Numbered from the stretch's first letter, positions 1-38,022 are shown. The stretch is DNA of 38,022 nucleotides from a virus (IMGVR_UViG_3300047275_000500:1-38022), one strand, 5' to 3'. Translations and numbers: made by a program. The notes: generated from the letters alone by a model not told the origin.

Positions 1-1
1 T

Positions 2-40
2 AACTCAACAGTTACTGTTGTAGGTACACTTTTAGCATAA
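2..40 (+). CDS. 3' end of an upstream gene (partial, ...NSTVTVVGTLLA*)
   Basis: Open frame from the window edge to TAA at 38-40, followed by a purine-rich RBS region for the next gene. Confidence 0.5.
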   Translation, partial: NSTVTVVGTLLA

Positions 41-70
41 CAAAATAAATAAAAGAGGGAGTGGTAGATC

Positions 71-526
71 TTGGCAACAGTAGATAAAGATTTCAAGGTC
101 AAGAATGGACTACAGGTCGGAAACGGCGGTAGTTTTGGAGGATCAGTAATAGTAGGAACTCCTACTGAAAATAACCATGCTGCTACAAAAGAGTACGTAG
201 ACTCAATAGCAGGAAGCATGGCTGTCGGATCTACCCCTCCCCTATCACCAGATAATGGAGATCAATGGTTTGATACATTAACCTCAAGAGTTAATGTTTA
301 TTATGAAGGCTCATGGCTAACCATGGCTACAATTGACGATACCCTTAATCTTCCACAACATATTCACGATACAGCAATTGATGGAACTGGATTTATTGTA
401 TCTCAGTTTGTCAGTGCTGGCAGTTTTAATGACCCACAAGGATCCCCAGTTGATGGCGGAGCCTATAACGAATCATCATGGACAACAACCTATGATGGTG
501 GTGTAGCAACAGATAACTTCAACTAA
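71..526 (+). CDS. Small tail-fibre-like virion structural protein
   Basis: TTG start after AGAGGGAG. Motifs DFKVKNGL, HAATKEYVD and PxxGDxWFDT are typical of phage fibre/virion proteins. It sits next to a tail fibre gene. Confidence 0.6.
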   Translation: MATVDKDFKVKNGLQVGNGGSFGGSVIVGTPTENNHAATKEYVDSIAGSMAVGSTPPLSPDNGDQWFDTLTSRVNVYYEGSWLTMATIDDTLNLPQHIHDTAIDGTGFIVSQFVSAGSFNDPQGSPVDGGAYNESSWTTTYDGGVATDNFN

Positions 527-532
527 AACTGA

Positions 533-541
533 TGTTATAAT
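533..541 (+). promoter_or_regulatory. Extended -10 promoter (TGTTATAAT)
   Basis: Intergenic TGnTATAAT upstream of the AAGGAG RBS of the 585 gene. The motif recurs in other intergenic gaps. Confidence 0.65.
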
Positions 542-584
542 TAGCACAGAAATAAAACGGTAGAAATACCACAAGGAGAGATAA

Positions 585-2897
585 ATGGCAACAAGAATGC
601 AACAGCGCAGAGGAACTGCAGCCCAATGGACGGGAGCAAACCCAACTCTAGCAGCAGGTGAAATCGGTTATGAAACCGATACAGGTAAGTTTAAAATTGG
701 TAATGGATCATCGGCATGGTCTGCACTTAATTATTATGTAGATGCAAATGCAATACTTGATGGCGCCCCAGGTGTACTTGATACACTTAATGAACTCGCT
801 GCCTCCCTTGGCGACGATCCCGCTTTCTTTACTACAGTGGCAGATAATCTCTCCGATCACACAACAGCCACTACAGATGTCCACGGTATCGCAAATACAG
901 CAGACCTTGCAACACAGCAGTTTGTAACAGATGCAGTATCTGGAGCAACGGTTGATCAGTCAGCACTTGCTGGTACAGGTATCGACTGGAACTCAGGTAC
1001 AGAACAGTTTGATATTGATAATACAGTAGTAACACTTACTGGAACACAAGAATTAACAAATAAGACACTAACTGGTGCAGATCTTGGATCTACTTCTGTA
1101 GCAGTCACTCAGGCAGGAACTGATAACACAACCAAACTTGCCACAACCGAATTCGTACAGGGTAGAGTTAATGCAGTTATTGCAGGTTCTCCAGAACTCC
1201 TAAATACATTAACTGAACTTTCTGCTGCAATCAATAATGATGAAAACTTTGCAGTAACTGTTTCTAATGAAATTGGAACTAAGGTTTCTAAGTCTGGGGA
1301 CACCATGACAGGTATATTAACACTTGTAGGTGCTCCAATAAATGGTGATGATGCTGCTACTAAAGAATATGTAGACAACACATCTACAGACGCTGCTAGT
1401 GGTGCAGTTAGCGCTCACAATTTACTAACAACAAATATTCATGGAATTGAAGATGTTGGTGAACTTGTTACAAATAATGATTTATCTGCACATACTTCAG
1501 CAACAACAAACGTACATGGTATTTATGATACATCACTACTTGCTCTAACATCAGATGTTACTGATCATGCTAATGATACTACAAATGTCCACGGTATTCT
1601 TGATACAGCAAATCTTGCATTGTTATCAGACGTTTCAGGACACGCAAATGACACTACTGCTGTACATGGAATTGCTGATACTGCTGAACTTGCTACTCAT
1701 ACAGATGTGAGCGATGCTGTAGAAGCACACCGTGCAGATACAACAAACGTACATGGAATTGCTGATACAGCAAATCTTGTTCTTACAGATGATGCTCGTT
1801 TATCAGATACAAGAACACCAACAGATGATAGCGTATCAACAGCAAAAATTGTTAACTCTGCTGTAACTGCAGATAAACTTGCTGGAGATTCTGTAACTAC
1901 CGCTAAGATTGAAGACGGTGCAGTAACATCTGCAAAGATTGCAAATGGAACAATTGTAGATGCTGATATTAGTGCAACTGCAGCAATTGCTCAGTCTAAG
2001 GTTGATGGACTTGGAGACGCACTTGATCTTAAGGCACCTCTAGCATCACCAACATTTACAGGTACTGTTTCAGGTATTACATCAACAATGGTTGGCTTGG
2101 GTAACGTAGACAATACATCAGATGCAAATAAGCCAGTATCAACTGCTACACAAACAGCACTTGATGCAAAGGCTTCTCTTGCAGGAGCAACATTTACAGG
2201 CTCAGTAGAAATTGACCAAAACCTAACAGTTGACGGAAACCTAACAGTAAATGGTACAACATTTAATGCATCATCAACATCTATTGTAATTGAAGATAAC
2301 ATGCTTCAACTTGCTCACCAAAATGCAGCAAACACAGTTGACCTTGGTATTGTGGTAGGTTACACAGATGGTGGAGCAAAGCACTCAGGTCTTGTAAGAG
2401 ACGTATCTGATGCTAAGTGGAAGTTGTTTAAGGGTGTTACAACAGAACCAACAACAACAGTTGATTTCACAGAGGGATCACTTGATGATCTTGCAGTAGC
2501 AGCACTTACAGCAACAACTGTAACTCCTTCATCTGGTGTAGTTTTCTCAGACGGCACACAGACAAAAGAAGGTGTAGCATCTCGCACACCAATTATTCAA
2601 AAGACAGCAGCATATACACTTTCTGCCCTAACTGAAAGAGACTCATTAATTGAAGTTTCTCATACAGGTGGTTCAGCAGTAACAATTACAATCCCTGCAA
2701 ACTCAGCAGTTGCTTATCCAGTAGGAACATCAATTGATATTCTTCGCACAAATACTGGTGGAGTTACAATCGCTGGAGCATCAGGAGTAACAGTAAATGC
2801 TACACCAGGATTAAACCTACGTGCCCAGTGGTCATCAGCAACTCTTTTCAAGAGAGCAACTGATACTTGGGTAGTCATGGGCGACTTGTCAGCATAA
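585..2897 (+). CDS. Tail fibre protein with an Mtd_N/hyaluronidase-like N-terminal anchor and His-containing repeats
   Basis: N-terminus RMQQRRGTAAQW..NPTLAAGEIGYETDTGKFKIGNG. Two LDTLNELAAxLxDDxxF-type fibre motifs, six HxxxTTxVHGI-type repeats, SVTTAKI repeats and a VGLGNVDNTSD motif. Confidence 0.8.
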   Translation: MATRMQQRRGTAAQWTGANPTLAAGEIGYETDTGKFKIGNGSSAWSALNYYVDANAILDGAPGVLDTLNELAASLGDDPAFFTTVADNLSDHTTATTDVHGIANTADLATQQFVTDAVSGATVDQSALAGTGIDWNSGTEQFDIDNTVVTLTGTQELTNKTLTGADLGSTSVAVTQAGTDNTTKLATTEFVQGRVNAVIAGSPELLNTLTELSAAINNDENFAVTVSNEIGTKVSKSGDTMTGILTLVGAPINGDDAATKEYVDNTSTDAASGAVSAHNLLTTNIHGIEDVGELVTNNDLSAHTSATTNVHGIYDTSLLALTSDVTDHANDTTNVHGILDTANLALLSDVSGHANDTTAVHGIADTAELATHTDVSDAVEAHRADTTNVHGIADTANLVLTDDARLSDTRTPTDDSVSTAKIVNSAVTADKLAGDSVTTAKIEDGAVTSAKIANGTIVDADISATAAIAQSKVDGLGDALDLKAPLASPTFTGTVSGITSTMVGLGNVDNTSDANKPVSTATQTALDAKASLAGATFTGSVEIDQNLTVDGNLTVNGTTFNASSTSIVIEDNMLQLAHQNAANTVDLGIVVGYTDGGAKHSGLVRDVSDAKWKLFKGVTTEPTTTVDFTEGSLDDLAVAALTATTVTPSSGVVFSDGTQTKEGVASRTPIIQKTAAYTLSALTERDSLIEVSHTGGSAVTITIPANSAVAYPVGTSIDILRTNTGGVTIAGASGVTVNATPGLNLRAQWSSATLFKRATDTWVVMGDLSA

Positions 2898-2928
2898 TAA
2901 AACTTAATAGTAGAAAAAGGAGAACGGC

Positions 2929-3951
2929 ATGGCAACAAGCAAAAAAAGAGGTATTAAGGCCTCAGCACAAGATAACTTTCTACAACCAGATCCTGTAACA
3001 GGCTTATCTGGTACAAATGTAGGAACAGGTCGAGCATTTGGTGACGGCGCTGTTAATCTATCTTGGACATTGTCTGCTACATCTCCTGCAGCAACTTCTT
3101 ATACTATTACAACTACTCCAGCAACATCAACTGTAGTAACTGGTAATGCAAACACATCCTATACATTTACTGGTCTTTCAGGTGGAACATCCTATACATT
3201 TACAGTTGTAGGAACAAACGCTGCTGGTACAGCCAACCCAACAACATCAGGTTCTGTTACTGTTACAACAGTACCAGGAACTCCAACTGGTGTAAGTGCT
3301 TCAGCAACATCAGCAAATACTAACACTATCTCTTGGACTGCTCCAGGAAATGGTGGTTCTGCAATTACATCTTATACAATTACTGGTTCAGACGGATCAA
3401 GTTATACTGGTATTTCTGCTGGTGCAACATCCTATGCTGCTAGTGATCCTGGAGTCTCTCCAGGCTCTCAGACTTATACGATTGTTGCTATCAATGCAAA
3501 CGGAACAGGTAATGGAGCAACTACTGCATCTGTTACTACTACCCCGCCGTTCTTCCCATTCTTCCCTCCATTCTTCCCGCCGTTTTTCCCATTCTTCCCT
3601 CCATTCTTCCCACCATTCTTCCCGTTCTTCCCACCATTCTTCCCACCATTCTTCCCATTCTTCCCGTTCTTCCCACCATTCTTCCCATTCTTCCCATTCT
3701 TCCCATTCTTCCCACCGTTCTTCCCATTCTTCCCATTCTTCCCGTTCTTCCCACCATTCTTCCCTTACTTCCCATTCTTCCCGTTCTTCCCACCATTCTT
3801 CCCTTACTTCCCATTCTTCCCGTTCTTCCCACCATTCTTCCCATTCTTCCCATTCTTCCCATTCTTCCCACCATCATTCGCATCAACTTGTAGTTGTGGG
3901 TATTGCTGGAGATGTAGCGTATGCTGCCCAGGAAGATCGTGCAGTTGTTAA
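2929..3951 (+). CDS. Two fibronectin type III-like domains followed by a (P)PFF repeat and a Cys-rich C-terminus; probable virion appendage protein
   Basis: AAGGAG RBS. FN3 signatures LSW..Y..LSGGTSYTFTVVGTNAAG and PGTPTGV..ISWTAP.NGGSAITSY. A 110-aa Pro/Phe tract follows, then CSCGYCWRCSVCCPGRSCSC. Confidence 0.8.
   Translation: MATSKKRGIKASAQDNFLQPDPVTGLSGTNVGTGRAFGDGAVNLSWTLSATSPAATSYTITTTPATSTVVTGNANTSYTFTGLSGGTSYTFTVVGTNAAGTANPTTSGSVTVTTVPGTPTGVSASATSANTNTISWTAPGNGGSAITSYTITGSDGSSYTGISAGATSYAASDPGVSPGSQTYTIVAINANGTGNGATTASVTTTPPFFPFFPPFFPPFFPFFPPFFPPFFPFFPPFFPPFFPFFPFFPPFFPFFPFFPFFPPFFPFFPFFPFFPPFFPYFPFFPFFPPFFPYFPFFPFFPPFFPFFPFFPFFPPSFASTCSCGYCWRCSVCCPGRSCSC
3544..3873 (+). repeat. Coding tandem repeat of CCN-TTC-TTC units (12x PPFF, 18x PFF, 2x PYF, terminal PP)
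   Basis: Read directly from the sequence. Variation falls mostly at Pro third-codon positions (CCA/CCG/CCT). Confidence 0.97.
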
Positions 3952-3953
3952 TG

Positions 3954-3987
3954 TTAGAGGGTACATTGTAAAAAATGTACCCACTAA
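3954..3987 (+). terminator. Hairpin after the PFF gene (GGGTACATT-gtaaaa-AATGTACCC); possible terminator or operator
   Basis: Perfect 9-bp inverted repeat, extendable with TTAG/CTAA. There is no clear U-tract. Confidence 0.5.
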
Positions 3988-3992
3988 ACATA

Positions 3993-4001
3993 TGCTATAA
4001 T
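3993..4001 (+). promoter_or_regulatory. Extended -10 promoter (TGCTATAAT) for the first half of the enzyme cluster
   Basis: Intergenic, upstream of the AAGGAG RBS and ATG at 4025. Confidence 0.65.
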
Positions 4002-4024
4002 AAAAGTAACAAAGGAGTCTTTTT

Positions 4025-4462
4025 ATGTACGGAGTATTAGTAAAAAATAACGATGCATATGATTTAATTGGAAAATTTAGTCATAGCAAACAAACAGTTA
4101 TGGATGCACTTAATGCAGCCAATGATTCTGGATTGCCTATTATAGGAATCGATGCAAGTGCACATAAGCAGCAAGCGCTTTATGGTGCAACTTGGAACGG
4201 ATCATCATTTTCTGGAGGCACAGCAGGACCAAATCTTATGAGTGCAACTCAGGAACAATTAGACTCTTTTAATTTATATGCATTTTTGTGTGACAATATT
4301 GTTGTCGCTAGAGTGGCGGTAGCAGTTGATACACCAAAGGCAGAAATGTATAGCGCAGCATTTACTGGTGAAGTAAATTTGATTAAAATTCCAGAAAGTC
4401 AAAACCTTATTATTGGATTATCTTATAATTGGGATGGAACTACATTTACTGAATTAGCATAA
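4025..4462 (+). CDS. Hypothetical protein with an internally duplicated module ending in W[ND]GxxF
   Basis: AAGGAG RBS. The two halves end in GATWNGSSF and SYNWDGTTF. Confidence 0.7.
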   Translation: MYGVLVKNNDAYDLIGKFSHSKQTVMDALNAANDSGLPIIGIDASAHKQQALYGATWNGSSFSGGTAGPNLMSATQEQLDSFNLYAFLCDNIVVARVAVAVDTPKAEMYSAAFTGEVNLIKIPESQNLIIGLSYNWDGTTFTELA

Positions 4463-4486
4463 TTTTATTATTGAAAGGTTAGTCAT

Positions 4487-5209
4487 ATGCAAATTTATGA
4501 TGAAAACCAGAATCCCTGGTTTACAAAAGATAGATCAGAAACTGCCTCAAATAGGTATCCAACAAAAACATTACCAAACGGTATAGTCGTAGAAAATCCT
4601 GGACTTGGATTGAATGTATACAGAAATGTATTTTCTAAAGATGATGCTGATAGATATATTCAAATTCTTGAATCTAATCTAGATGGCACAAAACGATATA
4701 AGTGGTCTGAGGCACAAGTAACAAACTCAACAACTCCTATTAAAAAAGCAAGAGATGCTGTAGATTTTAAATACAAGCAAGAAAATCTTGGTCCAAGAGA
4801 TGAGTTTAATGCAGAGTTAATAGATCTACATGAAGAGATTTATCAAAAATTAAAGTTTTGTGTAGATGATTATGCACACTACTGGGGTATTAATGTTATT
4901 TATTACGAAGCATTTAACTTTGTAAAGTATGAAGGCGAAGGAAAGCACTTTAATATTCATGCAGACCACGGCCCTGCATATAATGCTACAGTTTCAGCAG
5001 TTATTTACATTAATGATGATTACGAAGGTGGAGAGATTAAGTTTCCAAGATTAGATGGATACACTCTTACACCAAAAGTCGGAGATATTGCTGTATTCCC
5101 ATCTAACTATATTTATGAGCATGCGTCTCTTCCAATGAAGAGCGGTACAAAGTATTGTGTCGTAATCATGACTGATATTAATGAGTTAGGACATAAGGGT
5201 GGATACTGA
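4487..5209 (+). CDS. 2OG-Fe(II) oxygenase, prolyl 4-hydroxylase-like (#1)
   Basis: HAD...H facial triad, YINDDYEGGE motif, FPSN..YEH and GTKY. Confidence 0.9.
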   Translation: MQIYDENQNPWFTKDRSETASNRYPTKTLPNGIVVENPGLGLNVYRNVFSKDDADRYIQILESNLDGTKRYKWSEAQVTNSTTPIKKARDAVDFKYKQENLGPRDEFNAELIDLHEEIYQKLKFCVDDYAHYWGINVIYYEAFNFVKYEGEGKHFNIHADHGPAYNATVSAVIYINDDYEGGEIKFPRLDGYTLTPKVGDIAVFPSNYIYEHASLPMKSGTKYCVVIMTDINELGHKGGY

Positions 5210-5978
5210 GTATAACTCTATAGTCTTTAAATCTTACAGGCCATGGCTTACAAAAGAAAGCAAATCAGCACCATCCTCAACACAAAAAGAAATACCTCAA
5301 TGGTATAAAGATGCAGATAGGTTTGCAAAAAATCCCATTAATGGAGAATACTATAAGGCTCCAAAAGAGGTTTGTCCCTTTCCCAAAGAAGGAACAACAG
5401 ATGACTATGGGATGATTCCTACATGGAAGGCATGCCCTGCAATAATGGATGCCTTTATGACTGGGTATGTTTTTAAAACGCCTTGTGATTTAATATTTAC
5501 AAAAAATAATAATGGGTCTTTAGATCTTAAAATTGATAATCCAATGTATAGAGATTTTTGTACAGTTAGGCCACCAATGCCACAATTTGAACATCCAAAA
5601 GGCTACTACAAGAGTCATTTTGCATGGATGCCAGACTGGGGAATGAAACTACCAGATGGCTATAGTGCGCTATTTATGACACCAATGAATAGATTTGATT
5701 TGCCATTTATGAGCACAACTGGAATTGTTGACTCAGACAAGGTTGAGTTATTGGGTAGTTTTCCATTTTTTATTGTTGAGGGATGGGAAGGAACTATTCC
5801 TGCAGGAACCCCATATCTACAGGTTCTGCCATTCAAAAGAGAAAACTGGGAACATAGTATTGAGATTTCAGACTCATCAACTATATATGCTAAAATGGTA
5901 GATAACGCAAACTTTTATAGGCAGCCAGATGGCGGGGTATATAAAGACAAAGTTTGGACAAGAAGAGAGTATAAATAA
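5199..5978 (+). CDS. Conserved phage protein, DUF6065-like (distant)
   Basis: PQWYK, TWKACPAIMDAFMTGY..KTPCD, GIVDSD and IPAGTPYLQVLPFKRE. It shares its layout with the 6671 gene. The family was recalled, not searched. Confidence 0.55.
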   Translation: MDTEYNSIVFKSYRPWLTKESKSAPSSTQKEIPQWYKDADRFAKNPINGEYYKAPKEVCPFPKEGTTDDYGMIPTWKACPAIMDAFMTGYVFKTPCDLIFTKNNNGSLDLKIDNPMYRDFCTVRPPMPQFEHPKGYYKSHFAWMPDWGMKLPDGYSALFMTPMNRFDLPFMSTTGIVDSDKVELLGSFPFFIVEGWEGTIPAGTPYLQVLPFKRENWEHSIEISDSSTIYAKMVDNANFYRQPDGGVYKDKVWTRREYK

Positions 5979-5987
5979 GGAGTAGCA

Positions 5988-6671
5988 ATGACAACCTGGA
6001 CAAGTAAAGAAAGTCTTGGCAATGGAATTACAGTATATCGAAATGTAATTAAGCAAGAATTAGACATTATAAATAGGCTAGAAAGTACTCTTGGTAAGCC
6101 AGCCCCATGGGGAGAGATGTCTGAAGATGGAAAAAGATATCACTGGTTGCCAGCATATGTAGGGTATCAGCAATTAATGCCAGATTATAGAGATTGTTAC
6201 GATTTTAAATTTAAAAAGACAGATATTGAGTCAGATCCTAGCGAAGATTCTTTGTTTTTGCAAAAAATATGGCAAGACATTTATGATGTACAGGCTCCAG
6301 CAGTAGAAGATTATAGAAGAGATTATAATATTATGCCACTTAAATATTGGGAGGCTTTTAACTTTATTAAGTATGGTCCAGGACAGCACTTCAAAGAACA
6401 TCATGATCACGGCTTTTCTTATAATTGTACTGTATCTTTAGTGGCATATGTTAATGATGATTATGAAGGTGGCGAACTTTATTTTAGATTGCAAGATTTA
6501 AATATAAAGCCACAGGCTGGAGATCTTTATATATTCCCATCAAACTTTATGTATCCACATCAAGCAATGCCAGTACACTCTGGGACTAAGTATTCAATTG
6601 TAACAATGTTAGATTATAGCAAAAAGTATCATACACCAGATATGTATGATCCAAAGTGGGCAAATGAATAA
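5988..6671 (+). CDS. 2OG-Fe(II) oxygenase, prolyl 4-hydroxylase-like (#2)
   Basis: HHD...H, YVNDDYEGGELYF, FPSNFMYPH and GTKY, with an AAGGAG RBS. Confidence 0.9.
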   Translation: MTTWTSKESLGNGITVYRNVIKQELDIINRLESTLGKPAPWGEMSEDGKRYHWLPAYVGYQQLMPDYRDCYDFKFKKTDIESDPSEDSLFLQKIWQDIYDVQAPAVEDYRRDYNIMPLKYWEAFNFIKYGPGQHFKEHHDHGFSYNCTVSLVAYVNDDYEGGELYFRLQDLNIKPQAGDLYIFPSNFMYPHQAMPVHSGTKYSIVTMLDYSKKYHTPDMYDPKWANE

Positions 6672-7378
6672 TGTTTAATATTACTGTTGAAAAAATGCAT
6701 GGCTGTCTTTTTGATATTAAGCCAATGTCTATTAAAAGAGATTGGATGGATGCAACATCTGAAAATCATGCTTATAGATGTTTTCCAGTCACACAAGCAA
6801 ATGTAATTGGCTGGAGTTTATCTTGCACAGAAGATATTATATTTACCTGGGATGGGGTAAACGATCAAACAGACCAACATGTAAAGATTACTAATCCAGT
6901 TGGAGCATACTCTGGAAGAGGCCAGTCATCAATAAGTTTAAATACATCATTAGTTTTTAGAACAGATCCAGATGTTAGTATTTTGACTATTAATCCAGTT
7001 AATTACTTTAATGATGATTTTGAAACTCTGTCCAATTTAATCAGTACATCTTTCTATGACAATCCTTTGCCTCTAGCAATTAAAGCAAAAAAGGCAAATC
7101 AAGAAACAGTAATTAAGGCAGGAACTCCAATAGCAACAATCATTCCAATATCTTTGACTAATCTAAACAATAGTTCTATTAATATTGTTAATTATGTAGA
7201 TAACAATAATCAAAGACGTGATGCCAACATAGCGTATGGTGAAGCAGCACAAGTTGTTAACTCATCTGGTAAATGGACAGATTGGTATAGAGATGCTGTA
7301 AACGAAAAAAATGAATCTGTAGGATCACATGAGGTAAAGGCATTAAAACTTCATGTTACTAGTAATACGATTAAGTGA
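6671..7378 (+). CDS. DUF6065-like protein
   Basis: RDWMDAT..HAYRCFPVTQANVIGW matches the recalled DUF6065 N-terminal signature. It also has IKAGTPIATIIP. Confidence 0.65.
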   Translation: MFNITVEKMHGCLFDIKPMSIKRDWMDATSENHAYRCFPVTQANVIGWSLSCTEDIIFTWDGVNDQTDQHVKITNPVGAYSGRGQSSISLNTSLVFRTDPDVSILTINPVNYFNDDFETLSNLISTSFYDNPLPLAIKAKKANQETVIKAGTPIATIIPISLTNLNNSSINIVNYVDNNNQRRDANIAYGEAAQVVNSSGKWTDWYRDAVNEKNESVGSHEVKALKLHVTSNTIK

Positions 7379-7384
7379 TATAAT
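7376..7384 (+). promoter_or_regulatory. Extended -10 promoter (TGATATAAT), probably leaderless
   Basis: The -10 ends 6 nt before the ATG at 7391 and no SD is present. Confidence 0.6.
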
Positions 7385-7390
7385 ACTATT

Positions 7391-8152
7391 ATGGATATTA
7401 ATGACGCTATTACAGTTACCAGAAAACCATCCTTAACCCCATCTGGGTTTTTTGGATATGGGCCAGAAAATATTATAGAGTTAGAAAATTTTATGACCCA
7501 AGAAGAAGTTGACTTTTTAGATAAGGCAGCAAGAAGTATTACTATTTGGGATATTACTGAAAGCCATAAAAATGAAAATGGAACTGTAATTTATGATGCA
7601 GAATATTGGAAAGATAGGGTAGCCAGTGCACCATCTCTTAATCAAAATGATCCAAACATTGTTCCAGTAATTATTGGTTTGTTTAATAAACTTCAACCAG
7701 TTATTGAAAGTTTTTTTAATGTTAAGGTTCAGCCAACAGGCCAGACTATTGTTAAGTGGAATCCAGGACAGTTCCAAATGCCACACGCAGACAAAGAACT
7801 ACACTTTGGCCCTGATGCTGGGACACCTAATGATTTTCCAAACTATGATATAGCAAGTTTATTTTATATAAACGATGACTATGAAGGTGGGGAACTATAT
7901 TTTCCAAACCAAGGAATACAGTTTAAGCCTAAGCGTGGATCTGCATACTTTTTCCCAGGAGACATGAACTATGTTCATGGAGTTACTAAGATTAAAGATG
8001 GTGTGAGATACACATGTCCATTTTTTTGGGAAATTCTAGAGCATACTGGAGAAGTAAGGCCAGATTTTAACACAAAGTATCATAGAATTTTCCCTGACGA
8101 TAAAACAATAAGTGCATGGGATCCAGAAAATGGCATAAGGAGAAATTCATGA
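7391..8152 (+). CDS. 2OG-Fe(II) oxygenase, prolyl 4-hydroxylase-like (#3)
   Basis: HADKE, YINDDYEGGELYFP and HGV....GVRY. Confidence 0.9.
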   Translation: MDINDAITVTRKPSLTPSGFFGYGPENIIELENFMTQEEVDFLDKAARSITIWDITESHKNENGTVIYDAEYWKDRVASAPSLNQNDPNIVPVIIGLFNKLQPVIESFFNVKVQPTGQTIVKWNPGQFQMPHADKELHFGPDAGTPNDFPNYDIASLFYINDDYEGGELYFPNQGIQFKPKRGSAYFFPGDMNYVHGVTKIKDGVRYTCPFFWEILEHTGEVRPDFNTKYHRIFPDDKTISAWDPENGIRRNS

Positions 8153-8910
8153 ATCTAAACAACAAAGAAAGATTAACTAAAGACATAGTTCTTTATAAAA
8201 ATTTTATTGATGCAGATACTGCAGCCAAACTAATTAAGGTTTTAGACAAGCATGCAGAAAGTGGAAAGATTTCATGGACACCAATTTCATTTTATGAGTC
8301 GTATTCATCTGTCTTGCCTCAAGACGATGACGAAGATGTTTTATTAGAGGGCTTGCCAGCAGATATTTTTTCACAAATAAAAGAAGGTATTATTAAGGCT
8401 GTTGCTAGTGTTCATGATATTGATGAAAAAATAGTTTGTCAAATTGGATACCATACACAAAAGTGGGAGCCAGGAGCATATGCAAGAATTCATTCTGACA
8501 ATACAGATGAAAAAGGAAACTCTGGAGCATTCACAAGAAGTCGATATGCATCATTTTTATATCTAAATGATGATTTTGATGGTGGACTATTACAGTTTCC
8601 AGATCAAGAAATAAGCATTAAGCCAGAGGTAGGGATGCTTGCTGCCTTCGATGGCGGATTTAATAATATGCACGAAGTAACACTTATCACTAAGGGTGTT
8701 AGGTATACTATAGGATCATTCTGGGATGATAGAGAAGAAGATGCCTATCCACAAGAACTAAGAGATGCATGGGCAAAAGAGATGGAAGAGACAAGGGCAT
8801 TTCAAGCAAAAGAAAAGGCTGAGTGGCAAGAGTTACTAAAAGAAGGTTATAAAATAGACGAAGATGGAAATAAATATCGCATAGAGGATGGTGTTAGGCC
8901 ACATGATTGA
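8149..8910 (+). CDS. 2OG-Fe(II) oxygenase, prolyl 4-hydroxylase-like (#4)
   Basis: HSD, YLNDDFDGGLLQFP and HEV....GVRY. The start was moved to ATG 8149 (AAGGAG RBS, ATGA overlap with the upstream stop). Confidence 0.88.
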   Translation: MNLNNKERLTKDIVLYKNFIDADTAAKLIKVLDKHAESGKISWTPISFYESYSSVLPQDDDEDVLLEGLPADIFSQIKEGIIKAVASVHDIDEKIVCQIGYHTQKWEPGAYARIHSDNTDEKGNSGAFTRSRYASFLYLNDDFDGGLLQFPDQEISIKPEVGMLAAFDGGFNNMHEVTLITKGVRYTIGSFWDDREEDAYPQELRDAWAKEMEETRAFQAKEKAEWQELLKEGYKIDEDGNKYRIEDGVRPHD

Positions 8911-9562
8911 TACACTAAAACAAAAACTAAAAGATAGTAATCTAGAGTTTGAAGAAATAACAAATGAACTCTTGTGGGTTAAAAACTTTTTAACAAAAGA
9001 AGAATTAGACTTTGTTTGGAGTACTATAAATGGAGCAACTCAGGCAGACTGGGAAGTAGAGTATATGGGAAATCTAAAAAACTTTTGCTTAGAAAAGTTT
9101 GGAAGAGATGATGTAGACAATCTTGTTGCAGAAGGTAAGTTTGAAATTACACAAAATTGGGTAGATAAGAATTTAAACATTAAGCACCATCCAGAACAAC
9201 AGGTTTTTTATAAAAGACTAACCGATATTATTGAGCCATCATTCCCAGGCTTAGAACTAAGCGGTCTTGCAACCATTCAAAGAATGCAAAAGGGTGTAGA
9301 GTTAAAATCACATACAGATCAGCATACAGATCCATCAATACACTATGCAACAATTTTGTATATTAATGATGATTATGTAGATGGGGAGTTGTTTTTCCCT
9401 AATAAAGATATATCTTTAAGACCACAGCCAGGAGATTTACTGTTTTTCCCAGGCAATGAAGAGTACGAGCATGGAGTCAAGCATGTTGGCGAGGGACCAA
9501 TAAGGTATGTAATTGTCGGCTTTGTAAAAGAAAAAGGACATTACGAAAGGAATAAATACTAA
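8903..9562 (+). CDS. 2OG-Fe(II) oxygenase, prolyl 4-hydroxylase-like (#5)
   Basis: HTD, YINDDYVDGELFFP and HGV.....PIRY. The start is 8903 or 8888. Confidence 0.88.
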   Translation: MIDTLKQKLKDSNLEFEEITNELLWVKNFLTKEELDFVWSTINGATQADWEVEYMGNLKNFCLEKFGRDDVDNLVAEGKFEITQNWVDKNLNIKHHPEQQVFYKRLTDIIEPSFPGLELSGLATIQRMQKGVELKSHTDQHTDPSIHYATILYINDDYVDGELFFPNKDISLRPQPGDLLFFPGNEEYEHGVKHVGEGPIRYVIVGFVKEKGHYERNKY

Positions 9563-10293
9563 TGAATAAAGAAATATTAGATCCAAAAGTATATTACTAC
9601 ACAGATGCAATAGATAACTTTGATGTGTTTTTAAAAACTCTAAATGAACTAGATGGCATGGAGTTTTATGATGACACTAAGGTTAACCTTTGGCAAAAAT
9701 GGACATCTTCAAATGATAAAGATTTTATTTATGGAGAAACAAAAACCTTTGACGTGGATGCTATCTCAAAGTCAGGCGGCATTGTTGGAGAAAAAAGCAA
9801 ATATATTTATGATGCAGTAATGACAACTCTATACAATGTATGTAAAGATTATGCAGAAGCCATGGGAGATTTTGATGAACCACGACTATTCCCAACTTTT
9901 AATATCAAAAAGTATTATACTGGTATGGCCATGGGAGCACATTTTGATCAACTAGATGGCGACAAAACATTGAGATATTCTCTTGTAATGTATTTAAATG
10001 ATGACTGTGAGGGTGGAGAAATATCTTTTCAGTTAAAGGATTACGATGGTGGATGGAACAGTAAAGATGGTTGGGTACATGGTGCTCCAGCAGTAGACTT
10101 AGATTACGATCTTGCTGTTGCAAACAATACAATAGATTTTGGGATTAAGCCAAAAGCAAACAGCGTTATTATTTTCCCAGCAGAGGCCCCATATTTCCAT
10201 ACAGCACATACTGTAAAGTCTGGAGTAAAGTATATGGTTCCAGGTCACTGGATTCATAACAACATGCAACTAAACAATCACCAAGGCATGTAG
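9562..10293 (+). CDS. 2OG-Fe(II) oxygenase, prolyl 4-hydroxylase-like (#6)
   Basis: HFD, YLNDDCEGGEISF and HTAH.VKSGVKY, translationally coupled by TAATG. Confidence 0.88.
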   Translation: MNKEILDPKVYYYTDAIDNFDVFLKTLNELDGMEFYDDTKVNLWQKWTSSNDKDFIYGETKTFDVDAISKSGGIVGEKSKYIYDAVMTTLYNVCKDYAEAMGDFDEPRLFPTFNIKKYYTGMAMGAHFDQLDGDKTLRYSLVMYLNDDCEGGEISFQLKDYDGGWNSKDGWVHGAPAVDLDYDLAVANNTIDFGIKPKANSVIIFPAEAPYFHTAHTVKSGVKYMVPGHWIHNNMQLNNHQGM

Positions 10294-10961
10294 TGAAAAC
10301 AGCCATAGTCACTGGTGCAAGTAAAGGCGTTGGGTATGCCACAGTAAAACTTTTATCTGAAAATGGTTATAAGGTTATTGCTGTTTCTCGTAACCTAGAA
10401 AAAGTTTCTGAATTGATTTCTGATAATGTAGAGGTATATGCGTTAGATATAACTAATCAAAATCAGATAAAGGCATTTTATGAAAAATATAAAGATATAT
10501 CTTTAGATCTTTTGGTTAACAATGCTGGTGGAGGGTCTGGACCAACCAACATTATTAATGAAACTATGGATAATTTTAGAATAGCATACGAGATTAATGT
10601 TTCTGGACCAATGTATCTTTCTCAACTTTTTGTGCCATGTATGAAAAAGTCAAAGTCCCCAACAATTATTTTTATTAGTTCTTTGGGTGGAAAGATCCCA
10701 TATCGTGGAGGCGGTAACTATACAAATGCTAAAAGAGGACAAATGGGATTAATAGATACTATGAGAATGGAGTTCCCAGAATATGGAATTAAAATTACAG
10801 AGATTTGTCCAGGAACAATTGATACTCAGATTGAAAAAAGAGATATTGCTTTAACAGCAGAAGATCTTGCTAATTCTATTTTGTGGGTTTCAGAGTTGCC
10901 ACCACACTTTAATATTAATCATATTGAAATGAATCATATTTCAAGTAGTAAATTTTCATAA
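10293..10961 (+). CDS. Short-chain dehydrogenase/reductase (classical SDR, likely NADP-preferring)
   Basis: TGASKGVG Rossmann motif, NNAG, catalytic S...YTNAK (YxxxK) and PG. The GTG start overlaps the upstream TAG. Confidence 0.9.
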   Translation: MKTAIVTGASKGVGYATVKLLSENGYKVIAVSRNLEKVSELISDNVEVYALDITNQNQIKAFYEKYKDISLDLLVNNAGGGSGPTNIINETMDNFRIAYEINVSGPMYLSQLFVPCMKKSKSPTIIFISSLGGKIPYRGGGNYTNAKRGQMGLIDTMRMEFPEYGIKITEICPGTIDTQIEKRDIALTAEDLANSILWVSELPPHFNINHIEMNHISSSKFS

Positions 10962-10983
10962 TCTAAACCTCAATAATAGCATT

Positions 10984-11016
10984 AGAGTTTTATAAAAGTA
11001 AAAACTCTGGTATACT
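10984..11016 (+). promoter_or_regulatory. Inverted repeat (AGAGTTTT...AAAACTCT) abutting an extended -10 (TGGTATACT) upstream of the RNR gene
   Basis: 8-bp inverted repeat at 10984-10991 and 11001-11008, with the -10 motif at 11008-11016. Confidence 0.55.
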
Positions 11017-11048
11017 TGGGTAATTACAGTTTCTTAAGGAGAATAACA

Positions 11049-13079
11049 GTGTCTGATTTTTTTAGTTTTCGTTTGTCTGAAGAGTTTATAAATGAGTATA
11101 AATCAAAGGAGCCACCATTCGGTTTTACAGACGCAGGTGGTAATTCATTAGGAGAGATTACATTTATTCGTACCTACTCCCGTATGAAGGAAGATGGGAC
11201 GAAAGAAAGATGGCATGAGGTTTGTCGTAGAGTAATCGAGGGTATGTATTCAGCCCAGAAGAATCACGCTAAAGAAAACAGACTACCTTGGAATGACTAT
11301 AAGGCACAAGCATCTGCTAAAGAAGCCTATCAAAGAATGTTTGAGTTAAAGTGGACTCCTCCAGGAAGAGGTATGTGGGCGTTTGGCACTCCTCTAACTA
11401 TGGAAAAGAAAAACTCTGCTGCACTTCAAAACTGCGCCATGGTTTCAACAAAAGATATTGATCGTAACGATCCAGGACAATTATTTGGTTGGGTTATGGA
11501 TGCTCTTATGATGGGCGTAGGTGTAGGGTTTGATACTTTGGGCGGGGAGAAAAATCTTCCTATTTATAGCCCAACAGAACCACCACAAGTATATGAAATC
11601 CCAGATACTCGTGAAGGTTGGGTAGAGTCTGTCAGACTATTAATTAATTCATATTTAAAGCCTAATATGTATATTCAGGAGTTTAACTATGACCTTATTA
11701 GGCCTCTAGGTGCCCCTATTAAGGGTTTTGGAGGCACAGCAAGCGGTCCTGCACCACTTATACAGTTACACAAGCAGATCAAGGCTGTAATCGGCGGTAG
11801 AGCAGGAGAGACCCTTGACTCAAGAGCAATCGTAGATATCGTAAACCTTATTGGTACCTGTGTAGTATCAGGAAATGTTAGACGATCTGCTACCCTGGCT
11901 CTGGGTGCAGCAGAAGATCAAGACTTTATGAATTTGAAGAACGCTGAGGTTTTTCCAGAGCGTAATTCATTTGATCCAGAAAATCCAGGATGGGCATGGA
12001 TGTCTAATAACTCCATTGCTGCAACAGTAGGTACAAAATATGAAGACTATGTTGACCTAATTGTTAATAACGGGGAACCAGGATTTATCTGGCTTGATGT
12101 AGCACGTAACTATGGTCGTCTGGCAGATCCAAAGGATGGCAAAGACTATCGTGTTATGGGCTTCAATCCGTGTGCGGAGCAGCCATTGGAATCATACGAG
12201 TTGTGTACTTTAGTCGAGGTACATTTAAATCGCCATGAATCTAAGGAAGACTTCCTTCGGACACTCAAGTTTGCTTACCTCTATGGTAAGACAGTTACAT
12301 TGATTCCTACACATTGGCAACAAACAAATGGAATTATGCAAAGAAATCGTCGTATTGGAACATCCCTTACAGGTATTGCATCATTCTCAGACAAGTTTGG
12401 CTTACCTGTTGTGCGTGAATGGATGGACGAAGGATACAACACAATTCGAAAGTATGATCGTCAATATTCAGAGTGGCTTTGTGTTCGTGAATCCATTAGG
12501 GTCACAACTGTTAAGCCATCAGGGTCTGTATCAATTCTTTCTGGCGCAACGCCAGGAGTTCACTGGGCACCAGGCGGAGATTATTTCTTGAGAGCAATTC
12601 GTTTTGGGAATACCGACCCAATGATTCACTTGTTCAAGGCTGCAGGATATAAGATGGAGCCTGACCTTGTATCTGCAAATACGACTGTCGTATATTTCCC
12701 AGTTCACTCTGGACACCCAAGATCTGAAAAAGATGTGACACTGTTTGAGAAGATTGCGCTTGCTGCTACTACTCAGAAGTATTGGTCGGATAATGGTGTT
12801 TCTGTAACACTTTCATTTGATAAAGAAACTGAAGCCAAGCATGTTGCGCCTGCACTCCATATGTACGAGGGACAATTAAAAGCAGTCTCATTCCTACCAA
12901 TGGGAAATCATACATATCCTCAGCAGCCATATACTCAAATAACTAAAGAAGATTATGATAGTTATATTGGCCAAATTAAAAAGATCGATTGGTCTGCTAT
13001 TTATGATGGTGTAGATAATCTAGAGGCACAAGGCGAAATGTACTGTACTACAGATGCTTGTGAATTAAAAATATCTTAG
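11049..13079 (+). CDS. nrdJ: Class II (adenosylcobalamin-dependent) ribonucleotide reductase, monomeric RTPR type
   Basis: PPGRG, NC, GVGVGFD, GNVRRSA, catalytic NPCAE, TTVKPSG and a C-terminal CxxxxC redox pair (CTTDAC). GTG start at 11049 follows an AGGAGA RBS. Confidence 0.92.
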   Translation: MSDFFSFRLSEEFINEYKSKEPPFGFTDAGGNSLGEITFIRTYSRMKEDGTKERWHEVCRRVIEGMYSAQKNHAKENRLPWNDYKAQASAKEAYQRMFELKWTPPGRGMWAFGTPLTMEKKNSAALQNCAMVSTKDIDRNDPGQLFGWVMDALMMGVGVGFDTLGGEKNLPIYSPTEPPQVYEIPDTREGWVESVRLLINSYLKPNMYIQEFNYDLIRPLGAPIKGFGGTASGPAPLIQLHKQIKAVIGGRAGETLDSRAIVDIVNLIGTCVVSGNVRRSATLALGAAEDQDFMNLKNAEVFPERNSFDPENPGWAWMSNNSIAATVGTKYEDYVDLIVNNGEPGFIWLDVARNYGRLADPKDGKDYRVMGFNPCAEQPLESYELCTLVEVHLNRHESKEDFLRTLKFAYLYGKTVTLIPTHWQQTNGIMQRNRRIGTSLTGIASFSDKFGLPVVREWMDEGYNTIRKYDRQYSEWLCVRESIRVTTVKPSGSVSILSGATPGVHWAPGGDYFLRAIRFGNTDPMIHLFKAAGYKMEPDLVSANTTVVYFPVHSGHPRSEKDVTLFEKIALAATTQKYWSDNGVSVTLSFDKETEAKHVAPALHMYEGQLKAVSFLPMGNHTYPQQPYTQITKEDYDSYIGQIKKIDWSAIYDGVDNLEAQGEMYCTTDACELKIS

Positions 13080-13081
13080 TA

Positions 13082-13090
13082 TGATAAAAT
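13082..13090 (+). promoter_or_regulatory. Extended -10 promoter (TGATAAAAT)
   Basis: Intergenic, 9 nt before ATG 13100, with no SD. Confidence 0.5.
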
Positions 13091-13099
13091 AGACTCATA

Positions 13100-16000
13100 A
13101 TGTCTAGCCCATCAAATCTATACGCAGAGAAAATATATGCAGAGCATCCACAATTTTTGTGGGCACTGGATGATCAGGCTGACTATATCTCTATAATCTC
13201 AGATGCACAAAGAGCAACATCTACCTGGGAAATTGATAATGGAACTTCCCAGAGCACAGAGGAATTAACTAGCGCACCTTTTCCAGATAGTGTAATTAAC
13301 AAAATAACTCCATCATCTGTTTTCGGTGGAACCTTTTCAGTTACATTAGTTAGTCCAGAAATTGTTAGTGTTGCAGATTTAAATGAAACATTAAAAACAT
13401 TTGCGGTAGGTTCATATTTTTATACACTTAGTCCGTTTGTCCTTAATGTTGAAATTGGATACAGATACTACGACGGAGCACAAGACGAATATATTGATGT
13501 TTTAAAAAGTTATGATGCCTCTTTGACAGATAGATGGTACTTTGTATCAGAAACATTTAGTCCAGAAGAAACAGATCTTCCATTAAGATTAGTAATAAAA
13601 ATAAACTATATTGGAGAAGAAACTGTATCTCCATCAGATTGTATTATGTACATAAATGGAATCACTTTTGGTCAGTGGTGTGAAGAGTTTCAGTCACAAT
13701 CTCTCGGCTCAGAATCTATTGATCTTCCATCAACTATTGGGTTAGACACTTGTAAAGTTGTTGAGGCAAAAGCATACGGGTTAGCAGAAAACTATGGTTA
13801 TTATTTTGTAAATCAAAACGCACTTATGGCAAAAAATTTTGGTGTTCCATTAGTCTTTGGATCTAAAAATGTAACCAAACTATATGAAAATCCAAACAAG
13901 CCTTCGCTGATCATTCCATCAGGAGGAATGATGAGTGAGTCTGGAAAATATCAAAAGTTTTCTTTAGAGTTTTGGATAAGAACAAGAAATTCTTCACAAG
14001 AATTAAAAAGAATAGTTGGACCAATAGGGTCGAACGATGGAATATATATTAATGGACCTTTTATTGTATTAAAAATAAACGAGAGTTACTCTTCGTACTA
14101 TGTAGGACATTGGGAAAGACCAATGCTTATTCATTGGAGATATTCTCCAGAGGTTTCTTCTTTACTTTTAAATGGTGAGGAAATTATTTCAATTCAGTTA
14201 GACGCAGATTCCTTATACCTTCCAGATTCTTTTAGTATGGATGGTAAAAGTAAAGACTGGATGGGATTTTATGCACATGAAGAGATACAGCCAATAGAGA
14301 TAGATTGTGTTGCGTTATATAATTATTTAGTTCCATTGCTTGTTGCAAAGCGCAGATTTGTTTATGGACAAGGTGTGCAATATCCAGAAAACTTAAACGC
14401 ATCCTATGGCGGAGAATCTGTAGTATTTGATTATTCTTTTGCTGATTATACAAAAAACTATAACTACCCAGATTTAGGGTCCTGGTCACAAGCGTCACTA
14501 GACAATATTATTGTTGAGGATAATTATTTAACTGTTCCAAGTTATGATCCTCCTACAATTATAATTGATAGTACAATCAAAACCCAAAGAGAATTATTGT
14601 TAAGTTGTGCAGTTAGCCAAAATGAAAGTGATTTATTTTTAAACTTAAGACCAGACACATCTTGGGACTCTATTAACTCATACTTATATTTTGATGACTT
14701 AGAGGCTTCTGACCTATCAATGTATGGACTGTATGGCGTATTTAAAAAGAATACAAGTTATACTGGAGAGGCTCAAGTTTTAATTAGAATTGAAGACAGT
14801 AGAAATCAAAATTATTTTTCTATAGAGTCTGTAGGAAATGATGTAAGGTATATTTTTAAATATCAAACAGATGAAGAGCAGGTTCTTTATGAGGCACTAT
14901 CTATTCCAAACGACACAGTTTTTTCTGTAGGTCTTGAAATCAATAAATTTAAAAATCACTTTGGCAACAACATCTTGTCATTTTTTAATAACTATTCATC
15001 ACTCAATATGTATGTCGGAGGAACAAAAGAATTTGCAAAAACTTTTACAGGAAATATTTATAAAATAGGAATATGTTCTGAAAAAAATATTAACGATATT
15101 GGGACATTGTTTAATGAAATAGGAGTTCCAAAAGATTATGAAAATATTTTTAATCTATACAGTCCCTATGTTGAGTATGACGGAGGAGATGCGGATCAAA
15201 ATTTTTGGAATTATTATATAGGACAGACACAATTAAATGAAGATCAATATGATGAAACTCCAGAAGTATTAGAAAATTTCTCTTTTTCTCCATCATCGTT
15301 TGTTAATTTTACTTTACAAAATCATAAACCAAGCATAGGCATAGTTCCAAAGTCATACTTTGGTCTTTTTTATTTAGATGTTGACATTAAGGGGTCATGG
15401 AAAGACTATATTCCTCTTGCATATTTTGCTCAATTTGTTACTGATGAAAAGGGCGACTCTCGCCTAGGCTTAGACTTTATTCAGTTTAATGTTAACTATC
15501 CAGCGCCTACAAAATTCAAGGTATCTGAAGTTGTAGACCCAGACGGATGGAGTTATTCAGAACTACAGTCACAATACTCATTTCCATTACAAAGATCTTA
15601 TGATTCTTTAGATAATTATTTATATACTGGATATCAGGATTATCAAGATTTGGCAGAGCGATCTATTAAGTCATATTATTACGATACATCTGATGCAATC
15701 TTAAGAACATTTATTACTTTTGAATATTTAGAAACTGGCGTCAATGCTTCAGATGGATTTTTTGTTAATCAAGAAAGCGTACCAAAGAATGGAGTAATTA
15801 GCCCTGGATCAGATTGGATTAATACAAAGTATGAGGTTGTTGATAATGTTGTAATTTATCCACCAAAAGATGTTGCATTTGATAAGTTGGCGATAAGAGT
15901 TCATTTTGAATTTGATGTAGATGGAATCCACAACAAACCAATTAAGGTTAAAACCTTACAGTTGGCATCACAGGCCTATAACTACAATGGCGGAAACAGT

Positions 16001-16858
16001 ATCGGCACAAGGTTTGGAGCAAGCGTTTATCCATATGTCAATACAGGATATTATTATAATTACAAATACCAAAATCCAATAACAGTTTATAAGGGTTCTT
16101 CTCCATATTTATATTTAACTAGATATTCTGGACTAGAAGTTCGTGGCGATTATGACCCATTAATCAATCGTGGTGTTGCTATACAGGTTAATCCAAATAA
16201 GGCTGAAAATTATGAAGTTATGGCTATGCAATCTTTAATTAGATTTAACTATGACTTCTTCCCGTATGGCTCTACTCAGATTATGCAAATAAATGCTAAG
16301 TCAAAAACTATTAAGTTCTACATGGTGGCAGATCACCCAAGTGGTAAAAGAGCAAAGATCTATGCAATAGACGCAAACACTGGCATGCTATACGATGGTA
16401 TTTCTTATTATATTAATGGAAGTGTTGTCAAAGAGCCAGTTATAAATGTCGGGGAATGGACAATGTTAGGAATTGGATTCCCAACAGTACTAAACTTTAA
16501 ATCATACACTGGAAATATTATGATTAATGGCCCTATTATTTTTGATAGTTTGTCCTATTATCAGACAACAAGTTTACAGGAAATTCAGCAGGTAGAGAAA
16601 AGAAGATGGGCTAGAGTTAAGTTTGGACTAGATGGATTCCTAGACTGGGAGTATTGGACAGACTTCTATGTTTGGAAGGGTGTGCTTGTGGCATCTTCAT
16701 CAAGTTATTATGGTGTTAATCCAGCAGACTTGTATAAAGCATACACAGGAACTAATAAAATTATTATTGACGATACACGGCCACTTCGGTTTAAAGATTA
16801 CAAATATACAGCATTTCAAGATTTGGTTTGGCAAGCACAGATATCAGATCCAGTATAG
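13100..16858 (+). CDS. Large beta-rich protein, probably a virion component with LamG/concanavalin-A-like domain(s)
   Basis: 1252-aa ORF. The N-terminal HPxxLWALDD and internal FSLEFWI..., IDCVALYNY motifs resemble phage LamG-like proteins. Confidence 0.55.
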   Translation: MSSPSNLYAEKIYAEHPQFLWALDDQADYISIISDAQRATSTWEIDNGTSQSTEELTSAPFPDSVINKITPSSVFGGTFSVTLVSPEIVSVADLNETLKTFAVGSYFYTLSPFVLNVEIGYRYYDGAQDEYIDVLKSYDASLTDRWYFVSETFSPEETDLPLRLVIKINYIGEETVSPSDCIMYINGITFGQWCEEFQSQSLGSESIDLPSTIGLDTCKVVEAKAYGLAENYGYYFVNQNALMAKNFGVPLVFGSKNVTKLYENPNKPSLIIPSGGMMSESGKYQKFSLEFWIRTRNSSQELKRIVGPIGSNDGIYINGPFIVLKINESYSSYYVGHWERPMLIHWRYSPEVSSLLLNGEEIISIQLDADSLYLPDSFSMDGKSKDWMGFYAHEEIQPIEIDCVALYNYLVPLLVAKRRFVYGQGVQYPENLNASYGGESVVFDYSFADYTKNYNYPDLGSWSQASLDNIIVEDNYLTVPSYDPPTIIIDSTIKTQRELLLSCAVSQNESDLFLNLRPDTSWDSINSYLYFDDLEASDLSMYGLYGVFKKNTSYTGEAQVLIRIEDSRNQNYFSIESVGNDVRYIFKYQTDEEQVLYEALSIPNDTVFSVGLEINKFKNHFGNNILSFFNNYSSLNMYVGGTKEFAKTFTGNIYKIGICSEKNINDIGTLFNEIGVPKDYENIFNLYSPYVEYDGGDADQNFWNYYIGQTQLNEDQYDETPEVLENFSFSPSSFVNFTLQNHKPSIGIVPKSYFGLFYLDVDIKGSWKDYIPLAYFAQFVTDEKGDSRLGLDFIQFNVNYPAPTKFKVSEVVDPDGWSYSELQSQYSFPLQRSYDSLDNYLYTGYQDYQDLAERSIKSYYYDTSDAILRTFITFEYLETGVNASDGFFVNQESVPKNGVISPGSDWINTKYEVVDNVVIYPPKDVAFDKLAIRVHFEFDVDGIHNKPIKVKTLQLASQAYNYNGGNSIGTRFGASVYPYVNTGYYYNYKYQNPITVYKGSSPYLYLTRYSGLEVRGDYDPLINRGVAIQVNPNKAENYEVMAMQSLIRFNYDFFPYGSTQIMQINAKSKTIKFYMVADHPSGKRAKIYAIDANTGMLYDGISYYINGSVVKEPVINVGEWTMLGIGFPTVLNFKSYTGNIMINGPIIFDSLSYYQTTSLQEIQQVEKRRWARVKFGLDGFLDWEYWTDFYVWKGVLVASSSSYYGVNPADLYKAYTGTNKIIIDDTRPLRFKDYKYTAFQDLVWQAQISDPV

Positions 16859-16860
16859 TA

Positions 16861-16869
16861 TGGTATACT
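16861..16869 (+). promoter_or_regulatory. Extended -10 promoter (TGGTATACT), probably leaderless
   Basis: 7 nt before the in-frame ATG at 16877. Confidence 0.55.
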
Positions 16870-16876
16870 TATGGTA

Positions 16877-17281
16877 ATGAAAAACAATAACAACCTACCT
16901 TTTGGTAAAGACGGAAAACCTAGAATGCCTGGTCAGATTGGTGAGACCAAGGTTACAATGATTGAAAAAAAGTATGACTGGGGTCTTTATGTATGGAAAA
17001 AAGCAAATGGAAAGTGGTTTACAGATGGACAAGGTAATATTTTAAATATTCCATCTATGAAAGGCGATATTTCTAAGATTGCAGAACTAAAAAAGGCAGC
17101 AGCATATTATGGGGAGCCAGAAGGGGAGCCACATTTTTTCCCAGGACTTGCAAGAGTTACTGATGAGGAATATTCTGAACAAAAGCAGAGAATGATGGAA
17201 GGCTGGATTCCAAATCTAAACGATCTTGGATCAGTATATGATGCACAGCAAACTGTTAAAAAATATGGAGCGCAAGACTAA
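16877..17281 (+). CDS. Hypothetical protein upstream of the portal
   Basis: ORF coupled to the portal by TAATG. The start is 16877 or 16871. Confidence 0.75.
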   Translation: MKNNNNLPFGKDGKPRMPGQIGETKVTMIEKKYDWGLYVWKKANGKWFTDGQGNILNIPSMKGDISKIAELKKAAAYYGEPEGEPHFFPGLARVTDEEYSEQKQRMMEGWIPNLNDLGSVYDAQQTVKKYGAQD

Positions 17282-18882
17282 TGTCAGAAGAACAAGAGTT
17301 TTTTATTGGGGCAAAGATTGATGACTTATCTAGTCCGCTAGATCAGTTTAAAAGCGACGACCCATTCAATAATTCTTGGGATGTTATTAAGTCTTATTCT
17401 GGATTAGAAAATAACTTTAAGCGTAGAACAAGTAGACTTGTTGAAAAAGCACTTTCTCCAGAAAACACACAAGGATATCTTGACAGTGCAAGAGCAGAGC
17501 AGCGAGGTATCGATGGAGCAAAATCAAAAGAAATTAATCCTGGTGTCGTATATAGAAATGCCTATGGATTATTTGATGTAATTACACCACCATGGAATGT
17601 TTATGAACTTGCTAATTATTACGATACATCATTTGCAAACCATGCTGCTATTGATGCTAAGGTAGAAAACATTGTTGGATTAGGATATGACTTTGAGATT
17701 TCTCCAAGCACAATGTTGCGTCTTGAATCTAATCAAGACAAAGATCAAGTATCAAGAGCAAGAAATAGAATTGAAAGAGCCAAAATTGAAATGCACTCTT
17801 GGCTAGAATCTCTTAATGATGATGATTCATTTACAACAACAATGACAAAAGTTTATACAGATATGCAAGCAATTGGAAATGGATATCTTGAAATTGGTAG
17901 AACCACTACTGGCCAGATAGGTTATGTTGGACATATTCCAGCAACAACGATTCGTGTTCGTAGAGTCCGTGATGGATATGTTCAGATTATTGGGCAGAAG
18001 GTTGTTTATTTTAGAAACTTTGGTGCAAACAATCCAAATCCAATTACTGCAGATCCAAGACCAAATGAGATTATTCACTTTAAGCAATACTCGCCATTGA
18101 ACACCTTCTATGGTGTGCCAGATATTCTATCTGCAATTAATTCATTGCATGGAGATCATTTAGCATCTCAATATAACATTGATTATTTTAGCAATAAGGC
18201 TGTTCCTAGATATGTTGTTACATTGAAGGGTGCTCGACTATCTGCAGATGCAGAAGATAAGATGTTTAGATTCTTACAAACAAACCTTAAGGGTCAGTCA
18301 CATAGAACTCTATACATTCCGCTTCCTGGAGATAGTGATTCTAATAAGGTCGAGTTTAAGATGGAGCCAATTGAAAATGGTGTTCAAGAGGGATCGTTCG
18401 AAAGATATCGTAAGCAAAATCGTGATGATATTTTAATTGCTCACCAAGTTCCCCTATCTAAGATTGGTGGAGAAGATGCTGGTGGTATAGCAGCAGCAAT
18501 GTCTCAAGACAGAACATTCAAAGAGCAGGTTGCAAGACCAGCACAGAGAGAATTAGAAAAAATCTTAAACAAAATTATTAAAGAGCAGACTGATATTTTA
18601 GTTCTTAAGTTTAATGAGTTAACTCTAACAGACGAGATTGCACAATCTCAGATTCTGGAAAGATATATTAAAACCCAGGTTATGCTTCCAAATGAAGCAA
18701 GAACAGTACTTGGACTTCCACAAAGGGAAGGAGGAGACGAGCCTTTCCAACCTAAGCCACAAGATACAGCAAACGACAACGCTGATCGTGCACGGGATGG
18801 AGAAAGAACAAACAACCAGTCCGATGGACCTGCCACAATTAGCGGTAGAAATCCAAAGGGTGAAGGAAGATCATCTCAATAG
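17281..18882 (+). CDS. Portal protein
   Basis: GNGYLE, HIPATTIR, NEIIHFK.YSP...YGVP, YFSNKAVP, AHQVP and PNEAR..LGLP motifs, positioned before the protease and capsid genes. Confidence 0.9.
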   Translation: MSEEQEFFIGAKIDDLSSPLDQFKSDDPFNNSWDVIKSYSGLENNFKRRTSRLVEKALSPENTQGYLDSARAEQRGIDGAKSKEINPGVVYRNAYGLFDVITPPWNVYELANYYDTSFANHAAIDAKVENIVGLGYDFEISPSTMLRLESNQDKDQVSRARNRIERAKIEMHSWLESLNDDDSFTTTMTKVYTDMQAIGNGYLEIGRTTTGQIGYVGHIPATTIRVRRVRDGYVQIIGQKVVYFRNFGANNPNPITADPRPNEIIHFKQYSPLNTFYGVPDILSAINSLHGDHLASQYNIDYFSNKAVPRYVVTLKGARLSADAEDKMFRFLQTNLKGQSHRTLYIPLPGDSDSNKVEFKMEPIENGVQEGSFERYRKQNRDDILIAHQVPLSKIGGEDAGGIAAAMSQDRTFKEQVARPAQRELEKILNKIIKEQTDILVLKFNELTLTDEIAQSQILERYIKTQVMLPNEARTVLGLPQREGGDEPFQPKPQDTANDNADRARDGERTNNQSDGPATISGRNPKGEGRSSQ

Positions 18883-18925
18883 TTTTCCACAGGTTTATAC
18901 ACAATTTATTAACATTTGTGTAAAA
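18883..18925. promoter_or_regulatory. Cluster of DnaA-box-like 9-mers
   Basis: TTTTCCACA (18883), TTATACACA (18895), TTATTAACA (18906, degenerate) and TGTGTAAAA (18917, reverse strand TTTTACACA). Three match TTWTNCACA exactly. Confidence 0.6.
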
Positions 18926-18948
18926 AAGGCTCTATAATATATTCTAGT

Positions 18949-20289
18949 ATGACTATATCAAAAGCCCATTGGAACACCGATGGGGAATCAGTAAGGCTTT
19001 CCCTTCCATTTGCGAAGGTTGATAAGGAGAGACGTATCGTCTCAGGTTTTGCCTCGCTTGATAACATTGATAAACAAGGCGATATCGTTACAACAGAAGC
19101 ATCTGTAAAAGCATTTACAAACTTCCGTGGCAACATTCGTGAAATGCATATGCCATCTGCAGTAGGAAAGATGGTTTCTTTTAAAGAAGATAAATTCTTT
19201 GATCCAGAGTCTAAGAAATTTTACTCTGGTGTTTTTGTTTCTGCATATATTTCAAAGGGTGCACAAGATGCATGGGAAAAAGTTCTTGATGGAACATACA
19301 CAGGTTTTTCAATCGGCGGTAGAATGAATAAGTGGGATGATGGCTATGATGAGAAGTCAGATTCTACAATTAGAATTATTAAAGATTATGATTTGGTAGA
19401 GTTGAGTCTTGTAGATTCACCAGCAAATCAGTTTGCAAATATCATGCATGTTGAAAAGGTAGATGGCGTTGATATTGTAAAGGGTCAAGATGTTGAGTTA
19501 GAAAATGTTTTTTATGATGAGGAATCTGGAATAGTAATGGTTTCAGATCAAGAAACAGTAAATAGTCCAGTTACTGGAAATGAAATGAAGAATATAGGGT
19601 TCGTTGAAAAAACGGATAGTGAAAAAATGGATATAGTCAAATTCTTAGTAGATAGTGCTAAAGGCATTGATGCTAAGATTTCAAAGGAGGAAAATCCTAT
19701 GGCAAAAACAAAGAAAGTTACTGATGAAGTAACAGAAATTGCAAAGTCAGAAGAAATCGCTCCAGAGGCAGTTGCCGAAACTCCTGTAGTCGAAACTGAA
19801 AAGGCTGACGAAGTTGTTGTTGAAACAACTGAAACTGCTGACACAGAAAAGGCTGCAGCACCATCCACACCATCAAAGGAAGAAGAAGATTCTGCTGAAG
19901 ATGAAATGGAAGATGAAGAAGAAATGAAGGCAAAGAAATCAGATGAAGTTATTGCTGAATCAATAGCGGATATCAAGAGCACAATCTCAACAGCCTTTAG
20001 CGATTTAGTTGAAACTGTAAAGTCTTTGCAGGCAGAAGTAGAAGTACTTAAGTCTAGCAAGGTTGATACAGATGCAGTAAAGGGTTCATTAGAAGCAGTC
20101 GCCAAAGATATTGCTGCAATTAATGACCGTTTTAATAATTTTGGAAAGCGTGTTGACGCAGTAGAAGCAGATACAGCATTCCGAAAGTCTGGCGATCTAG
20201 GCGAGATCGTTCAGGAACAACCATCAGAAATGATGGAGAAATCCCTATGGGGCGGACGTTTCCTCAAAACAGCCGACTTATTTAGATAA
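18949..20289 (+). CDS. Prohead maturation protease fused to an acidic/coiled-coil scaffold domain
   Basis: GFAS...D.QGD, EMH, GFSIGG and ELSLVDSPAN protease motifs, with an E/K/A-rich C-terminal half. ATG 18949 follows TATAAT at 18933. Confidence 0.85.
   Translation: MTISKAHWNTDGESVRLSLPFAKVDKERRIVSGFASLDNIDKQGDIVTTEASVKAFTNFRGNIREMHMPSAVGKMVSFKEDKFFDPESKKFYSGVFVSAYISKGAQDAWEKVLDGTYTGFSIGGRMNKWDDGYDEKSDSTIRIIKDYDLVELSLVDSPANQFANIMHVEKVDGVDIVKGQDVELENVFYDEESGIVMVSDQETVNSPVTGNEMKNIGFVEKTDSEKMDIVKFLVDSAKGIDAKISKEENPMAKTKKVTDEVTEIAKSEEIAPEAVAETPVVETEKADEVVVETTETADTEKAAAPSTPSKEEEDSAEDEMEDEEEMKAKKSDEVIAESIADIKSTISTAFSDLVETVKSLQAEVEVLKSSKVDTDAVKGSLEAVAKDIAAINDRFNNFGKRVDAVEADTAFRKSGDLGEIVQEQPSEMMEKSLWGGRFLKTADLFR
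19699..20289 (+). CDS. Putative nested in-frame scaffolding protein
   Basis: AAGGAGG (19684-19690) lies 8 nt before an in-frame ATG at the protease/scaffold boundary. Confidence 0.65.
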   Translation: MAKTKKVTDEVTEIAKSEEIAPEAVAETPVVETEKADEVVVETTETADTEKAAAPSTPSKEEEDSAEDEMEDEEEMKAKKSDEVIAESIADIKSTISTAFSDLVETVKSLQAEVEVLKSSKVDTDAVKGSLEAVAKDIAAINDRFNNFGKRVDAVEADTAFRKSGDLGEIVQEQPSEMMEKSLWGGRFLKTADLFR

Positions 20290-20312
20290 GTAAAATACTT
20301 GGAGGTGACAAT

Positions 20313-21455
20313 ATGTCGGAAGAAATAAAGAAAAACCAACCAGGAGAATCTGGACAACTCGGTGGAACAACACCAGGTCTTTATCAGGCACAGGGTGCAT
20401 TTGCATCAGGTTCTGAAGCAGGTTCAAACATCCCTGGCAATTATACTGATGGTGGTGTATTGGGAAATGTCCCAAACGCTAACCTAGGTCTTACAACAGG
20501 ACCAAATGCAGTAAATCCTTCAGGTGAGGCTGGAAGCGGTATCCTACGCCCTGAACAGGCACAGCGTTTCATTGATTACGTTTGGGACGCCACAGTTCTC
20601 GCCCAGGATGGTCGCCGTGTCACAATGAGAGCAAACACCATGGAACTCGAAAAGATTAACGTGGGTGAACGAGTTATTCGTGCTGCTGCTCAAGGTGTCG
20701 GTGACTACACCAATACTGGTGCAACATTCAGCAAGGTAGAACTTACAACCAAGAAGATTCGTCTAGACTGGGAAGTATCTGCTGAAGCACTTGAAGACAA
20801 TATTGAAGGAGCAGCGCTTGAAGATCATCTAGTTCGCTTGATGACTAACGCATTCGCTAACGATATCGAAGATCTCGCTATCAATGGTGACGGCGCAACA
20901 GGTAACTTCCTTTCAATCATGAAGGGCTTTGTTAAGAAGCATCAGGACAACGGAGACTCACACGAGGCTGTTGTTTCTGTTTCTGATAATGCCTGGACAC
21001 CAGAAGTTATGCAGAACCTTATTACTGCATTGCCACGTAAGTATCGTGCACTTAAGAACAACCTAAAGTTCTATGTTGGTACAGATACATTCGCAGGCAT
21101 TGTTAAGAATAATGGTACACTCGCAGATGCTATTGCTGAAGCAATGGGTCCAAGAGTTGCAGGTACTGCAGCAAACCGTCAAGCATACCTTGATGGAAAT
21201 GGTCAGACATTCGGTGGAGCACGTACAACACGTGTTCTTGGCATTGACGTACAAGAAGTTCCTTACTACCCTGAAGGTTATGTCGATTTGACATTCCCTC
21301 AGAACCGTGTATGGGGCTTCCAGAGAGACATCGTCGTAAACCGTGAATATAAGGCAAAGAAGGATACTATTGAATATACAGTATTCGTTCGCTTTGGTAT
21401 TCAATGGGAAGAAGAAGATGCAATCGTCTGGGCCGATGCTGCTTCAGATGACTAA
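20313..21455 (+). CDS. Major capsid protein (HK97-like fold)
   Basis: GGAGGTGA RBS. Motifs GILRPEQA.RFID, VSAEALEDNIEG and DIEDLAINGDG. It follows the scaffold and precedes a terminator. Confidence 0.9.
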   Translation: MSEEIKKNQPGESGQLGGTTPGLYQAQGAFASGSEAGSNIPGNYTDGGVLGNVPNANLGLTTGPNAVNPSGEAGSGILRPEQAQRFIDYVWDATVLAQDGRRVTMRANTMELEKINVGERVIRAAAQGVGDYTNTGATFSKVELTTKKIRLDWEVSAEALEDNIEGAALEDHLVRLMTNAFANDIEDLAINGDGATGNFLSIMKGFVKKHQDNGDSHEAVVSVSDNAWTPEVMQNLITALPRKYRALKNNLKFYVGTDTFAGIVKNNGTLADAIAEAMGPRVAGTAANRQAYLDGNGQTFGGARTTRVLGIDVQEVPYYPEGYVDLTFPQNRVWGFQRDIVVNREYKAKKDTIEYTVFVRFGIQWEEEDAIVWADAASDD

Positions 21456-21474
21456 TCTGTAGACAGTAACCTTT

Positions 21475-21516
21475 GAGAGGGGGCAGGGGAATGATCTCCT
21501 CCCCCTCTTACTTTTT
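21475..21516 (+). terminator. Rho-independent terminator after the capsid gene
   Basis: GAGAGGGGG-C-AGGGGA/TCTCCT-CCCCCTCTT stem followed by ACTTTTT. Confidence 0.85.
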
Positions 21517-21523
21517 AGTATTC

Positions 21524-21532
21524 TGTTATAAT
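21524..21532 (+). promoter_or_regulatory. Extended -10 promoter (TGTTATAAT)
   Basis: Lies between the terminator and the AGGAGG RBS of the 21555 gene. Confidence 0.65.
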
Positions 21533-21554
21533 AGTTCACATAGGAGGTTGAATA

Positions 21555-22013
21555 ATGGAAGAAAACAATTTAAATAACGAAGCACCAGAAGAGACACCTG
21601 TTGTCTCAGAACCAGTTGTAGAGGCTCCTATGCCAGAAGCAAAGGCAGAAGAGCCAGCAAAAGAGGTTTCTGCATGGGAAGCATATAAAGTTGCTGCTGC
21701 AGAAGAGTCTAAAGATTCTGGAGTTATAGGTACAGATAACCTTGCATCGAGCAATCTAGTTCAAGGCATGGGATCTGTTGCAGGTGGTGTTATTGGCGCA
21801 ACACAAGTTGAGCGCACACCAGAGAAGCCTGCTGCTACTCCACAAAAGAAGACAGTTGCTGTACACTCTACAAAGAATGTAAGCCTACCAGGTGTAGGTA
21901 AGGTGTATCGTGGCTATAATATCGTAACACCAGATCAAGCAGAAGCATGGCTTAAGAGAAACCATATTCGTCTTGCTACACCAGAAGAAGTAGCCAAGGA
22001 GTTTGGTCGCTAA
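21555..22013 (+). CDS. Hypothetical protein (acidic low-complexity N-terminus), head-associated position
   Basis: AGGAGG RBS, located between the capsid and connector genes. Confidence 0.75.
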   Translation: MEENNLNNEAPEETPVVSEPVVEAPMPEAKAEEPAKEVSAWEAYKVAAAEESKDSGVIGTDNLASSNLVQGMGSVAGGVIGATQVERTPEKPAATPQKKTVAVHSTKNVSLPGVGKVYRGYNIVTPDQAEAWLKRNHIRLATPEEVAKEFGR

Positions 22014-22892
22014 ATGCAAATATTGAGAGTTCCGCCATATAATCTTAGTGTAGATCTAACTGTTGGATTACCATCCACAGAATATGACTACACAGTTGTT
22101 GATATGGCGGACTTTTCAATAATTGAAGGAAGCGTAACTTCTGGAACAGACTCGAAGGTAACAATCAGTATTTCTTCAAAATACGATACACAGTATCAGA
22201 TTACAATAGACGGAGATGAGCACTATATTGATGTTGTCCGTCCATATATAAACCCAAACGATCATGGAAACACTGCAAGCGAAATTGCAGCATATGCATC
22301 TAATGAAGAATTAGCCAGAGCAATTATAGACTCTGTGTGCGATGTAGAATTTTATTATAAGAAAAAAGTACTTCAGACAACAGGTCAAAGTACAGATTAC
22401 TTACCTATTTGGGTAGATGCTAAAAAGGTTTTAAAGGTTTATGAAAATAATGTTTTAATATATGATGCTGACGATATAGAAAACTCAGTCTCGTTATTTG
22501 AGATAACCCAAGACGCTACAGCAATTACAATGACATTTAATGATAAAGTTAATAGAGATGAGTCTGCTCGTATTTTACTACCAGCCTCACCAACAGATTT
22601 TATAGGACTTGACTATTCTGCAAGAGTATTTCCAAAAGGATGGGACTATACAGTTGTCCTAGAAGCAGGATATAACAAGGTTCCATTAGATATAGTAAGA
22701 GCAACAGAGTTGCTTGTTCATGATATTGAGTGTGGCAAGTTAGATTATTATAAGCGTTATATTGGTGCATATAATACAGATCAGTTTAGAATCCAGTTTG
22801 ATAAAACAGTATTTGAAGGCACTGGCAATTTAATTGTAGACAAAATACTTGATAAATATCGCAAGCCGATTAAGTTTGTCGGAGCACTATAA
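22014..22892 (+). CDS. Putative head-tail adaptor
   Basis: ARAIIDSVC...F and FPKG..Y.V..EAGY..VP.DI..AT motifs typical of adaptors, plus synteny. Confidence 0.65.
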   Translation: MQILRVPPYNLSVDLTVGLPSTEYDYTVVDMADFSIIEGSVTSGTDSKVTISISSKYDTQYQITIDGDEHYIDVVRPYINPNDHGNTASEIAAYASNEELARAIIDSVCDVEFYYKKKVLQTTGQSTDYLPIWVDAKKVLKVYENNVLIYDADDIENSVSLFEITQDATAITMTFNDKVNRDESARILLPASPTDFIGLDYSARVFPKGWDYTVVLEAGYNKVPLDIVRATELLVHDIECGKLDYYKRYIGAYNTDQFRIQFDKTVFEGTGNLIVDKILDKYRKPIKFVGAL

Positions 22893-23341
22893 TGGCAACA
22901 TGCGAAACTACAGACTTCGCATTTCCAATGCAAGCAGATATCTTTCATCCAATTGTTGAACAGGGAACCTACGGCAATATAAAAAAGACATGGGTTTTAG
23001 ATAGAACGATTGCATGTTCTTTTACTGCTGCAGGATCAGCCTCTAAAGAAGAAGTTATTCCAAATGTTAATATAACTCAAGATAAGTTATTAATCGGAAG
23101 ATGTAAGACAGATATAAGAATATCAAGCATAGATGCAAAAAACTCAATTACAAATGTTATTATTACCAACATTAAAGATAAAAACTGTAACGAAATTTAT
23201 CTTGAAACCTCTGGCCCAAGAGCAGGCAAATCAACTATATTTGAGATTGCAAAACAAGAACCATTCGTAGGCCCGTTTGGTGGAATAGAATATTACAGCC
23301 TTGTAATTCGTAGATCAGAAAATCAGGCGGTAGATGTATGA
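22892..23341 (+). CDS. Putative head closure (stopper) protein
   Basis: Size and synteny, with translational coupling. Confidence 0.5.
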   Translation: MATCETTDFAFPMQADIFHPIVEQGTYGNIKKTWVLDRTIACSFTAAGSASKEEVIPNVNITQDKLLIGRCKTDIRISSIDAKNSITNVIITNIKDKNCNEIYLETSGPRAGKSTIFEIAKQEPFVGPFGGIEYYSLVIRRSENQAVDV

Positions 23342-24009
23342 GAGCCGTATTTGAATCCAAGAAGTTTAAAAAAGATATGAAAAACCTAATAGATTATTCT
23401 ATAGGATTTTTAGATGGCATGCAAGCAGGTAAGCAAAAGTTTTTAGTTAATCTAGGTATGGATACTGCTGAAATGGCTGGACAGTTTATAGACTCAAACG
23501 CAAGAGTCAGCCCACAAACATTACACCATGTTTACGAATGGTATCAGGTTGGAAGTCCAAATGCTAGATTGTTTGATATAGACTATACTGTTAATAGAAA
23601 TGGAGTTTCTTTTACTTCTTCATTTACACAATCTGACAGCATTCAATATGGATCTAATACACCATTTAAAGAAAAAGCATCAATTATGGAAAATGGAATA
23701 AGCGTTACAATCAGGCCAAAGAATTCTAATGTGCTTAGGTTTGAAGATAATGGCGAAATTGTTTATACCAAAAAAGAAGTTGTTGTGGATAATCCTGGAG
23801 GAATTACTAGAGGACAGTTCCAGCAAACATTTGAATTATTTTTTGGCAACTACTTTACACAAGCATTTTTAAAGAATAGCGGATTAAGAGATTATTTTTC
23901 TAGACCAACCAGTTATAAAAAGAATCTTGCTGCTGGAGTTAAAGGTGGTAAGACCGTAGGATATCAAACAGGATATCGGTGGGTTGCTAATGCGGGGGCG
24001 ATGATTTAA
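23338..24009 (+). CDS. Putative neck/tail completion protein
   Basis: Synteny and ATGA overlap. Confidence 0.45.
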   Translation: MRAVFESKKFKKDMKNLIDYSIGFLDGMQAGKQKFLVNLGMDTAEMAGQFIDSNARVSPQTLHHVYEWYQVGSPNARLFDIDYTVNRNGVSFTSSFTQSDSIQYGSNTPFKEKASIMENGISVTIRPKNSNVLRFEDNGEIVYTKKEVVVDNPGGITRGQFQQTFELFFGNYFTQAFLKNSGLRDYFSRPTSYKKNLAAGVKGGKTVGYQTGYRWVANAGAMI

Positions 24010-24551
24010 TGGCAGCAGAGATTTGGGCACCAACATCTCCCTACAACACACCAATGTTGTGGATTAATAAATATTTGTCTGAAAAAATACCAGAGTTAAC
24101 TGGATTAGAACAATTTCCCTTTTTCCCAAGCACTCCATCAACAATAGATGATTTGACTGAGTATTTTATGAACAGTACTCAGGGTATTGCCGTTACATGG
24201 GATCGATTAGTTCGAATGCGTAGATCTCCATTCCCACATATCAAACAAGAACAGGCTTTATATTATTTTTATGCACAGGGATCTGCACCAACTGAAACAA
24301 TGGTTCGAATACAAGAATCAGTGCTAAGACTGATGGATCGTGAAGATGAAACTGCAGCAGAAATAAATGACTGGGCTAAAGGAAAATCTTTTGATGGTAT
24401 GACCTGTAAGTTCCAATTCCACAGATTCCGTATTTACCAACTAGAAGAAACCAGGGATATTATAGACTTTGGAACAGCCCGTACCTACGGCGGGAACAAA
24501 ATAATCATAGATTTCGAGTATCATCAGATGCAAGATATAATCAACAATTAA
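24009..24551 (+). CDS. Putative tail terminator protein
   Basis: Immediately precedes the tail tube gene and has a fitting size. Confidence 0.45.
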   Translation: MAAEIWAPTSPYNTPMLWINKYLSEKIPELTGLEQFPFFPSTPSTIDDLTEYFMNSTQGIAVTWDRLVRMRRSPFPHIKQEQALYYFYAQGSAPTETMVRIQESVLRLMDREDETAAEINDWAKGKSFDGMTCKFQFHRFRIYQLEETRDIIDFGTARTYGGNKIIIDFEYHQMQDIINN

Positions 24552-24622
24552 TAAAAGGGTTGTATAATTGTCAATGAGGAAACACGCCTTTTTATTCTAT
24601 AGAACAAAAAAGAGGTGAAATT

Positions 24623-25237
24623 ATGGCTCTAGGCAGTAGCAGTAATATTATCGTTGGTGCAGCGCAGGTCTGGGTATTTGACGGAACTATGGCAGAAGCA
24701 GATTTGCCAGCATACGTCGACGGTACAAAATATGCAACAACACTTGACGCAGATACAGACTTCCGTAACGTAGGTTACACAATGAATGGTTTGGAAATTC
24801 AGTTCCAGCCAGACTTTGGTGAAGTTGCTGTTGATCAGGTCCTTGACGTCGCTAAGTTGTTCAAGCAGGGTATGCAGGTTAACCTAAATACTACATTTGC
24901 TGAATCAACTTTGGAAAATCTTCTTGTGGCAATTGCTGGATCTGACACAGATCTAAGCGCTGTAGCAGGAAATCCAACTCTCAACTTGAAGGCAGGAACC
25001 CTTGGTGAATGTCCAGTTGAGCGAGGCATCGTCGCAGTAGGTCCTGGAACAGGTGATTGCGAGGAAGGATCAAACTTGGAACGCATCTACGCAGCATACC
25101 GTGCACTTTCAATTGAAAATGTTACAGTATCAGCAAAGCGTGATGAAGCAACAATGTTTGAAGTATCATTCCGTCTGCTTCCAAACGACCTTGGATCTTA
25201 TGGTAAGATCGTAGATCGTACAGTAACAGCAGCGTAA
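24623..25237 (+). CDS. Major tail (tube) protein
   Basis: GAGGTG RBS. Motifs NIIVGAA, VGYT..GLE, VDQ.LD and TTFAE.TLENL. It is followed by a terminator, chaperones and the tape measure. Confidence 0.82.
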   Translation: MALGSSSNIIVGAAQVWVFDGTMAEADLPAYVDGTKYATTLDADTDFRNVGYTMNGLEIQFQPDFGEVAVDQVLDVAKLFKQGMQVNLNTTFAESTLENLLVAIAGSDTDLSAVAGNPTLNLKAGTLGECPVERGIVAVGPGTGDCEEGSNLERIYAAYRALSIENVTVSAKRDEATMFEVSFRLLPNDLGSYGKIVDRTVTAA

Positions 25238-25261
25238 GCAATATAGTACAACTTAATAAAT

Positions 25262-25304
25262 CAGAAGGCCCAGCCACATTCGAAAAGGCTGGGCTTTTCT
25301 GTTT
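25262..25304 (+). terminator. Rho-independent terminator after the tail tube gene
   Basis: GCCCAGCC/GGCTGGGC stem followed by TTTTCTGTTT. Confidence 0.85.
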
Positions 25305-25312
25305 GCTATAAT
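25304..25312 (+). promoter_or_regulatory. Extended -10 promoter (TGCTATAAT), probably leaderless
   Basis: Ends 6 nt before ATG 25319 and no SD is present. Confidence 0.65.
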
Positions 25313-25318
25313 AAAGAT

Positions 25319-26005
25319 ATGGCAACTGAAATTTACCAAACCAAAGATATTATTTTATCTGATGGAACCGTTCTGGAAATATCCCCATTAAAAATAAAAT
25401 ACTTAAGAAAGATAATGGACAACTTTGAGCATGTCAAAAATGCCCAAGGAGATCTTGCTGCTATTTCCGCATTAACAGAATGTGCAAGAATCTGCATGGA
25501 ACAATTTAAACCAGAGATAGCAGTCAGCGTAGAAGTTTTAGAAGACTATGTTGACCTAGATGCTATATATGATATTTTAGATATTGGTGCGGGTATCAAA
25601 CTTAGAAAAGACTCAGAGGAAAGTGTAAAGGACCAAGCACAGAAAAGTGGTTCAACATGGGAAGAGTTGGATATAGCAAAACTAGAGTCTGAGGTTTTTC
25701 TACTAGGCATTTGGAAAAATTATGATGAACTAGAAAGATCTTTGGCTTTGCCAGAGTTAATGTCATTGTTGTCTCAAAAGAGAGAAAATGATTATGATAA
25801 TAAAAAGTTCTTGGCTGCCATTCAGGGTATTGATCTAGACAAGAATGTTAATAAGACCAATGCATGGGAAGATATGAAGGCCAGGGTATTTAGTAAAGGT
25901 CAGGCAAAAGACTCTAGTGATATCCTAGCATTACAAGGTATAAATGCACAGCAAGCAGGGTTTGGTATAGGCTTAGGCCTAGACTATGAACAAGTCAAAA
26001 GTTAA
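25319..26005 (+). CDS. Putative tail assembly chaperone, long form
   Basis: Lies between the tube and tape measure genes. Its N-terminal half is paralogous to the 26057 gene. Confidence 0.65.
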   Translation: MATEIYQTKDIILSDGTVLEISPLKIKYLRKIMDNFEHVKNAQGDLAAISALTECARICMEQFKPEIAVSVEVLEDYVDLDAIYDILDIGAGIKLRKDSEESVKDQAQKSGSTWEELDIAKLESEVFLLGIWKNYDELERSLALPELMSLLSQKRENDYDNKKFLAAIQGIDLDKNVNKTNAWEDMKARVFSKGQAKDSSDILALQGINAQQAGFGIGLGLDYEQVKS

Positions 26006-26021
26006 AAATACAAGTCGACTA

Positions 26022-26030
26022 TGGTATAAT
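26022..26030 (+). promoter_or_regulatory. Extended -10 promoter (TGGTATAAT)
   Basis: Intergenic, upstream of a GGAGG RBS. Confidence 0.65.
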
Positions 26031-26056
26031 TAATCAACATATTCTTGGGAGGAATA

Positions 26057-26386
26057 ATGAGTTCAAAAACTAATGTTCAATCTAAAAATGAACTATCTTT
26101 AATTGATGGCACTAAGTTTGAAGTAAAGCCACTAAAGATTTCTTTGCTAAAGCCGTTTCTTGAAAGATTTGGTGAGTTGGCAAATGTAGCAGATGACAAT
26201 ACAAAATCAATGGATGTATTGTTAGATTGTGTCCAGATTGCATTCAAGCAATACCTACCAGCATTGGCAGAAAGCAGAGAGATAGTTGAAGAAAATCTTG
26301 ATCTTCCTACTGTCTATAAGATTATTGATGCTGCTTCAGGTATGTCGTTGTCTGAATCAACAGGCTTTTTAAATTCAGTTAAGTAA
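26057..26386 (+). CDS. Putative tail assembly chaperone, short form
   Basis: GGAGG RBS before ATG 26057. It shares DGT..E..PLKI..L and DL...Y.I.D...G with the previous gene. Confidence 0.65.
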   Translation: MSSKTNVQSKNELSLIDGTKFEVKPLKISLLKPFLERFGELANVADDNTKSMDVLLDCVQIAFKQYLPALAESREIVEENLDLPTVYKIIDAASGMSLSESTGFLNSVK

Positions 26387-26408
26387 TTAAATATTGGGGG
26401 TGTCATGA

Positions 26409-29400
26409 TTGGCTGATGATGTAAGCGCAAATATTAATGTCAATTTTGACACACGTGATGCGCTAAGACAGTTAAGAGCGTTACAGGCTCAATTAAGCCG
26501 ATTTAATCAGGCTTTAACTCAGGGCAACCTTGCAGCAGTCAATGCTCAAAAGGGTTTAACTGATCAACTCATACAGTCAATCAATGCCACTGGTAAATTT
26601 GTTGCATCTCAAAAAGAGATATCTACTAGTACCAAATCTTTTACAGATGCTCTAGAAAAAAATAAACTATCTCTTAAAGAGTATTTTAGATATACGGCTG
26701 CTGCAGCAACTGCTGATACAAAAACATTTACAAGGGCTTTTGCTGCTGAGAGAGAAGTACTAAACCGTGCTCGTAAAGATCGTGTTAAATTACTTCAGTC
26801 TCAGTATATTCAATTAACAAATGCTAATGGTGAGTTAGTAAAGGTTCTTCAGGTTGTTCCAAAACATCTTGAAATGACTAATGGTAAGTATGCGGACTAC
26901 GCCACTAGAGTGCAGATGGCTGCACAAAGACAGCAATTTCTTAATCAGTTATTAAAGCAAGGCTCCACACAACTTCTAAACTTCGGTAAGAATACACAGT
27001 GGGCTGGTCGTCAGTTGATGGTTGGTCTAACTATTCCTTTAACAATGATGGGCACTGCTGCATCCAGAGCATTTATGGACATGGAGCAGGCAGTTATTAA
27101 GTTTTCAAGAGTTTATGGAGACATGCTCACATCTACTGAATCAACTGATAAAGCAATTCAAAATGTTAAAAGACTGGGAATGGAGTTTACCAAATATGGA
27201 ATTGCAGTTAAAGATACTGTTGAGTTGGCATCACAGGCAGCAGCAATGGGTCTTGTTGGAGATGCTCTTGAAGCACAAGTAAGACAAGCAACTAGATTGT
27301 CTGTTCTTGGACAAGTAGAGCAGCAACAAGCACTTGAAACAACAATATCTTTACAGAATGCCTTTGGAATATCTAGCGAACAATTGGCACAAAAAATTAA
27401 CTTTCTTAACGCAGTAGAAAACCAGACAGTATTATCTATTGAAGACTTAACAGTAGCAATTCCAAAGGCTGGACCAGTTGTAAAGCAACTTGGTGGATCT
27501 GTAGAAGATCTTGCATTCTTTATGACAGCAATGAAGGAAGGTGGAATTAATGCATCAGAAGGTGCTAACGCACTCAAGTCTGGTTTAGCATCTTTAATTA
27601 ATCCATCAAAGAAAGCAAGCGAATTCTTAGCAGGACTTGGAATTAATATCAAGGGGCTAGTAGAAGCAAATGCTGGCGATCTTAAGGGTACTGTTGTAGG
27701 ATTTGCTAGAGCGTTAGACACATTAGATCCATTAAATCGTGCTCGTGCTATTGAGCAATTGTTTGGTAAGTTCCAGTTTGCCCGTTTGTCTACACTGTTC
27801 CAAAATGTTTCTAAAGGTGGAACACAGGCAGCGAGAGCATTTGACTTGGCTGGAGCATCTGTAGAAGAATTAGCAATCCTTTCTGAGCGAGAATTAGCAA
27901 AGGTTGAAAATGCTGTTGGCGTTAAGTTTAAGAAAACCTTAGAGCAATTAAAGGTTGAATTAGTTCCAGTAGGAAAAGCATTTTTAGAAGCAGTCACACC
28001 TATCGTAAAGTTTGTTGGAGATATTCTTAAAAAGTTTAATGGTTTAAGCGATGGAACAAAAAAGATAGTAACTGTTATTACTGGTGTGCTTGGTGTTATT
28101 GCTCCTGTAGCGCTTATGTCTATAGGTCTTGTAGCCAATGGTATTGCAAACTTAATTAAGTTTTTTGCAATGCTTCGTGGGGGCATGGCGAAACTCAATG
28201 GTCAGAATCAGGTACTTGGCGGTGGCTTTGATTATTTAACTCAGCAAGAAATTGAAAATCTTGCAGAAACAAATGCACTTCATACATCTCATAAAAATTT
28301 AATAGCAACATTTAATGTTGAGGCCTCGGCAGCAGATGCTTTAGCAAGAGCATATGCTAATGCTACATCACAGGCAAGAGCACTAGCAGCATCTTCTCCA
28401 GGATTGTTTAATGTTTCTCCAGGAGTAAAGTCTGTAACACCTCCAAAGGTTCCAGGGTATAAAGATGGTGTCTTTAGTGTTCCAGGAACTGGTAGTGGAG
28501 ACAAGGTTCCAGCAATGCTTGAGCCAGGAGAGACAGTTGTATCTAAAGATAATACACAGAAGTATGGTCCGCTACTTGAGGCAATTGCAACAGATAGTGT
28601 GCCAGGATATAGAAGAGGTAGAGTTGGAGATGTAACCCAATCTGATATAGACTTTACAAGATCTAGCGTAGTCCCTGGAACAACAGCAGAGACTTATATT
28701 CTTGCAGAATTTAAGCGTATTAGAGAAATGACCGTGACAGAACTTTCTGCATATGCAGAAAGAACTGGAGTTGTTCTAAAGGATACAACTCAGGAATCTC
28801 TAGAGGGTGTTAGGGAAACAATTATTAAAGAACTGCAAAGCATTGTAGAAGAAGCAAAGGCTGCAGTTGCTGATGGAGCAATATCTTCTGAGTCTGAAGC
28901 AAGAAAACTAGTTTCTACTATAGGTAAAAGGTTTGACCCAGAAAAGGGTTATAGCAGAATGGGTGCTGCTTTCCCACAATTTGATCAGCAAGAAAGAAGA
29001 CAATACTCACATGTTGGTGGAGGAACAGTAACTAATCTTGAAGGGTTAGATCAACTAGTATTAGATGATAAGACTAGAAAAGGCATAGAAGTACTCAAGA
29101 AGGTCGGCGGATTTGAAGATTCTGACTTTAGAGTAATGAGTGCCTATGGATATGATCTTAAGGGAACTTACAACCAAGCAGCAGGTAAACTTGGTCAAGG
29201 TAAGATGCCTAAACTTGCTAAGGACTTGGGTACTGAAGGATTTAATGCTGGATTTTTGGATGAGTGGACAAAAGATACTTCTGAGAAATGGCGTACCACA
29301 TTTGATATGGTCGCAAAAGATGGTAAGGGTTTTGAGCACTTAAAGGTTGCTGTTGAGCAATTTGATAAAGATATAGCAAGTGAGTTATCAACATGGATAA

Positions 29401-32400
29401 CAAATAATCCTAATGAGTTTGTTGATGATAATGTTGTTAGAGAAATAGCAGCAAATGTTGAAGCAAAACTTAAGACAAGCACAGATTCTCTTAGCCAAGA
29501 GTTGTATGCTGCAATACAAAGAGCAAAAGATACAGTAACTGCAATTAGATTTAGCGCAACAAAAGAACAAAGTGTTAAATTAAATGAGGCTGGAATAGAG
29601 GCTGGACTCCCTAAAGAATATTTCGATAAGCCAACTTCTGCAAAAATAGGTCCTGAAGCAAGAACGGCAACAGCAACAAAGGGTTCTGGAATTTTATCAA
29701 TGGAAGAATCTGTTGCAGAACAAGTAAGCAAAGATCTAACAGAAGCAGAAAGAATCGCAGAAACAAATTCACCATCTAAGAGAACTGAAAGACTTGGAAA
29801 AGATATTGGCGACGGCTTAGTTGAAGGCCTACAGCAAAAAGAAGCAGAGGTTAAGTCTCAAGCAGATAGATTGGCTGAGGCTGGTGTTCCAAGAAGAACT
29901 GCTGCAGAAACACAAGCAAGAGTAAGTAAGATGGACTTAACCAACAAGGCATTTTATGATGATTTAAATACTCCAGAAAATAGAGATATCAGACAAGTAC
30001 TAAAGTCTCAAGACAGACAAAGAAGAAAGCGTGGCGTTGGCAAGGGCAATCTTCCATTAATCGATGACAAGAAAGTTAAAGCATCCACAGCATCTATTAG
30101 AGTTTCTACAAAAAATATTGAAGAAAATACAAAGGTTATTGATGCTGCTACAGAGGAAACCGCACAGGCACATTCAGAGGTTGCTGCTACAGTAAGAGAT
30201 AATAGAGATATCAATATTAAGATTAAGGGTAATGAGATTAATATTGCAGACTCAACAGAAGATCAGGCACAGACACAAGATCAAATAAATGCTGCAAAGC
30301 AAGAACAGTTGGCTGCCACAGAAAACGGAAACAATGTAACAAATCAAACTACTACTACGATGACAGATGTCAGAGAAGAATCACAACAAACTGCTGATAT
30401 CTTAGAGCGTACAAATGAAGACTTGATCACGCAAGAAAGACTTGCTGATGCTATTGCACAAACTGAACAAGAAAGAGCAACAACGCTAGAGCAAACCCAA
30501 AGTCTTGAACAACAAACATTACAGCAAAAAGAAAAAGAATTGGCTGCTGCTACAGCAAATGCACAACAAGAAATGTCAGACGCATCAAACAATATGCCAC
30601 CTGGATTATTGACACAATCACAAGCATTAGATGAAGCAAGTGATTTTGCTAGAGATGAAAATGGTCAAATAGTCATGGGTCAAGACGGACCTATGAGCAA
30701 GAAGCAATACAAGCAAATGAAGCGTGGTATGAGAAGAGAAAAGGCTCAGAGATTTTCTGGCAAGGCTTCAGGTGCGCTTGGTATGGCAACTGTTGCAGCA
30801 GGAGTTCTAGGCGCTCCTCCTCAAGTTACTGCAGCACTTGGTGGCGCAAGTATGGTTGCTCAGTTTGCACCAATGCTTGCTGGTATGGGTCCAATTGGTT
30901 GGACAGTAACTGCTCTTACTGCACTAGGTGCTGGCGCTTACATGCTTAATCAACACTTTAATAAAATGGCTGCAGAGGCTGCTAAGTTTGTAACTGCTAC
31001 ATCTGCCACAAGAGAATCCATGAAGAAGATGGGTCAGTTAACTGGAAAAGTTGGCTCATCTGAAATTATGGATAAGAGAAGACAAGGGTCTCAGTATACT
31101 AAATATAATGAATCACTAAAGATTAATGACACCTTTGGTAAAAAGTTTTTATCAGACCAATACGGCCAAGAAGAACTTGCAACATTTAGGAAAAATATAC
31201 AGCAGTTCAATGCAGAAAAGGCTACAGCAGATTTAGCATTAAAGTTGGCTGCTCAGGTAGCGGATGGAGTTTTAACAGAGCCACAGGCAGCAAGTATTGC
31301 ACACGCTATGGCGCTACAACTTGGAGATCAAACTTTAGAGATGCAAATTGCTGGTAAGGTTAGAACTCTTGTCGGTCCAAATGGAGAAAAGTTAGAAAAG
31401 GAACCTTTAAATACCAGAATTAATCTTATTGCAAATGCTAGAGGTAGAAGCGAAAAGATAAGACAAAATATTGAGTCTGGTAAGTATGATCAGAATCAAA
31501 GAAAAGATATAGCAAGTTTAGCATCATATGCTATGAACAATGTTGAACTTGCTCAAATGCAAGCAGATGCTGTTGCTCTTGAGCACGATGAAGCAAAGAA
31601 AAAATTAGAAACAGAGATAGCATCAACTACTAATCTTCAGAAAAAGGTCAAGTTAGAAAGCGATCTACAGACTTTGTTGGCAAACCAAGCAAAAGAAACA
31701 ACAAAGATGAATAATATTATTCTTGCTCAAATATATCAGGCAGAGCAAGACTTTAGACGAGTTCAAAGTAATAGCGTTTTAGGTGCTCAAGCAAATCGTG
31801 AAGACGCATTTTTTGATGCATCAAGAACAAATGTTTCTGAAGCATATAAGGGAACAGAATATGAGAATGCTGCTAAGAAGTTTTTAGAAACAACCAAGGG
31901 CATTGGCGTAACAACATATAATGATAGACGTGGCTCATATGATCCTACTGGTTTTAAAAATGAAGCAGATGCACAAACATTCCAGGCAAAAATGCAGATG
32001 CTGGTTGGAAGCAAGGTGCTTAATCCAGAAGAAGCAAATAACTGGATGCGTATGTTTAAGGGAGAATTAAATAAACTAGATGTATTGATTAATGCAGGAA
32101 TTAGATTACAGGGCGCAGGCAAAACAAAAGAATTATTTAATCTCCTTTCTGGATTTAAGAATAGAGCGTTAGCAAAAGAAATTGCTACAGACATGATATT
32201 AAGGAAAAAGGATCCAGCAGCCTTTGATGCCTCTATGGAAGCCCTAAATAACCTAAAGTCTCTAGATGGTTTGACAATTGATATGGAAGTTGTTTTAAAA
32301 ACAGTTGGCCTAGAGGGAGTCCAGAAGCAAATGGAGGACATCGAAGCATTTAAAAAGAAATTAGGTAAAGAAAAGTTTGCTGATGAAAAGGGTGGCACAG

Positions 32401-35400
32401 CAGGGCTTGATCAGTTTGGAAAAGAAAATCCACAACTCTCTGGTGCTGTTGAGGCTCTTAAAGCAAATCAAGAAAGAATGGATCAGTTTAGAAAACTTGA
32501 CGCAGAGGGGCAGACAGAATACTTACAAAAACTTGCTGCTGGTATAGCCTATGAAGCAAACCTAAATAAAGATCAGTTTGAGGCTGATGCTGCTAAGTGG
32601 GCAAATATTCAGTTATACATGGATGAAAGATATAAAGATCTTGTCATTGGTAGCGCACAGTGGGAAGCAGCACGACAGAATTTGATAAAGGAATATAAGG
32701 GTAAAGATGCAGCAGCAAGAGCAGTAGTAAATCTTGATCCAGTAATATCTGCTAATATTCCAAACAAAGATGGCGGAGCAACACCTCCTGCAGGCGGTAC
32801 AGGAAGTAATCCATTAGACTTCCTTGATGCATTAGCAATGAGAATTAAGAATGTTCGTGATGGCGCCTTTGATGCAACAACTCCTCTCAAGTCAATGATT
32901 GCTGCATTTAATACTAAGAAGGCACAAAAAGACATATCTAAGATGTTTACTATGTTTGATGGTTTACAGCAAAGATTATTAAAGTTTAAGGCCCCTAAAG
33001 AATTTAGAGATATGATTTATGGAATGTCTTCTGAAGATTTTAGTAAATTGGCTAACCTTAAGGGAGATAAGCAACTATTTACATTTGCTAAAGGTAAGCC
33101 TAGAACAAAGGCTAACATAACTGGTTTGACTAAGAGCGGTAAGGCTGTAATGCAAACATACCGAGAAGCAGATGTCGGAGATTATGCATTCCAGCAGGGC
33201 GATGAAGCATTACAAAATGTTAAAGATCAGCAGACAGCATATAACATGTTAACAAAGTCTGGCATGGATGCCAAGGATGCGCTAAAGACTATTGAAGACC
33301 AAGCAGTTGCTTCTGCTATTGCAGCAGGTGCTTTGGGTAAATCTGGGTCTGCTGAGATGGCATTATTTACTAAAAAAATCAAAGAGGCAAATGATGCACT
33401 TGAGTATCAAGCAGTTATGACTGACTTGATTGCAAAAAATGCTGACTTTGAACTATATAAGAGAATGCCACAGTTGGCATCATCAATGACAGCAATGGGT
33501 CTTTCTGCGGATCAAATGGCTGCCGTGTTAGATAATCCAGAACTTGCAAAGGTATTAGTCGAAGATCTTAAGGATGGAAAGATTGATGCAAAGGCAATAT
33601 CAGATTATCTAAACTCAATTGAAGAAAAGAAAGTTATTGATATTCAGATTAAAATGAATCAAAAAGACTATGCTGAGGCTGCAGCACAGGGTAGAGATGT
33701 CGTTGACCAAATGTTTGATATTCAAGAAAGATTAATCAGAACAGGTGCAGATCCAAGAAGCACAGGTATGGTTGATAAGATGAAGGCAAACACAAAAGAG
33801 ATTAAGGCTGCAGAAACTGCTGCAAGAGCATTTAGAAAACAGATTGATGACATTAATGAAGAAATTTCAAAGATGCAGCGTGAGATTGAAATTAATTACA
33901 CTCGACCTATTGAGGATATGACCGAAAAGACCAACGACCTTGGTAGATCATTAGAAGTTGGTGGAGAGTATCAAATTGGCAACAAGAAGATGACTCTTGA
34001 CTTTAAGTTAAGTAACAGATACATGGAACAACTTAATGCAGAGTCTACAAAACTTTCTAATGACTTAACAATTATTGGACATCAGTCGGATCAGATTAAT
34101 GAAAAATATGATAAGCAGGTTGAGGCTTTAACTAAGGTTAATCAGATTAACTCTGAAATATCTAAGCAACAACAGAATCAACTAGGTTTGGCAGATGCGC
34201 TTTCTCAAGGTGACATTGCAGCAGCAGCCCGTGCAGCACAACAGAGTAGGGCAGACTCTATTTCACTTGCTGGAGACCAGGCAATGGCTGCTCTTGAGGC
34301 TGGCAGAAAGAACGAACTTGATGCACTTGTTGGAGCAGAGAGCGGATTAACCAAGGATCAAATTAACGAAAGACAGTATCAAATACAACAAGAACTTTAT
34401 CGAATTGAAACAAGTCCAGAACGTCTTGCTATTAAGGCAGAGGTCCTAAGACTTGAGGATGAGATTTATAGACTTGGCGAGTTGCGTGAAGAATCATTGC
34501 TAAGAATTAGAGATAAAGAAGATGAAATTTATAAGATTCAAGAGACTCAGTTAAAGCCACTAGAAAAAAAGATTGAAAATCTTACTTATGAAAATCAACT
34601 TCTTCAGGATCAGATTGATGCACTAGTTGAACAAATAACAGTTCTTGGAATGAATAAGGATGAGTGGGAAAGAGTAAAGGCAAAGATTGATGCGTCTGCT
34701 CTAGCAGCAAAAGACTTTAGTACAGCACTTGCTGGATTGCTTGCAGCAGTTCAAAGCATTAATTCAGCATGGGATGCTACACTTGCCAAGATTCAATCTT
34801 ATTCATCTTTAACATCTGGAACAACTGCTCCAATTGTTGCTCAGGCAGAAAAAATAATTGAGACCGCAAAGAAAGATGAGGCAGACGCTACCGCTAAGAT
34901 TGATGCTGCTAAAACACTGACAGATGCAAAAGAATATGTTGCTCAATTAAATGCAGAGGCAAAGAAGGCAAGTGGACAAAACTATACATCAGATGCTCAG
35001 ATGGATAGAGCACTGGCTGCAGCAGATAGCAAGTATGGAACAAACCTATATGGCGGAACATCAAGAATAACACCAATTGTAGATGAGCAAACAAAATTGG
35101 CTGGAATGAGGGCTGCTGCAGCATCAGTAACGCCAAAGCCAACATATACTGGGTTTAGAATTAATGATCGCTCGACTGGCGGATTAATTAAATATATGGC
35201 AAAGGGTGGATTATTCCGACCAATAAACACCGACACGGTTCCAGCAATGCTTACACCTGGTGAGTTTATTATGAGTAGATACGCAGTTAATTCATATGGA
35301 TTAGATAAGATGAAGGCCATTAATAATGGAGATCCAGTAGGCGACTCAGTGTATAATTATAGTATTAGCGTTAATGTTCAATCTGATGCAAACCCTGACG

Positions 35401-35471
35401 AAATTGCAAGGGTAGTTATGAATCAGATTAGACAAGTGGATTCAAAGAGACTAAGAGGAGCAGTTATATAA
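26409..35471 (+). CDS. Tape measure protein (3020 aa)
   Basis: Very long Ala/Gln/Lys-rich helical ORF with a TP901-like core (EGGINASEGANALKSGL, AIEQLFGK), hydrophobic segments and a C-terminal DTVPAMLTPGEF motif. Confidence 0.92.
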   Translation: MADDVSANINVNFDTRDALRQLRALQAQLSRFNQALTQGNLAAVNAQKGLTDQLIQSINATGKFVASQKEISTSTKSFTDALEKNKLSLKEYFRYTAAAATADTKTFTRAFAAEREVLNRARKDRVKLLQSQYIQLTNANGELVKVLQVVPKHLEMTNGKYADYATRVQMAAQRQQFLNQLLKQGSTQLLNFGKNTQWAGRQLMVGLTIPLTMMGTAASRAFMDMEQAVIKFSRVYGDMLTSTESTDKAIQNVKRLGMEFTKYGIAVKDTVELASQAAAMGLVGDALEAQVRQATRLSVLGQVEQQQALETTISLQNAFGISSEQLAQKINFLNAVENQTVLSIEDLTVAIPKAGPVVKQLGGSVEDLAFFMTAMKEGGINASEGANALKSGLASLINPSKKASEFLAGLGINIKGLVEANAGDLKGTVVGFARALDTLDPLNRARAIEQLFGKFQFARLSTLFQNVSKGGTQAARAFDLAGASVEELAILSERELAKVENAVGVKFKKTLEQLKVELVPVGKAFLEAVTPIVKFVGDILKKFNGLSDGTKKIVTVITGVLGVIAPVALMSIGLVANGIANLIKFFAMLRGGMAKLNGQNQVLGGGFDYLTQQEIENLAETNALHTSHKNLIATFNVEASAADALARAYANATSQARALAASSPGLFNVSPGVKSVTPPKVPGYKDGVFSVPGTGSGDKVPAMLEPGETVVSKDNTQKYGPLLEAIATDSVPGYRRGRVGDVTQSDIDFTRSSVVPGTTAETYILAEFKRIREMTVTELSAYAERTGVVLKDTTQESLEGVRETIIKELQSIVEEAKAAVADGAISSESEARKLVSTIGKRFDPEKGYSRMGAAFPQFDQQERRQYSHVGGGTVTNLEGLDQLVLDDKTRKGIEVLKKVGGFEDSDFRVMSAYGYDLKGTYNQAAGKLGQGKMPKLAKDLGTEGFNAGFLDEWTKDTSEKWRTTFDMVAKDGKGFEHLKVAVEQFDKDIASELSTWITNNPNEFVDDNVVREIAANVEAKLKTSTDSLSQELYAAIQRAKDTVTAIRFSATKEQSVKLNEAGIEAGLPKEYFDKPTSAKIGPEARTATATKGSGILSMEESVAEQVSKDLTEAERIAETNSPSKRTERLGKDIGDGLVEGLQQKEAEVKSQADRLAEAGVPRRTAAETQARVSKMDLTNKAFYDDLNTPENRDIRQVLKSQDRQRRKRGVGKGNLPLIDDKKVKASTASIRVSTKNIEENTKVIDAATEETAQAHSEVAATVRDNRDINIKIKGNEINIADSTEDQAQTQDQINAAKQEQLAATENGNNVTNQTTTTMTDVREESQQTADILERTNEDLITQERLADAIAQTEQERATTLEQTQSLEQQTLQQKEKELAAATANAQQEMSDASNNMPPGLLTQSQALDEASDFARDENGQIVMGQDGPMSKKQYKQMKRGMRREKAQRFSGKASGALGMATVAAGVLGAPPQVTAALGGASMVAQFAPMLAGMGPIGWTVTALTALGAGAYMLNQHFNKMAAEAAKFVTATSATRESMKKMGQLTGKVGSSEIMDKRRQGSQYTKYNESLKINDTFGKKFLSDQYGQEELATFRKNIQQFNAEKATADLALKLAAQVADGVLTEPQAASIAHAMALQLGDQTLEMQIAGKVRTLVGPNGEKLEKEPLNTRINLIANARGRSEKIRQNIESGKYDQNQRKDIASLASYAMNNVELAQMQADAVALEHDEAKKKLETEIASTTNLQKKVKLESDLQTLLANQAKETTKMNNIILAQIYQAEQDFRRVQSNSVLGAQANREDAFFDASRTNVSEAYKGTEYENAAKKFLETTKGIGVTTYNDRRGSYDPTGFKNEADAQTFQAKMQMLVGSKVLNPEEANNWMRMFKGELNKLDVLINAGIRLQGAGKTKELFNLLSGFKNRALAKEIATDMILRKKDPAAFDASMEALNNLKSLDGLTIDMEVVLKTVGLEGVQKQMEDIEAFKKKLGKEKFADEKGGTAGLDQFGKENPQLSGAVEALKANQERMDQFRKLDAEGQTEYLQKLAAGIAYEANLNKDQFEADAAKWANIQLYMDERYKDLVIGSAQWEAARQNLIKEYKGKDAAARAVVNLDPVISANIPNKDGGATPPAGGTGSNPLDFLDALAMRIKNVRDGAFDATTPLKSMIAAFNTKKAQKDISKMFTMFDGLQQRLLKFKAPKEFRDMIYGMSSEDFSKLANLKGDKQLFTFAKGKPRTKANITGLTKSGKAVMQTYREADVGDYAFQQGDEALQNVKDQQTAYNMLTKSGMDAKDALKTIEDQAVASAIAAGALGKSGSAEMALFTKKIKEANDALEYQAVMTDLIAKNADFELYKRMPQLASSMTAMGLSADQMAAVLDNPELAKVLVEDLKDGKIDAKAISDYLNSIEEKKVIDIQIKMNQKDYAEAAAQGRDVVDQMFDIQERLIRTGADPRSTGMVDKMKANTKEIKAAETAARAFRKQIDDINEEISKMQREIEINYTRPIEDMTEKTNDLGRSLEVGGEYQIGNKKMTLDFKLSNRYMEQLNAESTKLSNDLTIIGHQSDQINEKYDKQVEALTKVNQINSEISKQQQNQLGLADALSQGDIAAAARAAQQSRADSISLAGDQAMAALEAGRKNELDALVGAESGLTKDQINERQYQIQQELYRIETSPERLAIKAEVLRLEDEIYRLGELREESLLRIRDKEDEIYKIQETQLKPLEKKIENLTYENQLLQDQIDALVEQITVLGMNKDEWERVKAKIDASALAAKDFSTALAGLLAAVQSINSAWDATLAKIQSYSSLTSGTTAPIVAQAEKIIETAKKDEADATAKIDAAKTLTDAKEYVAQLNAEAKKASGQNYTSDAQMDRALAAADSKYGTNLYGGTSRITPIVDEQTKLAGMRAAAASVTPKPTYTGFRINDRSTGGLIKYMAKGGLFRPINTDTVPAMLTPGEFIMSRYAVNSYGLDKMKAINNGDPVGDSVYNYSISVNVQSDANPDEIARVVMNQIRQVDSKRLRGAVI

Positions 35472-36139
35472 TGTCAACAGTACCATATATGTCAGGTAGG
35501 AAAAAATACCAAAGACCACAAGCAATGCTATGGTCTGACAATTCTGGTACTTTAGTAGAAGATCCTAACAGCACAACAATCCCAAAAGAAAAGTTTTATG
35601 TTCCTAATGGTTTGGAAATTGGGCAAGACCCAGGAGAAGAGTCTAACCCAACAGCATTTGATCAATTTTTAATTTTGTCTGATGACAATAGACAGCCACT
35701 TTCATTTTCAACTAACCGCATAGAGGTAAAGCAAAGAATGATTAATGGTAGAATGCGTTCATATCATGTTGCTGATAAACTAACATTGTCCACATCGTGG
35801 GAAAAGTTGCCATCAAGATCATTTGATGCCCCTGGATATTTTAATCCAGTAACTGGAAAACCAGCACCAGCGTCTTTGGTCGGAACACAGTATACAACTG
35901 ATGGTGGAGCAGGAGGAGTAGAACTTCTAGATTGGTATGAAAGTCATCAGGGTCCATTCTGGGTATATCTTGCATATGACAAATATTCTAACTTCCAAAA
36001 ATATGATAACTCGTATGGGCACCTAACTCAATACAACCAATTAATACAGATGTATTTTACTAACTTTACATATTCTGTTGAAAAGCGTGGTCCTGATTTT
36101 GATTTTTGGAATATTCAACTAACGCTAGAAGAGGTTTAG
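35471..36139 (+). CDS. Putative distal tail protein
   Basis: Directly follows the tape measure. It has RMINGRMRSY and a C-terminal WNIQLTLEEV beta-strand motif. Confidence 0.6.
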   Translation: MSTVPYMSGRKKYQRPQAMLWSDNSGTLVEDPNSTTIPKEKFYVPNGLEIGQDPGEESNPTAFDQFLILSDDNRQPLSFSTNRIEVKQRMINGRMRSYHVADKLTLSTSWEKLPSRSFDAPGYFNPVTGKPAPASLVGTQYTTDGGAGGVELLDWYESHQGPFWVYLAYDKYSNFQKYDNSYGHLTQYNQLIQMYFTNFTYSVEKRGPDFDFWNIQLTLEEV

Positions 36140-36140
36140 T

Positions 36141-38022
36141 GTGTGGCAAGACGACGAACTTAGGGCACACCTAGAAACATCTGCAACAGTTAGAAACCAA
36201 TCTGCAATTATTGCTGAATGGAATATGAATATACCTAATAATATTTTTAAAATTGGTAATTATAGATATCGACCTTCTTCAGATATTACAGAAAAATATT
36301 TTCAACTTCCTAATACATTTGATCCAAGTGATGCGGGTCTGTACTATACAGGGGCAACAGATTCTGATATTAAAATAGATGGTGGCATTGATCCAGAAAA
36401 TAACGAAGAGCCATGGTTTTTAAAGCCACAGAACAAAAAACAAGAAATGTTATATTCTCTTGAAGATTGTTTTAGAAAATTTAGACCAAGATCTGGTATA
36501 AATAAAGCGGTATATTTTCCAGGTAGAAAAATACATCACTCAAATACCAGTATGGCCAATAGACCAAGATATTATATGGGTAATAAAGATGATACTTTTA
36601 AATATTGGACATCCTTTAGAATGGATGAAGGTGTAATAAGGGGTGTTGCCAATATATTTAAGAATGGGCAATATTGGATTAATGACGCTGTTCCATTTGT
36701 TGTTTATGATCAAGAGGTTCCCGCAAACAGAATCATTGTTAAGATGCAGACAAATGTTGGCTCAATTGATCTAGGACCTTTTACAAATGCTGCTGGTTCA
36801 TTCTCTGACCCATTCTATGGTAATAGCAATAAAACTACGCCAGTTAAATGGAAGGTTCAGTCTTTAATAGGAACCGAATGGGTAGATATAATTAATTTTA
36901 ATAGTGGAACAACTAGAAAAGATGGTACTCCAGTAATTAGCCATGACGGGTATGTAGAGATTTCATATGGACTTATTGTTCCAGAAAAATATAGAGATAA
37001 TTTTATAAAAGCAGAAGAATATAATAGTGTTGACTGGTTGCCAGAGGAATCAGTTCATGGCTATGCATATTTAATTAAGTCATCAGAAAGTGCCCTAGGG
37101 GTATATCATATTTATTGGAATGGAATTTGGGAACAATTTACCCCTAAATATGGTTGGGCACTTGAAGAAGAAACTGTTGATAGACTTACCAACTTTGTTA
37201 CAGATTTTACAGAGCCAGTTAAATTTACATCTCAAACAGATGGACGAGATATATATCGTGAGTTTCAATTTATTAAAGGCCTTCGTATTGTTGTAGATAC
37301 AATGAATAAAGTTGATTCTACTTTTGATTTAATTGAAATTAGCCCAAGACTAGTTGCCGATATAACAGATAAGGTAGTTTCTTTCAATGTTTCCAAAACC
37401 GCATCAGATCTAGGCACAAGCGGATTACCAGTAGGACAGTTGTTGGCATCTACTGGAAACTTGCAAATTTTTGACTATGATAATTCATTTAATCCAAACA
37501 ATCCTAAGAGCATTATTAAAGACTATACCTCTCATAATATACAAATAAAGATTTATGATGTAACAGTTAATGTGGACGGGTATGATTATTTTGTTCCTAT
37601 TAAAACAATGTACTCAGAAAAGTTTCCATCCTTTTCGTATACTGACAGAACAGTTTCACTAACACTTAGAGATATGTTTTTTTATTTTGAGTCTGTGAAG
37701 GCTCCAGAAATGTTAGTAACTAATGTATCGCTAAGTTATGCAATTTGTCTATTACTTGATTCAGTTGGATTTTCTAATTATGTATTTAAAAGAGTAAGTG
37801 GTGAAAAAGAATTAACTATTCCATTTTTCTACATACCACCCGATAAGTCTGTAGCAGAAATATTAAACGACCTTGCTATTTCAACTCAAACAGCAATGTT
37901 CTTTGATGAATATAATAACTTTGTTATGATGAGTAAAAACTATATGCTGCCTCTAGAAGAGGATAGAGCCACAGATATTACACTTTATGGAACAGATGAT
38001 TTGGTCGATACTGGAATAATTG
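36141..38022 (+). CDS. Large tail-tip/minor tail protein (partial, runs off the window; not in the ORF track)
   Basis: GTG at 36141 after GAGG opens MWQDDELRAHLETSATVRNQSAIIAEWNMN. The frame is consistent with the window end (about 627 codons). Confidence 0.75.
   Translation, partial: MWQDDELRAHLETSATVRNQSAIIAEWNMNIPNNIFKIGNYRYRPSSDITEKYFQLPNTFDPSDAGLYYTGATDSDIKIDGGIDPENNEEPWFLKPQNKKQEMLYSLEDCFRKFRPRSGINKAVYFPGRKIHHSNTSMANRPRYYMGNKDDTFKYWTSFRMDEGVIRGVANIFKNGQYWINDAVPFVVYDQEVPANRIIVKMQTNVGSIDLGPFTNAAGSFSDPFYGNSNKTTPVKWKVQSLIGTEWVDIINFNSGTTRKDGTPVISHDGYVEISYGLIVPEKYRDNFIKAEEYNSVDWLPEESVHGYAYLIKSSESALGVYHIYWNGIWEQFTPKYGWALEEETVDRLTNFVTDFTEPVKFTSQTDGRDIYREFQFIKGLRIVVDTMNKVDSTFDLIEISPRLVADITDKVVSFNVSKTASDLGTSGLPVGQLLASTGNLQIFDYDNSFNPNNPKSIIKDYTSHNIQIKIYDVTVNVDGYDYFVPIKTMYSEKFPSFSYTDRTVSLTLRDMFFYFESVKAPEMLVTNVSLSYAICLLLDSVGFSNYVFKRVSGEKELTIPFFYIPPDKSVAEILNDLAISTQTAMFFDEYNNFVMMSKNYMLPLEEDRATDITLYGTDDLVDTGII

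What the first reader, a model, noticed from the sequence alone, without database searches (positions are those of the whole stretch)
2929..10961. Candidate new system: Pro-Phe-Phe repeat protein coupled to a battery of six prolyl-hydroxylase-like oxygenases, two DUF6065-like proteins and an SDR
Seen: a gene with a 110-aa tract of 46 Pro, 62 Phe and 2 Tyr is followed on the same strand by nine tightly packed genes. Six have intact HxD...H 2OG-Fe(II) motifs of the P4H type. Established: such enzymes hydroxylate peptidyl-Pro, and phage 2OG oxygenase clusters are known but their substrates mostly are not. Inference: the repeat is the cognate substrate, and the cluster is a phage-encoded post-translational modification pathway (Pro hydroxylation, perhaps Phe/Tyr oxidation, then SDR redox steps). 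The product could be a decorated virion appendage or RiPP-like peptides. The layout of a repetitive precursor plus tailoring enzymes resembles a biosynthetic gene cluster placed in a tail-fibre module.
Basis: partly seen in the sequence, partly recalled or inferred. Interest (0 to 1): 0.92.

Follow-up and report, generated by a model that had tools for sequence, protein, structure and literature searches.

The report
Repeat-matched phage oxygenases tailoring fibre tips
An uncultured freshwater phage encodes a fibre-region protein with 110 residues of only proline, phenylalanine and tyrosine, followed by six iron-oxygenase genes, and related phages that swap this repeat for another also swap the enzyme family, so the repeat is the likely but chemically untested target of these otherwise unexplained phage enzymes.

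Summary
Observation confirmed: residues 206-315 are 62 Phe, 46 Pro, 2 Tyr; six intact 2OG-Fe(II) oxygenases, two dUTPase-fold DUF6065-type genes and an SDR follow. A tenth gene (4025-4462) was missed; it tracks the Cys-rich tip, not the repeat. Only four genes form the conserved core (4487, 5199, 5988, 6671); the SDR is in 14 of 33 loci. Best evidence: enzyme family follows repeat type. At this locus 33 Pro-Phe-Phe genes sit with the core and 46 Phe-x-Phe genes with a different oxygenase family, none mixed (four independent switches, p=0.125). A third, Pro-free x-Asn-Thr repeat has its own oxygenase clade. So a substrate link is likely (about 0.6), but 'prolyl' is not shown: the core enzymes have a P4H/PHD fold, yet lack the conserved Tyr140 and Arg161 equivalents, and kin follow Pro-free repeats. 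Phe may be a target. Against: physical linkage, similar enzymes elsewhere without repeats, Syn9's array without a Pro repeat, no chemistry. RiPP and SDR steps are weakly supported. I found no paper on it; Iyer 2010 described tandem phage arrays. This scan noted the same system before on other DNA.

The parts
585..2897 (+). Tail-fibre-like protein (770 aa) directly upstream; context, not part of the cassette
   Evidence: Mtd_N; PHROG minor tail / tail fibre hits; 31 bp gap to the repeat gene
2929..3951 (+). FN3-FN3-(P)PFF repeat-Cys tip protein (340 aa), inferred fibre partner and inferred substrate
   Evidence: fn3 x2; 69 relatives; a relative ends in Peptidase_S74, others in Hint
3544..3873 (+). 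110-codon Pro/Phe/Tyr tract (62 F, 46 P, 2 Y)
3874..3951 (+). Exchangeable Cys-rich tip (25 aa, 8 Cys); replaced in relatives by Hint, S74-like or a 3-residue end
3993..4001 (+). Extended -10-like element (TGnTATAAT) in front of the cassette; consensus match only
   Evidence: such a motif lies within 120 bp after 67 of 123 repeat genes, against 23 of 94 before them
4025..4462 (+).
   Evidence: no Pfam/PHROG/NCBIfam hit; follows 36 of 55 Cys tips and 0 of 19 Hint ends; only sub-threshold Atlas leads to Caudo_TAP; alignment
4487..5209 (+). oxyA, core 2OG-Fe(II) oxygenase (H158-D160-H212, Lys)
   Evidence: in 31 of 33 bounded loci; nearest PDB sequence Bacillus anthracis P4H, E 1.3e-4
5199..5978 (+). 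dufA, DUF6065-like protein with conserved Cys77 and a GIVDSD motif
   Evidence: in 32 of 33 loci; homologues also in Syn9 gp43 and halovirus HF1 without a Pro repeat
5988..6671 (+). oxyB, core 2OG-Fe(II) oxygenase (H138-D140-H191, K201), P4H/PHD-type fold
   Evidence: in 32 of 33 loci
6671..7378 (+). dufB, DUF6065; predicted dUTPase fold with invariant R23-W25-M26 and H33-A34-Y35-x-C37-x-P39
   Evidence: in 32 of 33 loci
7391..8152 (+). oxyC, accessory 2OG-Fe(II) oxygenase; extended -10-like element at 7376-7384, 6 bp before the ATG
   Evidence: 29 of 33 loci
8149..8910 (+). oxyD, accessory 2OG-Fe(II) oxygenase (longest ORF from 8116)
   Evidence: 27 of 33 loci
8903..9562 (+). oxyE, accessory 2OG-Fe(II) oxygenase (longest ORF from 8888)
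   Evidence: 27 of 33 loci
9562..10293 (+). oxyF, accessory 2OG-Fe(II) oxygenase
   Evidence: 26 of 33 loci
10293..10961 (+). Classical SDR (TGxxxGxG, YxxxK), accessory
   Evidence: 14 of 33 loci

Best explanation
The 2929 gene encodes an FN3-FN3 protein with a 110-residue Pro-Phe-Phe tract that is likely a virion fibre-tip component, and the two core iron/2-oxoglutarate oxygenases behind it (4487, 5988), likely helped by the two dUTPase-fold DUF6065 proteins, would hydroxylate that tract after translation. Shown: the tract, the intact metal and 2OG ligands, the folds of the models, the four-gene core and the matching of enzyme family to repeat type across phages. Inferred: virion location (gene follows the tail-fibre gene; relatives end in S74 or Hint self-cleaving caps that would leave the tract at the tip); enzyme-substrate relation; residue hit. 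Given that the tract is modified, I put Pro at about 60% and Phe (for example beta-hydroxylation) at about 35%; both may be hit by different paralogues. The new hydroxyls would make a greasy polymer soluble or adhesive and give anchor points to the variable accessory enzymes (oxyC-F, SDR; in relatives methyltransferase-like, radical SAM, Asp/Asn beta-hydroxylase, glutathione peroxidase-like genes). The 145-aa gene serves the Cys tip, not the repeat. The role of DUF6065 (scaffold or Cys redox helper) is a guess.
For: Forward: oxyB+dufB in 59 of 69 FN3 loci; the 10 misses are 4 truncated, 1 frameshifted and 5 with a different repeat. Loci found by the repeat DNA alone: 42 of 62 repeat genes with at least 3.5 kb held have an oxyA/B-clade gene and DUF6065 downstream. 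Reverse: 29 of 29 dufB loci with over 1.5 kb upstream have the tract (close relatives only). The repeat + oxyA/B-clade + DUF6065 trio recurs in a lineage whose capsid is unrelated by blastp (L124, L133). Matched switch: 70 of 71 loci of a second oxygenase family ('HK', invariant H136, H186, R197; 2OG-FeII_Oxy_5-like by Atlas features) lie behind the same FN3 gene with Phe-x-Phe repeats, 0 of 71 with oxyB/dufB. 79 non-redundant loci: 33 PFF+oxyB, 46 FxF+HK, none mixed; 5 changes on a neighbour-gene tree, 4 independent pairs, all concordant. Whole records: 0 of 15 PFF records hold HK (control 3 of 3); 14 FxF records, 8 near-complete, hold no oxyB orthologue (best E 6e-34 against 1e-103 to 1e-116). 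L061 is PFF-lineage in FN3 (72%), RNR (97%) and best Hint hits, yet has both the FxF repeat and HK. Third pair: 12 of 12 x-Asn-Thr repeat proteins ending in Hint or a Cys tip are followed by an Oxy_3 gene, forming their own clade. oxyB model matches PHD/P4H enzymes best (Z 17-19.4) and keeps the Glu127-equivalent (E122, invariant) and the collagen-type Lys.
Against: No chemistry. Repeat and cassette are contiguous, so one crossover pair swaps both; 4 pairs give p=0.125 and loci with neither enzyme were dropped before the count. The L061 Hint is only 41-45% like PFF-type Hints and could come from an unsampled lineage. 20 of 62 repeat genes lack the pair within 8 kb: for at least 6 the cassette lies elsewhere on the same contig, but 4 of 16 records searched had no oxygenase match at all (13-31% complete) and G003 (50%) only a distant one. 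FxF genomes carry 2-6 other Oxy_3 genes, and six of them a cassette of two dufA-like genes, a weak glycosyltransferase, two oxygenases and (in four) a carbamoyltransferase-like gene with no repeat gene beside it. Syn9's array follows fibre genes and has a dufA homologue but no Pro-rich repeat. None of the six enzymes has the P4H-conserved Tyr three residues before the first His (F, F, Q, A, L, M) and oxyA/B have Ala/Cys at the Arg161 position; a non-P4H oxygenase (3dkq) scores Z 17.7 too. In the viral precedent no hydroxyproline was found in purified PBCV-1 virions (PMC7019647).
Confidence: 0.6

Rival explanations
1. The cassette is a moron island in the variable region behind the fibre genes. 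It acts on something else (host surface glycans or lipids, other virion proteins, small metabolites) and travels with the repeat because it is adjacent. The tract is an unmodified hydrophobic stalk or tip.
For: Own extended -10-like elements at 3993 and 7376; Syn9 array behind fibre genes without Pro repeat; repeat-free dufA/oxygenase cassette in FxF genomes; Iyer et al. proposed secondary-metabolite synthesis for such arrays (PMC2938197); contiguity explains co-swapping.
Against: Tips and small genes between repeat and cassette vary freely, yet repeat class and enzyme class never mix in 79 loci; exclusion holds genome-wide; three repeat types have three enzyme groups; the trio recurs in an unrelated lineage.
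Confidence: 0.22
2. The cluster is RiPP-like: the Cys-rich tip or short PFF units are cut out and tailored into a released peptide.
For: Hypervariable Cys-rich ends, Hint ends, and a radical SAM/SPASM gene in two relatives; weak hit of oxyD to the RiPP maturase model YhhC (E 0.0013, far under cut-off).
Against: The core stays when the tip is absent (3-residue ends) or is a Hint; no protease or transporter in the cassette; the N-terminus is FN3, not a leader; S74 in a relative points to a trimeric fibre.
Confidence: 0.07
3. The enzymes modify nucleotides or DNA (dUTPase-fold proteins plus oxygenases next to a ribonucleotide reductase).
For: dufB folds like dUTPase; dufA keeps a GIVDSD motif; RNR follows at 11016; weak Tet_JBP hit of oxyC (E 9e-4, under cut-off); a carbamoyltransferase sits in the second cassette and phage carbamoyltransferases are linked to cytosine modification (PMC8670742, listing only).
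Against: oxyB matches peptide hydroxylases, not AlkB or TET, in the listed rows; invariant DUF6065 residues are not the dUTPase motifs as I recall them; many loci lack RNR at this place; DNA chemistry would not track the repeat type.
Confidence: 0.06
4. The oxygenases act on the tip domain (Cys peptide or Hint) or on the FN3/fibre shaft rather than on the repeat.
For: All three module types share the tip/Hint architecture.
Against: The same Hint subtypes occur with both PFF and FxF modules while the enzymes differ, and the core persists without any tip.
Confidence: 0.05

Closest known systems
Tandem dioxygenase array of Synechococcus phage Syn9 (gp41-gp54; Iyer et al. 2010, PMC2938197, passages read)
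   Same: Tandem divergent 2OG oxygenases with a Cys-bearing dUTPase-fold protein (gp43 hits my DUF6065-type profile, E 4.8e-14), directly behind tail-fibre genes. The same paper proposes collagen-like or tail-collar proteins as substrates of linked dioxygenases in bacterial operons.
   Different: Syn9 has Trp halogenases and a JmjC gene, other oxygenase families and Gly-rich, not Pro-Phe, fibre proteins; the authors proposed metabolite synthesis for it. No repeat-enzyme matching was described in the passages read.
Chlorovirus PBCV-1 prolyl 4-hydroxylase (vCPH, PDB 5c5t; review PMC7019647, passages read)
   Same: Viral enzyme of the same fold (Z 17.1) that hydroxylates Pro peptides in vitro.
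   Different: A single enzyme in a eukaryotic virus; its role is unknown and no Hyp was detected in virions; no linked battery, no DUF6065; the Tyr140-type residue is changed in the phage enzymes.
Collagen/algal P4H and HIF-PHD/PPHD enzymes (Cr-P4H 3gze, PHD2, Pseudomonas P4H 4iw3, B. anthracis P4H)
   Same: DSBH fold, HxD...H triad, Lys (oxyA, B, F) or Arg (oxyC, D, E) for 2OG, Glu127 equivalent in oxyA/B.
   Different: 12-21% identity; conserved Tyr140/Tyr310 is Phe or absent; Arg161 is Cys/Ala in the core pair; substrate would be a Gly-free Pro-Phe polymer.
Virion glycosylation in mycobacteriophages Che8/Rita (as cited in PMC11256854, passages read; Freeman 2023 itself not read)
   Same: Actinophage-encoded enzymes that post-translationally decorate the phage's own virion proteins.
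   Different: Glycosyltransferases on capsid proteins; no oxygenases, no dedicated repeat.
Self-processing fibre ends: Peptidase_S74 chaperones and Hint/BIL domains
   Same: Relatives cap the repeat with S74 (L105) or Hint (L008) domains.
   Different: This window has neither; it ends in a Cys-rich peptide with a cognate small gene.

Membership tests
Fe(II)/2OG dioxygenase superfamily | HxD...H triad and basic 2OG ligand in a DSBH fold | tested here: met
   All six above Pfam cut-off, motifs listed; oxyB model pLDDT 92.9
Peptidyl prolyl 4-hydroxylases (C-P4H, Cr-P4H, PHD, vCPH) | P4H/PHD-type fold as nearest structural neighbours | tested here: met
   oxyB only: Z 17-19.4; 3dkq, a putative oxygenase, ties at 17.7; the other five were not modelled
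Peptidyl prolyl 4-hydroxylases (C-P4H, Cr-P4H, PHD, vCPH) | Conserved Tyr three residues before the first His, contacting the target Pro (Tyr140/Tyr310/Tyr427) | tested here: not met
   F, F, Q, A, L, M in oxyA-F; F135 invariant in 58 oxyB rows; role from PMC9676403
Peptidyl prolyl 4-hydroxylases (C-P4H, Cr-P4H, PHD, vCPH) | Glu127-Arg161 substrate-positioning pair | tested here: inconclusive
   Glu kept in oxyA/B, Arg replaced by Ala/Cys by sequence alignment to B. anthracis P4H; oxyD/F have an Arg one position off; importance from a computational study (PMC5684110)
Peptidyl prolyl 4-hydroxylases (C-P4H, Cr-P4H, PHD, vCPH) | Forms 4-hydroxyproline in a peptide | not testable with these tools
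   needs an assay
DUF6065 (PF19541) | Score above the Pfam cut-off | tested here: met
   6671-7378: 101 bits. 5199-5978 has no Pfam hit and is a distant homologue only
Trimeric dUTPases | dUTPase beta fold | tested here: met
   dufB model Z about 10, 115-122 aligned residues, rmsd 2.7-5.2; Foldseek E 4e-5
Trimeric dUTPases | Five catalytic motifs (RSG, GxIDxDYxG, RGxGGFGSTG; motifs recalled) | tested here: not met
   dufB invariants are R23, W25, M26, H33, A34, Y35, C37, P39, N44; no sequence match in PDB at E<=1; dufA keeps GIVDSD only
RiPP biosynthetic gene cluster | Short precursor with leader and core, plus protease/exporter | tested here: not met
   340-aa FN3 protein; no protease or transporter among the ten genes
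Syn9-type tandem dioxygenase array | Tandem divergent 2OG oxygenases with a Cys-bearing dUTPase-fold gene | tested here: met
Syn9-type tandem dioxygenase array | Trp halogenase and JmjC genes in the array | tested here: not met
   none among the ten genes; a halogenase lies elsewhere in 2 of 5 related records
Virion tail-fibre accessory protein | Present in purified particles | not testable with these tools
   position and domain context only
Tail fibre assembly chaperone (Caudo_TAP-type), for 4025-4462 | Profile or fold match | tested here: inconclusive
   Atlas feature score 0.79 and TM 0.30, both under the bar

The most novel reading that the evidence does not exclude
Aquatic phages run a modular 'repeat code' for post-translational chemistry: an exchangeable low-complexity tract (Pro-Phe-Phe, Phe-x-Phe, Asn-Phe-Tyr, x-Asn-Thr) on a fibre-tip protein is written by its own cognate oxygenase family, including hydroxylation of peptidyl Phe/Tyr by 2OG enzymes and a Cys-dependent dUTPase-fold co-catalyst, producing a chemically decorated adhesive polymer. 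This would assign a substrate to a large share of the 'orphan' phage 2OG oxygenases usually filed as auxiliary metabolic genes.
Probability: 0.3. Interest if true: 0.9.

Novelty: new variant of a known kind. Interest (0 to 1): 0.72.

Why it matters
2OG-Fe(II) oxygenases are among the commonest unexplained genes of aquatic phages. This locus names a concrete substrate that can be synthesised, a four-gene core and natural negative controls (other repeat types with other enzymes), so the question becomes a one-bench experiment. If true, phages tailor their own fibre tips chemically, these genes are structural tailoring enzymes rather than host-metabolism genes, and the set offers new peptide hydroxylases for Pro- and possibly Phe-rich polymers, plus a first function for DUF6065.

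Tried and rejected
Co-folding of the 145-aa protein with the last 40 residues of the repeat protein gave no answer (score 0.01, controls not run); it is no evidence either way. Enzyme-peptide co-folding was not run (one job; a pass would be expected from likeness to solved P4H-peptide complexes). No cultured phage matches the FN3 part or dufB; dufA matches only distant haloviruses and one cyanophage, oxyB distant cyanophage and Methylophilales phage genes. My guess that the HK family is Syn9 gp47-like failed (no hit); HK has no Pfam, NCBIfam, PHROG or PDB match and no profile match to oxyB, so its oxygenase label rests on motif and Atlas features. My first label 'T4-like' for the second lineage was wrong: its capsid is Phage_capsid_4. 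The sigma-70 and terminator scan was at chance level. In 185,579 prokaryote genomes the PFF pattern gave 6 matches, all in MAG contigs; 4 are the same phage-type locus and 2 unrelated. No RNA holder was listed; one RNA contig touched only the repeat. Tip and 145-aa protein co-vary (partial rank correlation 0.57, 25 loci), but rows are related and adjacent, so I give it little weight. Paper searches found nothing on this system: DUF6065 0 papers; P4H+bacteriophage+proline-rich+virion 0; phage+tail fiber+PTM+hydroxyproline 1 unrelated; two searches listed nothing on it by title or abstract start. The library lacks most subscription papers, and I did not open the supplement of Iyer 2010, which may list these neighbourhoods.

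Full report
Setting. The window is a 38-kb fragment of a siphophage: portal, prohead protease, HK97-type capsid and tape measure lie downstream. The capsid's best cultured matches are Streptomyces phages at 39%, and freshwater metagenome runs hold the stretch. An actinobacterial host is inferred, not shown. Relatives with complete records are 108-120 kb.

Observation. The ORF 2929-3951 has two FN3 domains, then 110 residues of only F (62), P (46) and Y (2) at window 3544-3873, then 25 residues with 8 Cys. Pro codons vary while the protein pattern holds (same in relatives).

Co-occurrence. Of 69 loci found with the FN3 part, 63 have a PFF tract on that gene, 5 a different repeat and 1 is cut off; 59 hold oxyB and dufB, and the 10 misses are truncated (4), frameshifted (1) or have the other repeat (5). 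Searching by the repeat DNA alone gave 125 listed stretches of an estimated 1100; among the 79 loci with long flanks, 8 had no ORF with the motif, 11 repeat genes had under 3.5 kb held, and 42 of the remaining 62 had an oxyA/B-clade gene and DUF6065 downstream. Several misses are second repeat genes of contigs that carry the cassette elsewhere (L078/L231, L079/L233, L132/L133, and G005, G013, G014); others are fragments; 4 of 16 records had no oxygenase match. In reverse, 29 of 29 dufB loci with over 1.5 kb upstream have the tract (70 new loci of the best 80 of 565, all close relatives). In 33 non-redundant loci bounded by the FN3 gene and RNR or the next large gene, dufA, dufB and oxyB are in 32, oxyA 31, oxyC 29, oxyD 27, oxyE 27, oxyF 26, the 145-aa gene 20 and the SDR 14; three loci have only the four core genes. 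A second lineage with an unrelated capsid puts the repeat on a different N-terminus and still follows it with an oxyA/B-clade gene and DUF6065.

The enzyme follows the repeat type. The five FN3 loci with a Pro-poor repeat led to a second system. At the same genomic place, FN3 genes ending in Phe-x-Phe repeats (FGFSPF, FSVFGF, and in L324 a Pro-free NFY repeat) are followed by 1-4 paralogues of another family: 70 of 71 loci have the FN3 gene upstream and none has oxyB or dufB. This family has invariant His, His and Arg and resembles 2OG-FeII_Oxy_5 by Atlas features (0.96, 203 shared; 79% of that cluster), with no library hit. Among L001-L263 it occurs only in the five odd loci. In 79 non-redundant loci that had both marker genes and one of the enzymes, 33 were PFF+oxyB and 46 FxF+HK, none mixed; loci with neither enzyme were dropped and not tallied. 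A quick tree of two upstream genes needs 5 changes (4 forced by starred branches) and gives 4 independent pairs, all concordant, p=0.125. The exclusion holds for whole records. L061 is the most telling case: FN3 72% and RNR 97% like PFF-type L036/L048, its nine best Hint matches are PFF-type (41-45%), yet both repeat and enzyme are of the other type. A third type turned up in FxF genomes: PASTA or fibre proteins with (I/V)NT repeats. Of 80 loci examined from 103, 36 had no ORF, 25 non-redundant ORFs were unrelated low-complexity proteins without oxygenase, and 12, those ending in Hint or a Cys tip (judged by eye), were each followed by an Oxy_3 gene; one gene from each forms a starred clade apart from the oxyA/B clade. 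Two of the 12 also have Thr-Pro-Val repeats.

What the enzymes look like. The oxyB model (pLDDT 92.9) matches PHD, algal, Pseudomonas and chlorovirus prolyl hydroxylases best (Z 17-19.4), with a putative non-P4H oxygenase tied at 17.7. By sequence the nearest structure is B. anthracis P4H. oxyB keeps the Glu127 equivalent and the Lys, but has Phe for the conserved Tyr140 and Cys for Arg161; oxyC-F depart further (roles from passages of PMC9676403 and PMC5684110). Together with Oxy_3 genes behind Pro-free repeats, this means 'works like a peptide hydroxylase' is well supported and 'is a prolyl 4-hydroxylase' is not. Phe or Tyr is the one feature shared by the PFF and FxF repeats. dufB is predicted to have a dUTPase fold with an invariant HAYxCxP patch, agreeing with the 'conserved cysteine, dUTPase fold' protein noted in the Syn9 array (PMC2938197, passages).

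The tip. Behind the repeat, relatives have a Cys-rich peptide, a Hint, an S74-like end or almost nothing. In 123 non-redundant repeat genes (regex classes; a few Hints fell into 'other'), 55 Cys tips were never followed directly by an oxygenase or DUF6065 gene (36 by the 145-aa family, the rest by other mostly small genes), whereas 13 of 19 Hint ends and 14 of 25 short ends were. So 4025-4462 belongs to the tip. S74 and Hint caps are self-cleaving (established knowledge, recalled), which would leave the tract at the end of a fibre.

Against. Everything is comparative. Contiguity can swap repeat and cassette together. FxF genomes hold further P4H-like genes and a repeat-free cassette with two dufA-like genes. 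Syn9 has the array behind fibre genes but no Pro-rich repeat, and halovirus HF1 has a lone dufA homologue near its tail genes. Extended -10-like elements at 3993 and 7376 suggest separate transcription. The viral precedent, PBCV-1 P4H, has no detected Hyp in virions (PMC7019647, passages).

Verdict. A real, widespread phage module. The best reading is post-translational hydroxylation of the repeat by a four-gene core (0.6), with Pro more likely than Phe; an unrelated substrate 0.22; RiPP 0.07; nucleotide chemistry 0.06; tip or shaft as target 0.05. Tandem phage arrays and a viral P4H are known; the repeat-matched modules were not found in my paper searches (limits under Tried and rejected). 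Earlier notes of this scan describe the same system, the type switch and the xNT type on other DNA; they are unchecked AI notes and I do not count them as support. They gave me the lead to Iyer 2010; I reached the switch and the xNT type before seeing those notes. New variant of a known kind; interest 0.72.

Noticed in passing
L280:3728-7266 and L285-L355: Second module at the same locus: FN3 + Phe-x-Phe repeats followed by 1-4 paralogues of an unnamed His-x-His...His...Arg oxygenase-like family with no Pfam, NCBIfam, PHROG or PDB match.
   Followed up: yes
L324:5251-6938: Two tandem FN3 genes ending in Pro-free NFY/YNYS repeats, followed by a single HK-family enzyme: the cleanest test case for a Phe/Tyr (or Asn) target.
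   Followed up: partly
L362:4049-6692; L370:1920-4822: PASTA-type proteins with (INT)n or (VNT/QNT/VDT)n repeats, Cys blocks and Hint or Cys tip, followed by Oxy_3 genes of their own clade.
   Followed up: yes
L363, L365, L367, L369, L371, L374: Conserved cassette without a repeat gene: 224-aa unknown, two dufA-like genes, weak GlcNAc-transferase-like gene, two oxygenases, and in four a carbamoyltransferase-like gene.
   Followed up: partly
L105:1082-1762 (-); L119, L136, L144: PFF tract fused to a Peptidase_S74 chaperone; in three loci the S74-like part appears split into a short tail and a following 93-104-aa gene.
   Followed up: partly
L024, L034, L036, L041, L044, L048, L054-L056, L061-L065: Hint-like caps that start with Ser and end in V[FY]D instead of HN, beside canonical Cys...HN Hints (L008).
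   Followed up: no
L052:7910-8155 and 15 other loci: Small CxxC protein with a weak DUF6171 match, usually behind Cys-tipped repeat genes.
   Followed up: partly
L002/L007 (radical SAM-SPASM), L008 (Asp/Asn beta-hydroxylase, methyltransferase-like), L049/L133 (glutathione peroxidase-like), L005 (sulfotransferase-like by eye): Variable accessory enzymes inserted in the cassette of relatives.
   Followed up: partly
L033:9603-10469: A further fibre-region protein with PPVV/PPVT repeats in a PFF-type phage.
   Followed up: no
window 7376-7393 and 11008-11018: Extended -10-like elements only a few bases before the start codons of oxyC and of the class II ribonucleotide reductase ORF, suggesting leaderless transcripts.
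   Followed up: partly
window 13100-16858: 1252-aa conserved protein with no Pfam or PHROG family that bounds the locus in both module types.
   Followed up: no
G017:C1:55712-57112; G019:C1:70171-71547: Tryptophan-halogenase family gene elsewhere in 2 of 5 complete related genomes, as in the Syn9 array.
   Followed up: no
L356, L359, L360, L361: The same phage locus lies in contigs of bacterial MAGs (Luteolibacter, Bacteroidetes, Acidimicrobiaceae), probably mis-binned.
   Followed up: partly
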